Assembly (NCBI GenBank): GCA_046290225.1
Contig: JBKAGE010000075.1
Location: forward strand, 1 to 64,000
DNA length: 64,000 nt
Direction: 5' to 3'
Origin: Bradymonadia bacterium
GTDB lineage: Bacteria > Myxococcota_A > Bradymonadia > UBA7976 > UBA1532
Position numbers and translations under genes: made by a program. The notes under the pieces are model-generated. The model was given only the letters and a program-made list of their open reading frames with translations. It did not search any database and had not been told where the DNA came from. This document shows, piece by piece, positions 1 through 64,000 of the stretch; positions within the stretch are counted from its first letter, which is position 1; each line of letters begins with the position of its first letter.

Positions 1-1
1 C

Positions 2-136
2 GGTGCAAACGTCGTCATCCGCAACAGTGGCGCCCCCAACACCCCCCGTAACATCGGCAACCGTCACGGCCAGGTCACCATCGGTGACGGCGTCGACATC
101 GACGAGGATGTTGCTGACTTCGCCAACATCCAGTAG
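2..136 (+). CDS. 3' end of a CDS entering from the left edge (hypothetical)
   Basis: Frame 2 is open from the window edge (GANVVIRNSGAPNTPRNIGNRHGQVTIGDGVDIDEDVADFANIQ) to TAG at 134-136, with the C-ending codon bias of the real genes. Confidence 0.55.
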   Translation, partial: GANVVIRNSGAPNTPRNIGNRHGQVTIGDGVDIDEDVADFANIQ

Positions 137-219
137 TTGAGTGCGAGGCGCTCGGGACTGTTCGAGCGCCGCCCACACATCTCACTGATCGTCCTGCCTT
201 GACCCAATCTCAACCCACC

Positions 220-1194
220 ATGCTGGCCAATCGTTTGCGTAAGAACCGCAAGCGCCTCAAGGCCTGGCTTCGTCGTACAGGTGTCTCGTGCTATCGCGTC
301 TATGATCGCGATATCCCAGAGATCCCTCTGGCCATTGACTGGTACGAGGGGCGTTTGCACATCGCTGAGTATGCGCGTCATCACACACGGACACCTCAAG
401 AGCAGGGTCAGTGGCTCGATGGACTCGTCGAAGCTGCTGCAGAGGTCTTCGCTGTGAGCGCAGATCTCATCTGGCTCAAACAACGATCCCCTCAGAAGGG
501 GTTGTCACAGTACGAGCGAGTCGACGAAGCAGAAGCCTGGGCTGTGGTGGAAGAGGGTGGCCTGAAGTTCAAGGTCAACCTCAGCGACTACCTCGACACG
601 GGTCTGTTCCTCGATCATCGGCCGGCAAGAGAGTGGTTTCGTGAGCAGGCTGAAGGCCGTCGTTGCCTCAACCTCTTCGCGTACACCGGGGCGTTCACTG
701 TCTATGCTGCCGATGGGGGGGCACAGTCGACCACCAGTGTCGACTTGTCGCGGAACTATCTGGCATGGGCAGGGGAGAACCTCGAGCTCAACGGCCACAC
801 CGCACGGTGGGGGCAGGGTGGGGTCGAGGGCCATACGCTGGTCAAGGCTGATGTACGGCGCTGGCTCGCGGAGGCGCGTGAGCGCCAGTGGACCTATGAC
901 CTGATCATCGTCGACCCACCGACGTTCTCCAACAGCAAACAGATGAAGGGGGTCTTCGACGTGCGTCGAGATCACACCGCGCTGCTGGAGGATGCCCTGG
1001 CCTTGTTGAGCCCCGGCGGGGTGTTGTGGTTCTCCACCAACAGCCGCACCTTCAGCTTGAAGCCGCCGATGTTGGATGGTGACTTCGCCGAGCCTGTCGA
1101 TGTCACTTCGGCATCTCTACCGCCGGACTTTCAGCACACGCGAATTCACCGGTGCTGGCGCTTCGAACGTCACGCTGACAGCGACCGTGACTGA
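220..1194 (+). CDS. Class I SAM-dependent rRNA methyltransferase, RlmK-like (C-terminal half of RlmKL)
   Basis: MLANRLRKN...CYRVYDRDIPE, YLDTGLFLDHR, LNLFAYTG, VDLSRNYL, DPPTFSNSK. ATG at 220; alternative TTG start at 199. Confidence 0.85.
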   Translation: MLANRLRKNRKRLKAWLRRTGVSCYRVYDRDIPEIPLAIDWYEGRLHIAEYARHHTRTPQEQGQWLDGLVEAAAEVFAVSADLIWLKQRSPQKGLSQYERVDEAEAWAVVEEGGLKFKVNLSDYLDTGLFLDHRPAREWFREQAEGRRCLNLFAYTGAFTVYAADGGAQSTTSVDLSRNYLAWAGENLELNGHTARWGQGGVEGHTLVKADVRRWLAEARERQWTYDLIIVDPPTFSNSKQMKGVFDVRRDHTALLEDALALLSPGGVLWFSTNSRTFSLKPPMLDGDFAEPVDVTSASLPPDFQHTRIHRCWRFERHADSDRD

Positions 1195-1380
1195 AAAGCT
1201 GCCGTGCTGGCGACAGCGCTGGCTCTGATGTATCTGTCACACCATCGAACAGGAGGCCGTGACCCCTTGACGGGGGCGCTCTGCCTCGCCATCTTGCGCC
1301 CAATCGCCGGTGCGCACGTGCACGCACGCTGGCCATGGGCACCCATGATGCATCGCCCACTCGATCGATAGGCTCTCCTC

Positions 1381-2898
1381 ATGCTCCGCTTCTGGCCCTC
1401 ACGGCTCAGATCGATGGTTCCGCCCACCTCACTCCTGCTCGGCACACTGGCGGGGGTCGTGGGGTGCCACACCCATCAAATCTCCGATCCGGTGAAGTCT
1501 TCCGAGATCACCATGCCCGAGAAGTTCAACGGGCAGCTCGAGGGCGTCGCTGAGGCGGTCCCGGAGCGATGGTGGGAGGTCTTTGAAGATCCCGAGCTCA
1601 CCGCGCTGATGGATCGCATGCTCTCGGGGAGCCTCTCGCTCAAGCAGGGCTGGGCGCGCCTCGCTCAGGTCGAGGCCCTGGCCAAGCAGGCCGGTGCGGC
1701 CAATCTGCCCACGCTCAGCGTCAATGGCTCCGCGAGCCGCAGCCGCAATGCCAACCCGGTCCTCGGCTCCTTCACCAACAACGCCTACAGCATCAGCGTC
1801 GCTGCGGCCTACGAGGTCGACCTATGGGGTCGCCTGGATGCCCAGGAGAAGGCCGCCACCCTCGATGTGAAGGCCACCCGTCTCGACATCGAGTCCATCG
1901 CCATGACCCTGGCGGCTCAGGTGGCGGAGACGTGGTACAGCCTCGTGGAGCAGCGGGCCCAGCTGACCCTGCTCAAGGCCCAGCTGGAGACCAACGACAC
2001 GTTGCTCGAGCTGGTGGAGGCCCGATTTGGTCAGGGGCTGGCTTCGGCTGTCGATGTGTTTCAGCAGCGGCAGAACGTGCTCAACGTCAAGGCACAGATT
2101 CCGCTCATCGAGGCACAAGTGAAGTTGCTGGAGCATGCACTCTCTCTGCTCGTGGGTGAGGCCCCGGGCAGCAAGGCCCTCGGCACCCGCGGCGAGTTGC
2201 CCGAGGGCCTGCCGCCTGTGCCTGAGATCGGGGTGCCTGCCGATTTGATCACCCGCAGGCCGGACATTCGGTCGGCCCATCTGAGGGTGAAGGCCACAGA
2301 TCATCGTGTGGGGGCAGCCATCGCCAGCCGGTTCCCGTCGCTGAGGCTGAATCCCAGTACGGGCTTCACCGCGTTCAGCGTCGCCGAGCTGCTCGACAAC
2401 TGGATCTACAGCCTCGTGGCCAGCGTCGGGGCCACGGTCTTTGATGGCGGGCGCATCAACGCAGAGGTCGAGCGGCAACGCGCCGCCCTGCAAGAGCAGG
2501 TGGCGAATCTGGCCACTGCCATGCTCACCGCATTGCGCGAGATCGAAGATGCCCTCATTCGGGAAGAGAAGCAGACGGCCTATCTCACCGAGGTGGTGGC
2601 ACAGAACGAGGTGGCGCAGCAGCTGCTCGAAGAGACACAGGCGCGATACACCGAGGGGCTGAGCGACTTCCTCCCGGTGTTGTCTGCGGTACAGGCGCTC
2701 CAGCGGGCCGAGGCGACGCGCCTGAGCGCCCGTCGTCAGCTCATCTCCAATCGCATTCAGCTGTACCGGGCCCTCGGTGGGACCTGGGCTCAGAGTCTCA
2801 AAGCACCCAAGAGTCAGCCAGCGAAGTCGACGGGCAATGCCCCCAAGACCCAACAGTCTGAGGCTCAGCAGCCTAAACCTTCCCGGCAAGAAGGGTAG
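1381..2898 (+). CDS. Efflux outer membrane factor lipoprotein (NodT/OprM type)
   Basis: Lipobox-like VVGC, WWEVFEDPEL, YEVDLWGR, RRPDIRSA, QLYRALGGTW. Start may be ATG 1414. Confidence 0.9.
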   Translation: MLRFWPSRLRSMVPPTSLLLGTLAGVVGCHTHQISDPVKSSEITMPEKFNGQLEGVAEAVPERWWEVFEDPELTALMDRMLSGSLSLKQGWARLAQVEALAKQAGAANLPTLSVNGSASRSRNANPVLGSFTNNAYSISVAAAYEVDLWGRLDAQEKAATLDVKATRLDIESIAMTLAAQVAETWYSLVEQRAQLTLLKAQLETNDTLLELVEARFGQGLASAVDVFQQRQNVLNVKAQIPLIEAQVKLLEHALSLLVGEAPGSKALGTRGELPEGLPPVPEIGVPADLITRRPDIRSAHLRVKATDHRVGAAIASRFPSLRLNPSTGFTAFSVAELLDNWIYSLVASVGATVFDGGRINAEVERQRAALQEQVANLATAMLTALREIEDALIREEKQTAYLTEVVAQNEVAQQLLEETQARYTEGLSDFLPVLSAVQALQRAEATRLSARRQLISNRIQLYRALGGTWAQSLKAPKSQPAKSTGNAPKTQQSEAQQPKPSRQEG

Positions 2899-2902
2899 TT
2901 CC

Positions 2903-4144
2903 ATGGCGTCCAAGCGCACCAATACCGTTCGGCTCTTCCTGCAACTTGCATTGTCCGGCCTGGTCATCTTCACCGCAGGTGGGGTGATGAAGGGCCTCAT
3001 CGCGAGCAAGGAAGAGCCCAAAGAAGAGCCCACGGAGCGTCCAGGGCCTCTGGTGAAAGCCGTGGAGGTCAAGTCGGCGAACCGACCTGTGACTGTCAAG
3101 GCACAAGGCTCGGTGGTCCCGGCGCGCGTGCTCGAGCTGCAGCCCGAGGTGAGCGGTCGGGTCATGGAGCAGCACCCTCGACTGATGCCTGGTGGCATGG
3201 TGCAGGCCGGTGACACGCTCGTGCGCATCGACGATCGCGACTACCGCCTCAACGTCGATCGCCAGAAGTCCATGGTGGAGCGGGCGGCGTATCAGCTTCA
3301 GGTGGAGCAGGGCCGTCAGTCCATCGCCGAGCGGGAGTGGAAGCTGCTCGAGCGACGCGTCAAATCCAAGACTGGCGAGGCGGGCAAGGCCCTCGCCCTG
3401 CGCAAGCCCCAGATCAGAAATGCCCGGGCAGAGCTCTCCGCAGCAAAGAGCGCCGTACGTCAGGCGCGGCTATCCCTCGAGCGCACCACCATCAAAGCCC
3501 CCTTCAACGCCATGGTCCGCGCCGAGGCTGTGGAAGAGGGCCAGGTGGTGAGCCCCGGTCGTCCCATCGCCACTCTGGTGGGCACCGATGTCTTCTGGGT
3601 GCAGGTCTCAGTGCCCGAGAGCGAGCTGCGCTGGATCCCCATGCCCGGCGCTGACGGTGAGGGTGGCGCTGAGGTGAGCATCTATCCCACGGGTCGCGAG
3701 GCCAGGGCCCCTCGAAAGGGTCGGGTCGTGCAGTTGATGGGTGATCTCGACCCTGTAGGCCGTATGGCCAGACTTCTGGTGGAGATCAAGCAGCCCATGG
3801 TGGCCACTGCAGATGGCGCGCCCCCGATTCTGCTCGGTGCCTTCGTCGACGTGGCCATTGAGGGCACCGAAATAGACCAGGTGGTGCCCGTGCCCAGAGT
3901 GGCGGTGCATCCCGGCGACGAGGTGTGGGTGGCCAAGGCCGACAACACCCTCGATATTCGCACAGTGCAGGTGGCCTACCGCAGCCGCGACGAGGTCTTG
4001 ATCAAGAGCGGCCTCGAGAGCGGTGACAAGGTCATCGTCAGCCGCATCGCCGCCCCGGTGGTGGGTATGAAGATTCGGTTGATGCCCTCAGGAGACCCCG
4101 TGGCTCTCAAGGGGCAGGGGGAGGCCCAGGAGGCCACCCAATGA
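2903..4144 (+). CDS. RND efflux periplasmic adaptor (membrane fusion protein)
   Basis: N-terminal TM anchor, PEVSGRV, coiled-coil hairpin, TTIKAPF, GLESGDKVIV. ATG 4 nt after the OMF stop; ATGA overlap with the permease. Confidence 0.9.
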   Translation: MASKRTNTVRLFLQLALSGLVIFTAGGVMKGLIASKEEPKEEPTERPGPLVKAVEVKSANRPVTVKAQGSVVPARVLELQPEVSGRVMEQHPRLMPGGMVQAGDTLVRIDDRDYRLNVDRQKSMVERAAYQLQVEQGRQSIAEREWKLLERRVKSKTGEAGKALALRKPQIRNARAELSAAKSAVRQARLSLERTTIKAPFNAMVRAEAVEEGQVVSPGRPIATLVGTDVFWVQVSVPESELRWIPMPGADGEGGAEVSIYPTGREARAPRKGRVVQLMGDLDPVGRMARLLVEIKQPMVATADGAPPILLGAFVDVAIEGTEIDQVVPVPRVAVHPGDEVWVAKADNTLDIRTVQVAYRSRDEVLIKSGLESGDKVIVSRIAAPVVGMKIRLMPSGDPVALKGQGEAQEATQ

Positions 4145-7100
4145 GCGACAGCAGCGGAAAGCCCGTCAGCCTCTCCAAGCTCAAGCAGAACGGTACTGTG
4201 GCCTGGATGGCCAAGAACTCCGTCGCCTCGAATGTGCTCATGGCCATTCTACTCGTCGGCGGGGCCATCATGGCCACCACGATCCAGCAAGAGGTCTTCC
4301 CCGAGGTCGAGACCGACAAGATCGTCGTCGACGTGCCGTACCCCGGCGCCAGTCCCGCCGAGGTGGAGCAGGGCATCGCCCTGGTGGTGGAGGAGTCGAT
4401 CCGTGGCGTAGATGGCGTCAAGCGGGTGATCAGCCAGTCCAACGAGGGCATGGGCAACGTCACCGCGGAGCTGCTCGAGGGATCCGATACTGATCGAGCC
4501 CTCTCCGACATCAAGGGCGCCGTCGACCGCATCGTCACGTTCCCCAGAGACGCCGAGCAGCCACAGGTCTACGCTGTGATCAGCCGCCGCCAGGTGGTCA
4601 GCCTGATCTTGTATGGCCAGGCCTCCGAGGAGGTGCTCCGACAGACAGCCGAGCGTATCCGAGAAGAGCTGCTCCGGTTGAAGGACATCACCCTCGTGGA
4701 GCTCTCCGGGGTGAAGTCCCGAGAGATCGGCATTGAGGTGCCCCAGGAGAACCTGCGGGCCTACGGCCTCACCCTGGAGCAGGTCTCCCAGGCTGTACAG
4801 CAAGCCTCGGTGGAGCTGCCAGGCGGCTCTCTCAAGACCGAAGCAGGGGAATTCCTGATCCGGACCACCGAGCGGCGAGATCTCGGCAGGGAGTTCGCCG
4901 ACATCATCGTGCTGAGTCGTCCCGACGGCACCCAGGTCCGTCTGGGCAACGTGGCCATCGTCAAAGACGGCTTTGCCGAGACCGATCAGGAATCCACCTT
5001 CGACGGCAACCCCGCTGTGCGCATCGACGTCTACCGCGTGGGTGATCAGACCCCCATCGAGGTCTCCGACGCTGTAAAGGGCTACATCGCTCAGACCAGC
5101 AAGAGCCTGCCTCCGGGTCTCGCCATGGCCACCTGGGACGACCAGTCTGAGATCTTCGCTGATCGCATCGATCTGCTCACCCGAAACGCCAAGCTCGGGC
5201 TGCTGCTCGTCTTCGTGGTTCTGGGGCTGTTCCTGGAGATTCGGCTGGCCTTCTGGGTGATGTTGGGCATCCCCATCAGCTTCCTCGGGGCCTTTCTGCT
5301 CATGCCCCTCTTCGGGGTGAGCATCAACATGATCTCCCTGTTCGCTTTCATCGTGGTGCTCGGCATCGTGGTGGACGACGCCATCGTGGTGGGGGAGAAC
5401 GTCTACGAGATGCGCAACCGGGGCATGAAGCCCATGGAGGCCGCCATCGAGGGGGCCAAACGGGTGTCCATGCCCGTGGTCTTCGCCGTGTTGACCACCG
5501 TGGCAGCCTTTGCTCCGATGCTCTTCGTGCCCGGCTTCATGGGCAAGCTGTTCTGGGTGGTGCCTTCGGTGGTGATCCCCGTGCTCATCTTGAGCCTTGT
5601 GGAGTCGCTGTACGTGCTCCCGGCCCACCTGGCCCACCTCAAGAAGGAGCCCGGCCGCGTCTTCAAGGTCATCAACCGATACCAGGGCAAGATCTCCGGT
5701 GCCTTGGAGTGGTTCATTCACAGACTCTATCGCCCCGTGGTGAGGACTGCGGTGCGCTGGCGTTACCTCACCATCGCTACGGCCTTCGGCATGATGATGC
5801 TCACCGTGGGCTTCATCCAGGGTGGCTTCGTCAAGTTCGTGTTCTTCCCTTCAGTGGAGTCGGAGATCGTCTGGGTCGACGCCAAGCTGCCTGTGGGGGC
5901 CAACATCGAAGAGACCAAGAAGCTGCGGGATCGGCTCACTGAAGCCCTCATCAAGGTCCTCGAAGACAAGGGCGGGCGAGACACGCTCTCACGGGGCATC
6001 TATTCCACCGCGGGCTCGGCGGTGGCGGGCATGGGCCCCACGGGCCCCATGGTGGCCATCGGCTCTCACATGTCGAACGTCACCATCTTCATGGTGCCCT
6101 CGGACGATCGGAAGCTGAGCGCCCAGCAGCTCGCAGCCGCATGGCGAGAGACCCTCGGCGAGGTGCCGGGCATCGACACGCTCAAGTTCACCTACAGCCT
6201 CGCGCCGGGCTCTGGCGCTGCCATCGATGTCGAGCTGTCTCACCGCGATGTCGAGACTCTGGAACGAGCGGCTGCCATGCTCGCCGAGCGCTTGCGCCGG
6301 TTCAGCGGGGTCACCGACATCGACTCGGGTTTCTCCAACGGCAAGAGCCAGATCGACATCGAACTGAAGCCCGAGGGCCGGGCGCTGGGCATCACCGAGG
6401 CCTACCTCGCCCGCCAACTGCGCAGCGCCTTCTATGGTGCTGAGGCCTTGAGGCAGCAGCGAGGCCGAGACGAGGTGCGGGTCATGGTGCGACTGCCCAA
6501 GCACGATCGCGTGAGTCTTGCAGGCCTTGAGTCCCTCATCATCCGCACGCCCGCTGGTGGCGAGGTGCCTCTGGGCCAGGCGGCCACCCTCAAGCTGGGG
6601 AAGGCCTACACACGGATCAAACGCGTAGATGGTCGACGGGCCCTCAACGTCACCGCCGAAGTGGAAGAGGGCAAGGCCAACGCCAACGAGATCGTCGCCA
6701 AGGTGAAGGCCACGATTCTGCCTGAGCTCGTGGAGGAGGTCCCGGGGCTCACCTACGGGTTCGAGGGCCAGCAGCGTGAGCAGGCGGAGTCGGGCAAGAG
6801 CCTCGCCATCGGCTTCATGGGTGCCCTCATCGCCATCTGGGCCTTGCTCGCTGTACCCCTGCGGCGATACACGCAGCCCTTCGTCATCATGTCGGTCATC
6901 CCCTTCGGCTTCATCGGCGCGGTCATCGGCCACGCCGTGCTCGGCTACAACCTGAGCATGATCAGTATCATGGGTGTCATCGCCCTCGCGGGGGTGGTGG
7001 TGAACGATTCGCTGGTGCTCGTGGTGGCGGTCAACGAGATGAGAGACGAAGGGGTCAAAGCCTTCGATGCCGCCGTGGCCGGTGGTGTACGGCGGTTCAG

Positions 7101-7401
7101 GCCGATTCTCCTCACCTCGCTGACCACCTTTTTCGGCTTGATGCCGATGATCTTCGAGACCTCGATGCAGGCGAAGTTCTTGATCCCCATGGCTGTGAGC
7201 TTGGGTTTCGGCGTGCTCTTCGCCACCTTCATCGTGCTGCTGCTGGTGCCCTCGCTCTACATGATATTCGAAGACATTTACTCTGTGATACGGTGGCTAC
7301 GGGGCAAACAAGACTCGGTCATTGATCATGATTTCGACACCAGTCACACCACAGAAGAGCCCGCCAAAACCAGTGAGGTCCTCAGCCACCCCATCGGGTA
7401 A
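4141..7401 (+). CDS. RND efflux permease (AcrB/AcrD/AcrF family)
   Basis: 1086 aa; YPGASPAEVE, GIVVDDAIVVGEN, GVVVNDSLV, RRFRPILLTSLTT; two large periplasmic loops. Confidence 0.95.
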   Translation: MSDSSGKPVSLSKLKQNGTVAWMAKNSVASNVLMAILLVGGAIMATTIQQEVFPEVETDKIVVDVPYPGASPAEVEQGIALVVEESIRGVDGVKRVISQSNEGMGNVTAELLEGSDTDRALSDIKGAVDRIVTFPRDAEQPQVYAVISRRQVVSLILYGQASEEVLRQTAERIREELLRLKDITLVELSGVKSREIGIEVPQENLRAYGLTLEQVSQAVQQASVELPGGSLKTEAGEFLIRTTERRDLGREFADIIVLSRPDGTQVRLGNVAIVKDGFAETDQESTFDGNPAVRIDVYRVGDQTPIEVSDAVKGYIAQTSKSLPPGLAMATWDDQSEIFADRIDLLTRNAKLGLLLVFVVLGLFLEIRLAFWVMLGIPISFLGAFLLMPLFGVSINMISLFAFIVVLGIVVDDAIVVGENVYEMRNRGMKPMEAAIEGAKRVSMPVVFAVLTTVAAFAPMLFVPGFMGKLFWVVPSVVIPVLILSLVESLYVLPAHLAHLKKEPGRVFKVINRYQGKISGALEWFIHRLYRPVVRTAVRWRYLTIATAFGMMMLTVGFIQGGFVKFVFFPSVESEIVWVDAKLPVGANIEETKKLRDRLTEALIKVLEDKGGRDTLSRGIYSTAGSAVAGMGPTGPMVAIGSHMSNVTIFMVPSDDRKLSAQQLAAAWRETLGEVPGIDTLKFTYSLAPGSGAAIDVELSHRDVETLERAAAMLAERLRRFSGVTDIDSGFSNGKSQIDIELKPEGRALGITEAYLARQLRSAFYGAEALRQQRGRDEVRVMVRLPKHDRVSLAGLESLIIRTPAGGEVPLGQAATLKLGKAYTRIKRVDGRRALNVTAEVEEGKANANEIVAKVKATILPELVEEVPGLTYGFEGQQREQAESGKSLAIGFMGALIAIWALLAVPLRRYTQPFVIMSVIPFGFIGAVIGHAVLGYNLSMISIMGVIALAGVVVNDSLVLVVAVNEMRDEGVKAFDAAVAGGVRRFRPILLTSLTTFFGLMPMIFETSMQAKFLIPMAVSLGFGVLFATFIVLLLVPSLYMIFEDIYSVIRWLRGKQDSVIDHDFDTSHTTEEPAKTSEVLSHPIG

Positions 7402-8094
7402 GTGGTCATGATCCTCCTCGGCCAGATTCTGCTCTGGAGCCACATCGTCTTCGGCGGCCTGGCGCTGCTCATCTTCATGGTGCCTTTGCTCACCAAGAAG
7501 GGGGGCAAGCGTCACAAGCAGACAGGGAAGATCTACACCTTGTCGATGATGCTGGCCGCCATCACTGCCTGGACCGCCATCATCCTGCGCCTCGCCACTG
7601 GTCGATACGACGAAGCCGTGAGCCTGAGCTTCCTCGCTCTGGTGGGACTGTTGGCCTTTGAGAACGTCTTCTACGGTGTGCGCGTGCTCAAACAGAAGCG
7701 CCGAACGGGCCCGCACACAGGCAGCCTCGAGTACGTCATCTCGGGCATCACCGCTCTCGCTGGTGTCGCCGGCCTTGCCTATGGGCTCTATGGCAAGGTG
7801 CAGATTCTCTTCGTGGTCTTTGGTGCGCTCACAGTCAATGTGTGCATCGAGCACGTGAACGAGATGCGCAAGCCGCCCAAGAGCAAGTGGTTTTGGTGGT
7901 ACGCCCACATGGGCAACATGATCACTGCCTGTGTGGCCACTGTGACGGCATTTTTGGTGACGAACATCACCACCAGTCTTGGGGGCAATGCTTGGATGGT
8001 CTGGTTGGCTCCAACGGCCATCGGGGTGCCCGGCATGATCATCTGGACGCGGAAGGAGCGTGAGCGGCTTGAGAGGGCTGCTGTTCGCTCTTGA
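7402..8094 (+). CDS. Multi-pass membrane protein (DUF2306-like)
   Basis: About six hydrophobic segments; His motifs SHIVFG, KKGGKRHKQTGKIY and WWYAHMGNM; abuts the RND stop. Confidence 0.7.
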   Translation: MVMILLGQILLWSHIVFGGLALLIFMVPLLTKKGGKRHKQTGKIYTLSMMLAAITAWTAIILRLATGRYDEAVSLSFLALVGLLAFENVFYGVRVLKQKRRTGPHTGSLEYVISGITALAGVAGLAYGLYGKVQILFVVFGALTVNVCIEHVNEMRKPPKSKWFWWYAHMGNMITACVATVTAFLVTNITTSLGGNAWMVWLAPTAIGVPGMIIWTRKERERLERAAVRS

Positions 8095-8103
8095 GTCTTG
8101 GGG

Positions 8104-8211
8104 GTTGTTGGTAGACTCGCTTCGCTCGCAAGAGAGTTTGTCGGGCACGGGCACGGGCACGGGCACGGGCACGAGTTGATACATATGTGGACCCGTGGCC
8201 CTGCATGACTC
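8104..8211 (+). repeat. GGGCAC extragenic element, copy 1 (left arm of long inverted repeat)
   Basis: GTTGTTGGTAGACTCGCTTCGCTCGCAAGAGAGTTTGTC-(GGGCAC)5 at 8143-8172-GAGTTGATACATATGTGGACCCGTGGCCCTGCATGACTC. Confidence 0.95.
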
Positions 8212-8353
8212 CGCTTGTGGGTGTGTGATGGTGGAGGCTTTACTCGGCCCCATATGTCTCTCATTGGAGGTTTTGGCCTCCATACACCCCAAAACCTGAA
8301 CTCTCAGGTCGCTCCGAAACACATCATCTCAGCTCAATGACAGCCTTCGTCCT

Positions 8354-8458
8354 GAGTCATGCAGGGCCACAGGTCCACGCCCGAGTCAACTCGTGCCCGT
8401 GCCCGTGCCCGTGCCCGTGCCCGACAAACTCTCTTGCGAGCGAAGCGAGTCCAACAAC
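8354..8458 (-). repeat. GGGCAC extragenic element, copy 2 (right arm, inverted)
   Basis: Reverse complement reads GTTGTTGGACTCGCTTCGCTCGCAAGAGAGTTTGTC-(GGGCAC)5-GAGTTGACTCGGGCGTGGACCTGTGGCCCTGCATGACTC. Confidence 0.95.
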
Positions 8459-8575
8459 GCCTCACCCTCAAAGACGACAGCCCCGCCCTGCCACGGAACT
8501 CATCGAAGAGCACCACGGTGTGATATATCTTCCGCCAGATCTCGAAGCTGATCATCAACCGCTCAGGAGCCTGCT

Positions 8576-9325
8576 GTGCACACCCTCGTATTGATCCGCC
8601 ATGGTCAGAGTCAGTGGAACAAGGAGAACCGTTTCACCGGCTGGAAAGACGTCGATCTCACGGAGCAGGGGGCCGCCGAGGCCCGAAAGGCCGGTGAGCT
8701 GATCAAGGCCGAGGGGCTGAAGTTCGACATGGTCTACACCTCGCTGCTCAAGCGGGCGATCCGCACCATGTGGCACGTGCTCGACGTCACCGATCAGATG
8801 TGGCTGCCCGTGGAGCGCTCATGGCGTTTGAACGAGCGTCACTACGGCGCGCTGCAGGGCCTGAACAAGGCCGAGACCGCAGCGAAGCACGGCGACGAAC
8901 AGGTGCACATCTGGCGCCGCAGCTACGACACCCCACCGCCGGCCCTTGAGCTCGATGACCCCCGTCACCCGAGCCATGATCCCCGGTATGCCGGACTCAG
9001 CGCCGAAGAGTTGCCGGCGAGCGAGTGCCTCGCCGACAACGTGGCCCGCACCGTGCCCTATTGGGAGAGCACCATTGCCCCCCAGATCAAGGCCGGCAAG
9101 CGAGTGCTCGTCGTGGCCCACGGCAACAGTCTGCGCTCACTGGTGAAGTACCTCGAGGGCATCTCCGACGACGAGATCGTCAGCCTCAACATCCCCACGG
9201 GCGTGCCGCGGGTCTACACCCTCGATGCTGATCTCAAGCCCCTGTCGGTGCGCTACCTCGGTGACGCTGACGAGATCGCAGCGGCCGCTGCAGCCGTCGC
9301 GGCTCAGGGTAAGTCCGGCCACTGA
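8576..9325 (+). CDS. gpmA: 2,3-bisphosphoglycerate-dependent phosphoglycerate mutase
   Basis: [48 protein letters not shown] start after AGGAG. Confidence 0.97.
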
Positions 9326-9336
9326 GCCCGCCTGCT

Positions 9337-10533
9337 TCACTCAGCGGTCGGTGTTTTCTCTGGCCAGGTGAAGACAAAGCGCGCACCCCCGAGAGGGGAT
9401 GCTTCGCAGTGCACTCTGCCGCCCATTGCTGTCACTCGTTTACGTACGAAAGACAACCCCATCCCCGTGGCCTCGCGCTCATCCTTGCGCTTGAGAGTCC
9501 GGAAGACCTCGAAGATGGCCTCACGTTGTGATTCAGGTACGCCAGGGCCGTCATCATCCACACTGAAGTGCCACATACCCTCGATGCACACACCGTCGAT
9601 GCGGATCTGCCCTGTGGGGCCGGTGTGGTGGGCGATGGCATTGGCAATGAGGTTGGTGAGTACCTGTTGCAGCGCTGCAGGGGCCGTGTAGAGCGTCGGC
9701 AGCTGCTCGCCCCATGTGATGTTGAGATGCGTGGGTGGGTGGAGCAGCGTCACGATCTCGCTCAACATTGCGCTGATGTCGACGCGTTGCAGATTCGGCG
9801 ACGCTGTGCCCATGCGCGCATAGTCGAGGAGCGCTGTGAGCATCGCCTCCATGCGATCGATCCGCCCCACCATCAGTTGCATGAGGCTCCGGCTTTCGTC
9901 ATCGAGCGTCGAGTCGAGGTTCTCTTCCAGGATGTCGAGGAGCAGTTTCACTCCCCGAAGGGGCGCTTTGAGGTCGTGTGAGGCGGCATAGGCAAATTGC
10001 TCAAGGTCGGCGTTCGTTGCCTTGAGCGTTTGCGCCTGTTGTTCGAGTTGAGTGTTCTTCGACGAGAGCTCACTCAATGTATGGGTGAGTTGTTGCTCAG
10101 CCTCTTTGAGCGCAGTGATGTCGTTGTGGGCGCCGAGAATACGCACCGCGTTGCCGTGCTCGTCTCTCAACGCCAGACCTCGACAGCGCACCCAGACCGT
10201 CGAGCCGTCTCGATGTCGATATCGGACGACCTGGTCATAGGGGTGACTGGGGTCTTCACAGTGTCGCTGCAAGTTCTCCAGGGCTACCTTCAAATCATCA
10301 GGGTGGATGTTCGCCTGCCACCATGTGGAGTCATTGACGATCTCGTGGTCCTCGTACCCGAAGAGTCGCTTGAACTTCGGATCCATCCACTCTTCTTCAG
10401 GCCGAGTGGCATCCCAGAACCAGATGCCATCCAGGGTGCCTTCCTTGAGAAAATTGAAGATGGTGGGATCAGCCTGCAGGCGAGCGTAGAGCTCCGTCTT
10501 CAGATAGTGCGGATCAGACACGGGCTCAATCAC
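9337..10533 (-). CDS. Cytoplasmic PAS sensor histidine kinase
   Basis: PAS/PAC (IHPDD, RHRDGSTVWVRCRG), H-box FAYAASHDLKAPL, N-box NLIANAI, DDDGPG, TGMGL. Confidence 0.9.
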   Translation of the reverse strand: MIEPVSDPHYLKTELYARLQADPTIFNFLKEGTLDGIWFWDATRPEEEWMDPKFKRLFGYEDHEIVNDSTWWQANIHPDDLKVALENLQRHCEDPSHPYDQVVRYRHRDGSTVWVRCRGLALRDEHGNAVRILGAHNDITALKEAEQQLTHTLSELSSKNTQLEQQAQTLKATNADLEQFAYAASHDLKAPLRGVKLLLDILEENLDSTLDDESRSLMQLMVGRIDRMEAMLTALLDYARMGTASPNLQRVDISAMLSEIVTLLHPPTHLNITWGEQLPTLYTAPAALQQVLTNLIANAIAHHTGPTGQIRIDGVCIEGMWHFSVDDDGPGVPESQREAIFEVFRTLKRKDEREATGMGLSFVRKRVTAMGGRVHCEASPLGGARFVFTWPEKTPTAE

Positions 10534-10641
10534 CTTCTATGGCGGGTCCAAGAGACATGAAATGCCTCCAGTCATTTCACCGAAATGTGAATGTGGCCCA
10601 AATCGGGTCGTTTGGAAACAAACTCAAACCAGGTGACTGGC

Positions 10642-13600
10642 TTAGAAAGCTCCGCCAGCGATCATGTAGGCCATGAGGTTGCGACTGATGTCGGTGAAGC
10701 CGTTGTCGGTGTCCTGCCAGTCGATGTCCACCAGCCAGAGGCGGCCGGCGCCGAGATCGGCGTAACCGAAGGCGGCGTTGTTGGCATCCCAGCCCCCGAG
10801 GGGCACCACGTTGGGGAACCCGTTGACGCTGAAGCCGCAGCCGGACTGGTTGGCGGCGATGGGCTCGAAGCGGTTGTCCGCCCAGAAGGGGTCTTGCGGG
10901 GTGAACTGCACCACGGGCTGCACGTTGTCGCGGCACGAGCCGTTCCGGCGTCCCTGGGCCACATTGGCGTTGAACACGAAGTTATAGACGGTGTGGCTGA
11001 TGTTGTACTCCGTGAGCACTTGGCCACCCTCTTCGATATAGGTGCGGATCGCTGCGGCCTGGGCTTGGGCCTGCCCCACGCCAGAGCGCGAGATCAACAT
11101 GGCTTGGGTGTCGGCGTTGGGTACGCAGCCTTCCTGTACCTGGATCTCCGCCTCGGCCAGCTCGCCGCGGATGAACTCGGCGACGTTGCGGCTCGAGCGG
11201 CCACAGCGCAACACGATGGGCCGTAGATCGCCACAGCGGCCTTCGAGGCACTCCACACCCTCACCACAGGCTCGACCACAGCGTCCGCAGTGGTCAGGGT
11301 TGCTCACCAGATCGGTGCAGACTTCGTCACAGAACCCGTAGCCTTCCTGCTCACAGACATCGCCCTGAGCTGCACACCCCGGATCATCGGGCCAGTCGGT
11401 GTCGCCGTCTTCGTCGTTGTCTTCACCATCAGCACAGAAGGGCGCCACCTCGAGATCGGTCTCGTCATCATCGCGGGCATCGGTACAGCCCACGTCGGCG
11501 AGGTCGACGACACCGTCATCGTCGTTGTCCACGCCGTCGGCGCACCGAGGCAGGACCGGGCCGTCAAGGCGCTCCTGGGTGTCGGCGGCGAAGCGGCAAC
11601 CGGGATCATCGGGGAAGTCGATGCGGTTGTTGTTGTCGTCATCGCGGCCATTGGCGCACTGGGGCGCGAAGTTTGGATCGGTCTCGTCGTTGTCACCGGC
11701 GGCGACACAGCCTGGCTCTCGGGGGAAGTCGGTGATGCCGTCTTCGTCGTCGTCGATGCCATTGCTGCAGGCGGCGAGGACCTCAGGGTCAGCCTCGGTG
11801 CGATCGCCGGCGGCGATGCAACCTGGGTCGAAGGGGTAATCCACGAGGCCATCGCGATCGTTGTCGATCTGGTCGAAGCACTCGGGCTCCACCTCGTCGT
11901 CGATCTCGCTCAGATCTCCAGGGGCGGCGCAGCCCGGATCGTTGGGGAAGTCGTTGAGGCCGTCCTGATCGTCGTCCAGGCGGTTGCTGCAGCGTGTGCG
12001 GACCTCTTCCTCCAGCGGATCACCAGCGGCGAAGCAGCCAGGGTCGAGCGGGTAGTCTGCGATGCCCGACTCGTCGTCGTCGATGCCGTTGCTGCACGCC
12101 GGTGCTTCTTCAGGATCGGTCTCGTCGAGATCACCCTTTGTGGCGCAGCCAGGATCGTCTGGGAAGTCCACGAGGCCGTCATTGTCGTTGTCGACCCCAT
12201 CAAAGCACAGCGACGCAGGATCACCAGGACCCGGGTCACGCTCATCTTCGTCTTCGGCATCAGTGCAGCCGAGATCGTCGGCGTCGGTGAAGCCGTCCTC
12301 GTCGTTGTCGAGCTCGTCGCTGCAGCCTGGGGGCAGGCGCTCTGAGGTGACCGTCAAGCGGAAGTTCGTGCCCGCAGCGAAGCGGGAATCCACGAAGACG
12401 AAGTAGTCACCAGGGGCGGCGCGATCGAGGGTGACCGTACCTTTCTCACCGGCATTGCCGCCGCCACAACCCAGCTCGGTGAGGATGCGATCACACGTGG
12501 TGCGCACGTGGACCAGGGTGTCAGGATCAGTGGCGTCGTTGTCGACGCTGAAGGTAAGTCGGGCGTTGAAGCGGTTGGTATAGAGATAGATGCGCTCCGG
12601 GCCGCCGTTGCCACCGCAGTTGCCCGCAAATCGGCGCTCTCTGTCGGTGTTCGACCCCTGAACGGCCTCCTGGCCAATGGGGAAGAGGTCAAAGCGCACG
12701 CCGGGGCCACAGAGATCGGCCTCGCTCAGGGCAGAAGCCGCGGTGCAGCCAGGGTCGAGGGGCCAGTCGATGAGGCCGTCTTCGTCGTTGTCGACGCCAT
12801 CGGCGCAGATCGGGGGCACCTCGGGATCAGTCTCGTCACGATCGTCTGGTTGAGTGCAGCCCGGATCCTCGGGGAAGTCGATGAGGCCGTCATTGTCGTC
12901 GTCGAGGGTGTTCAGGCATGCCGCCTCGGGCACCTCTTCCACCGTGATGACGAAGTCGCCGCCAATGCCTGTGGCGCCATCGACGAAGATGTAATACGTC
13001 CCCGGCGACACCGTCTCGAGGCGCAGGGTGTTGCCCGCGACCTCGTCCACTGGCTCCCGGGCGCAGGCCAGCTCAGATGCGCCGTTCAGGCAATCAGAGC
13101 GCACGTAGAGCACCGACTCGAGCTCAGTCTCTTCGTGCTCGGTCGTGATCACCAGGGCCTCGAGTGGGGTCTGCACGATGTAGGTGTAGACCACCTCTGG
13201 GGCGCCGGTGCCGCCGCAGCTGCCTTCAGCGTTGAAGGAGCCACCCGCTGTGGTGCCTGTGAGGGGCTCGCCGTTGTCGAGGTAGACCTCGGGCCAGGAT
13301 TCACCGCAGGCCCCAAGCTCGCGGGCGTCTGCTGCTGATTCACAGCCGGGATCATTGGGGTAGTCGGTCAAGCCATCGCGATCGTTGTCGCGATCGTCAC
13401 TGCATTGTGGCGCCACCATCGGGTCGGTCTCGTCGCGGTCTCCCGTGCCGGCGCAGCCGGGATCGATGGGGTAGTCGACGAAGCCGTCGCCATCATTGTC
13501 CACCCCGTCGACGCAGGCCGGCGGGTTGGGGGGATCATCCTCGTCGGGATCACCAGCGGCGCTGCAGCCGGGATCACGGGGGAAGTCGATGAGCCCGTCG

Positions 13601-14190
13601 ACATCATCGTCGATGGTGTTGGCGCACCCGGGCAACTCGTCGGGATCGTTCTCCCGAGGGTCTGCAACGCTGGTGCAGCCAGGATCGGCGATGTCCACCT
13701 TGCCGTCGTTGTCGTCGTCGAGGCCGTTGGCGCATGCCGGCAGCAGGCTCGACCCGTCGTTGAACTCGTCATTGTCGAGGGGGGATCCACAGCCGGGATC
13801 AGCTGGGAAGTCGGTGAAGCCGTCAGCGTCGTTGTCCAGCCCGTCGTTACACGCCGGAACCGGGGGGTCGGTCTCGTCGTTGTCTCGGGCGGCGTCACAG
13901 CCAGGATCATCGAGATCGACGAGACCGTCGTCGTCGTTATCGATGCCATCATTACAGGCCGCAGGTGGGGCCGCATCTGGAGGTGGGGCGGCGTCGGGCA
14001 GACCTCCAGCCGCACCCCCTGTACCGCCTGCGCCACCTGCACCACCCATCATCACACCGCCGGTGGACATATCAGGTGAAGCAGCCTCTTCAGCGTCGTC
14101 ACACCCCGAGATCACACAGCCTGCCAGCAACAGACAGAAGAGGCCCCCAATCGGCAGCGGGCGGCCTCTGACAATACGCTCGTACAACAC
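10642..14190 (-). CDS. Large secreted Cys/Asp-rich repeat lipoprotein
   Basis: Hydrophobic signal ending LAGC; Gly/Pro linker; 17 repeats of C-x-(D/N)GxDxDxDGxxDxxxDPGC counted by eye; two PPC-like beta domains (YYIFVDG, YFVFVDS); Cys-rich module NPDHCGRCGRAC. Confidence 0.85.
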   Translation of the reverse strand: MLYERIVRGRPLPIGGLFCLLLAGCVISGCDDAEEAASPDMSTGGVMMGGAGGAGGTGGAAGGLPDAAPPPDAAPPAACNDGIDNDDDGLVDLDDPGCDAARDNDETDPPVPACNDGLDNDADGFTDFPADPGCGSPLDNDEFNDGSSLLPACANGLDDDNDGKVDIADPGCTSVADPRENDPDELPGCANTIDDDVDGLIDFPRDPGCSAAGDPDEDDPPNPPACVDGVDNDGDGFVDYPIDPGCAGTGDRDETDPMVAPQCSDDRDNDRDGLTDYPNDPGCESAADARELGACGESWPEVYLDNGEPLTGTTAGGSFNAEGSCGGTGAPEVVYTYIVQTPLEALVITTEHEETELESVLYVRSDCLNGASELACAREPVDEVAGNTLRLETVSPGTYYIFVDGATGIGGDFVITVEEVPEAACLNTLDDDNDGLIDFPEDPGCTQPDDRDETDPEVPPICADGVDNDEDGLIDWPLDPGCTAASALSEADLCGPGVRFDLFPIGQEAVQGSNTDRERRFAGNCGGNGGPERIYLYTNRFNARLTFSVDNDATDPDTLVHVRTTCDRILTELGCGGGNAGEKGTVTLDRAAPGDYFVFVDSRFAAGTNFRLTVTSERLPPGCSDELDNDEDGFTDADDLGCTDAEDEDERDPGPGDPASLCFDGVDNDNDGLVDFPDDPGCATKGDLDETDPEEAPACSNGIDDDESGIADYPLDPGCFAAGDPLEEEVRTRCSNRLDDDQDGLNDFPNDPGCAAPGDLSEIDDEVEPECFDQIDNDRDGLVDYPFDPGCIAAGDRTEADPEVLAACSNGIDDDEDGITDFPREPGCVAAGDNDETDPNFAPQCANGRDDDNNNRIDFPDDPGCRFAADTQERLDGPVLPRCADGVDNDDDGVVDLADVGCTDARDDDETDLEVAPFCADGEDNDEDGDTDWPDDPGCAAQGDVCEQEGYGFCDEVCTDLVSNPDHCGRCGRACGEGVECLEGRCGDLRPIVLRCGRSSRNVAEFIRGELAEAEIQVQEGCVPNADTQAMLISRSGVGQAQAQAAAIRTYIEEGGQVLTEYNISHTVYNFVFNANVAQGRRNGSCRDNVQPVVQFTPQDPFWADNRFEPIAANQSGCGFSVNGFPNVVPLGGWDANNAAFGYADLGAGRLWLVDIDWQDTDNGFTDISRNLMAYMIAGGAF

Positions 14191-14288
14191 GTCTGGCCCT
14201 TCGTACGTCGAGATCGGAGCGTCGACGATACGGCTCCCCAGGAGTCGAGAGCAAGGTCGGTGGTGTAGAGGGCGGAATCTACCCTCTG

Positions 14289-16112
14289 CTACTCGCGGTC
14301 GCTCTTGCGTGCAGCGGCTCGGGTGGGGCCGAGGACTTTGGAGGGGGTCGACGGCTTCTTGGAGCCGGTTTCGTCCTTGGCCTCGGACGCTTCGAGGGCA
14401 GAAGGATCGTTCTTGTTGCCGGCGTCTCCAGGCGTTTTGCTGGTGCGCTTCTTGTCGGACGTCTTCGGTGACTTGCTCGACTTCTTGCCCTTCGCCCGAT
14501 CGTCACCTGCGGCACGGATGCGGTCGACATCGAGCAGGTCGTCGTAGTGCCCTGTGTTCATCTTCCAGATGGCGGCGAAGCGCTCACTGCTCCAGATCGG
14601 TCCGCGCGTGATCAGAGAGAGCGCCTCGTTGTACTCCGCTACCCCTTTGTCGACGAAGTGGGGCTTTCCAGTGGACAGCGTCTTTTTGTAGCCCTTGGGC
14701 GTCAGCCGGATCACGTGGCCGATGCGCCATTTCTTCTCATCTCGAGGGGGCATGCGGGCGAGGAGCGGATCGCCCAGGGCGTAGACGTCGACGATGTGCA
14801 CGTCGGGCCCGGCGAGGAAGCCCATGTAGCCGATGGTGCCAGCGTAGTGCACCTTCGTCTTGCGCTTGGCGAGCTTGCGGCCCTCTTTGGCGTACTTGTT
14901 CGAAGGCAGCTGGCGACCACGACCCATGGCCATGAGACTGGCGTACTTGAAATACACCGCGCGCTCGTCGGCTACGCCACGATGATCCACCTTGCGAGCG
15001 TCTTCACCGTAGGTCCCGTCGCTGGTGAGGGTGGGGCCAGGCACCACAAAGCCCAGAGCGAGGACCGCGGCGCCGGCGGCGAGCAAGAAGCGGGGTGGGT
15101 TGAGGACTGGCTGACGCATCAGCAGGGCGACGCTCACCAGCAATGGCCCCGCGAAGAAGCGCCCCGACATGAAGTCGCCGCCGATGTAGACGATGTAGAG
15201 CAGGTACAACACACAACCGATGGCCCAGGGCAACATGGACCACATGCGTTGCATGAAGGTCAGGGCCAGGCTGCCAGCGATGACCACGAAGGTCACCGGA
15301 TCGGTGTCGAGCAGGTTGGCGTAATAGAAGAAGCCCTGCTGCAGCCGAGCCCCGAGGGGAATGCCGGTGCTCAACTTGGCGTAGGCGGTGTTGGGGAACA
15401 GGAAGCCGTAATAGATCAGGGAGAAGATCTCCCAACAGATCATGGGCGTCATCGCCAGCAGCATCACCCCGATGCTCTTGAGGCGGCCCGGCGTGCGCCA
15501 CCAGTACCAGATCACCGCTGGAGCGAAGAATGCCCCGGTGTCGAGCCGATTGAAGATCGACAGCCCGGCGATGAAGGTCAGCCAGAAGAGATGCTTGCGC
15601 GGCCCGGGCGCGTGGGCCAGGGCGTACCAGATGCCCACCCCCAACAACAGATGGGTGAGGGGGTTCTCCAGACCCGAGGTGGAGTAATCCACGAAAGCGC
15701 GCGAAACCAGCAGCGCCGTGAGGCCCAGCATGGCGTGGCCCGGGGTGAGAGCCACTCGACGGGCGAGCCACCAGACCGCCACCATCGAGGTGGTGATGCT
15801 CAACAACAGGGTCGCCGTCAGCGGGTGGCGGAGCACGCCGTAGACCATCGACAACAGGAACATCCAGAGCGGGTGAGTGTACGACTGTACGCGCTCGCCC
15901 GTGTTCCAACGCAGACCGTGCCCTTCGACGAAGTTGTCCACGGTGCGCAGGGTGATGAAGGCGTCGTCCGAAACCCAGGCGGTGCGCAGGAGGACCACCA
16001 GGAACAGCACCAGCAGGACCATGGGCCCCGCCATGGGGTGCAGCCCCTCACGAGGAGGCTGATCGGTACGCCACTGAGGGCGTCGAAGCCAGCGGGGTGC
16101 GCTCAGCTGCAT
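14289..16112 (-). CDS. GT-C fold membrane glycosyltransferase (AftB/arabinofuranosyltransferase-like)
   Basis: WVSDDAFITLRTVDNF..GHGLRWN.GERVQSYTHPLW, STSGLENPL, PNTAYAK, GGDFMSGRFF; many TM segments; Lys-rich tail. Confidence 0.75.
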   Translation of the reverse strand: MQLSAPRWLRRPQWRTDQPPREGLHPMAGPMVLLVLFLVVLLRTAWVSDDAFITLRTVDNFVEGHGLRWNTGERVQSYTHPLWMFLLSMVYGVLRHPLTATLLLSITTSMVAVWWLARRVALTPGHAMLGLTALLVSRAFVDYSTSGLENPLTHLLLGVGIWYALAHAPGPRKHLFWLTFIAGLSIFNRLDTGAFFAPAVIWYWWRTPGRLKSIGVMLLAMTPMICWEIFSLIYYGFLFPNTAYAKLSTGIPLGARLQQGFFYYANLLDTDPVTFVVIAGSLALTFMQRMWSMLPWAIGCVLYLLYIVYIGGDFMSGRFFAGPLLVSVALLMRQPVLNPPRFLLAAGAAVLALGFVVPGPTLTSDGTYGEDARKVDHRGVADERAVYFKYASLMAMGRGRQLPSNKYAKEGRKLAKRKTKVHYAGTIGYMGFLAGPDVHIVDVYALGDPLLARMPPRDEKKWRIGHVIRLTPKGYKKTLSTGKPHFVDKGVAEYNEALSLITRGPIWSSERFAAIWKMNTGHYDDLLDVDRIRAAGDDRAKGKKSSKSPKTSDKKRTSKTPGDAGNKNDPSALEASEAKDETGSKKPSTPSKVLGPTRAAARKSDRE

Positions 16113-16116
16113 GATC

Positions 16117-16539
16117 TCAGCCCTTCGACTGCCTGCTCAGAGCCACCAGGGCATACAACCGGACCTCAGTGAAGGAGAACACCCAGCCTCCGAGATCGGT
16201 GATGCGGTTGACCTCTAGATCGGCAGTATGTCGCTCAGCGACGCGTGCTTTGAGGGCCTTGGCGTCTGTGGCGAGGTTTGCCGGGCGCTCGGATCCGAGC
16301 ACGCTGTCTACGAGGGTGGCGTAGGTGATCTTGTCCTTTTGAGTCTCGAGCCAGGCGTTGCCGATGCGCGCCGCGGCATCGGCGGCCTCACGGCTCGATG
16401 CGAGGGCGGTGACCTCGGGGGTCACGGGCCCTGGATCATGCTTGCCGCTACAGCCTGCGGCGAGGAGGGCCAGGCCGCCGGCGGCGAGGACGGACTCCAG
16501 CAAGAATGCGCGGCGACTCGGAGTGTGCTGGGCCTTCAT
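16117..16539 (-). CDS. Small Tat-signal (lipo)protein, probable partner subunit of the GMC oxidoreductase
   Basis: SRRAFL twin-arginine motif, hydrophobic core ending AAGC; ATGA overlap with the GMC gene stop. Confidence 0.7.
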   Translation of the reverse strand: MKAQHTPSRRAFLLESVLAAGGLALLAAGCSGKHDPGPVTPEVTALASSREAADAAARIGNAWLETQKDKITYATLVDSVLGSERPANLATDAKALKARVAERHTADLEVNRITDLGGWVFSFTEVRLYALVALSRQSKG

Positions 16540-18092
16540 GAGAGCTTCCCCTTGAGATGATCAGCGAGCTTCAATGCCAGAGCCACGATGGTGAGGGTGG
16601 GGTTCGCCGCGCCGCCGGTGGTGAAGACCGAGCTGCCAGCGATGGAGAGGTTCTCCACCCCGTGGACCGTGCAATGTTGATCGACGACACCAGACTTGGA
16701 GTCTGACGCCATTCTCGTGGTGCCCATGTGGTGCCAGCCGCCATGCATCTGTTTGGGCCAGCTCTTCTCGTCGTCGTCGAGGGTGACCTTCATCCGGCCC
16801 AGGCCCGCCCGAGCGACGGTGAGGGCCATCAGTTCGTGGGCTCGCTTGATCGAGCGCTTGTCGATGTCGGACATGCGCCAGTCCAGGGCGATGCGAGGCA
16901 TGCCCAGGGGATCTTTTTCGTCGGAGAGGGTCACCCGGCTGTCGGGGTTTGGGGCCTGCTCGCTCGGCGTGCCCAGCGTCAGCAACAGAGGACCGTCCTT
17001 CGGGGGCGCCGGCGGCGGCTCGTCGAGCAGAGTATCGGTCTCTGCCACGGCCTGGGCCACAGCCTCGGTGAGCGGGTGGGCAGGCTTTTTGCCCCTTGGC
17101 TTGTAGGGGAACAGCACCATGGAGAAGTTGAGCATCTTCTCCTTCTTGATGAGGGCGTCAGGGGCTTGGAACATGCCCCAGATGCGGGCGCCCCGGGCGC
17201 GGTGCACTTTGTAGAAGCCCCAGTCCCGAAGGTGAGGTGAGGCGACGAGCACACCTTCGCCGTCGGTGTGAGGGTGCTCCATGAAGAAGCGACCCACGAG
17301 ATCGTTGTCGTTGCCCACACCCTTGGGATTCACATCCTTCGAGGCCAGCATGATGCGGGGGTTCTCGAGGCCGCCCGTGGCGAGCACATAGTGCCGGGCC
17401 TTCACCTTGAAGCCAGGTCCGTCGATGACCTTGACGTCGAGCTCTTCCAGGGCCCCTCCACCTGCGGCGAGCCCCAGACGGGTCACGTTGGCGTGGAGCA
17501 GCACCCGCACCGATTCGGAGGTCTTGAAGAGATCACGCCACGCCGTGCCCATCCGGGTGGGCCTGCTCATCTGGAAGATGGCGCTCTCGAGCGGGCCCTT
17601 GCTCAAGTCGAGGGGCAGGCGCTTGCCCGCACCCCACGGCTTCGACCGGTACTCGTACCGCCCCAGATCGAGCAGGCCTTGAGCTCGGGCATAGAAAGGG
17701 TCGAGATCGGCCCGGGTGATGGGCCAGCCACTGTGCGGCAGGTAATCGCGTTTCTCGAAGTCCACCGCCTGCAGTGGCAGACACAAGCCTGCCCAGCAGT
17801 TGGTGGAGCCGCCGAAGTAGCGGGAGCGAGAATCTTCGAGCTTGAAGTAGTTGCGGCCCACCACCTCGCCCTGGTTGAGGGCGTGACTCTTCGGGTCCTT
17901 CTTCAAGCCGCCGCTCTCGAGCAGCACCACCTTCAGAGCAGACTGGTCGAGGAACTGCCGGGCGATGGACATCCCGGCGGCGCCGCCGCCGATGATACAG
18001 AGGTCAGCCTCTACGAGGGCACCTTCAGAGAGTTCGCGAGCGTCCTGAATCACGGGCGGGGCCTTTCCCAGGCCCTGTGGCCCGGCGGTCAA
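16536..18092 (-). CDS. GMC family FAD oxidoreductase
   Basis: DLCIIGGGAAG FAD motif, LLESG, GGSTNCW, GRFFMEH, HHMGTTRM, GSSVFTTGGAANPTLTIVALA. Exact start uncertain (TTG 18092 or GTG ~18053). Confidence 0.9.
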   Translation of the reverse strand: MTAGPQGLGKAPPVIQDARELSEGALVEADLCIIGGGAAGMSIARQFLDQSALKVVLLESGGLKKDPKSHALNQGEVVGRNYFKLEDSRSRYFGGSTNCWAGLCLPLQAVDFEKRDYLPHSGWPITRADLDPFYARAQGLLDLGRYEYRSKPWGAGKRLPLDLSKGPLESAIFQMSRPTRMGTAWRDLFKTSESVRVLLHANVTRLGLAAGGGALEELDVKVIDGPGFKVKARHYVLATGGLENPRIMLASKDVNPKGVGNDNDLVGRFFMEHPHTDGEGVLVASPHLRDWGFYKVHRARGARIWGMFQAPDALIKKEKMLNFSMVLFPYKPRGKKPAHPLTEAVAQAVAETDTLLDEPPPAPPKDGPLLLTLGTPSEQAPNPDSRVTLSDEKDPLGMPRIALDWRMSDIDKRSIKRAHELMALTVARAGLGRMKVTLDDDEKSWPKQMHGGWHHMGTTRMASDSKSGVVDQHCTVHGVENLSIAGSSVFTTGGAANPTLTIVALALKLADHLKGKLS

Positions 18093-18155
18093 ACGCCGGC
18101 GATTAATAGCGGGGGAGCGCTCAAAAGAGCAAGAGGCGGGGCAGGGGGGGCGAGA

Positions 18156-18881
18156 TTACTCGGTGCAGCACTGGATCTCGGCGTTGCCGGGGCACTGGCC
18201 AGCGACCGGGGTGCCGCCAGAGTCCTCGCAGACGCCGCTGTCGATGCAGACACCGGGATCAGTCTCACAGGGGTGATCGACGCAGCAGACGATGTTGTTG
18301 CCGCCAGGGCAAGCACCCTCGACGAGATCGCCACCACAGGTGGTGTTGTCGGTGTTGATGCACACACCATCACGGCCGTCACCCACGCAGGCGCCACCAG
18401 AGCGATCAGGACCGGGGCCGTCATCGCACACGTCGGCGATGCTGTCGGAGGCGATCTCGAGGGTGGTCTCGCAGTCGAGGGCGTCGATGACGTCCTGAGG
18501 ATCGAAGTCGCTGCCACAGGCCGTCATGCAGGCGTTCGCTGCGGCCATCTCGTCGCAGTCCTTAAGGGCATCGGCGCAGACGCCCACCTCGGAGCAGGCA
18601 GCCATGCAGTTCTCTTCGACGCTGCCGCCACCGCCTTCGTTACCAGCACCGCCAGCACCAGCACCACCGCCTTCGTTGCCTGCGCCGCCCATGCCGCCTT
18701 CACCGGCACCAGCGCCTTCGCCGCCGGAACCACCTTCGCCGGCACCAGCGCCTTCGCCGCCACCGCCATCTGCACAGGGACCGACCTCGCAGTCGTCTTC
18801 CTCAACGTCACAGCCAGCGAGGGCCGCGGGGATGCCCATGGCCAGACCGATGATCAGCCACTTCCGGATGATGCTCTTCAT
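18156..18881 (-). CDS. Cys-rich secreted lipoprotein with Gly-rich linker
   Basis: MKSIIRKW..LAGC lipobox; GGEGAGAGEGG repeats; two C-terminal G-x-CPG-xxx-I-x-CC modules; upstream GAGGAG RBS. Confidence 0.8.
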   Translation of the reverse strand: MKSIIRKWLIIGLAMGIPAALAGCDVEEDDCEVGPCADGGGGEGAGAGEGGSGGEGAGAGEGGMGGAGNEGGGAGAGGAGNEGGGGSVEENCMAACSEVGVCADALKDCDEMAAANACMTACGSDFDPQDVIDALDCETTLEIASDSIADVCDDGPGPDRSGGACVGDGRDGVCINTDNTTCGGDLVEGACPGGNNIVCCVDHPCETDPGVCIDSGVCEDSGGTPVAGQCPGNAEIQCCTE

Positions 18882-19268
18882 GATGCCCTACTCCTCATGT
18901 GTCTGCGCCTCTGACAACTCTGCTTTCAAAATACAGCGTCATCCTCCCAAGGCGCGCTCAGGGTCTCGCCCGCAACGGAAACAGAAGACTGCGGGTAACG
19001 TCAATCATTTCTCCCTCAGGAGGCGGGCTCTCTGGCCACGCTCACCCCGAGACGGTGCGGCAAGTACGTCGGCGAGTCGCGCTCTATTCATGAGGCGAAC
19101 AACGTCTTCCACTTTTGTGAAAGAGACCGTGACCCCGAGGGCCTCTGTGTTCACAAGGCACGAGGCGATGAAATGTAAATGCTGCAATGCAGCAAAACAG
19201 GCTTTCAAGGGCTACAACGCTGTGTATACTCCTTGACGCTTTACACCAATGTGCGTCAGGAGCCCGTC

Positions 19269-20720
19269 ATGGACCCTCAGGTCTTCGCCATCGGATTGTG
19301 TGTGGTCTATGCCCTGGCCACGTACGGGCTGTCGATCATCGGCATGCGCAAGACGTCTTCATTGAAGTCGTTCGCCCTGGGCAAAGGTGACATGTCACCG
19401 CTGCTCGCTGGGGTGACCATGTCGTCGTCGATCGCCTCGACGGCCACCTTCGTCATCAACCCTGGTTTCGTCTACACCGAGGGGCTCTCCGCCTGGGCGC
19501 ACTACGGTATCTCCGCCATGGCTGGCCTCATCTGTGCCCTCATCGTGTTGAGCAACGGTTTCCAGAAGATCGGCCGCAGCGTCGACGCCGTCACCCTGCC
19601 GGATTGGATGCGCAAGCGGTACGACAGCCCTGCCATGGGCTTCACGTTCGCCTTCCTGACGCTGTTCTACATTTCCTTCGTGGTGCTGATCCTCGGTGGG
19701 AGCGCCATCATCATCAACGGGCTCTTCGGCATCGATTACCACTGGGCCCTGGTGGGTGTACTGGTCTTCGTCTTCGGCTATGTGCTCATGGGCGGCACGT
19801 ACGCGCACGCCTACACGAACTTCTTCCAGGGCGTGCTCATGGTGTTCATCGCCCTCATCGTCTTCGGCTCGGGCTGGGAGCATCTGACCAACGGCTTCGG
19901 TGAGAAGCTCGCCGCCATCGGCACCAGCTTTGCGAGCTGGACCAACCCCGACAGCAAGCTCTACTACGACATGTTCTCGGTGTTCATCTCGAGCTTCGTG
20001 ATCACCTTCGCCCTGATGTTGCAGCCCCACATTTTGACCAAGCTGCTCTACATCAAAGACGACAAGAAGGTGCGCCGGCAGTTCCTCGCCGTGGCCATCG
20101 TCACTGCGCTGATCTTCAACCTGATGCTCTTCGCAGGCTTCTACGCCAAATTCGATGGGGTGGTGGGCAGCTGGAACAACGTGACGGTGAACTACATCAA
20201 AGAGGCCTTCGACCCCTACCTGGTGACCTTCATCTTGATCACCCTGCTCGCTGCGGGCATGTCCACCCTCGACGGCATCCTGGTGTCGATCTCCTCGGTG
20301 GTGGTGGCTGATCTGGTGATTCCACTCTCGGGCAACAGCGAGAAGATGGTGGAGAAGGGTCTGTCGATGAGCCGATATGTACTCGTCGCTGTAGGCCTGG
20401 TTTCGCTGGCCATCGCCTGGGACGCCCCCAAGTCCCTGGGACTCTTCGCTCAGTTGGGGATCTACGGCCTCGTGGCGGCGGCGTCACCGCCCCTCGTGGT
20501 GGGCATCCTGCGGCCGAATTTCAAGCAGGGGAACGCGATGTTGCTGCTCGCAGGGCTGAGCATCGGGATGCACTTCGGGCTGCGCTTCGGATTGGACATC
20601 ATCAATCCCGCGGTGACGGCTGCCTGGGGGGTGATCGCTGGGGTGGGGATTGGGTTTGTGTTGTCTTTTGTTCAGAGTGGGCAGGGGTCTGCGGAGGTGT
20701 CCTCGCTGCGCTCGCAATGA
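19269..20720 (+). CDS. Sodium:solute symporter family protein (PanF/PutP-like)
   Basis: About 13 TM segments; ASTATFVINPG, TLPDWMRKRYDS, LAAGMSTLDGIL; ATG after AGGAG. Substrate not determinable. Confidence 0.88.
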   Translation: MDPQVFAIGLCVVYALATYGLSIIGMRKTSSLKSFALGKGDMSPLLAGVTMSSSIASTATFVINPGFVYTEGLSAWAHYGISAMAGLICALIVLSNGFQKIGRSVDAVTLPDWMRKRYDSPAMGFTFAFLTLFYISFVVLILGGSAIIINGLFGIDYHWALVGVLVFVFGYVLMGGTYAHAYTNFFQGVLMVFIALIVFGSGWEHLTNGFGEKLAAIGTSFASWTNPDSKLYYDMFSVFISSFVITFALMLQPHILTKLLYIKDDKKVRRQFLAVAIVTALIFNLMLFAGFYAKFDGVVGSWNNVTVNYIKEAFDPYLVTFILITLLAAGMSTLDGILVSISSVVVADLVIPLSGNSEKMVEKGLSMSRYVLVAVGLVSLAIAWDAPKSLGLFAQLGIYGLVAAASPPLVVGILRPNFKQGNAMLLLAGLSIGMHFGLRFGLDIINPAVTAAWGVIAGVGIGFVLSFVQSGQGSAEVSSLRSQ

Positions 20721-20770
20721 GAGTTTCGGGCACGGGCACGGGCACGGGCACGAGTTTTACGGGTGTGGAC
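20702..20770 (+). repeat. GGGCAC extragenic element, copy 3
   Basis: CTCGCTGCGCTCGCAATGAGAGTTTC-(GGGCAC)4 at 20728-20751-GAGTTTTACGGGTGTGGAC; contains the symporter TGA (20718-20720). Confidence 0.9.
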
Positions 20771-20902
20771 AGTGCAGCCTGAGGCTGCATGTCTTGGAGC
20801 GAGTGGAGGGCGGCGTAGCCGGCCGGAGGGAGCGGAAAGGCACCCGTAGGGCTGGCCACTGTTGGGTACTGACAGTGCAGCCTGAGGCTGCATGTCTTGG
20901 AG
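20768..20902. repeat. Two exact 32-bp direct repeats with a palindromic core
   Basis: GACAGTGCAGCCTGAGGCTGCATGTCTTGGAG at 20768-20799 and 20871-20902; core TGCAGCCT-G-AGGCTGCA; 71-bp spacer. Confidence 0.9.
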
Positions 20903-21061
20903 AGGTAGGGGCTTGGTTTTCGGGCCCAATAGGTTCCCGCTCAAATCACCAAAAGTACCACCCGGGAAACTGAAATCCACATCAGGCCGAACCCGCGGAG
21001 GAGTGGAGGTCCCGGTCGTGGTCGACTGCGGCGGCAAATGCCTTTGTGAGGTGTAGTGGCT

Positions 21062-21174
21062 GGGTGGTGATTCACCCGCAGGCGATGCTGGAAGCATCGT
21101 CGAGGATGGAAGCGCCGCACAGGCGCTGCGCATCGCGCCGCAGGCGGCCGCGAACGGGGCTGGAGCTCCGGAGC
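21062..21174. repeat. Structured intergenic element B, copy 1
   Basis: TTCACCCGCA-GGCGATGCT.GGA.AGCATCGTC-GAGGATGGAA, further GC-rich hairpins, ends GGAGC next to a convergent stop; paralogue at 41951-42060. Confidence 0.65.
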
Positions 21175-22134
21175 TTATTTCTTCAGGCCGATCTCCGCGA
21201 GGCGGAGATCGAGGTACTCGCGGGCCGTGCGGTTCGGGTACTTCACCTCGCCACCGGTCTTTGCCACGCAGCTGGGGAGGGGGGTCAGATCCACCTCGCC
21301 TCGGGGGTGCACGAAGAAGGGCATCGAGAAGCGGCGGCTGCGATCGTCGGCGGGGTTCACCACACGGTGCGTCGTGCTCTTGAACAGCCCGTTGGTGATG
21401 TGCTGCAGCATGTCGCCCGAATCCACCACCATGTGGCCGTCGAGGGCGTGGATCGGACGCCAGGTGCCGTCGCGCTGCAGGAGCTCGAGACCTTCATCCG
21501 TGGACTCCACCAACAGGGTGATGAGGTTGATGTCCTCGTGGGCTGCGGCGCGGATCGCTGCGGGGTGTGCATCTTCCGCCACGGGGGGGTAGTGGATCGT
21601 GCGGAGGATCGTGTCGCCGCCGATGGCCATGTCCCGGAACAGGCCCTCGGGCTCTCCGGCGTAAATCGCGCAGGCCTCCAGGAGGGCGCCGGCGCAGCGC
21701 TCGAGCTGACCGTAGAGCTCGAGGAGGGTGGGCTTGAACTGCGGCAGCTCTGCGGGCCACAGGTTGCGGGCGTAGTTCTGGGCCGGGTGGTGCGGAGAGT
21801 CCGTGGGGATCTCGGGGCCCACATGCCAGAACTCCTTGAGATCGGGCACCGGGTGATCTTTTGCGTGCTCGCGACCCACGCTGATGTAGCCGCGCTGGCC
21901 GTTGAGCTCGGCAAGCTCATAGGCCTTCTTTGCCGCCTCAGGCAGATCGAAGAACGACTGCACCTCGGCATAGCCGTTCTTGATGAGATCCTGGTCCACG
22001 CCGTGGTTGGTGAGGGCGAAGAAGCCCAGGTCGGTCAGGGCGTCGCCCACCGTCTTGGCGAAGTGGGCCCGGCGATCTGCATCACCGGAGGTCCAGTCTT
22101 CGAGGCTCACCACTGGAATTGTCTGCTCGCTCAT
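21175..22134 (-). CDS. 2-oxoglutarate/Fe(II)-dependent oxygenase (isopenicillin N synthase family)
   Basis: LGFFALTNHGV, LRTIHYPP, HED (HxD), TTHRV distal His, RFSMPFF; ATG after GGGAGAG. Confidence 0.92.
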   Translation of the reverse strand: MSEQTIPVVSLEDWTSGDADRRAHFAKTVGDALTDLGFFALTNHGVDQDLIKNGYAEVQSFFDLPEAAKKAYELAELNGQRGYISVGREHAKDHPVPDLKEFWHVGPEIPTDSPHHPAQNYARNLWPAELPQFKPTLLELYGQLERCAGALLEACAIYAGEPEGLFRDMAIGGDTILRTIHYPPVAEDAHPAAIRAAAHEDINLITLLVESTDEGLELLQRDGTWRPIHALDGHMVVDSGDMLQHITNGLFKSTTHRVVNPADDRSRRFSMPFFVHPRGEVDLTPLPSCVAKTGGEVKYPNRTAREYLDLRLAEIGLKK

Positions 22135-22310
22135 CAGCGCTCTCCCCTGTAGGCTCCAAATATGAACGACATTTCGAGTGCCTGAAACGGCCCACTCGCC
22201 TGGGCCCGGGCACTGATGTGTCGGGGCCGGGTATCTTACACTCATCATCCGCGCGAATCGAGCGCCAGAGTGCCGAGGATGTTCAGAAATTCCCACACAC
22301 AGGTCTTCCC

Positions 22311-24221
22311 GTGCAGGCGCTGATCGAGGCGAGCTGGATCGCACATCGGTGGAGCCTTGCCATCGTGTGTGTCGCCTTCAGCGTGCTCGGGGTGGTGTTG
22401 AGCCGGGGGCATCGAAGGGCAATCCACCTCGCCTTTGGTGCGTTGACGCTCTCCATCATCGAGGTGAGTGCGGTCCTTGCCCCCGACCTCGGTGGGTGGC
22501 CCGTGCCGCTGAGCAGAGCACTCCACAGTTTGACGTTGCTTGCGTGGATATGGTCGTTGAGGCGCCAGAAGAGCCCCTCCGCTCAGCCTGCCCTTGCCGG
22601 TGCTCTGTTCGCCATCGCGATCATCATGGTGGGGTTGCCCCAACTGCCCGTGAGCGAAGGGCCCGTGGCCCAGCCATGGAGCGGGCTGGTATTGCTGATC
22701 TTTGCTGGGGGCTTTGCCAAGGCGTTTCCCCTTGCGCGTCAGCGCAACTCGCACATTTCCCTCGCCGTGGCCCTCGACGCGGGCATTCAGGCCATCGCGC
22801 AGTTCGTCTTCTTGTTCACCCCTGCAGATAGCCCTTGGACGCTCGTCGGCTGGGGGGTCGTGGCTGTGGGGTATGGCGGTCTGGTGCTGGGGGCTCTCGC
22901 CGCGAGCACCCAAAAGTCCGCTCACGCGCATGCGGCTGACATCCAGCGCGCCCTCGCTGAATCCAGCGCCCGCATCGCCGAGCTCGAACACGCGCTGCGG
23001 GTGCAGATCGAGGCAGCCGCAGGGCAGGCGAAGCCGGCGACTGAGGGGGCGCCTCTCGCTGACAAGCTTCGGCAGGAGCGGGATGCGCTTCTGACTCAGG
23101 TTGACGGCCAGAAGGCCCTGCTCGCGTTGTTGCCTGATGCCTTGATCAAGGTCGATCCCGATCAACAGATCGTCGAGGCCCGGGTGGAGCGCACGCTGCT
23201 TGCTCAGTGCGCCCTCGAAGGTCGCGCTGTCATCGAAGCCCTCACGACAGCGCGGGTCTCTGAGCAGCACGTCGAGCATGTCCGAGTGGCCATGCGCCGG
23301 GCTCAGGTGACCGGCGAGGCCACCCTGGAGATGCCCTTGAGCCTCGAGGGCAGACCACGGCGTGTAGAGGTGCGCATCGTCAGCGACGGCAACCGAGGGT
23401 GGGCTGGGCTCGTACGAGACATCACCGAGCAGTGGCAGGCCGATCTCGCCCTCAAGACCCATACCCGGCGGTTGGAGCAGAGCAACCAGGACCTCACCGA
23501 CTTTGCAGCGGTCATCACCCATGACCTCCAAGCGCCCGTGCGCAAAATCAGGGCCTTTGGCGAGCTGCTCCGGGGGCCAGCGTCCAAGCATCTGGACGAA
23601 GAAGCTCAGGACTACCTCGAGCGCATGCATCAGTCAGCAGATCGGGTGGTGCAGTTACTGCGCGATCTGCACAGCTTGTCTTTGATCTCTACAGACGCCC
23701 AGCCGTTTGCCCCCGTACCCCTCGAGCATGTCGCCGAGGAGGTGGCCACAGATGTGGGGCGTAGCCTGCGAGAGGCTCAGGGCACCATTCACATCGAGCG
23801 TCTCCCCGTCGTGGAGGCAGAGCCGCGGCAGATGCGTTTGCTGATTCAGGCCCTCGTCGACAACGCCATCAAGTTCCGGCACCCCGAGAGGCCCTTGAGA
23901 GTACAGATCTCTGGCAAGGTCGACTCTGGTGGGCGGTGGGCCAGCGTCACCGTCACCGACAATGGGGTGGGTTTCGACCCCCGGCAGGGAGAGCGCATCT
24001 TCAAGCTCTTCACACAGCTACGAGGTGTCGAAGAGGGCACCGGCCTCGGTCTCGCCATCTGTCGACGGATCATGGCCCATCACGGTGGCGCGCTCACCGC
24101 TGACAGCATCGAGGGTCAGGGGTCCCGGTTCACCTTCAGGCTCCCCGTGCGGCAGCAGATGCTTTCGCGAATGTTGTCGGGAGAATCCACCCCCGTTGAG
24201 TCACCGCCTTCAGGGTTGTAA
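22311..24221 (+). CDS. Membrane-bound sensor histidine kinase with PAS-like region
   Basis: About six N-terminal TM segments, coiled coil, RDITEQ, H-box THDLQAP, DNAIKF, DNGVGF, GTGLGL. Start uncertain (ORF open from 22119; GTG 22311 chosen). Confidence 0.82.
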   Translation: MQALIEASWIAHRWSLAIVCVAFSVLGVVLSRGHRRAIHLAFGALTLSIIEVSAVLAPDLGGWPVPLSRALHSLTLLAWIWSLRRQKSPSAQPALAGALFAIAIIMVGLPQLPVSEGPVAQPWSGLVLLIFAGGFAKAFPLARQRNSHISLAVALDAGIQAIAQFVFLFTPADSPWTLVGWGVVAVGYGGLVLGALAASTQKSAHAHAADIQRALAESSARIAELEHALRVQIEAAAGQAKPATEGAPLADKLRQERDALLTQVDGQKALLALLPDALIKVDPDQQIVEARVERTLLAQCALEGRAVIEALTTARVSEQHVEHVRVAMRRAQVTGEATLEMPLSLEGRPRRVEVRIVSDGNRGWAGLVRDITEQWQADLALKTHTRRLEQSNQDLTDFAAVITHDLQAPVRKIRAFGELLRGPASKHLDEEAQDYLERMHQSADRVVQLLRDLHSLSLISTDAQPFAPVPLEHVAEEVATDVGRSLREAQGTIHIERLPVVEAEPRQMRLLIQALVDNAIKFRHPERPLRVQISGKVDSGGRWASVTVTDNGVGFDPRQGERIFKLFTQLRGVEEGTGLGLAICRRIMAHHGGALTADSIEGQGSRFTFRLPVRQQMLSRMLSGESTPVESPPSGL

Positions 24222-24275
24222 ACAAGAGCCCTGTGAAGTTTTACAGACTGCAGAACATCCACTGAGGAGGGTGCC

Positions 24276-25469
24276 GTGCACCAAGCGTTCCTGGATCACT
24301 TGAGCGAGCAGCTCGAAGGCATCAAGGCCGAGGGGCTCTACAAAGAGGAGCGGATCATCGTCTCGCCTCAGCAGAGCGAGATCGAGGTTGCCGGGGGCCA
24401 GAAGGTCATCAACCTGTGCGCCAACAACTACCTTGGGTTGTCGAGCCACCCCGAGCTGCTCCTCGCCGCCCACCGGGGCCTCGATCGATATGGCTACGGC
24501 ATGTCCTCGGTGCGGTTCATCTGCGGCACCCAAGATGTGCACACCGCCCTCGAGGCCAAGCTGTCGAGCTTCCTCGGGACCGAAGACACAATCTTGTTCT
24601 CCTCGGCCTTCGACGCCAACAGCGGCCTCTTCGAGCCCCTGCTCACCGCCGAAGACGCCGTCATCAGCGACGCCCTGAACCACGCCTGCATCATCGACGG
24701 CATCCGGCTCTGCAAGGCGAAGCGGTTCCGCTACAAGAACAACGACATGGCCGATCTCGAGGCCAACCTGAAGGCCGCAGTTGAGGCCGGGGCTCGGCAC
24801 AAGATCATCGTCACCGATGGTGTCTTCTCCATGGACGGCTACATCGCCCAGCTCGATGTCATCTGTGATCTCGCCGACAAGTACGACGCCCTCGTCGCCG
24901 TGGATGACTCTCATGCCGTGGGTTTCATCGGTGCCAATGGCAGGGGTACCCCCGAATATCGTGGGGTCCTGGGTCGGGTGGACATCATCACCGGCACTCT
25001 GGGCAAGGCCCTCGGTGGGGCCAGCGGTGGCTACGTGGCCGCTCGCAAGCCCATCGTCGAGATGTTGCGACAGCGGGCTCGCCCCTACCTGTTCTCCAAC
25101 ACCCTCGCCCCGGTCATCGCTGCCACCTCGCTCCATGTGCTCGAGATGCTCGAGGGCAACGACAGCTTGCGCACCCGTCTGCGTGAAAACAGCATCTTCT
25201 TCAGACAGGGCATGACCCAGTTGGGGTTCAACCTGCTCCCCGGTGAGCACCCCATCATCCCGGTCATGCTTGGTGATGCCGTGCTGGCGCAGAAGATGTC
25301 GGCCATGCTCCTCGAAGAGGGCATCTACGTCATCGGGTTCTCCTACCCCGTGGTGCCACGGGGTGAGGCGCGGATCAGGACCCAGATGTCTGCGGCCCAC
25401 GGCATCGACGAACTCGATCGGGCTTTGAAGGCCTTCGAGAAGGTGGGCAAGGCCCTCGACATCATCTGA
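24276..25469 (+). CDS. kbl: Glycine C-acetyltransferase (2-amino-3-ketobutyrate CoA ligase)
   Basis: [42 protein letters not shown] (PLP Lys), RARPYLFSN; adjacent to tdh. Confidence 0.96.
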
Positions 25470-25494
25470 GGCCTCTCACAGCCTGGAGACATCC

Positions 25495-26541
25495 ATGAAG
25501 TCACTCGTCAAGGCAGAGCGATCCCCGGGCATTTGGATGCAGAACGTGCCAGGGCTCTCTGTGGGGCCCAACGATCTGCGCATCCAGATCCGGCACACCG
25601 CCATCTGTGGCACCGACGTGCACATCTACAATTGGGACGACTGGGCCCAGCGCACCATCCCCGTGCCCATGACCGTGGGTCACGAGTATGTCGGTGTCGT
25701 CGCCGAGATCGGCAGCCACGTCAAAGGCTTCGAGATCGGCGATCGAGTCTCGGGCGAGGGCCACATCACCTGTGGTTATTGCCGCAACTGCCGCGCTGGC
25801 CGCCGGCATCTCTGCCGCAACACCGAAGGGGTTGGGGTGAACCGCCCTGGGGCTTTTGCGGAGCACCTCGTCATCCCCGCGGTGAACGCCTTCAAGATCC
25901 CCGACGACATCAGCGACGAGGTGGCGTCGATCCTCGACCCCCTCGGGAACGCCACCCACACCGCCCTGGCCTTCGATCTCGTGGGCGAAGACGTGCTCAT
26001 CACCGGCGCGGGGCCCATCGGCTGTATGGCCGTGGCCATTTGCAAGCATGTCGGGGCTCGCCATGTGGTCATCACTGATGTGAACCCCTATCGACTCGAA
26101 CTCGCCCGCAAGCTCGGGGCCACTCGGGCCCTCAATGTCGCCGAGGCGGGCGCAGAGGGTGGCGAGGGTATGCTGCGCGACACCATGCGCGATCTCGGCA
26201 TGACCGAGGGGTTTGACGTGGCGTTGGAGATGTCAGGCAACGTCAGCGCCTTCACCGACATGCTCTCGGTGATGAATCACGGTGGTCGGGTGGCACTGCT
26301 GGGCATTCTGCCCGACAAGGCCGCCATCGATTGGGATCAGGTCATCTTCAAGGGGTTGGTGCTCAAGGGCATCTACGGCAGGGAGATGTTCGAGACCTGG
26401 TACAAGATGATCAGCATGTTGCAGAGCGGCCTCGATGTGACGCCCATCATCACCCATCAGTACCCCATCGACGATTTTCAGGCGGCTTTCGACGTCATGC
26501 GCTCGGGGCAGTCGGGGAAGGTGATCCTCGACTGGCGGTGA
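25495..26541 (+). CDS. tdh: L-threonine 3-dehydrogenase
   Basis: [23 protein letters not shown] structural Zn site, [20 protein letters not shown]. Confidence 0.97.
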
Positions 26542-26672
26542 GCCACCTTTCCTTTACTTTTCTCCAGCAGATGACGTCCCTCTGAGACATCGTGTCCCAT
26601 CACCACTGCAGGGTCCTTGGCAGCAAAGGCCGTGCGGTTCATGATGGAGCGTCGTCTGAGGGAGGATGAGCC

Positions 26673-28502
26673 ATGGGGGAGAGTGACCGGCCATCTGGGC
26701 AAACCTCACGGGGGTGGGCGCAGGCCATCACACACAGAGCAGATGCCGTCGTCTTTTTGAAGAGCGGGTCTGTCGTGCACTGGTCTCCTGTCGATCAGGC
26801 GTTGAGCCAGCACATCGGCCTCGAGGCAGGTGCGGCCATTGAGGTCGTGCGCACCCGGTGCCCCGAGGGGGTGACACTACGGGTGCTCGACGAGACACCC
26901 GATGGCCAGGTCTGGGCGCTCCTCAGCGACGTACGGGGCGTGATCACTGCCCTCGAGGCCGCTGAAGGTGATTTTCGTGCCCTCATCGAGCACTCGCCAG
27001 ATGCTCTTGCGGTGTGTCGTGGCGAGGCGATCGTCTACACCAACCCACGAATGCTCAATCTGCTGGGGTTGTCCTCGAGCGAGGCCCTGCTGGGGCAAGC
27101 CCTCAGCAACATGGTGCACACAGAAGAGCGCCGCAGCCTCGAGCGGTTCGCCGCCCAGGGCGCCTCGTACCAGTTCAGCCCGCGCACCTTCCGGTTGCGC
27201 CATCACACTGGCCACCAGGTCATGGTGGAGATGTTGCAGTTCCCCGTGCGCTACGAAGGCGAAGACGCGGTCGTACTGCTCGCTCGAGACGTCACCGAGC
27301 GTCAGCAGCTTCTGGCGCGGGCGGTGCAGATGGACCGTACCCTCGCTGTGGGCGCGCTGGCCTCCGGGGTCAGCCACGAGATCAACAACCCGCTTGCTTT
27401 CGTAAGTGCCAACCTCGAGTTCGCCATGCATGAGCTCGACTGGCTCACTCAGTGGTTCGAAGCCCAGGGGATGATGCCGGGGCTCACAGATACAGGCATT
27501 CGCAGCCGGCTCGACGAGATGAGGGATGCCCTTGCCGAGGCTCGGGAGGGGGCCGATCGCGTGCGCGGGGTCGTGAGTGATCTGCGTCTGCTCGCCAGAG
27601 GCCCTGATGGCCTGCCCCGGGCCATCTCCCCGGCGCGCATCATGGACTCGGCCATTCAGCTGACCCGGAACGAGTTCAAGCATCGGGCACGGGTCGAGCG
27701 CGACTACCAGCCCACCGCCCCAGTGGTGGTGGACGAGGGGCGTTTGAGTCAGGTGTTCCTCAACCTGCTCCTCAATGCCGCCCACGCCATCCCTGAGGGA
27801 GACTTCGAGCAGAATCGCGTCGTGGCCCGGGTGCGCCAGGGAGATGGCTGGGTGGTCATCGAGGTCTTCGACTCGGGGATCGGCGTGCCCGAGGACATTG
27901 CCGATCGCATCTTCGAACCATTCTTCACCACCAAGCCCATGGGTCAGGGCACGGGGATGGGCCTGTCGTTGTCCAAAGACATCATCGAGTCCATGGGCGG
28001 CCACCTGAGCTTCTCGGCCCAAGCCGAAGGGGGCACCTGCTTCCGCGTAGCGCTGCCCAGCGGGTTGATCGGTGGCGAGCCTACGCCTCTGCCGTCGCAG
28101 CCCACACCCATCGCCGTACCCCGTGGCAGGGTGCTCATCGTCGATGACGAGCCCCTCGTGGGGCGTAGCCTGAGACGCATGCTCTCCGACGAGCACGACG
28201 TCGAGGCCTTGACCAATGCCCGTGCGGCCCTCGACTTGCTGGCTTCAGGGGCGAAGTTCGACGTGATCTTGTGTGACGTGATGATGCCCGACATGAGTGG
28301 GGCGGCCTTTCACGAGGCCCTTCAAGCACAGTGGCCGGAGATGACGCGCCGGTTGATCTTCATCACCGGCGAAGCGTTCACCCCCGATGCCAGGGCTTTC
28401 GTAGAGCAGTCACACACGGTGTGCCTCGACAAGCCGGTGTCGCCTCGACTGCTCCGAAGGGTGATCCGAAAGATGATGGGCACCGCTCTGGGGGCATACT
28501 GA
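26673..28502 (+). CDS. Hybrid PAS histidine kinase / receiver
   Basis: PAS, SHEINNPL H-box, NLLLNAAHA, PFFTTKP.GQGTGMGL; receiver VLIVDDE..CDVMMPDMSG..KP. Confidence 0.92.
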   Translation: MGESDRPSGQTSRGWAQAITHRADAVVFLKSGSVVHWSPVDQALSQHIGLEAGAAIEVVRTRCPEGVTLRVLDETPDGQVWALLSDVRGVITALEAAEGDFRALIEHSPDALAVCRGEAIVYTNPRMLNLLGLSSSEALLGQALSNMVHTEERRSLERFAAQGASYQFSPRTFRLRHHTGHQVMVEMLQFPVRYEGEDAVVLLARDVTERQQLLARAVQMDRTLAVGALASGVSHEINNPLAFVSANLEFAMHELDWLTQWFEAQGMMPGLTDTGIRSRLDEMRDALAEAREGADRVRGVVSDLRLLARGPDGLPRAISPARIMDSAIQLTRNEFKHRARVERDYQPTAPVVVDEGRLSQVFLNLLLNAAHAIPEGDFEQNRVVARVRQGDGWVVIEVFDSGIGVPEDIADRIFEPFFTTKPMGQGTGMGLSLSKDIIESMGGHLSFSAQAEGGTCFRVALPSGLIGGEPTPLPSQPTPIAVPRGRVLIVDDEPLVGRSLRRMLSDEHDVEALTNARAALDLLASGAKFDVILCDVMMPDMSGAAFHEALQAQWPEMTRRLIFITGEAFTPDARAFVEQSHTVCLDKPVSPRLLRRVIRKMMGTALGAY

Positions 28503-28532
28503 GGGGTCCTGGCGAGACAGCGGGCCTCGGAC

Positions 28533-29396
28533 TCATCGCGTACTGTCAGGGGTCTTGAAGCGACGCAGATCCCTCAGGGAGAAGGCGCTCGGCCACGAAG
28601 GGGTCTGCACCGCACCCTCGAGGGGGAACCACACATCGTCGACCGCCCAAGGCGCCTCGAGCACGTGCAGGTCTTCGGCCGGCATGAAGCCCTGACCCAG
28701 GAGCGCCAGCCGACGGCCCGCAGCGTCGGTGACGATGTCGAGAATGATCACCGCGTGGCCGGGGCTGCCACCTTGTACAAAGACGTCACCCCCCTGCGCG
28801 GCACCGTAGCTGGCCACAGAGACGCTGTCTCGGGCCACCGAGCGGGTCCCCGCATAAATGAACAGATGATCGAGCCATTGGCGGAACGTCTCGTGGGTGT
28901 GCCCTCGCCGTCGACCCGAGAGCCGGGTGATGCCTCGACCCTTGATCTTGAAGCGCTCACCCCCAAGCCAGGCGGCATAGGTCGAAACATCACCACTGGT
29001 GAAGTGATATCGTGCCTTTCGAGCGAGCCCGCTGTGCCAGAGATACTCGGCATGGAGCCGGTAGGCGGTGTCGGCGCACTGCTGGCGGTTTTTGGCGCCG
29101 ACGTCGAGGGCGACGATGGCCGCCGCCGGGCGGGACAAGGCATCGCCTGAGTGGCTGAGTACGGTTTGCCGGTCCATGCGGATCGGCAAGCCGCGGAGCC
29201 AGGCACCGAACCCCTCGGCTTTGACCCGCGTGTAGCCCGAAGGTGCCGGAAACCGGCTCTCGAGCGGCACCATCAAGGGCAGGGCCCCCGACCAGTCGGC
29301 GAGCCAGGGGTAGTGCTTCACGTGGACAGCGGCATCGGCCCGGGGGCCACTGCAACTCCAGCACAGGATCCCCAACCAGATCGCCAGCTTCTTCAT
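28533..29396 (-). CDS. Secreted protein, DUF4846-like
   Basis: Signal peptide MKKLAIWLG..; QQCAD..RLHAEYLW, YAGTRS, GGSPGHAV, QGFMPA motifs as recalled for DUF4846. Confidence 0.75.
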   Translation of the reverse strand: MKKLAIWLGILCWSCSGPRADAAVHVKHYPWLADWSGALPLMVPLESRFPAPSGYTRVKAEGFGAWLRGLPIRMDRQTVLSHSGDALSRPAAAIVALDVGAKNRQQCADTAYRLHAEYLWHSGLARKARYHFTSGDVSTYAAWLGGERFKIKGRGITRLSGRRRGHTHETFRQWLDHLFIYAGTRSVARDSVSVASYGAAQGGDVFVQGGSPGHAVIILDIVTDAAGRRLALLGQGFMPAEDLHVLEAPWAVDDVWFPLEGAVQTPSWPSAFSLRDLRRFKTPDSTR

Positions 29397-29412
29397 GAAG
29401 GCACCTTTCTTC

Positions 29413-30633
29413 TCAGGTTTCGAACAGCTCAGTGCACACCTGCGACAACGCATGCTGGGTCAGATGCGCGATGTCGAGATGGCGCTCCTCGGCCTCGATG
29501 GCGTCTACAGAAGGGTGCAGAGCAGGATGAGCCGGGGTCATCAGCGCGCAGCAGTCCGGGTATGGCCGAACCGAGATCTCATAGGTGCCCAACGCGCGAG
29601 CCTCGGCGATGATCTGATCTTTGTGCGCCCCCACCAGGGGCCTCAGAATCAATGCCCCAGGGGGCAAGGCACCCTGGGCGCGGCTGAGGGCCTCCAGTGT
29701 CTGACTGGCCACCTGTCCAAGGCTTTCACCGGTGCCCAGGGCCCCGAGGCCTCGGGCGTGGGCGAGGTGGTGGGCCACCCGCATCATGTGTCGTCGCAGC
29801 AGCACCAGCCGGTGAGCGGGATCGCAGTGGGCGTTCAGCTGTTCGAAGACCCTGGTGAGAGGGATCACGTGCAGGGGCAGGGGCTGCGACTGCCGGCGGC
29901 CCAGCAGGCGGCTGAGGAGCCTGACCTTCTCCACCGCCTCTGCACCTGTGAGAGGTGGCGCCGTGAAATGAACCGCCTCCAACGTGCACCCTCGCTGTTG
30001 CAGTCGATCGCCCGCCACAGGGGAATCGATGCCGCCGCTCAGCAGCAACAGGACCCCACCCGTGCTGCCCGAAGGCAGCCCGCCAGCACCTTCGAGACGT
30101 CGAGCGGACAGGTACACCGCGCGACGCATGATCTCCACCGTGAGCACGCGATCACGCTGTTTGAAGCTGGCCTGCCGGTCCAGAGCCGTCTGAAGCGGGC
30201 CGCCAATGAGGCGGCTCACTGCCTGAGAGTCGATGGGAAACGTTTTGTCGAGGCGTTTGGTCTTCACCTTGAAGGGCCCCGGATCGTGCTGCCAGGCCTC
30301 GGTGCAGAGGCCGTGGGCGGCCTGAAGCAGTGGGGCGAGCATGGCGCTGTGCCCTGACTGCTCGTCGAGGACGTCACGGGGCACCCGCATCGCTGGGCTG
30401 ACGCTCGCCACCCCTGGACAGCGGGCCACTTGAGCGGCCACAGCGTCGAGGACGACAGGCGCTTTGGGCGTGATGAAGATGCGGTGGTGTCCCTGCCAGA
30501 TCTCTGCCTCGGGATCCAGGCGACGGGCCACCGATCTCACGTGTGCCAGGAGCAGACGGGAGAAGTGGCGGCGGTTGCCTCCCTTCAGATGAATCTCGTC
30601 GGTACGAATCACCAGCATCAGTGGCCAGCTCAT
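29413..30633 (-). CDS. thiI: tRNA 4-thiouridine(8) synthase ThiI (THUMP + PP-loop, no rhodanese domain)
   Basis: EIHLKGGNR, LLSGGIDSPVA, TGESLGQVASQT, ILRPL, YPDCC; ATGA overlap with the desulfurase stop. Confidence 0.9.
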   Translation of the reverse strand: MSWPLMLVIRTDEIHLKGGNRRHFSRLLLAHVRSVARRLDPEAEIWQGHHRIFITPKAPVVLDAVAAQVARCPGVASVSPAMRVPRDVLDEQSGHSAMLAPLLQAAHGLCTEAWQHDPGPFKVKTKRLDKTFPIDSQAVSRLIGGPLQTALDRQASFKQRDRVLTVEIMRRAVYLSARRLEGAGGLPSGSTGGVLLLLSGGIDSPVAGDRLQQRGCTLEAVHFTAPPLTGAEAVEKVRLLSRLLGRRQSQPLPLHVIPLTRVFEQLNAHCDPAHRLVLLRRHMMRVAHHLAHARGLGALGTGESLGQVASQTLEALSRAQGALPPGALILRPLVGAHKDQIIAEARALGTYEISVRPYPDCCALMTPAHPALHPSVDAIEAEERHLDIAHLTQHALSQVCTELFET

Positions 30634-31817
30634 CTCGTAGGCTCCAGAAGGTGTGCGAGGCTCTGGCCGGCTTCGGCGATCCGGACAATGCACGCGTCGA
30701 TATCCGCTTCGGTGGTCTCACGGCCTAAAGAAACCCTCAACCATGCTCCGGCCTTCGCCTCACGGCCCATGGCCTCGAGTACATGACTGAAGTCTGTGCG
30801 GTGGTGAGTGCGACAGGCGCTGCCACTGGACACCGAGACACCTCGAGCATGCACGGCGTTGAGCAAAGGTCCGCCAGGGAGCCCTGGCCAGTGGAGCAGT
30901 GCCAGGTTGCACAGTCGATGGGGGGCCTCTGGCCCTTCGAGTACGACCTCGGGCACGTGGGCCTTCAGCCCATCTACGAGCCGTGTGATCAGCAACGCTT
31001 CTTCCGATGGTCGGGTGCGTTGACGTTCGATGGCGTGTAACAGCGTCGTCGACATCGCCCAGGCGAGAGGCGCTGAAGGCGTACCGCCGCGCATGCCGCC
31101 TTCCTGGCCGCCTCCGCCAAAGACCGGCTCCAGGGCACACCGGGTCCAGAGCAGCCCCACCCCTTTGGGACCATGGGCCTTGTGCGCGCTCAAGGCGACA
31201 CAGTCAGCCACTTCGAAGGTTGTGCGCAGAGGCAGGCGGCCCAGGGCCTGAGTGGCGTCGACGACCACCCGGGCCCGTGGACTGTGGGCTCTGATCAGCG
31301 TGGTGAGCATCGCCACATCATTGATGGCCCCCGTCTCGTTATTGGCCAGCGTCAAGACCACCAGTCGGGTGTGGACATCGAGGTGTTCGCTCAAACGCGA
31401 CGGATCCACACGGCCATCTGGAGTGAGGGGGGCGCTGTCGACGCGCCATCGATGCAGCCTGCGCAATCGGGCCATTGCCTGGAGTCCGCAGGCATGTGCA
31501 CCCGCATCGATCACACCATGGTGGGGTCGCTCCGTGGCCTGACCGAGGATCGCGAGCCCCATGGCTTCCGTGGCCCCTGAGGTAAAGAGCACACGGGCCG
31601 ATGGATCATCCGCGCCCAGGGCGGCGGAAATGCGATCTCGGGCATCCTCGAGCAACCTCCGGGCGCCGAGGCCCTCAGTATACGCAGCGCTCGGATTCCC
31701 GAAGTGTGACAGGGTGTGCTGGTGCAGCTGTGCCGCGATTCCCTGGTCCACAGGCGTGGTGGCGGCATAGTCGAGATAGATGGTGCCGGCCTGTGTTCCA
31801 TGAGCTGTGGTGTGCAT
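30630..31817 (-). CDS. Cysteine desulfurase (IscS/NifS family)
   Basis: IYLDYAATTP, FGNPS, FTSGATE, NNETG, DATQ, SAHKAHGPKG (PLP Lys), SSGSAC catalytic Cys. Confidence 0.9.
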   Translation of the reverse strand: MHTTAHGTQAGTIYLDYAATTPVDQGIAAQLHQHTLSHFGNPSAAYTEGLGARRLLEDARDRISAALGADDPSARVLFTSGATEAMGLAILGQATERPHHGVIDAGAHACGLQAMARLRRLHRWRVDSAPLTPDGRVDPSRLSEHLDVHTRLVVLTLANNETGAINDVAMLTTLIRAHSPRARVVVDATQALGRLPLRTTFEVADCVALSAHKAHGPKGVGLLWTRCALEPVFGGGGQEGGMRGGTPSAPLAWAMSTTLLHAIERQRTRPSEEALLITRLVDGLKAHVPEVVLEGPEAPHRLCNLALLHWPGLPGGPLLNAVHARGVSVSSGSACRTHHRTDFSHVLEAMGREAKAGAWLRVSLGRETTEADIDACIVRIAEAGQSLAHLLEPTR

Positions 31818-31929
31818 GCGGGACTCCCAGAGCACGAGAGGGGTCGAAGCCGACCTGAGGTTCATTTATAACTCGCCTGCACGGCGAGCGGACGATGGAG
31901 CACCTTTGCCCCCTCTTCAACCCCACTGG

Positions 31930-33096
31930 ATGATCGAACCTGCCTCTGGCGCACCTGCCGAGGGGCTGGCCATCTACGTGCACTACCCGTTCTGTGCTCG
32001 GCGGTGCCCCTACTGCGATTTCAACGTCGCAGTTCAGGCGAGCATCCCCCACGCGCAGTATCGAGAAGCCATCCTCGCCGAGCTCGCGATACGCGCCCCA
32101 CAGTTCTCCGGGCCCTCAGTCAGCCTGTACTTCGGAGGCGGCACACCCGCGCTGTGGCCTGCGGAAGAGATCGGTCGGGTGATCGAGGGGGTGAGGGCGA
32201 GCACTGGCCTCGTGGACAACGCCGAGATTACGGTGGAGTGCAACCCCGGTGAGATACGCCCAGAGGGCTTTGCTGCCCTGAGAGCGGTCGGGGTGAACCG
32301 ACTCAGCCTCGGCACCCAGTCCTTCGACGATCAAACCCTCGCAGCTCTGGGGCGTCGTAACCGGGCCGAAGACAATCGTCGTGCCGTGATGGCCCTGCAG
32401 GCGGCGGGGTTCGAGAACTTCAGCCTCGATCTCATACAAGGCATCTCGGGACAGACCGTTGAGGGCGCCCTCGAGGACGTCGAGCGTACCCTCGAGCTCG
32501 GCCCCGCTCACATCTCCACCTATCAGCTGACGATTGCACCACAGACCCCCTTTGGCGCCCGGGCGGCCCGAGGCGAAGTGCTCACTGTGCCCGACGATGC
32601 CCAGCTCGCCATCTACGAGGGCACCAGGGACAAGCTCGCCGAGGCGGGCATCGAACCCTATGAGATCGCCAACGCAGGCCGAGCGGGCTGGCAGGCGGTG
32701 CACAACAGCGCCTATTGGGTCGGGTTGCCGTATATGGCCCTCGGTGCCGGGGCCCACGGCTTCAACCATGGCGTCGGCGCTGAAGGCAGGTGGGGGGTGC
32801 GATGGGAGAACACCAGACACCCCAGTCGTTACATGGAGGCTGCGCTCTCTGGAGAGCCCGGCGAGACATTTCGGGAGCTGCTCACCGAAGAGCAGCTCGA
32901 CGTCGAACGGATCATGACGGGGCTCAGGCTTGATCGTGGCCTGCGCACCACAGAGCGCTTGAGGGCGCGATATGGGACCGGGGCAGAGGCTGCCGAGCGA
33001 CGCGGCTGGCTCTGGAGAGACGAGGGCCTGTGGCGCCTGAGCCCCCGTGGCAGGGCCCTGCTCGACACTGTCTTGCTGACAATTGTCGATGTGTAG
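31930..33096 (+). CDS. hemW: Radical SAM heme chaperone HemW (HemN-like)
   Basis: YVHYPFCARRCPYCDFN (CxxxCxxC), YFGGGTP, RLSLGTQSF, HISTYQL, YEIAN, HNSAYW; lies upstream of grpE. Start uncertain. Confidence 0.88.
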   Translation: MIEPASGAPAEGLAIYVHYPFCARRCPYCDFNVAVQASIPHAQYREAILAELAIRAPQFSGPSVSLYFGGGTPALWPAEEIGRVIEGVRASTGLVDNAEITVECNPGEIRPEGFAALRAVGVNRLSLGTQSFDDQTLAALGRRNRAEDNRRAVMALQAAGFENFSLDLIQGISGQTVEGALEDVERTLELGPAHISTYQLTIAPQTPFGARAARGEVLTVPDDAQLAIYEGTRDKLAEAGIEPYEIANAGRAGWQAVHNSAYWVGLPYMALGAGAHGFNHGVGAEGRWGVRWENTRHPSRYMEAALSGEPGETFRELLTEEQLDVERIMTGLRLDRGLRTTERLRARYGTGAEAAERRGWLWRDEGLWRLSPRGRALLDTVLLTIVDV

Positions 33097-33177
33097 GGTA
33101 GTGTAAGCAGGACGATGGCGTCGAGATCAGCTAGAGTGCATCGCGGTCGTCATGAGTGTGGGTCACATCGGATCAAG

Positions 33178-33207
33178 GGTTGACAAAACCTTCTTTGGAT
33201 CCCATCT
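33178..33207 (+). promoter_or_regulatory. Candidate promoter for grpE (heat-shock sigma-like)
   Basis: TTGACA at 33180-33185 and CCCATCT at 33201-33207, resembling RpoH-type -35/-10 boxes, ~60 nt upstream of grpE. Confidence 0.35.
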
Positions 33208-33267
33208 GCCTATGCCGAAGACTGATCAGAGAGAGGCTGCGCCGACCAAGGACGCGTAGAGGAGCCC

Positions 33268-33837
33268 ATGTCAGAGGAAGAAAAGACGCTCGATGAAGCC
33301 GTGAACACCCCCACTGGTGCAGCAGAGGCTGCTGCGGGGGAGGCTCAAGGGCTCGACGACAGCCCCACCGTGGCCGAAAGCGGCACCGAGCAGGCCATGA
33401 AGCACGAGCTCGACCAGTGGAAGGCCAAAGCCTATCGCGCTGCTGCAGATCTCGACAACAGCCGCAAGCGTATGCTCCGGGAGCTCGAAGAGGCGCGCAA
33501 GTTCGCCATCGACGGAGTGTTGAGGGATCTGTTCCCCGTGTCCGACAACCTCGACCGGGCTGTCAGCGCCGCTGATGACGACAACGATCCTGTGGTGCAG
33601 GGGGTGAAGATGGTGCTCAACCAGCTCGCCGAGATGCTCAAGCGCCACGGCGCAACGAGCTTCGACCCCAAAGGCTCGCCCTTCGATCCCCAGTTCCACG
33701 AGGCCATGAGCCAGATGCCCACCGCCGATGCCGAGCCCGGCACTGTGGTCGAGGTGTTTCAGAAGGGGTGGATGTTGCACGACAGGCTTGCACGCCCCGC
33801 CATGGTGATCGTCGCCTCAGCGCCTCCCGAGGAATAA
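33268..33837 (+). CDS. grpE: Nucleotide exchange factor GrpE
   Basis: ADLDNSRKR, DNLDRA, FDPQFHEAM, QKGWMLHDRLARPAMV; GAGGAG RBS. Confidence 0.96.
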   Translation: MSEEEKTLDEAVNTPTGAAEAAAGEAQGLDDSPTVAESGTEQAMKHELDQWKAKAYRAAADLDNSRKRMLRELEEARKFAIDGVLRDLFPVSDNLDRAVSAADDDNDPVVQGVKMVLNQLAEMLKRHGATSFDPKGSPFDPQFHEAMSQMPTADAEPGTVVEVFQKGWMLHDRLARPAMVIVASAPPEE

Positions 33838-33867
33838 GTCCGAGGCGAGAGACCAGGGCACGAGACA

Positions 33868-33899
33868 GAAAAATCACCTCTCCCAGAGGTGCTTTTTTC
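33868..33899 (+). terminator. Intrinsic terminator-like hairpin between grpE and dnaK
   Basis: GAAAAAT-CACCTCT-CCC-AGAGGTG-CTTTTTT: 7-bp stem with a T-tract and a mirrored A-tract. Confidence 0.55.
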
Positions 33900-33979
33900 A
33901 CGGGCTGCGCTTTCGCGGGCAATGTGTGGTAGACCGGAATTGTGCCTCCTGAAGGGGGCGTCGAGACAAGAGGACCTAC

Positions 33980-35803
33980 GTGTCGCGGATCATCGGCATT
34001 GACCTGGGCACCACCAACTCCTGCGTAGCGGTGCTCGAAGGGGGGGAGGCGGTGGTCATCCCCAACACTGAAGGCAGTCGCACCACCCCTTCGATGGTGG
34101 CCATCACCGAGAGCGGCGAGCGACTCGTCGGGCAGATCGCCAAACGTCAGGCGGTGACCAACCCCGCCGACACGGTCTTCGCGGCCAAGCGCCTCATCGG
34201 TCGCAAGATCGATACGCCCGAGCTGGAAGATCACCTCGATCGCTACCCCTACAAGATCGTCGCTGCCGACAACCAGGATGCCTGGGTCGAGCTTCGCGGT
34301 GACACGTACAGCCCCATCGAGGTGTCGAGCTTCATTTTGGCCAAGATGAAGCAGGTCGCCGAAGACTACCTCGGCGAAGAAGTGACCGACGCGGTGATCA
34401 CCGTGCCGGCCTACTTCAACGATCATCAGCGCCAGGGCACCAAAGATGCCGGGCGGATCGCCGGCCTGAACGTGCTCCGCATCATCAACGAGCCCACCGC
34501 TGCCGCCTTGGCCTATGGGCTCAACCGGGACGACGTCCGCCACATCGCCATCTATGATCTCGGCGGGGGCACCTTCGACATCTCGGTGCTCGAGGTCGGT
34601 GACGGCCTGTTCGAGGTCCGCTCCACCAGCGGTGACACCTACCTCGGCGGTGAAGATTTCGACATGCGTCTGCTTGATCACTTCATCGACGACTTCAAGG
34701 CCGCCGAGGGCATCGATCTCAAGCAGGACAAGATGGCGCTCCAGCGCCTCAAAGAGGCCGCCGAGCGGGCCAAGCACGAGCTGAGCTCTGCCCTCGAGAC
34801 CGACATCAATCTGCCCTTCATCACCGCCGACGCCACAGGGCCGAAGCACCTCGAGGCCACGCTCACCCGGGCCCAGTTCGAGTCCATGGTGTCCGACCTC
34901 GTCGAGCGCACCTTGACGCCATGCCAGGCGGCCTTGGACGACGCCAACCTCTCCATCGACGACATCGACGCGGTGGTGCTTGTGGGCGGCATGACCCGCA
35001 TGCCCCTGGTGCAGCAGAAGGTCGAAGCCTTCTTCAATCGCGCGCCGAGCAAGGGGGTGAACCCCGATGAGGTCGTGGCGGTGGGCGCTGCGATCCAGGG
35101 CGGGGTGCTCTCCGGTGAAGTGGAAGACGTCATCCTGCTCGACGTCACCCCGCTCTCTCTCGGTGTCGAGACCCGAGGTGGGGTCTTCACCCGCATGATC
35201 GAGCGGAACACCACCATCCCGTACAGCTACAGCCAGGTCTTCAGCACCGCCGTCGACAACCAGCCCATGGTGTCGGTGCACGTGCTGCAGGGCGAGCGTG
35301 AGATGGTGGATGACAACCAGTCGCTCGCCCGCTTCGAACTCCACGGTATCCCGCCGGCCCCTCGGGGGATCCCCCAGGTCGAGGTGACCTTCGAGCTGGA
35401 TGTCGATGGCATTTTGCACGTGGCCGCGAAGGATCTGGGCACCGGCCGTGAGCAGCGGGTCGAGGTGCGCATCTCCAGTGGCCTGAGCGAGTCGGCCATT
35501 CAGGACATGATCTCTGACGCCGAGGATCACCGCCAGCAAGACGCCACGCGCCGGGAGCTCACTGAGCTGAAGAACCAGGGCGAGGGGCTCATCTACACCA
35601 CCGAGCGATCCCTCAACGAGTACAGCGATCTCATCAGCGCAGCCGATCAGCAGGAGATCATCAGCGACATCAGCACGCTGCGAGAGTGCCTGCAAGAGGG
35701 TGACGTCGAAGAGCTCAAGCTCGCGATCCAGAACCTCGAGCAGTCGGCCTACCGCATCGCCGACGCCATCTACGCCGGGGTGGGTGGGAACTCCGAGGGG
35801 TGA
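33980..35803 (+). CDS. dnaK: Molecular chaperone DnaK (Hsp70)
   Basis: [44 protein letters not shown] start; 607 aa. Confidence 0.97.
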
Positions 35804-36924
35804 GCGACAAGGCCGATTATTACGAGCTGTTGGGCGTCTCGCGCGACGTGGGGCCCAACGAGCTGAAGAAAGCCTATCGCAAGCTCGCCTTGCGGTATCA
35901 CCCTGATCGAAACCCCGACGACCCTTCTGCAGAAGAGCAGTTCAAGGCCCTCGGTGAGGCCTATGCCGTGCTCTCTGATCCAGAGAAGCGCCGCCTCTAC
36001 GACACCTATGGCCACGAAGCCACCGATCGGGCGAGCCCATTTGGCGCCAGTGGTGGTTTTGCCATGGACCCCAACGACATGCGGTCCATCTTCGGCGATC
36101 TCTTCGATGAGATCTTCGGTGGCTTCTTCCGGCGCTCTTCCACCCAACATGGTCGGGACATCCGCAGCCGGATTACGCTCACCCTCGAAGAGGCCGCCAC
36201 TGGGGTGGAGAAAGATCTGACCTTCCAGCGCGCGGCACCGTGCAAGGCCTGTGATGGCTCCGGCAGCGATCCCCGGGGGGCGCCGCCCAAAAAGTGTCCC
36301 ACCTGTCGCGGGATGGGCCAGGTGCGGGTGAGCCAGGGCTTCATCGCCATGGTGCAGAGCTGCCCTGACTGCCACGGCGTCGGCACCCTCATCGTCGATC
36401 CGTGCACAGTGTGCGGCGGCACTGGCCAACGTCGTGAAGAGCACACGCTGCACCTGCCGATTCCACCTGGGGTGGAGTCGGGGGTGAAGCTGCGCGTTGA
36501 CGGTGAAGGCGAGCAGGGCCGCTCAGGGGGGATGGCCGGTGATCTCTACGTGGAGATCGAGGTGGAGCCGCACCCATTCTTTCAGCGCGATGGCAGCGAC
36601 GTGCTCTGTGAGGTGCCCATCTCGTTTCCCCAGGCGGCTCTGGGCACCCAGATCGAGGTGCCCACCCTCGACGGCAAGGTGAAGGTGAAGGTGCCTTCAG
36701 GCACGCAGTCAGGCCGCATCTTGAGGCTGAGGGGCAAGGGCATCAAGCATGTGCAGGGCCGTGGTCACGGTGACCAGCTCGTGCGCCTGCAAGTGGAGAC
36801 ACCGAGCAATCTCTCCGCTCGCCAGAAGCAACTGTTGCAGGAGTTCGAGTCGCTCAGCGGCAGCGGCGCTGGTCAGCCCCAGCGCAAAGGCTTCCTCGAC
36901 AAGCTACGTGACTTCTTCGACTGA
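35800..36924 (+). CDS. dnaJ: Molecular chaperone DnaJ
   Basis: J-domain YHPDRN, G/F region, four CxxCxGxG motifs; GTGA overlap with dnaK. Confidence 0.97.
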
Positions 36925-37087
36925 GAAGCGGCCCCGAGCGGGCCACCATTCGGCGATTCAGCCGCAACCAGAACACCACCTGAATATCTGTGCAGAGTGA
37001 AGAGCAACGAGGCGTTGATCCTGTGGGATCTCTCGTTATCGTCATGCACGGTAGATTTTCGCACAGCCGAAACACTGGAGATTCCAG

Positions 37088-37867
37088 ATGCGCACTCACT
37101 CGTTTCTGATGGCCTTCGGCCTGCTCACATGTGCCGCGACCGCGGCGCTCGCCGGTACGCCCGAGGAGCGGGGGCTCGAGATCGCCAAGCAAGCCGACGC
37201 CGCCAACGAGGGGTTCAAGTCCGAGGCGTCGACCCTCGCCATGAAGCTGATCAACGCCCACGGCGATGTCACCGAGCGCAAGATGGAGTCGAAGATCCTC
37301 GAAGGAGATGGAGATGGTGATCGCTCCTTCATCGTCTTCGAGGCCCCCGCCGACGTGAAGAACACCAAGATGCTCACGTGGAGCCACAAAAAAGGCACTG
37401 ACGATCAGTGGCTCTACCTGCCCGCCATCAAGCGCATCAAGCGCATCAGCTCGAGGAACAAGTCGGGCTCGTTCATGGGCAGCGAGTTCGCCTACGAAGA
37501 TCTGTCGAGCCCCGAGGTGGAGAAGTTCACCTACAAGTACCTCGCCGACGTCACCGAGAAGGGTCGCGACTGCTGGCAGATGGAGCGCTACCCCATCGAC
37601 AAGAACAGTGGGTACTCCAAGCAGGTGGTGTGGTTGGACAAGCAATACCAGACCCCCGTGCGCATCGACTTCTACGACCGCAAGGGTGAGCTGCTCAAGG
37701 TGGGCACCTACAGCGGCTACAAGCAGTACGGGAAGTTCTGGCGTTGGGGCGCCATCGAGATGGACAACAAGCAGACCCGGAAGAAGTCGATCATCACCTG
37801 GAATGACCGAAAACTCGGCGTCGATCTCGACACTGATGACTTCGAGCGCGACGCCCTCGAAGAGTAA
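37088..37867 (+). CDS. Outer-membrane lipoprotein-sorting (LolA-like) protein
   Basis: Signal peptide; PADVKNTKML, DDQWLYLPA, SFMGSEFAYEDL, FYDRKGELLK. Confidence 0.88.
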   Translation: MRTHSFLMAFGLLTCAATAALAGTPEERGLEIAKQADAANEGFKSEASTLAMKLINAHGDVTERKMESKILEGDGDGDRSFIVFEAPADVKNTKMLTWSHKKGTDDQWLYLPAIKRIKRISSRNKSGSFMGSEFAYEDLSSPEVEKFTYKYLADVTEKGRDCWQMERYPIDKNSGYSKQVVWLDKQYQTPVRIDFYDRKGELLKVGTYSGYKQYGKFWRWGAIEMDNKQTRKKSIITWNDRKLGVDLDTDDFERDALEE

Positions 37868-38073
37868 GAGGTCCTAACACAACGGCGGACCGAGTCAGGA
37901 AGATGAGGCGCGAGTGAGGCAGTCGAAAGATCCACAGGCGGGCCCGAAGGCCCGTCGAGGACGCTTTCGGCTGTATCGCGAAGTGCATCATCTTCCTGGC
38001 GACGGGAGCAGTTGTGTTAGGACCTCTAAGACTTCACCCACCTACTCCACTTTCAGCCCTACCGGAACGAGCC

Positions 38074-39375
38074 ATGTCTGCTCAGGCCCACGGCCGGATG
38101 CTGGCGATCTGCGCCACGCTCTTGAGTCTCACCACCTCTGCCCATGCCGATCTCAAGAAAGACCTGCGCTTCAAAAGCCGGGGAGAGCTGGCATTGGAGA
38201 GCAGGGTGTTTCCCGATGACGACAATGCCGACACCATCGACCAGGCCATCGGCCTGTTCGGGCGCCTCGAGGCCAAGGCCAAGCAGAAGCCATTTCGTCA
38301 GAAGCTCAGAGTCTTCGGCCGGGTAGACGAGCGCGATCGACAGCGGAGCACCTTCGTCGTGGAAGAGGCCTGGGCGGAGATGCGCCTCAAAGATTTTCGC
38401 CTCAAGATCGGCGTCGACATCGTCAACTGGACCGCCACCGAGGCGTTCCACCCCGCCGACGTACTCAACAGCAGGAACCTCGACAGCGACATCGAGAACT
38501 TCGAGAAGGTGGGCGAGCCCATGGTGACGGCGTCGTACGGCTGGAGCGGGGGTCGCCTGTACCTCTACTTCATGCCCTTCTTCGTCAAACCCATCTTCAC
38601 CAGCCCCAACAGTCGGCTGGCCTTTGGCGCTGGGGAGCCCAATTTCGGCGGCTTCGATCTGCGACGCCCGATTCGGACCGATCGAGACGGTGAGCTGACC
38701 GACGAGCCCCTGGTGCCTCAGGGGGCTGCGCGCATCGTGCAGACCATCGGCAGTGCAGACATCTCGGTGCACGCCCTGCATCAGGCCGATCGCAGCCAGC
38801 CCTACTTCACCTTCGACCCTCAGGCCATGCAGCCCAGGCTGCTGTTCCAAGAGGTCTTCCAGGTGGGTGGCACCTACCAGCAGGTCTTCGAATTCGGGCT
38901 CATCACCAAGCTCGAAGCGGCCCATCGCATGTTCTACACCGGCGACGCCATCATCGGCACAGGCCCTGTGGAAGATCGTGATCACACCCAGGTGGCCGTG
39001 GGCCTGGAGTATGGCATCCCCCACGAATTTGGGGGGGAGTCGACGCTCATCGTTGAGGGCCAGTCCTACTTCGGCGTGTCTGAGGAGATCAGGCAGTTTC
39101 AGCTGGGCATCTTTCAGCGAGACGCCCTCGTGGGGTGGCGCCTGGCCCTGAACGACGAGGACTCCACGGAGATCTTCGCCTCGGTCATCGTCGACGTCGA
39201 GCGCGAGGAGGAGATCCTTGCCAACCTCAGCTACAAGCAGCGTTTCTTCGACACGTGGTCGGCGGCCCTCGCTGTGCGCTGGTATCACGCGCCCCAAAAA
39301 GAAGAGACCCCCATCGGCCTCGAGCTGCTCGACCGGGCAGATCACCTGCGCCTGAACATCACCCGTTATTTCTGA
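38074..39375 (+). CDS. Probable outer-membrane beta-barrel protein
   Basis: Signal peptide, amphipathic strands, C-terminal LRLNITRYF ending in Phe; sits between LolA-like and MMPL genes. Confidence 0.7.
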   Translation: MSAQAHGRMLAICATLLSLTTSAHADLKKDLRFKSRGELALESRVFPDDDNADTIDQAIGLFGRLEAKAKQKPFRQKLRVFGRVDERDRQRSTFVVEEAWAEMRLKDFRLKIGVDIVNWTATEAFHPADVLNSRNLDSDIENFEKVGEPMVTASYGWSGGRLYLYFMPFFVKPIFTSPNSRLAFGAGEPNFGGFDLRRPIRTDRDGELTDEPLVPQGAARIVQTIGSADISVHALHQADRSQPYFTFDPQAMQPRLLFQEVFQVGGTYQQVFEFGLITKLEAAHRMFYTGDAIIGTGPVEDRDHTQVAVGLEYGIPHEFGGESTLIVEGQSYFGVSEEIRQFQLGIFQRDALVGWRLALNDEDSTEIFASVIVDVEREEEILANLSYKQRFFDTWSAALAVRWYHAPQKEETPIGLELLDRADHLRLNITRYF

Positions 39376-39403
39376 CCCTGATTCTGATGTCCGAGAGGCA
39401 GCC

Positions 39404-41752
39404 ATGAACGACGATCTCAAGGTCCCCGCCATCGCCCGCGCGCTGGTGGGGTTCATCGGCCGAAAGCCCTGGGTGGCGCTGTTGCTGGGCCTGGCGACGG
39501 TCTTCGCCATGGGGCCGGGCTTTGCGAAGCTCACCGCCGACTTCACCCACAAGGGCTTCTTCTACGAGGAAGATCCGATGATGGTGAACCTCGAGGCTCT
39601 TGAGCGTCGCTTTGGCAACGACGACTCGGTGGTGGTGGCGGTGCACAGCCCCTCGGGGGTCTTCGACAAGGAGACCGTGGAGCTGTTGCAGAAGCTCACT
39701 GAGGCCATGTGGCTGGCCCCGGACGTGATTCGGGTGGACTCTCTGGCCAACTATCAGTGGGTGCACGCGGAAGAAGACGACATCCTCGTCGAGCCCTTTT
39801 TGCCCGATGACGTGGAGATCACCCCGGAGTTCCTCGCTGCCCGGAAGAAGATCGCCCTGGCCCACGAGACCTTGCCTGACTATCTGGTGAGCGCCGACGC
39901 CAAAACAGCCATGCTCTTCGCCAAAACGAAGCCGGGCTTCGAGAACCCCCCTGATTCACCTGTGGTGGTGAACGCCACTCGCAAAATCATCAAAGAGCTC
40001 GAAGCGGGCGATCACACTTTCTTCATCAGTGGCGGCCCCGCCATCAACACCGCCTTCATGGAGGCGGCGCAGATGGACATGCAGCGTATCATGCCGGTGG
40101 TGCTCGGCCTCACGGTGTTGTTGCTCATCGCGCTGTTCCGCCGCGCAGGGGGCGTGTTCTTGCCTCTGTTGGTGGTCATCCTCGCGGTGATGGGCACCAT
40201 GGGCTTCTCGGGTCTCGTGGGCCTCGAGATCACCAACATCACCGCCATCCTGCCCCAGGTGCTGCTGGCCATCGGCATCGCCGACGGGGTGCACATCATG
40301 GTGACGTTCTATGGCGCGATTGGCAGAGGCGCCACCAAACGCGAGGCGGCAGACTACACGCTGCTCAAGAACTTCCTGCCTACGCTGTTGACCAGCCTCA
40401 CCACTGCGGTGGGCTTTTTCAGCTTCATCACCGCAGATCTCAAGCCGGTGAGCGGGCTGGGCCTCATGGCGGGCCCCGGCACCCTGCTGGCGTGGTACGT
40501 GACCTACTTCGTGCTCGGGGCCCTGCTCTACATCCTGCCCTTCAAGGAGAAGGCCCGGCCTGCAGAGGCCATCGAGGCCCGCAAGCGCAGGGCTCTGGAC
40601 TTCACCAGAATGCTGCAGACCAACCGCTCAGGGATCCTGTGGGTGTTTGGGATTCTGTCGGTGAGCGCAATCGCCATCGCGGCTCAGAACACGGTGAACT
40701 CTGATCCATTCAAGTACTTCGAGGAAGGTTTCCCCGCCCGTGTGGCCAACGAGTTCATCGAGGCTGAAGTGGGGGGCGCCCGAGGGGTGGAGCTGGTGGT
40801 GGACTCTGGCAAGGCAGAGGGCATCAAAGATCCAGCCTTCCTCAAGAAGGTCGAAGCGCTTCAGATCTGGCTCGAAGACATGCCACGTGTGACGCGCACC
40901 CTGTCGATCGTCGACATCCTCAAGTCGACGCACCGATCGCTCCACGGAGACGATCCAACGAAGTACGCCCTCGCGGAGACTCAGGAGGCCATCGCCCAAG
41001 AGCTGTTGCTCTACACGATGAGCCTGCCCCAGGGCATGGATGTGAACGATCGCATCTCCGTGAAGAACGACACGCTGCGCATCACAGTGCTCTGGACGAT
41101 TCCCACCTCTTCGGAGAACGTGGAGGCCTTCGCGCACATCAGAGGCAAGGCCAAGCAGCTGGGCCTCGACGTGACGGTTACGGGCAAGAACGTCCTGTAC
41201 CAAAGCATGAACGGCTATGTGGTGAACTCCTTCCTGGTGTCGTTCACCGCGGCGGTGGTGCTCATCAGCCTGCTGCTGGTGATCTTCTTCAAATCGGTGA
41301 AGCTGGGCCTCATCGCCATGATCCCCAACCTGATCCCACTCATCGCCGGCGGCGCGGTGCTGTACCTCATCGGTCAGCCCCTGGACATCGGCACGGTGCT
41401 GGTGGCTTCGGTCTGTCTGGGCATCGCCGTGGACGACACGATCCACATCCTGGCGAACTTCAACCGTGCTCGACTCGAGGGTAAGAGCCGACAACAGGCG
41501 GTGACGGAGGTTTTGGCCTACACGACGCCGGCGCTGCTGGTGACGACGTCGATCCTGGTGCTGGCCTTCGGCAGCTTCCTGGCGGCCACCTTCATGCCCA
41601 ACCTCTACTTCGGCCTGATGGTGGCGGTGATTCTGCTGGTGGCGCTGATTACGGACGTGACCTTCCTGCCGGCGATGGTGATGGGGCGGGGGGATGATGG
41701 GGATACACCCCAGAAGTCTGGATCTGTTCGTCGGGTGCCTCAGGAAGTGTGA
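39404..41752 (+). CDS. MMPL/RND-family exporter
   Basis: Two-fold repeat; AIGIADGVH, LLTSLTTAVGF, LGIAVDDTIH, TFLPAM. Confidence 0.9.
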   Translation: MNDDLKVPAIARALVGFIGRKPWVALLLGLATVFAMGPGFAKLTADFTHKGFFYEEDPMMVNLEALERRFGNDDSVVVAVHSPSGVFDKETVELLQKLTEAMWLAPDVIRVDSLANYQWVHAEEDDILVEPFLPDDVEITPEFLAARKKIALAHETLPDYLVSADAKTAMLFAKTKPGFENPPDSPVVVNATRKIIKELEAGDHTFFISGGPAINTAFMEAAQMDMQRIMPVVLGLTVLLLIALFRRAGGVFLPLLVVILAVMGTMGFSGLVGLEITNITAILPQVLLAIGIADGVHIMVTFYGAIGRGATKREAADYTLLKNFLPTLLTSLTTAVGFFSFITADLKPVSGLGLMAGPGTLLAWYVTYFVLGALLYILPFKEKARPAEAIEARKRRALDFTRMLQTNRSGILWVFGILSVSAIAIAAQNTVNSDPFKYFEEGFPARVANEFIEAEVGGARGVELVVDSGKAEGIKDPAFLKKVEALQIWLEDMPRVTRTLSIVDILKSTHRSLHGDDPTKYALAETQEAIAQELLLYTMSLPQGMDVNDRISVKNDTLRITVLWTIPTSSENVEAFAHIRGKAKQLGLDVTVTGKNVLYQSMNGYVVNSFLVSFTAAVVLISLLLVIFFKSVKLGLIAMIPNLIPLIAGGAVLYLIGQPLDIGTVLVASVCLGIAVDDTIHILANFNRARLEGKSRQQAVTEVLAYTTPALLVTTSILVLAFGSFLAATFMPNLYFGLMVAVILLVALITDVTFLPAMVMGRGDDGDTPQKSGSVRRVPQEV

Positions 41753-41753
41753 A

Positions 41754-41845
41754 AAGAGAGTTTCGGGCACGGGCACGGGCACGGGCACGGGCACGAGTTG
41801 ATACATACGCGGACCCGTGGTCCTGTCTGGGCTCAGGTTGTGGGT
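41754..41845 (+). repeat. GGGCAC extragenic element, copy 4 (5'-truncated)
   Basis: AAGAGAGTTTC-(GGGCAC)5 at 41765-41794-GAGTTGATACATACGCGGACCCGTGGTCCTG...TTGTGGGT; begins immediately after the MMPL stop. Confidence 0.93.
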
Positions 41846-41950
41846 CAGCGACCTTTTCTGAATGATTCCGACCAGTGTCCATGTGAGACGGCCCCGCGGA
41901 GCGCCGCAGGTGGCGACAGTCGTCGTGAGCGTGGTGAGTTTGCGTGCAGA

Positions 41951-42060
41951 TGCGGGTTTTCACCCGCAGGGGTAGCAGCGCTACCCCGAGGAAGGAAAAG
42001 TCGCAGCTGTGCGTGAAATCGCCGCGCTCACGGCGGCTGGCGCCGCCGAAGGCGCGGAGC
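41951..42060. repeat. Structured intergenic element B, copy 2
   Basis: TGCGGGT.TTTC.ACCCGCA hairpin, GGGGTAGC.AGC.GCTACCCC hairpin, GAGGAAGGAA, further hairpins, ends GGAGC next to a convergent stop. Confidence 0.65.
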
Positions 42061-42061
42061 C

Positions 42062-43900
42062 CTAGTAAACGTCTTTGAGGTAGCGGCCGTTCTTGCTCAT
42101 CCATTTGAGCAGGGCCTTGGCGTCGCCTTCCGAGTAGCGGCCGTAGGTCATGATCACCTTCATCAGCGCCGCGTGTACATCCTTCGCCATGCGGCTCGCG
42201 TCGCCGCAGATGTAGATGTGGGCATCAGCGTCGATCCACTCCCAGAAGTCCTCGCCGTTCTCGAGGATGCGATCCTGCACGTAGATCTTGTGCTCTTGAT
42301 CACGAGAGAACGCCAGATCGAGGCGTGAGATCAGGCCGCTCTGGTACCAGCGCTCCACCTGCTCTTGATAGAGGTAGTCGCAGTGGGCGTGGCGGGCGCC
42401 GAAGAAGAGCCAGTTGTAGCCCTGAGCGCCGCGGGCCTCGCGCTCTTCGAGGAAGGCGCGGAAGGGGGCGATCCCCGTGCCTGGACCGATCATGATGATC
42501 GGTGCGTCGTCGTCATCGGTGATCTTGAAGTTGGGGCTGCGGTGCAGATACACCGGCACCCGACTGCCCGGTGGGCAGCGCTCACCGAGGAAGCTGCTCG
42601 ACACGCCTTTTCGGTTGCGGCCGTACATGTGATAGCGCACCACGTCCACGGTGAGGTGAACCTCGCCGGGGTGGGCCTTGGGGCTCGAAGAGATCGAGTA
42701 GAGCCGGGGGGCCAGGGGCTTGAGCGCTGCAGCGAAAGATGCCGCGTCGGGGCGGATGCCCGCGAGGCTGAGCAGATCGCCCACATGGTGCTTGCCGATG
42801 TACTCCTTGCGGGCGTCGGCGCTGTTGGCGATCGGCTGGAAGAGATCTCCGGCGTAGCGGCTCTCTGCCGCGAGCTTGAGCAGCCGGGCGTCGATCTTGA
42901 TGATGTCCAGCCGATGGGTGAGGGCGTCCAGCAAGGTCATGGCCTGACCCTGGACTTCCACCACCTCGTCGCCCCGCAAGCCCACGTTCTGCAGCGTCCA
43001 GCGGACGAGATCCGGACAGTTCTGAGGGAACAGCCCCAGGGCATCGCCCACCTTGTAGTCGATGCCGGAGCCGCGCAGCGACAGCGCCACGTGGCGGGTC
43101 TCTTTGTCGGAGTCGGCGCCGTTCAGGTTGTGGTTGACCAGGATGGTCGACATGAACGGGTTCTTGCGGGAGCCGATCTCCGGCTCTTTGGGTGCCTTGG
43201 CCGGGGTGGGCCTGGGACGCGCTGTGGGCTGTGGGCGGGCTACGGGCCGCGGTGGGGTCAGAACCTCGGCGGGCTCGTCGTACTGAGAGTCTTCGTACTC
43301 GGACTCGTCGTATTCGGACTCGTCGTACTGGGACTCTTCGTACTGGGACTCTTCGTACTGGGATTCTTCGTATTGGGATTCATCGTACGCTGACTCGTCG
43401 TATTCAGACTCGTCGTATTCCGATGCGTCTGGAGCCGCAGCGTCAGCGGAGAGATCGAGCTTGCCCAGACCGGCGATGACCTGACCCAGCCAAGCCTCGA
43501 AAGGCTCTTCGAAGTCGACGTCGCAGTCCTGTCTGGGGGCGAAGCGCTTTGCCCCCAGGGCGGCGAGGCGGCTGTCGAAGTCCTTGGCGCACTGGCAGAA
43601 CTCGTCATAGCTGGTGTCGCCGAGGCCACAGACGCTGAAATTCACGCCGGAGAGGCTTGGTGCGTCGTCGTCCATCAACGCCGCATGAAGATCTTCTGCG
43701 TTCGAGGGAGGCTCGCCATCACCGAACGTGCTGGTGACGATGAGCAGCACCTGAACGTGCGGCAGGTTGTCGGGGTCGAAGTCGTCCATATCGAGGACTT
43801 CAGCTGTGTAGCCCCGACCTGTGAGTGCCTCGCCGGCCTGCTCGGCGCAGCCCTGGGAGTTGAAGGTCTCGGTGCCATACAAAATGTAAATCGTCGACAT
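42062..43900 (-). CDS. CysJ-like diflavin (FMN/FAD/NADPH) reductase
   Basis: Flavodoxin domain (TSTFGDGEPP, GLGDTSY), RLYSISSS, MIGPGTGIAPFR, LAFSRD, YICGDASRMAKDV, C-terminal RYLKDVY. Confidence 0.9.
   Translation of the reverse strand: MSTIYILYGTETFNSQGCAEQAGEALTGRGYTAEVLDMDDFDPDNLPHVQVLLIVTSTFGDGEPPSNAEDLHAALMDDDAPSLSGVNFSVCGLGDTSYDEFCQCAKDFDSRLAALGAKRFAPRQDCDVDFEEPFEAWLGQVIAGLGKLDLSADAAAPDASEYDESEYDESAYDESQYEESQYEESQYEESQYDESEYDESEYEDSQYDEPAEVLTPPRPVARPQPTARPRPTPAKAPKEPEIGSRKNPFMSTILVNHNLNGADSDKETRHVALSLRGSGIDYKVGDALGLFPQNCPDLVRWTLQNVGLRGDEVVEVQGQAMTLLDALTHRLDIIKIDARLLKLAAESRYAGDLFQPIANSADARKEYIGKHHVGDLLSLAGIRPDAASFAAALKPLAPRLYSISSSPKAHPGEVHLTVDVVRYHMYGRNRKGVSSSFLGERCPPGSRVPVYLHRSPNFKITDDDDAPIIMIGPGTGIAPFRAFLEEREARGAQGYNWLFFGARHAHCDYLYQEQVERWYQSGLISRLDLAFSRDQEHKIYVQDRILENGEDFWEWIDADAHIYICGDASRMAKDVHAALMKVIMTYGRYSEGDAKALLKWMSKNGRYLKDVY
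43274..43423 (-). repeat. Intragenic 15-bp x10 tandem repeat encoding S(E/Q/A)Y(D/E)(E/D)
   Basis: Ten in-frame units, e.g. + strand CTCGTCGTATTCGGA and CTCTTCGTACTGGGA, in the FMN-FAD domain linker. Confidence 0.95.
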
Positions 43901-44090
43901 AACGCTGTGTATGGGTCGTTGGCAGGGTGTGCTGGAGAGATGAGCTTTGATGGTTGCGGGTCGCACCTTCTGTCGAGCAACCCTATGGCCCCATCATAAG
44001 GGCAGGTGCCTCGATGCCACCAGAGTCTAGAACAGGATTGGGAGAGAACCGATGGAGCGGCCCGTGTCCACACTGCTCCAGCAGCGGCCT

Positions 44091-44537
44091 TCAGAGCTGA
44101 GCGAGGTTGGCGATGACTTGCTCCAGCCAGGCCTCGAAGGGCTCTTCATATTCGACGTCGCAGTCCTGCCGAGGGGCAAAGCGGTGGGCGCCGAGCTCGG
44201 CGAGGCGGGCGTCGAAGTTCTTTCCACACTGGGCGAAGGTCTCGTAGCTGGTGTCGCCGAGGGCGCAGACGCTGAAGTGCACACCCTCGAGCCGCGGGGC
44301 ATCGTCACTCATCAGTGCGGCGTGGAGTTCCTGAGCGTTCGAGGGGGGCTCACCGTCGCCAAAGGTGCTGGTGATGACCAGCACGACCGGTGCTTGAGGC
44401 AGCTGCGCTGCGTCCACATCGTCCATGTCGAAGACTTGAGCGGCGTGACCACGTGCATTGAGGACCTCGCCTGCGCGCTCAGCGCACTCTTGGGCGTTGA
44501 AGCTCTCGGTACCGTACAAGATGTGAATCGTCGCCAT
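44091..44537 (-). CDS. Stand-alone flavodoxin, paralogue of the downstream reductase FMN domain
   Basis: YGTESFNA, TSTFGDGEPP, ALGDTSY, DCDVEYE; 104/148 identical, ungapped, by hand count; GAGG RBS. Confidence 0.92.
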   Translation of the reverse strand: MATIHILYGTESFNAQECAERAGEVLNARGHAAQVFDMDDVDAAQLPQAPVVLVITSTFGDGEPPSNAQELHAALMSDDAPRLEGVHFSVCALGDTSYETFAQCGKNFDARLAELGAHRFAPRQDCDVEYEEPFEAWLEQVIANLAQL

Positions 44538-44649
44538 CGAGCGTCAACCTCGCGTGTGAAGGGGGTGTGAATGGGATGTTCGCCGTCGTCTGTCAGTCGC
44601 ACATCATAGAAGAAGATGTGGTGCGCCGTGGCTCGAGTCAAAAATCAGC

Positions 44650-45633
44650 TCAGAGGGGGACTGGCACCTGAGCCACCAGAGACTCGATGAGTTGAGCCGC
44701 TTCGTCGACTTGACCCTGTAGATGATCCGCACCGCCGAGCCTTTGAACGCGGTGGGCCAGGACCGGCACGGCGAGGCGCTTCACGTCATCGGGGATGGCA
44801 TAGCCTCGGCCTTCGAGGAGAGCCCTGGCCTTGACCGCCTGCAAGAGCGCCTGGGCGCCGCGGGTGCTCACCCCTAGGCTGAGCTGCGGGCTGTTGCGGG
44901 TGCCCTGCACGATGGCCAGCAGGTAGTCGATGACCACATCCTCGACCTTGATGGCGTCCACCGCGGCCTGGAGCGCCAGCACCCCCTCACCGTCAGTGAG
45001 GGCTTCGACATCTGCTCTGAGGCCGCCGCGCCCTTTGAGAATGTCACGCTCCACAGCGAGGGCAGGGTAGCCGAGTTTGAGCCGCACCAGGAACCGGTCG
45101 AGCTGGCTCTCGGGCAGAGTGTAGGTCCCCTGATGATCCAGGGGGTTCTGGGTGGCGATGACCAGAAAGGGCGAGGGCAGGGGATATGTGGTGTTGTCGA
45201 CGGAGACCTGCCGCTCGTTCATGGCTTCGAGCAGACTGGATTGCGTCTTGGGCGTGGTGCGGTTGATCTCGTCGGCGAGCACGATCTGGGCAAAGATCGG
45301 CCCTCGCTTGAACTCGAAGGTGCTGCTGCTCTGGTCGAAGATGCTGACGCCCGTGATGTCTGCGGGGAGCAGATCACTGGTGAACTGGATGCGACGAAAC
45401 TGACAGCCCAGGGCTTGGGCCATGGCGTGGGCCAGGGTGGTCTTGCCCACCCCGGGCACGTCTTCGAGCAGGATGTGACCTCGGGCGAGGATCGCCACCA
45501 GCGCCAGATCGATCACCTCGGTCTTGCCGAGGATCACCGCGCTCAAGCGCTGTCGCAGTCGTTGAACCAGGGCCATGGCCTCAGACACGTCGATGCTCTC
45601 CTGTGTTTCGACTCTGCCCTGCCTTGGACGCAT
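44650..45633 (-). CDS. MoxR family AAA+ ATPase
   Basis: EDVPGVGKTT, RIQFTSDLLPADITG, LADEINR, ATQNP, LPESQLDRF. Start may be ATG 45576. Confidence 0.95.
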   Translation of the reverse strand: MRPRQGRVETQESIDVSEAMALVQRLRQRLSAVILGKTEVIDLALVAILARGHILLEDVPGVGKTTLAHAMAQALGCQFRRIQFTSDLLPADITGVSIFDQSSSTFEFKRGPIFAQIVLADEINRTTPKTQSSLLEAMNERQVSVDNTTYPLPSPFLVIATQNPLDHQGTYTLPESQLDRFLVRLKLGYPALAVERDILKGRGGLRADVEALTDGEGVLALQAAVDAIKVEDVVIDYLLAIVQGTRNSPQLSLGVSTRGAQALLQAVKARALLEGRGYAIPDDVKRLAVPVLAHRVQRLGGADHLQGQVDEAAQLIESLVAQVPVPL

Positions 45634-46891
45634 AGCCTGGCAGGATCACTTTGATCTCTTCGATGGCCCGAGGCGAGACGCGGCTCACCTCGAGCACGAT
45701 GCCGCGCTCGGTGGTCACCGACTCGCCCCGCCGTGGGATCCGCTTGAACTGCTCGAGCAGGTGGCCGGCGAGGGTCTCGTAGTCTTCGCTCTCCGGCAGA
45801 TCGAGGCTCAGCTCTTCGTTGAGGCGGCTCACCGGAGCCCGGGCCTGCACCAGGTATACCCCTTCGCTCACCTGGCGCCACACATGATCACCATGATCGA
45901 ACTCGTCGTTGATCTCGCCCACGATCTCCTCGAGCAGATCTTCGAGGGTCAGGATGCCCACGGCGCCGCCGAACTCATCCACCACGATGGCGAGGCTCGC
46001 TGCGGATCGCTGCAGGATGATCAAGATGTCGTCGAGGGCCTGGGTCTCGGGTACGAAGTGGGGCGGCCGCATGATGCGCTCGACGGTCTGGGCGCCGTCG
46101 TCAGCGGAGAGAAGATCGGTGTGGTGCAGCACGCCGACCACATCGTCGATGCGCTCGTGGAACACGGGCAGGCGAGAGTAGCCCTCTTTGACCAGCAGCG
46201 CCGCGGCTTCTCGGATGGTGCTCTCCTGGGAGATGCCGCACACCTCCACGAGGGGGATCATCACCGCTCGGGCGTTGAGATCACCAAAAGACATGATCCG
46301 GGCGATCATCTCCCGCTCGCCCTCTTCGATCTCCGAGTGTGGATCTTCCTGCTCCATGAGCAGCACGAGCTCCTCTCGAGAGATCATGGCTCGGGGCACA
46401 CCCTCGAGACCCAGCCATCGATAGAGCAGCCGAGCGTACCCGCGGATCACCCAGATGGGCACCGTGAGCAGCCGGTGCACGAGCATCAACGGGCCAGAGA
46501 GGCGAGGAGCCAGGGTGGTGGCCTGGGCCTGAGCGATGGTCTTGGGGATGATCTCGGCGCCGATGAGCACCAGGGGCGACATCAAGGCCAGGGCGTAGAG
46601 CTCCCCGTAATCCGGATCGATCTTCATCATCGTGAGGCTGGCCACTGTAGAGCCGGTCACTGTACTGAAGTTGGTGCCCAACAGCGTGGTGGCGAAGAGT
46701 CGATCCGGGTGTGAGCGGAACCACAACGTGCGCTCGGCGGCGCTCTGCTCACCCTTGCTGCCAGAGCGGGTGCGCTCCTCGAGTCGGATCGTATTCGCCG
46801 AGATGATGGAGAGCTCCGAGGCGGCGAAGAACGCCTCGGAGATCAAACAGGCCAGCACCACGAGCCAGGGGGCGAGCACTTCGAAGGTCAC
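45581..46891 (-). CDS. CNNM/CorB (hemolysin-family) protein: DUF21 + CBS pair + CorC domain
   Basis: FFAASE, AEIIPKTIA, GYSRLPV, VVDEFGG, LEDLLEEIVGEI, YETLAG; GTGA overlap with the upstream paralogue. Confidence 0.9.
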   Translation of the reverse strand: MTFEVLAPWLVVLACLISEAFFAASELSIISANTIRLEERTRSGSKGEQSAAERTLWFRSHPDRLFATTLLGTNFSTVTGSTVASLTMMKIDPDYGELYALALMSPLVLIGAEIIPKTIAQAQATTLAPRLSGPLMLVHRLLTVPIWVIRGYARLLYRWLGLEGVPRAMISREELVLLMEQEDPHSEIEEGEREMIARIMSFGDLNARAVMIPLVEVCGISQESTIREAAALLVKEGYSRLPVFHERIDDVVGVLHHTDLLSADDGAQTVERIMRPPHFVPETQALDDILIILQRSAASLAIVVDEFGGAVGILTLEDLLEEIVGEINDEFDHGDHVWRQVSEGVYLVQARAPVSRLNEELSLDLPESEDYETLAGHLLEQFKRIPRRGESVTTERGIVLEVSRVSPRAIEEIKVILPGYASKAGQSRNTGEHRRV

Positions 46892-47907
46892 AGCTGCGCC
46901 TCCTCGCCCTTGCGCTCCGAGGCGGTGTCGGTGATGGGCCCGAAGACCTCTTCGAGCAGATCTTCCATGGTGCACAGGCCCACGGCGAGGCCGAACTCGT
47001 TCACCACCACCGCCATGTGCGTGCGTCGTTTGCGCAGCTCTTCGAGCAGGGCCTCGGCCTGCATGTGAGGGGGCACGAAGTAGGGCCGCCGCATGAGCCC
47101 CCGGATGTTCCGGGCAGGGGTGAGCCCCCAGCGTTGAGCCAGCAGATCTTTGGCGAAGACCACCCCCACGATTTTCTGGGGATCCCGATCCCACACTGGG
47201 ATCCGGCTGTATTGATGCGTCTTCGCCAGCTCGATGATCTCGTGGATGGGGCTCTGGATCGACACCGCGCAGATGCGATCGCCGGGGGTCATGATTTGCC
47301 CCACGGATCGATCGCCGAAGTCGAGCACGTTGATGATCAGGGCCCGCTCCTGCCGTTCGATGATGCCGGACTCGGTGCCCACCTCCACGAGGGTGCGCAG
47401 CTCTTGCTCGTCGATGGTGTCGTCTGCCCCCGGGTGATTGTGTCCCAGACGCTTGGTGAGGGCGTCGGTGAAGCCCTGGATCAAGATGCGGAACGGGGTC
47501 ACGGCCCGGGCGAAGATCGACAGAGGGCCCGCCACCACGCGCCCCACCGCCTCGGGCTTGAGGGCGGCGATGGTCTTCGGGGTGATCTCACCGAAGATGA
47601 GGACCGCGGGGATCACGATGACGGAGGAGAGCAGCGCCTGCTCGGCGAGAGGCCGATCGGGGGTGAGTCCACTGACGATGGTGGCGCTCACGATGGACAA
47701 CGCCACATTGGTGAGCTCGTTGCCGAAGAGCACCACCACCAGCAACTGACGAGGACTCTCGATGAGCTGGGCCAGCATCCGATCGAGTCGCCGGTCGGAC
47801 TGCCCGAGGCGGGTGCGGGCCACCTTGCCGATGCTGAAGAGGGCGGTCTCGGAGGCGGAGAAGAATGCAGAGAGGGCCATGAGGCCACAGAACAGTGCGA
47901 TGTCCAT
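46888..47907 (-). CDS. CNNM/CorB (hemolysin-family) protein: DUF21 + CBS pair, no CorC domain
   Basis: SAFFSASETALFS, FGEITPKTIA, YSRIPV, VVNEFG, MEDLLEEVFG; ends right after the CBS pair. Confidence 0.9.
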   Translation of the reverse strand: MDIALFCGLMALSAFFSASETALFSIGKVARTRLGQSDRRLDRMLAQLIESPRQLLVVVLFGNELTNVALSIVSATIVSGLTPDRPLAEQALLSSVIVIPAVLIFGEITPKTIAALKPEAVGRVVAGPLSIFARAVTPFRILIQGFTDALTKRLGHNHPGADDTIDEQELRTLVEVGTESGIIERQERALIINVLDFGDRSVGQIMTPGDRICAVSIQSPIHEIIELAKTHQYSRIPVWDRDPQKIVGVVFAKDLLAQRWGLTPARNIRGLMRRPYFVPPHMQAEALLEELRKRRTHMAVVVNEFGLAVGLCTMEDLLEEVFGPITDTASERKGEEAQL

Positions 47908-48903
47908 TCAGGGCCCGTGCTCGAAGTGATCGAAGCCGGCACCGCGTGCAGGCGCGCCGTCGAGGGTGAGCCCCGTACCCGCTGAACAGCGCCCGATGGG
48001 CCAGGCCCTGCACGGCGGCGTCAGCTCGGGATCAGCGGTGAAGAGCAACACATAGTCTTCGCCACCGGTGAGTGCTGCGGAGAGATCATCGCCCATCACC
48101 GCTCGATGATCGGCGCTCACGGGGATCGCGTCGCTCTGGAAGTGCATCGCCAGTCCGCTGGCGAGGGCCATACGCTCGGCATCTTTGAGCAGCCCGTCGC
48201 TCACGTCCATCGCCGCCGTAGTGCCAGGCCACCGGGCGAGGGCTGCGGCCTCTCTCAGGTGAGGGCGCCAGCGGTGGCGGAGCATGCGGGTGTGAGGGCT
48301 CGGACGCATCCAGCCGAGGGCCGCCTCGCCGAGGGGGCCGGTGACATAGATCCGATCGCCTGGGCGGGCTCCACTGCGTGTCAAAGCTCGGGGCCCTGCC
48401 AGCGGACCTCCGACGGTGACATTGATCACCGCAGGCCCTCGGGTGCTGCTCAGGTTGCCCCCTACGAGGGTGGCGCCGGCGCGGCTCAAGGTCTCGACGA
48501 AGCCCTCAGTGAGGGCGACAAGCTCGTCGAGCGACCATGAGGTGGGGAGGCTCAGAGCCCAGGTCACCCAGCCCGCGGCGCCGCCAGATCCTGCGAGATC
48601 GCTCAGGTTGCTCACCGCCGCCTGGGCGCCGATCTGATGCAGAGTGTCGAGTGACCGGTCGAAGTGCACGCCCTCGACGAGGGTGTCACACGACACAAGA
48701 TCGGTTCGGCGATGGAGGCGGGCACAGTCGTCGGAGAGGTCAGGCCGCTGACCGTATCGTCGGAGGACCGCAGCGATGGCGTCGATGCGCTGCGATTCTG
48801 TCGGTGCAGCGTGCGTCGTCGGGGTGGGGCTTTCTGATGTGGCCACCAGACACTCGGGCCCAGGAGGCTCGGGATCGGGCGGCTCGGGGGTGTCGTCGCC
48901 CAT
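47908..48903 (-). CDS. thiL: Thiamine-monophosphate kinase
   Basis: [56 protein letters not shown]. Confidence 0.92.
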
Positions 48904-48904
48904 C

Positions 48905-49282
48905 TCAGCCCATCTCGGTGACCGCCTTCACCACATCGAGGAGCTTGGAGCGGGTGAAGGGTTTGGTCAGATACAACACGCCGCCGGTGGCGAAGCCCTC
49001 GCTCATGCTCTCGGCGTCGGCTCGAGCGGTGACGAAGATGACATAGGGCTGCCCGTACTTCGGATCGCGCTGTACGCGCTCGGCGACGGTGAAGCCGTCG
49101 ATGTCGGGCATGTTCACGTCGAGGATGGCCAGATGGAACGAGCCGTCGCTGAGCTTCTCAAGGGCTTCGCTGCCGTTGTGAGCGATCTCGCAGGTGTAGC
49201 CCTGATCGGTGAGGATCTTGTGCTCGAGCTTGAGGATGTCCTCGTGATCGTCCACGAGCAGGATCTTGTGTTGTGCGGTCAT
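48905..49282 (-). CDS. Single-domain response regulator (CheY-like)
   Basis: [15 protein letters not shown] phospho-Asp, VTA, YLTKPF. Confidence 0.93.
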
Positions 49283-49311
49283 CTTCTCTTCACTTCACAG
49301 GCCCTGGGTGA

Positions 49312-50712
49312 TCACCGCAGGGGGTTGAGATCGTCATCCTCAGCCACGGGTGGGGGCACCAGAGGCAGGTCGAAAGCGAATGTGGAGCCCCGGCCGGGCT
49401 CGCTGGAGACCTTCACCTCACCGCCGTGGGACTCGACGAAGTTCTTCACGATGGCGAGGCCGAGGCCGGTGCCGCCGTACTCCCGTGTCGAAGAGTTGTC
49501 GACCTGGAAGAAGGTTTCGAAGATGCGCTCGAGCTTGTCGCCGGGGATCCCGATGCCCGTGTCGGTCACGCTGAAGAACACTCGGGCCTCGGGTACGCCG
49601 GGGGCACCCTGGGCGGTGACCTGCACCTGGATCTGACCCGCCGCGGGGGTGAACTTCACGGCGTTGCTGAGCAAATTGATGAGCACCTGCCTGATCTTGT
49701 AGGTGTCGACCTTGATCTCGGGCAGCTGATCCGCGTACCGCACGGCGACGTCGAGGCGCTTCTTCTGCGCCTGAGGCCGCACCGCGGAGAGGGCGCCTTC
49801 GACGAGCTGCTCTGGCCGGGCCCGCTGCAGCACGATGTCGTGGGCGCCGTTCTCGATCTTGGAGATGTCGAGGATCCCGCTGATGAGGTGCAGCAGGCTC
49901 TCGCCCTTCTCCATGATGATGGAGACATATTCCTGCTGCTCACCGGAGAGATCGCCGGCGAGGCCTTCGAGGAGCATCTCGCTGTATCCGATGACCGAGG
50001 TCAGGGGCGTGCGCAGCTCGTGGCTCACCGTGGCGAGGAAGTTGCTCTTCATGCGGTCGAGCTCGCGCAGGCGCTCGTTGCTTTCTTGAAGCTTGCGGTT
50101 CTTGCGCTGCAGCTCGTTGTAGGCGTTGGTGATCGACTCCAGGTGCATGTGGCTCGTGAGCACGGCCTTGTACCCGGCATGGCAGTTGATGTTGATGGTG
50201 GCCAGCAGGGCGTCCACCATCTGCAGCAGGGGGCCATGGGTGATATGAGTGAGCACCTGTCGAGGCCCCGGGGCGCCCATGTGCTCGCTCAGTGCCGCAT
50301 TGCCGTCGTCGAAGAGATGGGCCAGCGGGGAGACGTCGCCTCGGGCATCATCGAGGATGAAGGGGCCCACCACCACTCGACCGAGGATGTCGCCCTCGTA
50401 GGTGATGGGCGCCGTGAGGCAGGTGATGCCCGTGCTGGGCTCCTCGCGGATCAGACGCTCTTCCAGGCCGATGGGCAGCCGGATGAGGTTCGATGTGAAG
50501 CCGGCGAGGGCCCGCATGGCCTGCCGATCGGCGCCGGGCCACTGCCCGAGGGCGCCCCGCGGCTGCAGATCGACGATCTTGGTGTGCTCGTGGTCGAAGA
50601 CCTTGATGCCCGCACGGAGCAGCTGCATGTATGTGCCGCACAGCTCTCTGAGCAGACCCGTGTCGAAGACTTCCGAGAGAACGACGGCCCGATCGAGGAT
50701 GGAGTCGCTCAC
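49312..50712 (-). CDS. Cytoplasmic sensor histidine kinase with PocR-like N-terminal domain
   Basis: No [59 protein letters not shown] overlap with the GTPase stop. Confidence 0.88.
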
Positions 50713-51392
50713 AGGTTGACACCCTCTCGCACCTTCTGGGGATCCCAGTGGTTGAAGAGCTGTTCGAGGAACTCGGTACGATCAGTGCCAAGCTTGTCGC
50801 TGACGCCGTAGAGCTTCTCGAGGTGATCCCAGGTGAGCGAGAGCAGGCTCTTGAGGGTCTCCAGCACGCCGACACCGTAGATGGCCACCGAGCGATGGAT
50901 CGGCGTATTGCGGATGGCCGCCAGAGAGTTCAGCTCCGCGTCGGTGCGGATGTCGGGGAGATCGCGCTTGTTGAACTGCACCACCAGCGGGATCTGCTCG
51001 GGGTCGAGCTGATTGCGTACGAGGTTGGTGAGCAGGTTGTCGTACGACTCCTGGTTCTCTTCGGTCTTGGCGATGCGGCTGTCGGCGATGAAGGCCACCG
51101 CGTCGGCTTTCTGCAGCACGATCTGTCGAGTGCTGTCGTGGAAGACCTGACCCGGCACCGTGTACAGCTTGAGCTTGATGCGGAAGTTGTTCCGCGTGCG
51201 GAAGTGCACCGGCAACAAGTCGAAGAAGAGCGTACGGTCGTCGCGGGTCTCGAGGTTCATCAACCGACCCGCGCTGCCGGGAGCCACCATGTTGTGGATG
51301 GCCTGCAGGTTGGTGGTCTTCCCGCTGCGTGCGGGACCGTAGTACACGACCTTGAGCGTCAGCTCTCGCTGGCTCATGTTGAATTGGACCAT
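50709..51392 (-). CDS. MglA-family small Ras-like GTPase (no adjacent MglB)
   Basis: KVVYYGPARSGKTTNL, DRTLFFD, LYTVPGQ, QFNKRDL. Confidence 0.9.
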   Translation of the reverse strand: MVQFNMSQRELTLKVVYYGPARSGKTTNLQAIHNMVAPGSAGRLMNLETRDDRTLFFDLLPVHFRTRNNFRIKLKLYTVPGQVFHDSTRQIVLQKADAVAFIADSRIAKTEENQESYDNLLTNLVRNQLDPEQIPLVVQFNKRDLPDIRTDAELNSLAAIRNTPIHRSVAIYGVGVLETLKSLLSLTWDHLEKLYGVSDKLGTDRTEFLEQLFNHWDPQKVREGVNL

Positions 51393-51559
51393 GTAGGGGC
51401 GCCTTGAGCGATCTGATCTGCGTCACGTGCAGAGCGGTCGGCAAACAACAAAGCCATGTGCTCTGAAGCGAAACATAGTGCCTTTACAGCCCCCTCGCAA
51501 TGGCCCTGCATGCCCCCAATCGGCCTTTGAGGGGGCGGGGCTTGAACCGACCTGCGTCG

Positions 51560-52024
51560 TCACTGGAGCCAGGACTGCTCCATGGCCCTGCCGGCGTAGT
51601 AGATGCCTGCGGTGAATGCCAGCAGAAGCACGGCCCCGAAGAGCATGAGCAACAACACCCGCAGGCGATCTTTTCGAGGATCTCGATCGGAGCTGAGGGG
51701 GGCGAGGCGGGCGAGGGCGACGTTGAGCACGCGCTGACGATATGCGTTCACTCGAGCATCGAGACCCTGAGGATCGAGATCGCGATAGCGCTGGCCGGCG
51801 AATTCGAGCTGGCCGGCGATGGCGCAGGCCTTGATGAAGGCTTCGTGACCTTCAGCGTCGTCGAGGCGTGTGGACAACTGCTCCCACTGGGCTTCGAGCC
51901 CCTGGTGCCCGTCCGCAGACCCGCGATCGGGGGCAGGGTGCTTTTCGAAGTCGAAGCCACATCGGTGACAGGGCGCCGGGGCCGACTGGGTGTGCCCGCA
52001 CTTGGAACAGGTGTGTGTGGTCAT
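51560..52024 (-). CDS. Hypothetical zinc-ribbon membrane protein
   Basis: CSKC...CHRC at the N-terminus, helical middle, single C-terminal TM; ATG 7 nt after the upstream stop. Confidence 0.7.
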   Translation of the reverse strand: MTTHTCSKCGHTQSAPAPCHRCGFDFEKHPAPDRGSADGHQGLEAQWEQLSTRLDDAEGHEAFIKACAIAGQLEFAGQRYRDLDPQGLDARVNAYRQRVLNVALARLAPLSSDRDPRKDRLRVLLLMLFGAVLLLAFTAGIYYAGRAMEQSWLQ

Positions 52025-52031
52025 GGGTGGA

Positions 52032-53660
52032 TCAGTTCCCTGCAGGTCGATCTCCACGGCGGGGGACCACCCCCTCTTCGGGCTGCACCGTGAACACGAA
52101 GAGCCCGAAGACCGCGTCGCCATTGCCATTGAATCGGGTGGTGCCCACCACACCTTCATAATCTCTCAGAGCCAGCAAACGCCTGCGGATCGTGTCCCTG
52201 CCGCCGGCCCGCTTGAGCTCGTCGCACATGATGCGTGCAGCGTCGTAGGCGTGGGCGGCGAGGGCCCCCGGGGCCTTGCCTGTGACGGTCTCGTACGCTC
52301 GGGCGAACCGGGTGCTCCTGCTGTACTCCGGGCGCCAGCCGTCGACGAAGATGGCGTTGTTGGCCTGCTCGATTTGTCGCTCCACGAGCTTGGGATCGCC
52401 AAAACCCGAGGCGCCGAGGATCTGGACCAGCTGAGGCGTCTTGCCGCTGTATTTGCCCCGCAGATCGCTCGCCAGCATGTCTCGATCGGTCTTCAGCTCG
52501 ATGTCCCAGTAGGTCAGATAGGGCAGCAGGGTGCGCAGCCGCCGGCCTCGATCAGGGATGAACAGGGCTTCGAAGTCCACCTCGGGGGCCACGTGGAGAG
52601 CGCGATCCCGGGCCTTGCGGTTGAGCTTCACCCAGCGGGGATCCTTCTTGCGGATCGAGAGCTCATAGCGGCCGATCAGCTTCTTGATGGGATCGCTGAA
52701 GTCCACATCGTTCGGACCATATGCCTGGGCTCCCCTGATCTGCCCGCCGAGGGCCTCGACGGTGCGCCAGAAGGCGCGGGTCATGGCCCGGCCGTGATCA
52801 GTGTCGGGGTACAGGATGGCGAAGCGACGGTGTCCCATGCGCTTGACGGCATAGCGGGCGAGGGTCTTCGCCTGTGCTTCGGGGGTGAGCCGGTGCCTGA
52901 AGATGAAGCTGCCCATGCGGGTGACGTCGGCCCGTGAGGTCAGCGTCATCAGAGGCACCTGAAGTCGCTGAGCCACCTGAGCGGCAGAGGCGCTCTCCAG
53001 GGCGCCGATGGGCCCCACGATGGCGGGGACCTTGTGCTCGTAGACCAGGCGCTCCACGGCGAGGGCGGCCTGCTCTGCCTTGCCTGCAGTGTCTTCGATG
53101 ACCAGCTTGATGCCGGCCCGTTTCGCCGCGATCTTGATCGAGGGCAGGGCGCTCTTCCCGATGGCGCCAAAGGGCCCGGAGAGGGGCAACACAACCCCGA
53201 GTCGGCCCCTCTGCACTGCTGCGAAGGCCTCCATTCGAGCCCTCACCTGTTCGATGCGCGCCGCCGCCGGGTGCCCGGCGCTCCGGGCCACGGCGTCCGC
53301 GAGGTGCTGACGCGCCTCTCGGGGCTTGCGCTGGTGCTCGGCGAGCAGAGCCAGACGCAGCCGGGCCCAGGGGAGGGCCGCCGGGGGCAGCTTGGGCAGC
53401 AGCTTCTGGAGCACGTCGCCGGGCAGGCCCTCGATGAGGGGGGCGTGATCTGCAGGGGGCAGGGTGCCCAGATGCTTCACCAGGGCCTCGAGCTCCTCCG
53501 CCCGGGTGGCGGGTCGCTGAGGGCTCTCGGTGAGCCCTTCGGGATCAGCCTGCGCCTCTCGCGGATCTGTGACGGGATCGTCGTCAGGGGGCGGCAAGCG
53601 CTGCTGGCCACCACACCCCATCAACATCGACAGAGCAAAGACCGAGAGCGCCCACCACAT
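52032..53660 (-). CDS. Lipoprotein with type-1 periplasmic-binding fold (LpoA/LppC-like PBP activator)
   Basis: Lipobox LMGC; TPR-like helices; LGVVLPLSG, IVGPI, FAILYP...GR, FEALFIPD, AYDAA, GVVGTTRF. Confidence 0.75.
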   Translation of the reverse strand: MWWALSVFALSMLMGCGGQQRLPPPDDDPVTDPREAQADPEGLTESPQRPATRAEELEALVKHLGTLPPADHAPLIEGLPGDVLQKLLPKLPPAALPWARLRLALLAEHQRKPREARQHLADAVARSAGHPAAARIEQVRARMEAFAAVQRGRLGVVLPLSGPFGAIGKSALPSIKIAAKRAGIKLVIEDTAGKAEQAALAVERLVYEHKVPAIVGPIGALESASAAQVAQRLQVPLMTLTSRADVTRMGSFIFRHRLTPEAQAKTLARYAVKRMGHRRFAILYPDTDHGRAMTRAFWRTVEALGGQIRGAQAYGPNDVDFSDPIKKLIGRYELSIRKKDPRWVKLNRKARDRALHVAPEVDFEALFIPDRGRRLRTLLPYLTYWDIELKTDRDMLASDLRGKYSGKTPQLVQILGASGFGDPKLVERQIEQANNAIFVDGWRPEYSRSTRFARAYETVTGKAPGALAAHAYDAARIMCDELKRAGGRDTIRRRLLALRDYEGVVGTTRFNGNGDAVFGLFVFTVQPEEGVVPRRGDRPAGN

Positions 53661-53670
53661 GGGGCGGTGA

Positions 53671-54774
53671 TCACAGTGAGGTCGGGGTGATCGCATCGAG
53701 GAGCGCGTCTCCGTCATGAGGAAAGCCGATGAAGTTGGGCTCGGGCACGAGGCGGATGCCGAAAGTCTCGTGTACCCGTCGTCTGATGCCAGCGGCGAAG
53801 CAGGCGACATCGTCGGCCTTCGCCCCCGGTGAGGTGACGATGGCCAGCGTGTGCCGCGCGGAGAGCCCCACGGGCCCCCGACGCAAACCCTTGTGCAGCC
53901 CCGCCCGTTCGATGAGCCAGGCCGCTGAGAGCTTGATGCGATCTGCGGCGTCGCTCATGGGCCACTGTGGTGGATCTTCGCCGACGATGCGAGCGATCGC
54001 TTCTACCTGAGCAGGGCCCGTGATGGGGTTGGTGAAGAACGAGCCTGCAGACCGGCTGTTCGGATCATTGGGGTCGAGGACCATCGATTTGCCCCGACGC
54101 AGATCGAGCACGGTCGCTCGGGCCTCGGCGACCGAGACGTGGCTCGAGCCGGCAAACCTGCGGGCGAGCTCTCCATACGCGAGAGTGGCTGGGGCGCCAG
54201 GCCGAAGTCGCAGGGTGACGGCGGTGATGATCCAACGGCCGGGGCCGTGTTCGAGGAGATCTGCCTTGAATCGGCTGTGTCGGTAGCCAAAGGCGCAGGC
54301 TGCAGCGTCGAGGGTGACCAGACATTGTCGCATCGCGTCCCAGGCCTGGACCTCCACCAGTGTGTCTTCGAGGGCCTGACCGTAGGCGCCGATGTTCTGA
54401 ATCGGCGCCGCGCCCACCTGTCCGGGGATGCCCGAGAGACACTCCAGCCCGGCCAGATCTGCCTCCACCGTGGCCGCCACGAGGGCATCCCAGTCATGGC
54501 CGGCTTCCACCGTGAGCCACACCTCACCATCGGCCGCCTGTCGCCGTACGCCGGAGAACCCCAGGCGAACCACGAGGCCAGGGAAGCCCTCGTCGGCGAC
54601 GACCATGTTGCTGCCTCCGCCGAGGAGCAGCACCGGCAGATCTCGAGTCTGAGCCCATCGCAAGGCCGGCTCGAGGCCTTCAGGGGACTCGACCGTGACA
54701 CCCCAGCGGCCGGTGCCGCCGACCTGCAACGTGGTGTGGGCGCCCAAAGGCACATCGGGCGTAGGGTCGATCAT
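53671..54774 (-). CDS. murB: UDP-N-acetylmuramate dehydrogenase
   Basis: TTLQVGG, LGGGSN, GIPGQVGAAPIQNIGAYG, FGYRHSRFK, SAGSFFTNP, KLSAAWLIE. Confidence 0.96.
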   Translation of the reverse strand: MIDPTPDVPLGAHTTLQVGGTGRWGVTVESPEGLEPALRWAQTRDLPVLLLGGGSNMVVADEGFPGLVVRLGFSGVRRQAADGEVWLTVEAGHDWDALVAATVEADLAGLECLSGIPGQVGAAPIQNIGAYGQALEDTLVEVQAWDAMRQCLVTLDAAACAFGYRHSRFKADLLEHGPGRWIITAVTLRLRPGAPATLAYGELARRFAGSSHVSVAEARATVLDLRRGKSMVLDPNDPNSRSAGSFFTNPITGPAQVEAIARIVGEDPPQWPMSDAADRIKLSAAWLIERAGLHKGLRRGPVGLSARHTLAIVTSPGAKADDVACFAAGIRRRVHETFGIRLVPEPNFIGFPHDGDALLDAITPTSL

Positions 54775-55427
54775 GGCGCACCGTGGTGAGCATCGGCGAT
54801 CTTCGTCGCCTGGATGTCTGCCTGCTCCAGCACCCTCTGGGCCGCGACGAAGGTGGGGCCGAAGGCGAGGAAGCCATGCTCGTGGCCCGTCATCTTGATG
54901 AGCGGCTGGGCAAAGCCTGCGTCGAGCAGACGTTCTACCTCGCGACCCATCTGAGGGGTGCCGTAGGCCACGCCGGGGGCTGTGACCATCACTTCGAGGT
55001 GATCGCTGTGGGCCCAGAGGAGGGGCCCGTGGATGTGGATGATGGCGCTGGCCTCCGGGGCGGCTTCATAGAGGGCGCCGTGGGTCATCGATTCCGAGGA
55101 GGGGGCTACGGGGCCGGTGCTGGTGACGCTGTTGCTTTCGAGATCGAAGTCGATGATCTCACAGAGGTGCTCTGGCCCCAGGGTGTCCAGCCCTCCGGTG
55201 CCGGTGCCGGTGACGAGGAAACCCCCACCAGGCAGACGACAGCTCAGGTTGCCGTAGCCCACGCCCCCATATCGAGCGGGGTCCAGGCCCACGAGACCCC
55301 TGGCGTACATGCGCTGGCGACAGGCGATCAAGCCAGGGGCGAGTGCGCTGGCCTCAGGGCTCAGGGGGCCAGGGGTGTGGTGAGGGGTGAACTTGGTCAC
55401 CCCCTCGATCTCGTCGAAGGGTGCCAT
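54771..55427 (-). CDS. Class II aldolase/adducin family protein
   Basis: GYGNLS, FLVTGT, PSSE..THG..Y, IIHIH, YGT; ATGA overlap with murB. Confidence 0.85.
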   Translation of the reverse strand: MAPFDEIEGVTKFTPHHTPGPLSPEASALAPGLIACRQRMYARGLVGLDPARYGGVGYGNLSCRLPGGGFLVTGTGTGGLDTLGPEHLCEIIDFDLESNSVTSTGPVAPSSESMTHGALYEAAPEASAIIHIHGPLLWAHSDHLEVMVTAPGVAYGTPQMGREVERLLDAGFAQPLIKMTGHEHGFLAFGPTFVAAQRVLEQADIQATKIADAHHGAP

Positions 55428-55456
55428 GGCGGTCTCTCGCCCGATCGAGTCGGGGT

Positions 55457-57637
55457 TCAGGCGGCGTCCAGGGCCGCCTTGAGTGCTTTGAGCGTGGCAG
55501 ATGCTGATCGGCGCTGCTCTGGGCTCATGGCCGCACCACCGAAGCGGGCTTCTTCATACATGGAGATGATCTCCCGGGCCAGAGGGAGCCCCGGGGCCCC
55601 CCGTGATTCGAGGAGATCGAGATACTCCCGCACCGTCAGGTGAGCGGGCCGGGTGATCCCGTGGCGGGCATAGAGCGACTCGAGGTTGCTGATGACGCCG
55701 ATGGTGGCTCGGGCCCGCGGATCTGCATCGCCGCCTCGGGGGCTCGACAGGCCAGGCCAGCGCCGCCAGGCCCAGCCGCCGAAGAAGACCAGGGCGAGAG
55801 CGCCGCTGATCCACAACGTGGTGTCCCCCGGGCGCCACTGCATGAAGTCTTTGGCGCCACGAAACGCCGAGCGCAGCCCCTGAGCGAAACTGCGGAGGGC
55901 CTCGATCTGAGCACCGAGATCGTACTCGATGACCCATTTGTACCAGCGCAGCTTGAGGGCATCGATGCTCTGGGCGAACCAGCTCGGTGTCTCCATGGCG
56001 ACGGCGCTCTGATCCGCCGCAGGGGTCGGATCCTGCAGCCACCACGCCCGAGGAGACTGGCCCGCCCCAGGCAACCAGATCTCGACCCAGGCGTGGGCTT
56101 CACCCTGGCGCACTGCGATGTACTCACCCACGCCGTTCCAAGTGCCACCGTGAAAGCCGTTCACGGTGCGGGCTGCGACCCCCTGGGTACGCAGGAGCAC
56201 CACCATGGCCGTGGCGAAGTACTCGCAGTGCCCCTTACGCCGGGCGAAGAGGAAGTCCTCCAACGGGGGGCGGCTGGGATCACGTTCGAGATCGAGGGTG
56301 TAGCTGTAATCCGACTTCAGGTGTCTACGGAGCCTGTGGACCACTTCGGCCACAGTGTTGGCGTCGCCAACAACTTCGTCGGCGAGGGCCTCGATCTCAG
56401 GTGAGAGATCGTCGGGCAGTTGCGTGAAGCGGCGCGCAAAGTCCTCCATCTTCGGGCGGCTCAGCGCTCTGCGGTAGTCCTCGAGGGACATCGACGCGGT
56501 GTCGGGCGCCCTCGGCGGGGCGCTGAAGGCGTCGTAGCGAAAGGCGAGGGCCCCTGTCTGGCTGTAGAAGACGTCACCGTTCTCATCGAGATCGAGGCCG
56601 CTCTGTTTGAAGGGCTGGCGCTCGTCGGTCAGGGTGATCGAGAGGAGCGGTGAGAGGCCGAAGATCACCTGCTGCTCCATGGGCTCGAGATAGATCTCCT
56701 GCCGGACCAGCCCCTCAGTTGCGTCGCGTGGTGCCCAGGGCATCGAGACGCTGCCGTCGAAGGCGACAGGCAGGCCGCGGCGGCGACGTTGCGTCTTCTT
56801 CCAGCGCTCTCCGTCGTAGTGATCGAAGCTGATGCCCCTCCAGTACAAGGGCATGGTCTGCCGGGCTTCAGGTGGATCGAGGTGCACCCGCATCACCACG
56901 GTCTTGTCCTGCTTGATGCGGCCGTGGCCGCCGAGCTCGATCTGATCGCTGAACCCCGTCATTTGCACCCCATCTCGGGCGCCCTGAGAGAGCCAGCCGA
57001 AGCCCACCCGGGGGAACAGGAAGAAGACCACCGTGGAGCCCGTGAAGATGACGATGGCGATGAGGCTGGTCATGGCCAGGAACCGTCGGGTCACGAGCCT
57101 GCGGGAGTTGAGCACGCGCTCGACCTGAACGGGGCGACCTTTCTGTGGGCCCTGCTCGTACTTGAGCAGGAAGTTCTCCTCTACCTCTCGCCGCAGGTGA
57201 AACAGCATCAGGGTCCAGGTGGCGAAGATGATGTAGCCCACAAAGGCCACCGCGAAGAGCAGCCCCGTGTTCATCGCCGTGCCGGCCACCATCTGCAGGA
57301 ACGACAGCAAGTAGAGCTGCTGCAGATCTCTCAACGCGCTGCGGTTGAAGAGCTTGTTGATCACCAGGCAGGTGAGAAAGTTCGCCCCTACAGGCAGCAG
57401 GGGGGCCCCCGAGAGCCCCTCGAGGATCGCCCAGGCCAGGGCGCCGAGGGTGAGCAGGTTCCAGACGATCGGGCTGCCGGGCTCACCGTCGGCGCGGCCC
57501 CATCGCCAGCTGAGAGGGAACGCCAGCAAGGCTGCGCCGCTGACGATGGGGTTGAGCCCGCCAGAGGTCACCAGGACCAGCGTGCTGGTGAGCACCAGCA
57601 GATAGCTCACGGTCTGATGGATGTGCCGAAAACGCAT
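55457..57637 (-). CDS. TgpA-like membrane transglutaminase (DUF3488 + transglutaminase + DUF4129)
   Basis: N-terminal TMs, FFLFPR, TGFSD, YWRG..FD.YDG, catalytic GHCEYFA / AHAWVE / DPTP, YEEARFG. Confidence 0.92.
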   Translation of the reverse strand: MRFRHIHQTVSYLLVLTSTLVLVTSGGLNPIVSGAALLAFPLSWRWGRADGEPGSPIVWNLLTLGALAWAILEGLSGAPLLPVGANFLTCLVINKLFNRSALRDLQQLYLLSFLQMVAGTAMNTGLLFAVAFVGYIIFATWTLMLFHLRREVEENFLLKYEQGPQKGRPVQVERVLNSRRLVTRRFLAMTSLIAIVIFTGSTVVFFLFPRVGFGWLSQGARDGVQMTGFSDQIELGGHGRIKQDKTVVMRVHLDPPEARQTMPLYWRGISFDHYDGERWKKTQRRRRGLPVAFDGSVSMPWAPRDATEGLVRQEIYLEPMEQQVIFGLSPLLSITLTDERQPFKQSGLDLDENGDVFYSQTGALAFRYDAFSAPPRAPDTASMSLEDYRRALSRPKMEDFARRFTQLPDDLSPEIEALADEVVGDANTVAEVVHRLRRHLKSDYSYTLDLERDPSRPPLEDFLFARRKGHCEYFATAMVVLLRTQGVAARTVNGFHGGTWNGVGEYIAVRQGEAHAWVEIWLPGAGQSPRAWWLQDPTPAADQSAVAMETPSWFAQSIDALKLRWYKWVIEYDLGAQIEALRSFAQGLRSAFRGAKDFMQWRPGDTTLWISGALALVFFGGWAWRRWPGLSSPRGGDADPRARATIGVISNLESLYARHGITRPAHLTVREYLDLLESRGAPGLPLAREIISMYEEARFGGAAMSPEQRRSASATLKALKAALDAA

Positions 57638-58791
57638 CAGGGCGTCTCCTCGACCGGGGGCTTCTGAGGCTCGAGGCGAAGGTCGAAGGTGGCGGACATC
57701 GGCGTGTTCAGGGGGGTGGTGAGGAGGATGCGCCCACCGGAGAACCCGCCGGCGAGCTCGGGCAGGGGTGAGCCTGCAGGGCGTGTGCTCATACGCGCCA
57801 GAGCGGTCATCGCCGAACGCCAGCCGCGACGATCGGCGGTGACGAGGAACCGGTCTTCACCCAGAAGCATCGTCACCTCAGCCCCTTCGTCCACCAGATG
57901 GGCGAGCACCGAGGCGGCGAGGGTGGCCAGGGCGTCGGTCAGAGAGGCCGGGGCCATGCCCACACCTTCAGCGAGCACGTCGTGCACCACGAGCAGGATC
58001 GTCCGTGCGTGATCTGCCGCCCGCTCCCGCACGATGAGCTGTCCGGTGCGGGCGGAGCGTTTCCAGTGCACTGATTTGATGTCGTCCCCCGGGCGGTGGG
58101 CCCTCAGGCCGTGGAACTCCTGCCCGTGGCCACGGGCTTGGCGGGGTTGCTGCCCCTGGCGCCCGCTCATTTGATGCAGCAAGGGGCTCACGGGCTCGAT
58201 GGCGGGGTACACCAGCAACGTGGTCGACACATCGGCCCGCTTGAGCTTGCGGAAGAAGCCAAAGGGGAAGCGGGTGCTCAGGGTGCTGCTGGTGAGATGG
58301 TGCTCGCCTCGCCGGGGGCACGTCATGCGATAGCTCGTCTGCAGGGTGGATTCTGGGGGGAGCTTCAAGAAAAAGCATTTCTTGGCGGTCTCCTGCCCTT
58401 CGAGGTGGTCTTCCACTTCGAGGCTGAAGCTGGGCACCCGGCGCTTGTTGTTGGTGAGGGTGATCTGCGTCAGGAACGGCACCCCCGCGTAGATCTCCCC
58501 GGGGGGCTGTCGGGTGAGGGAGAGGCTGCGCAGAGCGAGTTCAGAGAGCACCCCGCTCACCACGATCATCGACAACTGCATGCCCAGGAGCAGATAGAGC
58601 AGGTTGTTGCCCGTGTTGATGGCGGCAAAGCCCACGGTGAGTGTGAGGCCCACGAAGGCCTGACCGGTGCCGGTGAACTTGAGGCGCGTGCGTCGACCCC
58701 CACGTCGCCGGCGGCGCCATCGGACGAGGCGGACCACCGCCACAACCACCAACAAGAGCAGGATCACAGGGAACCAGTGCATGCTCGTCAT
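57637..58791 (-). CDS. DUF58 domain protein (MoxR partner type)
   Basis: AAINTGNNLLYL, TRFPFGFF, LLVYP, EFHGLR.HRPGDD.K.VHWK.SAR; stop overlaps the transglutaminase ATG. Confidence 0.9.
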   Translation of the reverse strand: MTSMHWFPVILLLLVVVAVVRLVRWRRRRRGGRRTRLKFTGTGQAFVGLTLTVGFAAINTGNNLLYLLLGMQLSMIVVSGVLSELALRSLSLTRQPPGEIYAGVPFLTQITLTNNKRRVPSFSLEVEDHLEGQETAKKCFFLKLPPESTLQTSYRMTCPRRGEHHLTSSTLSTRFPFGFFRKLKRADVSTTLLVYPAIEPVSPLLHQMSGRQGQQPRQARGHGQEFHGLRAHRPGDDIKSVHWKRSARTGQLIVRERAADHARTILLVVHDVLAEGVGMAPASLTDALATLAASVLAHLVDEGAEVTMLLGEDRFLVTADRRGWRSAMTALARMSTRPAGSPLPELAGGFSGGRILLTTPLNTPMSATFDLRLEPQKPPVEETP

Positions 58792-58875
58792 GATGCCCGC
58801 TGAGGGGTGATCGGCGCGAACTTGCCGCACAGGGCGACGGCAGGTATCACAGGGGGCGCTCCAACTGAGGAAGAG

Positions 58876-59640
58876 ATGCAGGTACTCTACAACGACGGGG
58901 TACAGGTCGGGCGAATCACCTTTGATCCTCGACGCAGAGTCCCCGTGGCCTTCTGGACCCACCGGCCGGCGAAACGCCCCGCCGGGGGTCGGATTCTCAC
59001 CAGCGACGGTCTTGCTCGCCGATGGCCCGGCACCATCGGGCTGCCCATCGGTCACAGCGGCGTGGCCATGGGGTTGCGTCTCGAGCTGCTCGCCTCAGGT
59101 TATGGGGCCTCCGGGGTGGCGGTCATGGCCACCCGGGCCGGCCTGCGCACCCTGGTTGTGGGCCCCACGAGCACTCGGCTGGTGCCCAGAGCTGCGGAGC
59201 GCATGGTTTTGTGGGTGCCGCCCGTGCGGGATCCGAAGGGACCTCACGCCGGCAACCTGATCCACTGGCTCAAGGCGCACTTGACCACAGCGCACGACGA
59301 TCGCCTCGTGGTCCCCGATGGCGCCACCGCCGAGGTGGTGTGTCAGGTCCTCGCCCAGGCTGGGGTGCCCTCTGTGGCCCCCAAGTGGCTCGGCGGCGGG
59401 CGCTGGCGCCCGGGGGCGCTGCGCATCAGCACCGCCGGTGAGGGCCTCCTCGTCGACGCCCGGCCCCAGGCGGACTGGCCGTGGCTCGCCGATCTCGTCG
59501 AGGCCGTGGCCCCAGAGCAGCTCTGGCTTCACGGCCCGGGCGCCGCGGACTTCGGTGCCGCGCTGAGCGCCGAGGGCTGGCCTGTGCACTTGCTCACCTC
59601 GCCGGCCCAGCTGCCCCTCGTACCTGTGCCCGTGCGCTGA
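58876..59640 (+). CDS. Hypothetical protein, possibly a degenerate MBL/beta-CASP fold
   Basis: ATG after GAGGAAG; AFWTH, LELLASG..ASG, and QADWPWL..LVEAVAPEQLWLHG resemble the layout of RNA-metabolising metallo-beta-lactamases. Confidence 0.55.
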   Translation: MQVLYNDGVQVGRITFDPRRRVPVAFWTHRPAKRPAGGRILTSDGLARRWPGTIGLPIGHSGVAMGLRLELLASGYGASGVAVMATRAGLRTLVVGPTSTRLVPRAAERMVLWVPPVRDPKGPHAGNLIHWLKAHLTTAHDDRLVVPDGATAEVVCQVLAQAGVPSVAPKWLGGGRWRPGALRISTAGEGLLVDARPQADWPWLADLVEAVAPEQLWLHGPGAADFGAALSAEGWPVHLLTSPAQLPLVPVPVR

Positions 59641-59719
59641 CCCCAGCGCTGACGATTGGCGCCCTCGATCCGGGTCATCAGGAGACTGGGCCTTCGGGGC
59701 CTGCTACACTGCGCCGCCT

Positions 59720-62215
59720 ATGAGTACCCCCCGCCCACTGCTCATCACCAACCGCCGTAAAGGCGGCTTCCTGCGATGGATCCCCCGGTTGATTTTCATG
59801 CTGGGCGTTGCGGGCACCCTCGCCGGCGGCCTCGCCGGGGTGTGGGCGTACATCTACTTCGCCGAAGGGCTGCCCGGTCCCCCCACCATCGAAGGGTACG
59901 ATCCGCCCACGGTGAGCGCGTTCTTCGCCCGTGACGGCCGGCAAGTGGCGGAGCTCACCACCGAGCGTCGCCTCGTGGTGCCTCTCGAGCAGATGCCCAC
60001 GCACCTCATCGAGGCGTTCCTCGCCAGTGAGGACAAGAGCTTCTTCCAACACAGCGGGGTGGACTTCAGGGGCATCGCCCGGGCGGCGGTGGCCAACTTC
60101 CAGGCGGGGCGCATCGTCGAGGGGGCGTCGACGATCACTCAGCAGCTGTGCAAGACCCTGCTGTCGACCGAGAAATCCTTCGTGCGCAAGGCCAAGGAGG
60201 CGATCCTGGCCCGGCGCACCGAGCACGTGCTCAGCAAGCTCGACATCTTGTACCTGTACCTGAACCAGATCTACCTGGGCCACGGCGCCTATGGGGTTCA
60301 AGCGGCGGCGCAGAACTACTTCGACAAAGATGTCTCAGATCTCACCCTCGGCGAGTCGTCCATGATCGCCGGCTTGCCCCCTTCGCCGGGGCGCATCACG
60401 CCCATCCTGAATTGGGAGAAGGCCCGTGAGCGTCAGCGCAGGGTGCTCGATCGCATGGTGCAGGAAGGCTTCATCGAGTCCGAGCAGGCTGACGCTGCTT
60501 TCGCCCAGCCCCTGAAGCTGCATCGAAATCGACCGGATCTCTTCGGGGATCATACGCCGTACTACACCGAGCACGCCCGCAGGGCAGTACAGGGCCGGTA
60601 TGGTGAAGAGAAGATGTACCGCAAGGGCCTGAGGGTACATCTCGCTGTGGATGCTGATCGGCAGACCGCAGGTCAGGGCAGCTTGCGGGAAGGCTTGCTC
60701 TCTCTGGGGCAGCGGCATGGCTTCGTCGGTGTCTTTGCGCATCTGGGGGCGTCGGAGCAGGGCGAGTTTGCCCAGAAGGCGGCAAAGCACTACGGCGAAG
60801 GCCCCCTGGAGGCCGATCGGTACTACCTCGCTCTGGTCAAAGATCTCGAGGCCGGAGAGGCCACCGTCCAGGTGGGAGTGCACGAGGCGCGTCTGCCCCT
60901 CAAAGAGGGCATGGCCTGGGCTGCACCCCACCAGACCGACGCCCAGGCCAAAGCAGATGGTAAGCGGCACGCCAAGAACAACCGCCGCATCAAAGATGCA
61001 GGCGAGGCGCTCCGCGTGGGCGACGTCATCTCGGTGCGGTTGATCCGGGGCCGAAAGGCCGAGAACCCTGCGGATACAGTACCCACAGTGGTCCTGTCTC
61101 AGGTGCCCAAGGTCCAGGGCGCGCTGGTGAGCATGGATCCGTGGACGGGCTACGTCGAAGCCATGGTGGGTGGCCTCGACTTCGATCAGTCAGAGTACAA
61201 CCGCGCTTTTCAGGGCTGTCGCCAGCCGGGCTCGGTCTTCAAGCCCCTCGTCTACAGTCGGGCCGTCGATCTCGAGTACACCCTCGCCACCCTGATCTCC
61301 GACGTGCCCGTGGCCCGCTTCGACGATTTGCGAGGCGAGCTGTGGAAGCCCAAGAACATCAGCCGGGAGTACGAAGGAGAGATCCTGCTCTGGCGAGCAC
61401 TCATCAACTCGAAGAACATCCCCGCCATCAACGTGTTCGAGTACGTCACCGGCGACGAAGTGGTGCGCTGGGCCAACTCTCTGGGCATCACCACCCCCCT
61501 CGATCCGGGGCCGGCGCTGGCTCTGGGCAGCAGCTGTGTCTACCCCTGGGACATGGTACAGGTGTATGGCCTCTTCGCTCTGAGGGGCCTGCAGCCCAGG
61601 CCCGTCTTCATCACCCGGGTCGAGGATCGTTGGGGCGGCATCTACGAAGATCACACCGCCCTCGGTGATCCGTGGGCGCCCACGGGGCCCAAGCTCGATG
61701 CCATGTTGCGTCGGGCCGGCGAGCCTCGGGTGCGTCTCGTCTCTGCCGATACCGCCTTCCTTGTGCAGCATCTCTTGAAGAGCGTCGTCGACGCAGGCAC
61801 TGGGGCAAAGGCCCGAAGCTTGAAGAAGGTGGCCGGCGGAAAGACCGGCACCACCAACGCGTACGACGTGTGGTTCGTAGGCTTCACCGAGTCGCTCATC
61901 ACCGGCGTCTGGCTCGGCGCAGACGTCAATGCGCGGCGGCTCGGAGACGAGGTCACTGGCAGCCGGGTGGCGCTCCCGGTGTGGTTGGCATATATGAAGC
62001 GGGCGCTCGCGGGGATCCCCCAAGGTGACTTCACCGCTGATCCCCCCGAGGGCGTCGTGTTTGAGCAGATCGACATCGAGACCGGGCTGCTCGCAGCGAA
62101 AGGCCGTCGCTCGGTGCGGCTCCCCTTCAAGGCGGAGACCGCCCCCACAGAGAAGGCCAAGGCTGCGGGTACGTTCGATACCAGCGATCTCGATGACGTC
62201 GAAGGCAGGTTCTGA
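59720..62215 (+). CDS. mrcA: Class A penicillin-binding protein (PBP1A)
   Basis: TM anchor; transglycosylase EDKSFFQHSGVD, GASTITQQL, YLNQIYLG; OB-like insert; transpeptidase GSVFKP (SxxK), SKN, KTG. Confidence 0.93.
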   Translation: MSTPRPLLITNRRKGGFLRWIPRLIFMLGVAGTLAGGLAGVWAYIYFAEGLPGPPTIEGYDPPTVSAFFARDGRQVAELTTERRLVVPLEQMPTHLIEAFLASEDKSFFQHSGVDFRGIARAAVANFQAGRIVEGASTITQQLCKTLLSTEKSFVRKAKEAILARRTEHVLSKLDILYLYLNQIYLGHGAYGVQAAAQNYFDKDVSDLTLGESSMIAGLPPSPGRITPILNWEKARERQRRVLDRMVQEGFIESEQADAAFAQPLKLHRNRPDLFGDHTPYYTEHARRAVQGRYGEEKMYRKGLRVHLAVDADRQTAGQGSLREGLLSLGQRHGFVGVFAHLGASEQGEFAQKAAKHYGEGPLEADRYYLALVKDLEAGEATVQVGVHEARLPLKEGMAWAAPHQTDAQAKADGKRHAKNNRRIKDAGEALRVGDVISVRLIRGRKAENPADTVPTVVLSQVPKVQGALVSMDPWTGYVEAMVGGLDFDQSEYNRAFQGCRQPGSVFKPLVYSRAVDLEYTLATLISDVPVARFDDLRGELWKPKNISREYEGEILLWRALINSKNIPAINVFEYVTGDEVVRWANSLGITTPLDPGPALALGSSCVYPWDMVQVYGLFALRGLQPRPVFITRVEDRWGGIYEDHTALGDPWAPTGPKLDAMLRRAGEPRVRLVSADTAFLVQHLLKSVVDAGTGAKARSLKKVAGGKTGTTNAYDVWFVGFTESLITGVWLGADVNARRLGDEVTGSRVALPVWLAYMKRALAGIPQGDFTADPPEGVVFEQIDIETGLLAAKGRRSVRLPFKAETAPTEKAKAAGTFDTSDLDDVEGRF

Positions 62216-62872
62216 ATGTCATTCTTCGGGCTCGGGTTCACCGAGCTGGTGGTCATCGCCATCGTCACCCTCGTCGTGGTCGGGCCCAAGCGCCTGCCCG
62301 CCGTGGCCCGGACCCTCGGCCAGGGCATCCGTATGTTGCGACGCGCAGGGCAGGAGCTCCGAGACGCCGTGGACATCGACGAGGTCCGGGACCAGATTCA
62401 GCGAGAAACCCGCGAGATGTGGCGGGAGGCGGAGTCGATCCTCGACGTAGAGCCTGAGCCGGCAACTCAAAAGCCGGAGAAGAAGGCACCCGACAGCGAG
62501 ATCGCCGGCGAAGCTGACGCAGAGCCACCCATGATGACCGGCCCCACCCCCGAGGTGAACCTCGCCAAGGCCGCTGACGCCTCAGCCACCGAGGGCGAGT
62601 CAGCCGAAGAGGCTCAGGCGGACACGAGTGGCACCTACGATCACAACGCCCCTGTAGACGACGTTGCCGCTCCAGAGGCAGGCAAGATCTCGCTCTCCGA
62701 GGAGATCCCCACGAGCGAAGAGGCCCGCGCCCTGGAAGAGAGCGCCGCCCCGGTGGCCCGTGCCGAGGCACCGAGCATCGGACCCTCAGCGGCCCTCAAA
62801 GCAGCCCTCGGTGAGGGGGCCATCGACGATGACGCCGGTGAGGGTGAGGCAGAGCGGGGAGGGGCAGCGTGA
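62216..62872 (+). CDS. tatB: Twin-arginine translocase subunit TatB
   Basis: FGLGFTELVVIAIVTLVVVGPKRLP, amphipathic helix, long acidic tail; directly upstream of tatC. Confidence 0.85.
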   Translation: MSFFGLGFTELVVIAIVTLVVVGPKRLPAVARTLGQGIRMLRRAGQELRDAVDIDEVRDQIQRETREMWREAESILDVEPEPATQKPEKKAPDSEIAGEADAEPPMMTGPTPEVNLAKAADASATEGESAEEAQADTSGTYDHNAPVDDVAAPEAGKISLSEEIPTSEEARALEESAAPVARAEAPSIGPSAALKAALGEGAIDDDAGEGEAERGGAA

Positions 62873-63759
62873 GCGCGAACCCAACCAATCCGGACGAGCT
62901 CGAGGACAGCCGCGCCCCCTTCATGGAGCACCTCGAGGAGCTGCGCACCCGTCTCGTACGGTGTCTGCTCGCCATCTTCATCGGCGGGGCGTTGTGCTGG
63001 CTCGTCAAAGAGGAGCTGTACCAGCTCATCACCGGACCCATCAACGAAGCCCAGGGCGACCTGGGCCTGAAGCGGGAGATGATCTTCCGGACCCCTCACG
63101 GGGCCTTCGTGCTCTATCTGAAGCTCGCCGTCTTTGGTGGCTTGTTCCTGGGCATCCCCGTGATCCTCTATCAGGTCTGGCAGTTCGTCGCCCCAGGCCT
63201 CTACAAACACGAGCAGCGGGTGGTGTTGCCCTTCGTGTTCTTGAGCACGGCCTGCTTCGCTGGGGGCACCATCTTTTGCTACAACCTGATCCTGCCTGAA
63301 GTGTTCACCTTCCTGCTTGGATACGGGCAGGACTTCGGCAGTCCGATCATCACCCTCGCCAAACACACCGTCGTCGCCGCAGGGCAACCAAACGTGGACG
63401 TCGGCGCAGCGGTGCTCAAGGCCGACATCGCCATCGAAGACTTCATGGGGATCACCACCCGGCTGTTGCTGGCCTTCGGGTTGGCGTTCGAACTGCCCGT
63501 GGCCCTGGGCTTCTTCGCCCTCGTGGGGCTCATCACGCACCACAGCCTCATCAAGTTCTGGCGCTATGCCGTGGTGATCGCCTTCGTGGTGGCCGCCATC
63601 CTCACGCCCCCGGATCCATACAGTCAGGCCATGCTGGCGATCCCGCTGTTGGCCCTGTACGGCCTGAGCATCGGCCTGGCGTGGATGGTCCACAAACGGC
63701 GCAGCGATGCTGAAGCCAAGGCGGAAGCCGACGCTGACACAAAGGCCGGCGAAGGCTGA
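62869..63759 (+). CDS. tatC: Twin-arginine translocase subunit TatC
   Basis: FMEHLEELRTRL, YQVWQFVAPGLYKHE, FGLAFELP, AAILTPPD. Confidence 0.96.
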   Translation: MSANPTNPDELEDSRAPFMEHLEELRTRLVRCLLAIFIGGALCWLVKEELYQLITGPINEAQGDLGLKREMIFRTPHGAFVLYLKLAVFGGLFLGIPVILYQVWQFVAPGLYKHEQRVVLPFVFLSTACFAGGTIFCYNLILPEVFTFLLGYGQDFGSPIITLAKHTVVAAGQPNVDVGAAVLKADIAIEDFMGITTRLLLAFGLAFELPVALGFFALVGLITHHSLIKFWRYAVVIAFVVAAILTPPDPYSQAMLAIPLLALYGLSIGLAWMVHKRRSDAEAKAEADADTKAGEG

Positions 63760-63768
63760 GGGGGCCAA

Positions 63769-64000
63769 GTGATCACCGAAGTCCAGATCGACGTGCACCC
63801 CGACGAGGCCCTGCCCGAGCGTCTCGGGGCCACCGTGGCTCGAGCGCTGAAGATCGACGCCAGCCGGATCACTGGCGCTGAGATCACTCGAAAGGCCATC
63901 GACGCGCGCCATGGCAAGGTGAGACTCAAGATCACCGCCCGGGTGGCTGTGGACGAGCCTTTTGCCCCCCTCGATGCGCCAGTGGTGCCCGATCTGCCCA
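63769..64000 (+). CDS. 5' part of a CDS running off the window, probably an FAD-dependent oxidoreductase
   Basis: GTG start; VITEVQIDVHPDEA...TRKAIDARHGKV...; the R-K-x-I-D-A-R motif recalls the N-terminus of uncharacterised FAD-dependent dehydrogenases. Open to the edge. Confidence 0.55.
   Translation, partial: MITEVQIDVHPDEALPERLGATVARALKIDASRITGAEITRKAIDARHGKVRLKITARVAVDEPFAPLDAPVVPDLP

What the first reader, a model, noticed from the sequence alone, without database searches (positions are those of the whole stretch)
20637..20699. Third-position cytosine loss in genes immediately 5' of each GGGCAC element
Seen: gene bodies here strongly prefer C-ending codons, yet the three genes abutting the element switch to G/T endings at their 3' ends. 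Symporter 20637-20699 has 0 of 21 consecutive codons ending in C (gct ggg gtg ggg att ggg ttt gtg ttg tct ttt gtt...), and this still encodes a normal TM helix. MMPL 41666-41749 has 1 of 28. The membrane protein at 8044-8085 has 0 of 14. Beyond the inverted copy (8459-8500) the + strand is C/A-rich, which is the same skew on the element's strand. Gene ends without the element (kbl, the 2OG oxygenase, the CysJ-like gene) keep C-ending codons. Inference: either the element causes local strand-specific mutagenesis (e.g. C loss on exposed ssDNA or error-prone repair), or selection removes C-rich RNA that would pair with the G-rich repeat or load Rho. The windows were picked by eye, so counts are post hoc.
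Basis: partly seen in the sequence, partly recalled or inferred. Interest (0 to 1): 0.82.

Follow-up and report, generated by a model that had tools for sequence, protein, structure and literature searches.

The report
Repeats that rewrite neighbouring genes
A short repeated DNA element scattered through this bacterium's genome is surrounded by a zone a few hundred bases wide in which one DNA strand steadily loses C (and some A), changing the codons and even the amino acids of whichever gene lies next to it, which points to an undescribed local, strand-specific force on mutation or repair.

Summary
Real and genome-wide. The three counts are exact. Across 131 (GGGCAC)n elements, C at four-fold sites on the element strand falls from 0.49 to 0.13 and recovers with a 143-nt decay; control gene ends stay at 0.43-0.49. 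The loss follows the element's DNA strand: it also hits genes read the other way and non-coding DNA, is equal on both replichores, nearly context-free, and includes A. It is absent at generic G-quadruplex motifs, terminator-like hairpins and 12 E. coli REP gene ends. Paralogues show the losses are derived. Two other repeat families here and hexamer arrays in a related genus repeat it; three more distant genomes do so weakly or not. Two families bracket an Avd-like four-helix-bundle gene; no RAYT was found. Divergence between two relatives shows C-to-G raised and G-to-C lowered, which fits biased repair or fixation better than added damage alone. Best reading: the repeat marks one strand as repair template or exposed strand for a few hundred bases (inferred). 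Selection on DNA is not excluded; pairing or Rho on the mRNA is disfavoured. Not found in ten literature searches.

The parts
20637..20699 (+). C-depleted 3' end of the sodium/solute symporter gene (19269-20720): steepest part of the zone
   Evidence: 0 of 21 codons end in C; 3 of last 30 against 12-21 of 30 in 7 family homologues; family
20200..20700 (+). Approximate reach of the zone upstream of this element (genome-wide decay length 143 nt, detectable to 400-600 nt)
   Evidence: pooled profile and fit; boundary is approximate
20702..20716 (+). Outer mini-hairpin motif (GC-TNC-GC on this strand, GC-GNA-GC on the other); it overlaps the last codons of the symporter
   Evidence: sequence; copies with it show the stronger loss, O/E 0.55 vs 0.69, p 0.008
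20717..20756 (+). Family A leader and (GGGCAC)4 array (array 20728-20751), single copy
20765..20902 (+). About 100-nt internal module with a palindrome, one whole and one partial copy; 31 copies aligned genome-wide
8044..8085 (+). C-depleted 3' end of membrane protein gene 7408-8094
   Evidence: 0 of 14
8107..8458 (.). Family A inverted doublet: 105-nt arms, (GGGCAC)5 at 8143-8172 (+) and 8393-8422 (-), outer hairpins on both arms
   Evidence: (I1, 91% complementary); 37 such pairs
8459..8500 (-). Non-coding flank of the inverted arm, C/A-rich on +, so G/T-rich on the element strand
   Evidence: 20 C and 10 A of 42
41666..41749 (+). C-depleted 3' end of MMPL/RND-type transporter gene 39404-41752
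   Evidence: 1 of 28; family
41753..41825 (+). Family A leader, (GGGCAC)5 at 41765-41794 and truncated arm; no outer hairpin
   Evidence: (D16)

Best explanation
A family of dispersed repeats, partnered with an Avd-like four-helix-bundle gene, creates a strand-polarised substitution zone. SHOWN: the zone, its strand, its decay, that it is derived, and that it recurs with other repeats of this kind. INFERRED: at the repeat the strand carrying the GC-GNA-GC mini-hairpins or C-rich array is repeatedly nicked or displaced and remade over patches of about 100-500 nt, with the G-rich strand as template and transiently single-stranded. Damage to C and A on the template strand (deamination, abasic sites) is then fixed, while damage on the remade strand is erased. 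C and A leave the template strand faster and return slower; with this genome's preference for G/C the freed sites fill with G and T. It is a neutral by-product of how the element is processed, not an adaptation of the genes. The nicking or unwinding enzyme is not identified.
For: Strand rule independent of gene direction (sense OR 0.37, antisense OR 0.55), of replichore (OR 0.41 in 61 arrays vs 0.40 in 54) and nearly of sequence context (5' p 0.54, 3' p 0.04). Both amino bases fall: models with C only fit badly (G2 97-238, or 44-49 for C>T plus C>G), C plus A fit (G2 20-27; C>T plus A>G 23 under one of three assumed spectra). Same sign pattern as the genome's leading-strand skew but several times larger and more C-heavy. 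Derived: within 150 nt, 20 of 107 ancestral C lost vs 4 of 101 G, sister paralogues 5 C lost and 11 gained (7 flanks). It overrides protein composition: Pro 4.1 vs 6.3%, Gly 10.4 vs 8.4% in the last 30 residues of 65 genes. In G019, 42 of 44 flanks of one-way arrays have C<G on the G-rich strand, on both sides. G019/G041 divergence: C>G up and G>C down about equally (alpha 0.5, 17 cells); C>T loss up about 2.5-fold with gain little changed (small counts). Hairpin polarity: TNC 306 vs GNA 11 (family B), 168 vs 11 (family C) on the C-poor strand. Precedent for reach: E. coli TnpA-REP cuts ssDNA over more than 400 nt on both sides of a BIME (PMC3333891, passages).
Against: No nuclease is linked to the elements: no Y1_Tnp in the genome, and four-helix-bundle proteins are not known nucleases (own knowledge). 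Element interiors show no bias against consensus (C>T 12 vs G>A 13; 10 vs 14; 36 copies), though two opposed arms act there. No link with an age proxy (rho 0.04, n 102) or array length (rho 0.12). A young repeat upstream of one element has 0 C>T among 4 private changes. The two-way rate change is equally what selection predicts. Outer flanks of the 38 outward-facing pair flanks in G019 are C-poor reading inward for the first 150 nt, opposite to the nearest-arm rule. G240, G245 and G258 give weak or mixed signals, and four-helix-bundle loci from other phyla show none (3 of 10 upstream, 5 of 9 downstream). Family A itself has only a slight TNC excess near the array (84 vs 69).
Confidence: 0.5

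Rival explanations
1. Selection on DNA or on a strand-specific element transcript: each C or A within a few hundred bases on the element strand costs fitness (for example it favours cleavage, R-loop failure or Rho termination of an RNA that runs into or out of the element), so G/T alleles fix preferentially.
For: Two-way rate change with alpha 0.5 is the classic fixation-bias signature; 'selection against C and A' fits the equilibrium as well as any mutation model (G2 20-26); divergence at four-fold sites is not raised near elements (0.18 vs 0.22).
Against: It must act base by base, without sequence context, in both gene directions and non-coding DNA, beside three unrelated repeat families, and strongly enough to shift amino acids. 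C>T loss is raised with little change in gain.
Confidence: 0.2
2. Simple exposure: the G-rich strand is held single-stranded (R-loop, G-quadruplex or hairpin extrusion on the other strand) and deaminates; nothing changes on the other strand.
For: C>T dominates the closest paralogue case (6 C>T and 1 C>G in the last 131 nt); C>T plus A>G at about 6-fold fits under a transition-rich spectrum; four or five GGG runs make a G-quadruplex motif (sequence; 89 of 158 arrays have five units).
Against: Pure C>G hypermutation is rejected in G019/G041 (delta lnL about 10; 0 of 40 simulations); 744 other G-quadruplex motifs show nothing, no replichore dependence; families B and C lack G runs.
Confidence: 0.15
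3. Strand-biased gene conversion: the repeats start recombination with a fixed invading strand, and mismatch repair treats G:G, G:T and C:C, A:C mismatches unequally, giving a fixation bias that decays with tract length.
For: Gives alpha 0.5 without selection; exponential decay fits tract lengths; element copies are mosaic (alignment).
Against: NucS, whose specificity (recalled) would give the whole G/T bias, is not found over cut-off in 28 of 28 family genomes; MutS is in 28 of 28 and would (recalled) explain only the C/G part.
Confidence: 0.08
4. Target choice: the elements insert into or survive at sites that were already G/T-rich on one strand.
For: Control flanks do have a tail (82 of 3785 intergenic regions reach a summed z of -4); no age correlation.
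Against: 14 of 111 arrays vs 20 of 7570 control flanks reach z -4; paralogues show derived losses; homologues without the element have ordinary ends; one gene end reads 44 G:3 C beside the array and 9 G:36 C in G007 without it (that orthologue is skewed the other way, so it is not a neutral control).
Confidence: 0.07

Closest known systems
REPIN / BIME elements with RAYT (TnpA-REP) (PMC3116915, PMC3333891; passages read)
   Same: Dispersed extragenic inverted doublets of fixed spacing, about 100 copies, at gene ends, with a small gene inside one doublet; targeted by an insertion sequence; TnpA-REP acts on ssDNA over more than 400 nt around the repeat.
   Different: No Y1_Tnp in the genome; the partner gene is a TIGR02436 four-helix-bundle protein; arms carry hexamer arrays; 12 E. 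coli REP gene ends show no C loss; 'skew' in these two papers does not refer to base composition.
Replication-linked GC skew by cytosine deamination in ssDNA (PMC6263442, passages read)
   Same: G and T up, C and A down on one strand; same sign pattern as this genome's leading strand.
   Different: Centred on a repeat, 143-nt decay, several times stronger, equal on both replichores, converging on inverted pairs.
Strand asymmetries around human CpG islands and R-loop regions (PMC2817419, PMC3787257; search listing and abstract start only)
   Same: Substitution or composition asymmetry that starts at a fixed sequence feature and decays with distance.
   Different: Eukaryotic, tied to transcription or origins; here bacterial, tied to a mobile-looking repeat and independent of gene direction.
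Diversity-generating retroelements (Avd plus RT; own knowledge)
   Same: An Avd-like four-helix-bundle gene and local, base-specific sequence change.
   Different: The only RTs found are two retron-like genes elsewhere (label recalled); no template/variable repeat pair was sought out or seen at the elements; change is C/A to G/T in flanking genes, not A to N in a variable repeat.

Membership tests
REPIN/RAYT system | Repeats occur as extragenic inverted doublets of conserved spacing | tested here: met
   37 +/- pairs, most 286-304 nt; family B 34 pairs, most 464-472 nt
REPIN/RAYT system | Associated HUH Y1 transposase (RAYT) gene | tested here: not met
   PF01797: 0 matches in the 99.4% complete genome, 6 of 14 control genomes ring
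REPIN/RAYT system | 5' GTAG (or equivalent) tetranucleotide before an imperfect hairpin | tested here: inconclusive
   Family A leaders read by eye show no fixed GTAG; family B begins with GTAG; not tested formally
REPIN/RAYT system | Excision or transposition intermediates | not testable with these tools
   Only one low-share contig run was available
TIGR02436 / PF05635 four-helix-bundle protein | HMM score over the curated cut-off for the gene inside a doublet | tested here: met
   71 and 92 bits vs cut-off 24; PDB 2gsc XCC0516 E 9e-11; each of the 2 genes lies inside a doublet
Diversity-generating retroelement | DGR-type RT beside the Avd gene | tested here: not met
   2 RT matches, both at C79:178-181 kb, on another contig than either four-helix-bundle gene
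Diversity-generating retroelement | A-to-N changes between template and variable repeat | tested here: not met
   Polarised flank changes are C>T 11, C>G 7, C>A 2, A>N 3
Replication-linked strand skew | Sign depends on fork direction | tested here: not met
   OR 0.41 vs 0.40 on the two replichore orientations (orientation inferred from regional skew)
Transcription-linked asymmetry of the host gene | Follows the coding strand of the gene | tested here: not met
   Present in antisense genes; in G019 coding strands become C-rich on the 3' side of one-way arrays
G-quadruplex-induced mutagenesis | Other G4 motifs in the genome show the same zone | tested here: not met
   744 motifs flat; 105 non-coding ones at most slightly shifted; folding itself not tested
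Known structured RNA family | Rfam match | tested here: not met
   0 matches at gathering score in window 7900-42200

The most novel reading that the evidence does not exclude
Four-helix-bundle-associated repeats are an undescribed class of mobile element whose processing puts strand-specific nicks or ssDNA at hundreds of chromosomal sites and so sets the repair template locally; each copy writes a dated, oriented footprint into neighbouring genes, up to the protein sequence, and the footprint can be used to read the element's mechanism and history.
Probability: 0.35. Interest if true: 0.9.

Novelty: new variant of a known kind. Interest (0 to 1): 0.8.

Why it matters
Strand asymmetry in bacteria is explained by replication and transcription. 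Here a third source acts at about 290 fixed points (131 + 86 + 74 copies of three families), is several times stronger than the replichore skew and reshapes codons, stop codons (TAG 18 of 65 vs 657 of 6106) and residues of ordinary genes. It gives the first mechanistic handle I could find on repeats that travel with the uncharacterised four-helix-bundle proteins: a strand, a polarity and a length scale that can be tested directly. It also warns that codon-usage and selection scans near such repeats can be misled.

Tried and rejected
Reads: one run listed, small share, contigs only; no RNA holder listed; laid pieces did not cover the flanks, so no polymorphism data. The leader-plus-array pattern was not found in 40 relatives nor in genome contigs; no congener exists in the collection, so G000 could be polarised only by paralogues. 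Insertion-sequence end pattern: 0 matches in metagenome contigs, family unknown. G4 stalling at the fork and terminator effects rejected. CT-dinucleotide avoidance as for TnpA-REP sites rejected: T rises after C. NucS-driven conversion rejected. I expected MutH to be missing, but a MutH-family hit is present (38 bits), so that argument was dropped. Stand-alone TNC hairpins give only a weak trend (58 sites, 0.39-0.42 vs 0.48). A first per-bin fit of three rate models was ambiguous (observed 250 C/G differences; 263 hypermutation, 216 biased fixation); the alpha fit used 17 one-way cells or 33 cells with pairs. G240 gene calls are disturbed by other hexamer runs, so its weak signal is not a clean negative; the single G287 locus was not analysed. 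16 of 80 four-helix-bundle loci (mostly extra copies from two genomes, or short) were left out. Preprints 10.64898/2026.09.22.753630 and 10.64898/2026.09.25.754379 (term passages only) did not bear on this. No supplements were read.

Full report
Observation. The three windows have 0 of 21, 1 of 28 and 0 of 14 C-ending codons, in genes that average 0.43-0.49. The named control genes keep 11-13 of 21. The genome (8.58 Mb, 64% G+C, 83 contigs) holds 131 leader-anchored (GGGCAC)n arrays, 37 of them forming inverted pairs mostly 286-304 nt apart. I called 6106 genes with a self-trained model and pooled all copies.

The zone. On the element strand, C at four-fold sites of genes read towards the element is 0.13, 0.18, 0.29, 0.34, 0.40, 0.42, 0.46, 0.49 at 30-60, 60-100, 100-150, 150-200, 200-300, 300-400, 400-600 and 600-1000 nt. 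For genes read away on the other strand it is 0.12, 0.16, 0.20, 0.24, 0.26, 0.28, 0.31, 0.33. Non-coding DNA goes from 0.17 to 0.30. Control 3' ends (916 and 3484 genes) stay at 0.43-0.49 and control starts at 0.28-0.34. A logistic fit gives amplitudes 2.4 and 1.6 and a decay length of 143 nt; A is also reduced (OR 0.52-0.74 in four site classes). The effect is the same for paired, single and IS-interrupted copies, on both replichore orientations, and nearly free of neighbour context. It reaches the proteins: Pro, His, Thr down, Gly, Val up, p about 1e-6, 65 genes.

Controls. 744 other G-quadruplex motifs and 189 terminator-like hairpins show no zone; nor do 820 other non-coding triloop hairpins or 12 REP-adjacent gene ends among 133 E. 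coli genes in 200 kb (a small sample).

It is derived. Of 131 flanks blasted against the genome I polarised 7 that had two or more paralogous hits. Within 150 nt the flank lost 20 of 107 ancestral C and 4 of 101 G and gained 3 C; sister paralogues lost 5 C and gained 11. Beyond 300 nt the flank lost 76 of 567 C and 54 of 533 G. Seven family homologues of the symporter have 12-21 C-ending codons in the last 30 against 3 here; two of them look frameshifted at the end. Choosing pre-skewed sites is unlikely but not impossible: 14 of 111 arrays against 20 of 7570 control flanks reach z -4.

What the element is. One family A pair encloses a TIGR02436/PF05635 four-helix-bundle gene (C72:82618-82929); the genome's only other such gene sits inside a pair of an unrelated family B (86 copies). 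No RAYT was found. Families B and C (74 copies) show the same loss, weaker (0.32 vs 0.48; 0.36 vs 0.51). On the C-poor strand B and C carry GC-TNC-GC motifs far more than GC-GNA-GC; family A copies with the outer motif are more depleted. That d(GNA) loops make unusually stable DNA hairpins is recalled, not tested. Relatives of the protein in several phyla are flanked by similar hexamer arrays, and the four-unit array occurs in 34 of 301 genomes of the phylum. Earlier notes of this scan describe such cassettes in other genomes but not the zone.

Replication elsewhere. In G019 (same family, other genus; 90 flanks) one-way arrays give C 0.17, 0.22, 0.37 on the 5' side and 0.28, 0.32, 0.36 on the 3' side of the G-rich strand, against 0.47-0.49 far away; 42 of 44 flanks have C<G. 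G041 loci agree. Against generality: outward-facing pairs behave differently in the first 150 nt; G240 (40 loci), G245 (12) and G258 (7) are weak or mixed; flanks of four-helix-bundle loci from other phyla show no pooled skew (64 of 80 loci, 10 and 9 measurable flanks).

Mechanism. Equilibrium fits need loss of both C and A and cannot separate mutation from selection. Divergence between G019 and G041 can in part: four-fold differences are not raised near elements (0.18 vs 0.22), and the best fit splits the shift equally between more C>G and less G>C (alpha 0.5; simulations under pure hypermutation gave 0.7-1.3) (assumes equilibrium and shared elements). C>T loss at two-fold sites is about 2.5 times higher with gain little changed. 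A strand that serves as the fixed repair template, and is exposed while the other is remade, predicts this pattern, the decay and the independence from gene and fork direction. That step is inference: no nick, enzyme or ssDNA was observed, interiors show no bias and there is no age trend. Selection at the DNA level gives the same two-way signature and stays the main rival. For reach, TnpA-REP cutting ssDNA over more than 400 nt on both sides of a BIME is a precedent (PMC3333891, passages), but that enzyme is absent here.

Novelty. Ten full-text searches returned no paper on repeats partnered with four-helix-bundle genes or on a substitution zone around bacterial repeats; the library lacks most subscription papers. 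Strand-asymmetric gradients from fixed sites are a known kind (PMC6263442 passages; PMC2817419 and PMC3787257 listings only), so I file this as a new variant of that kind, carried by an element that fails the RAYT and DGR membership tests. Verdict: real, strong, unexplained by known causes tested here; interest 0.8.

Noticed in passing
G000 contig ends, e.g. C6:70167, C13:43740, C35:65, C47:66: One insertion sequence sits inside GGGCAC arrays at many sites: 14 left and 10 right junctions, always between repeat units; its body is not assembled. Looks like a repeat-targeting element (IS110-like is a guess).
   Followed up: partly
G000 C77:107024-107839 (L001) and 85 other places: Family B repeat: 34 inverted pairs mostly 464-472 nt apart, one enclosing a second four-helix-bundle gene; same C-poor flanks.
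   Followed up: yes
G000, e.g. C75:159506 and C70:76700: Family C (74 copies, chains of mini-hairpins separated by a fixed 11-mer) and family D (4-15 copies); further recurring non-coding 16-mers suggest more families.
   Followed up: partly
G000 C79:178718-180977 (L015, L016): Two reverse transcriptase genes facing each other, retron-like by appearance, with a short family B pair between them.
   Followed up: no
G000 C50:55562-57123: A 387-aa transposase-like gene inserted inside a family A pair.
   Followed up: no
window 37859-38035: Inverted repeat (51-nt arms) related to another dispersed element with more than 20 copies, one of which lies just upstream of a family A array on C35.
   Followed up: partly
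window 10642-14190 (-) and 43256-43447: Protein with many 37-residue acidic repeats, and a 15-nt tandem repeat inside the CysJ-like gene.
   Followed up: no
L139 / L142 (G019, G041): An array pair lies directly between two coding stretches on the same strand that look like one interrupted gene.
   Followed up: no
L229 (G007): Gene end strongly G-ending in G007, with no hexamer array in the locus; another repeat type may act there.
   Followed up: no
G000 C4:3484-3726: MutH-family domain in a 234-aa frame; may be a Sau3AI-like nuclease.
   Followed up: no
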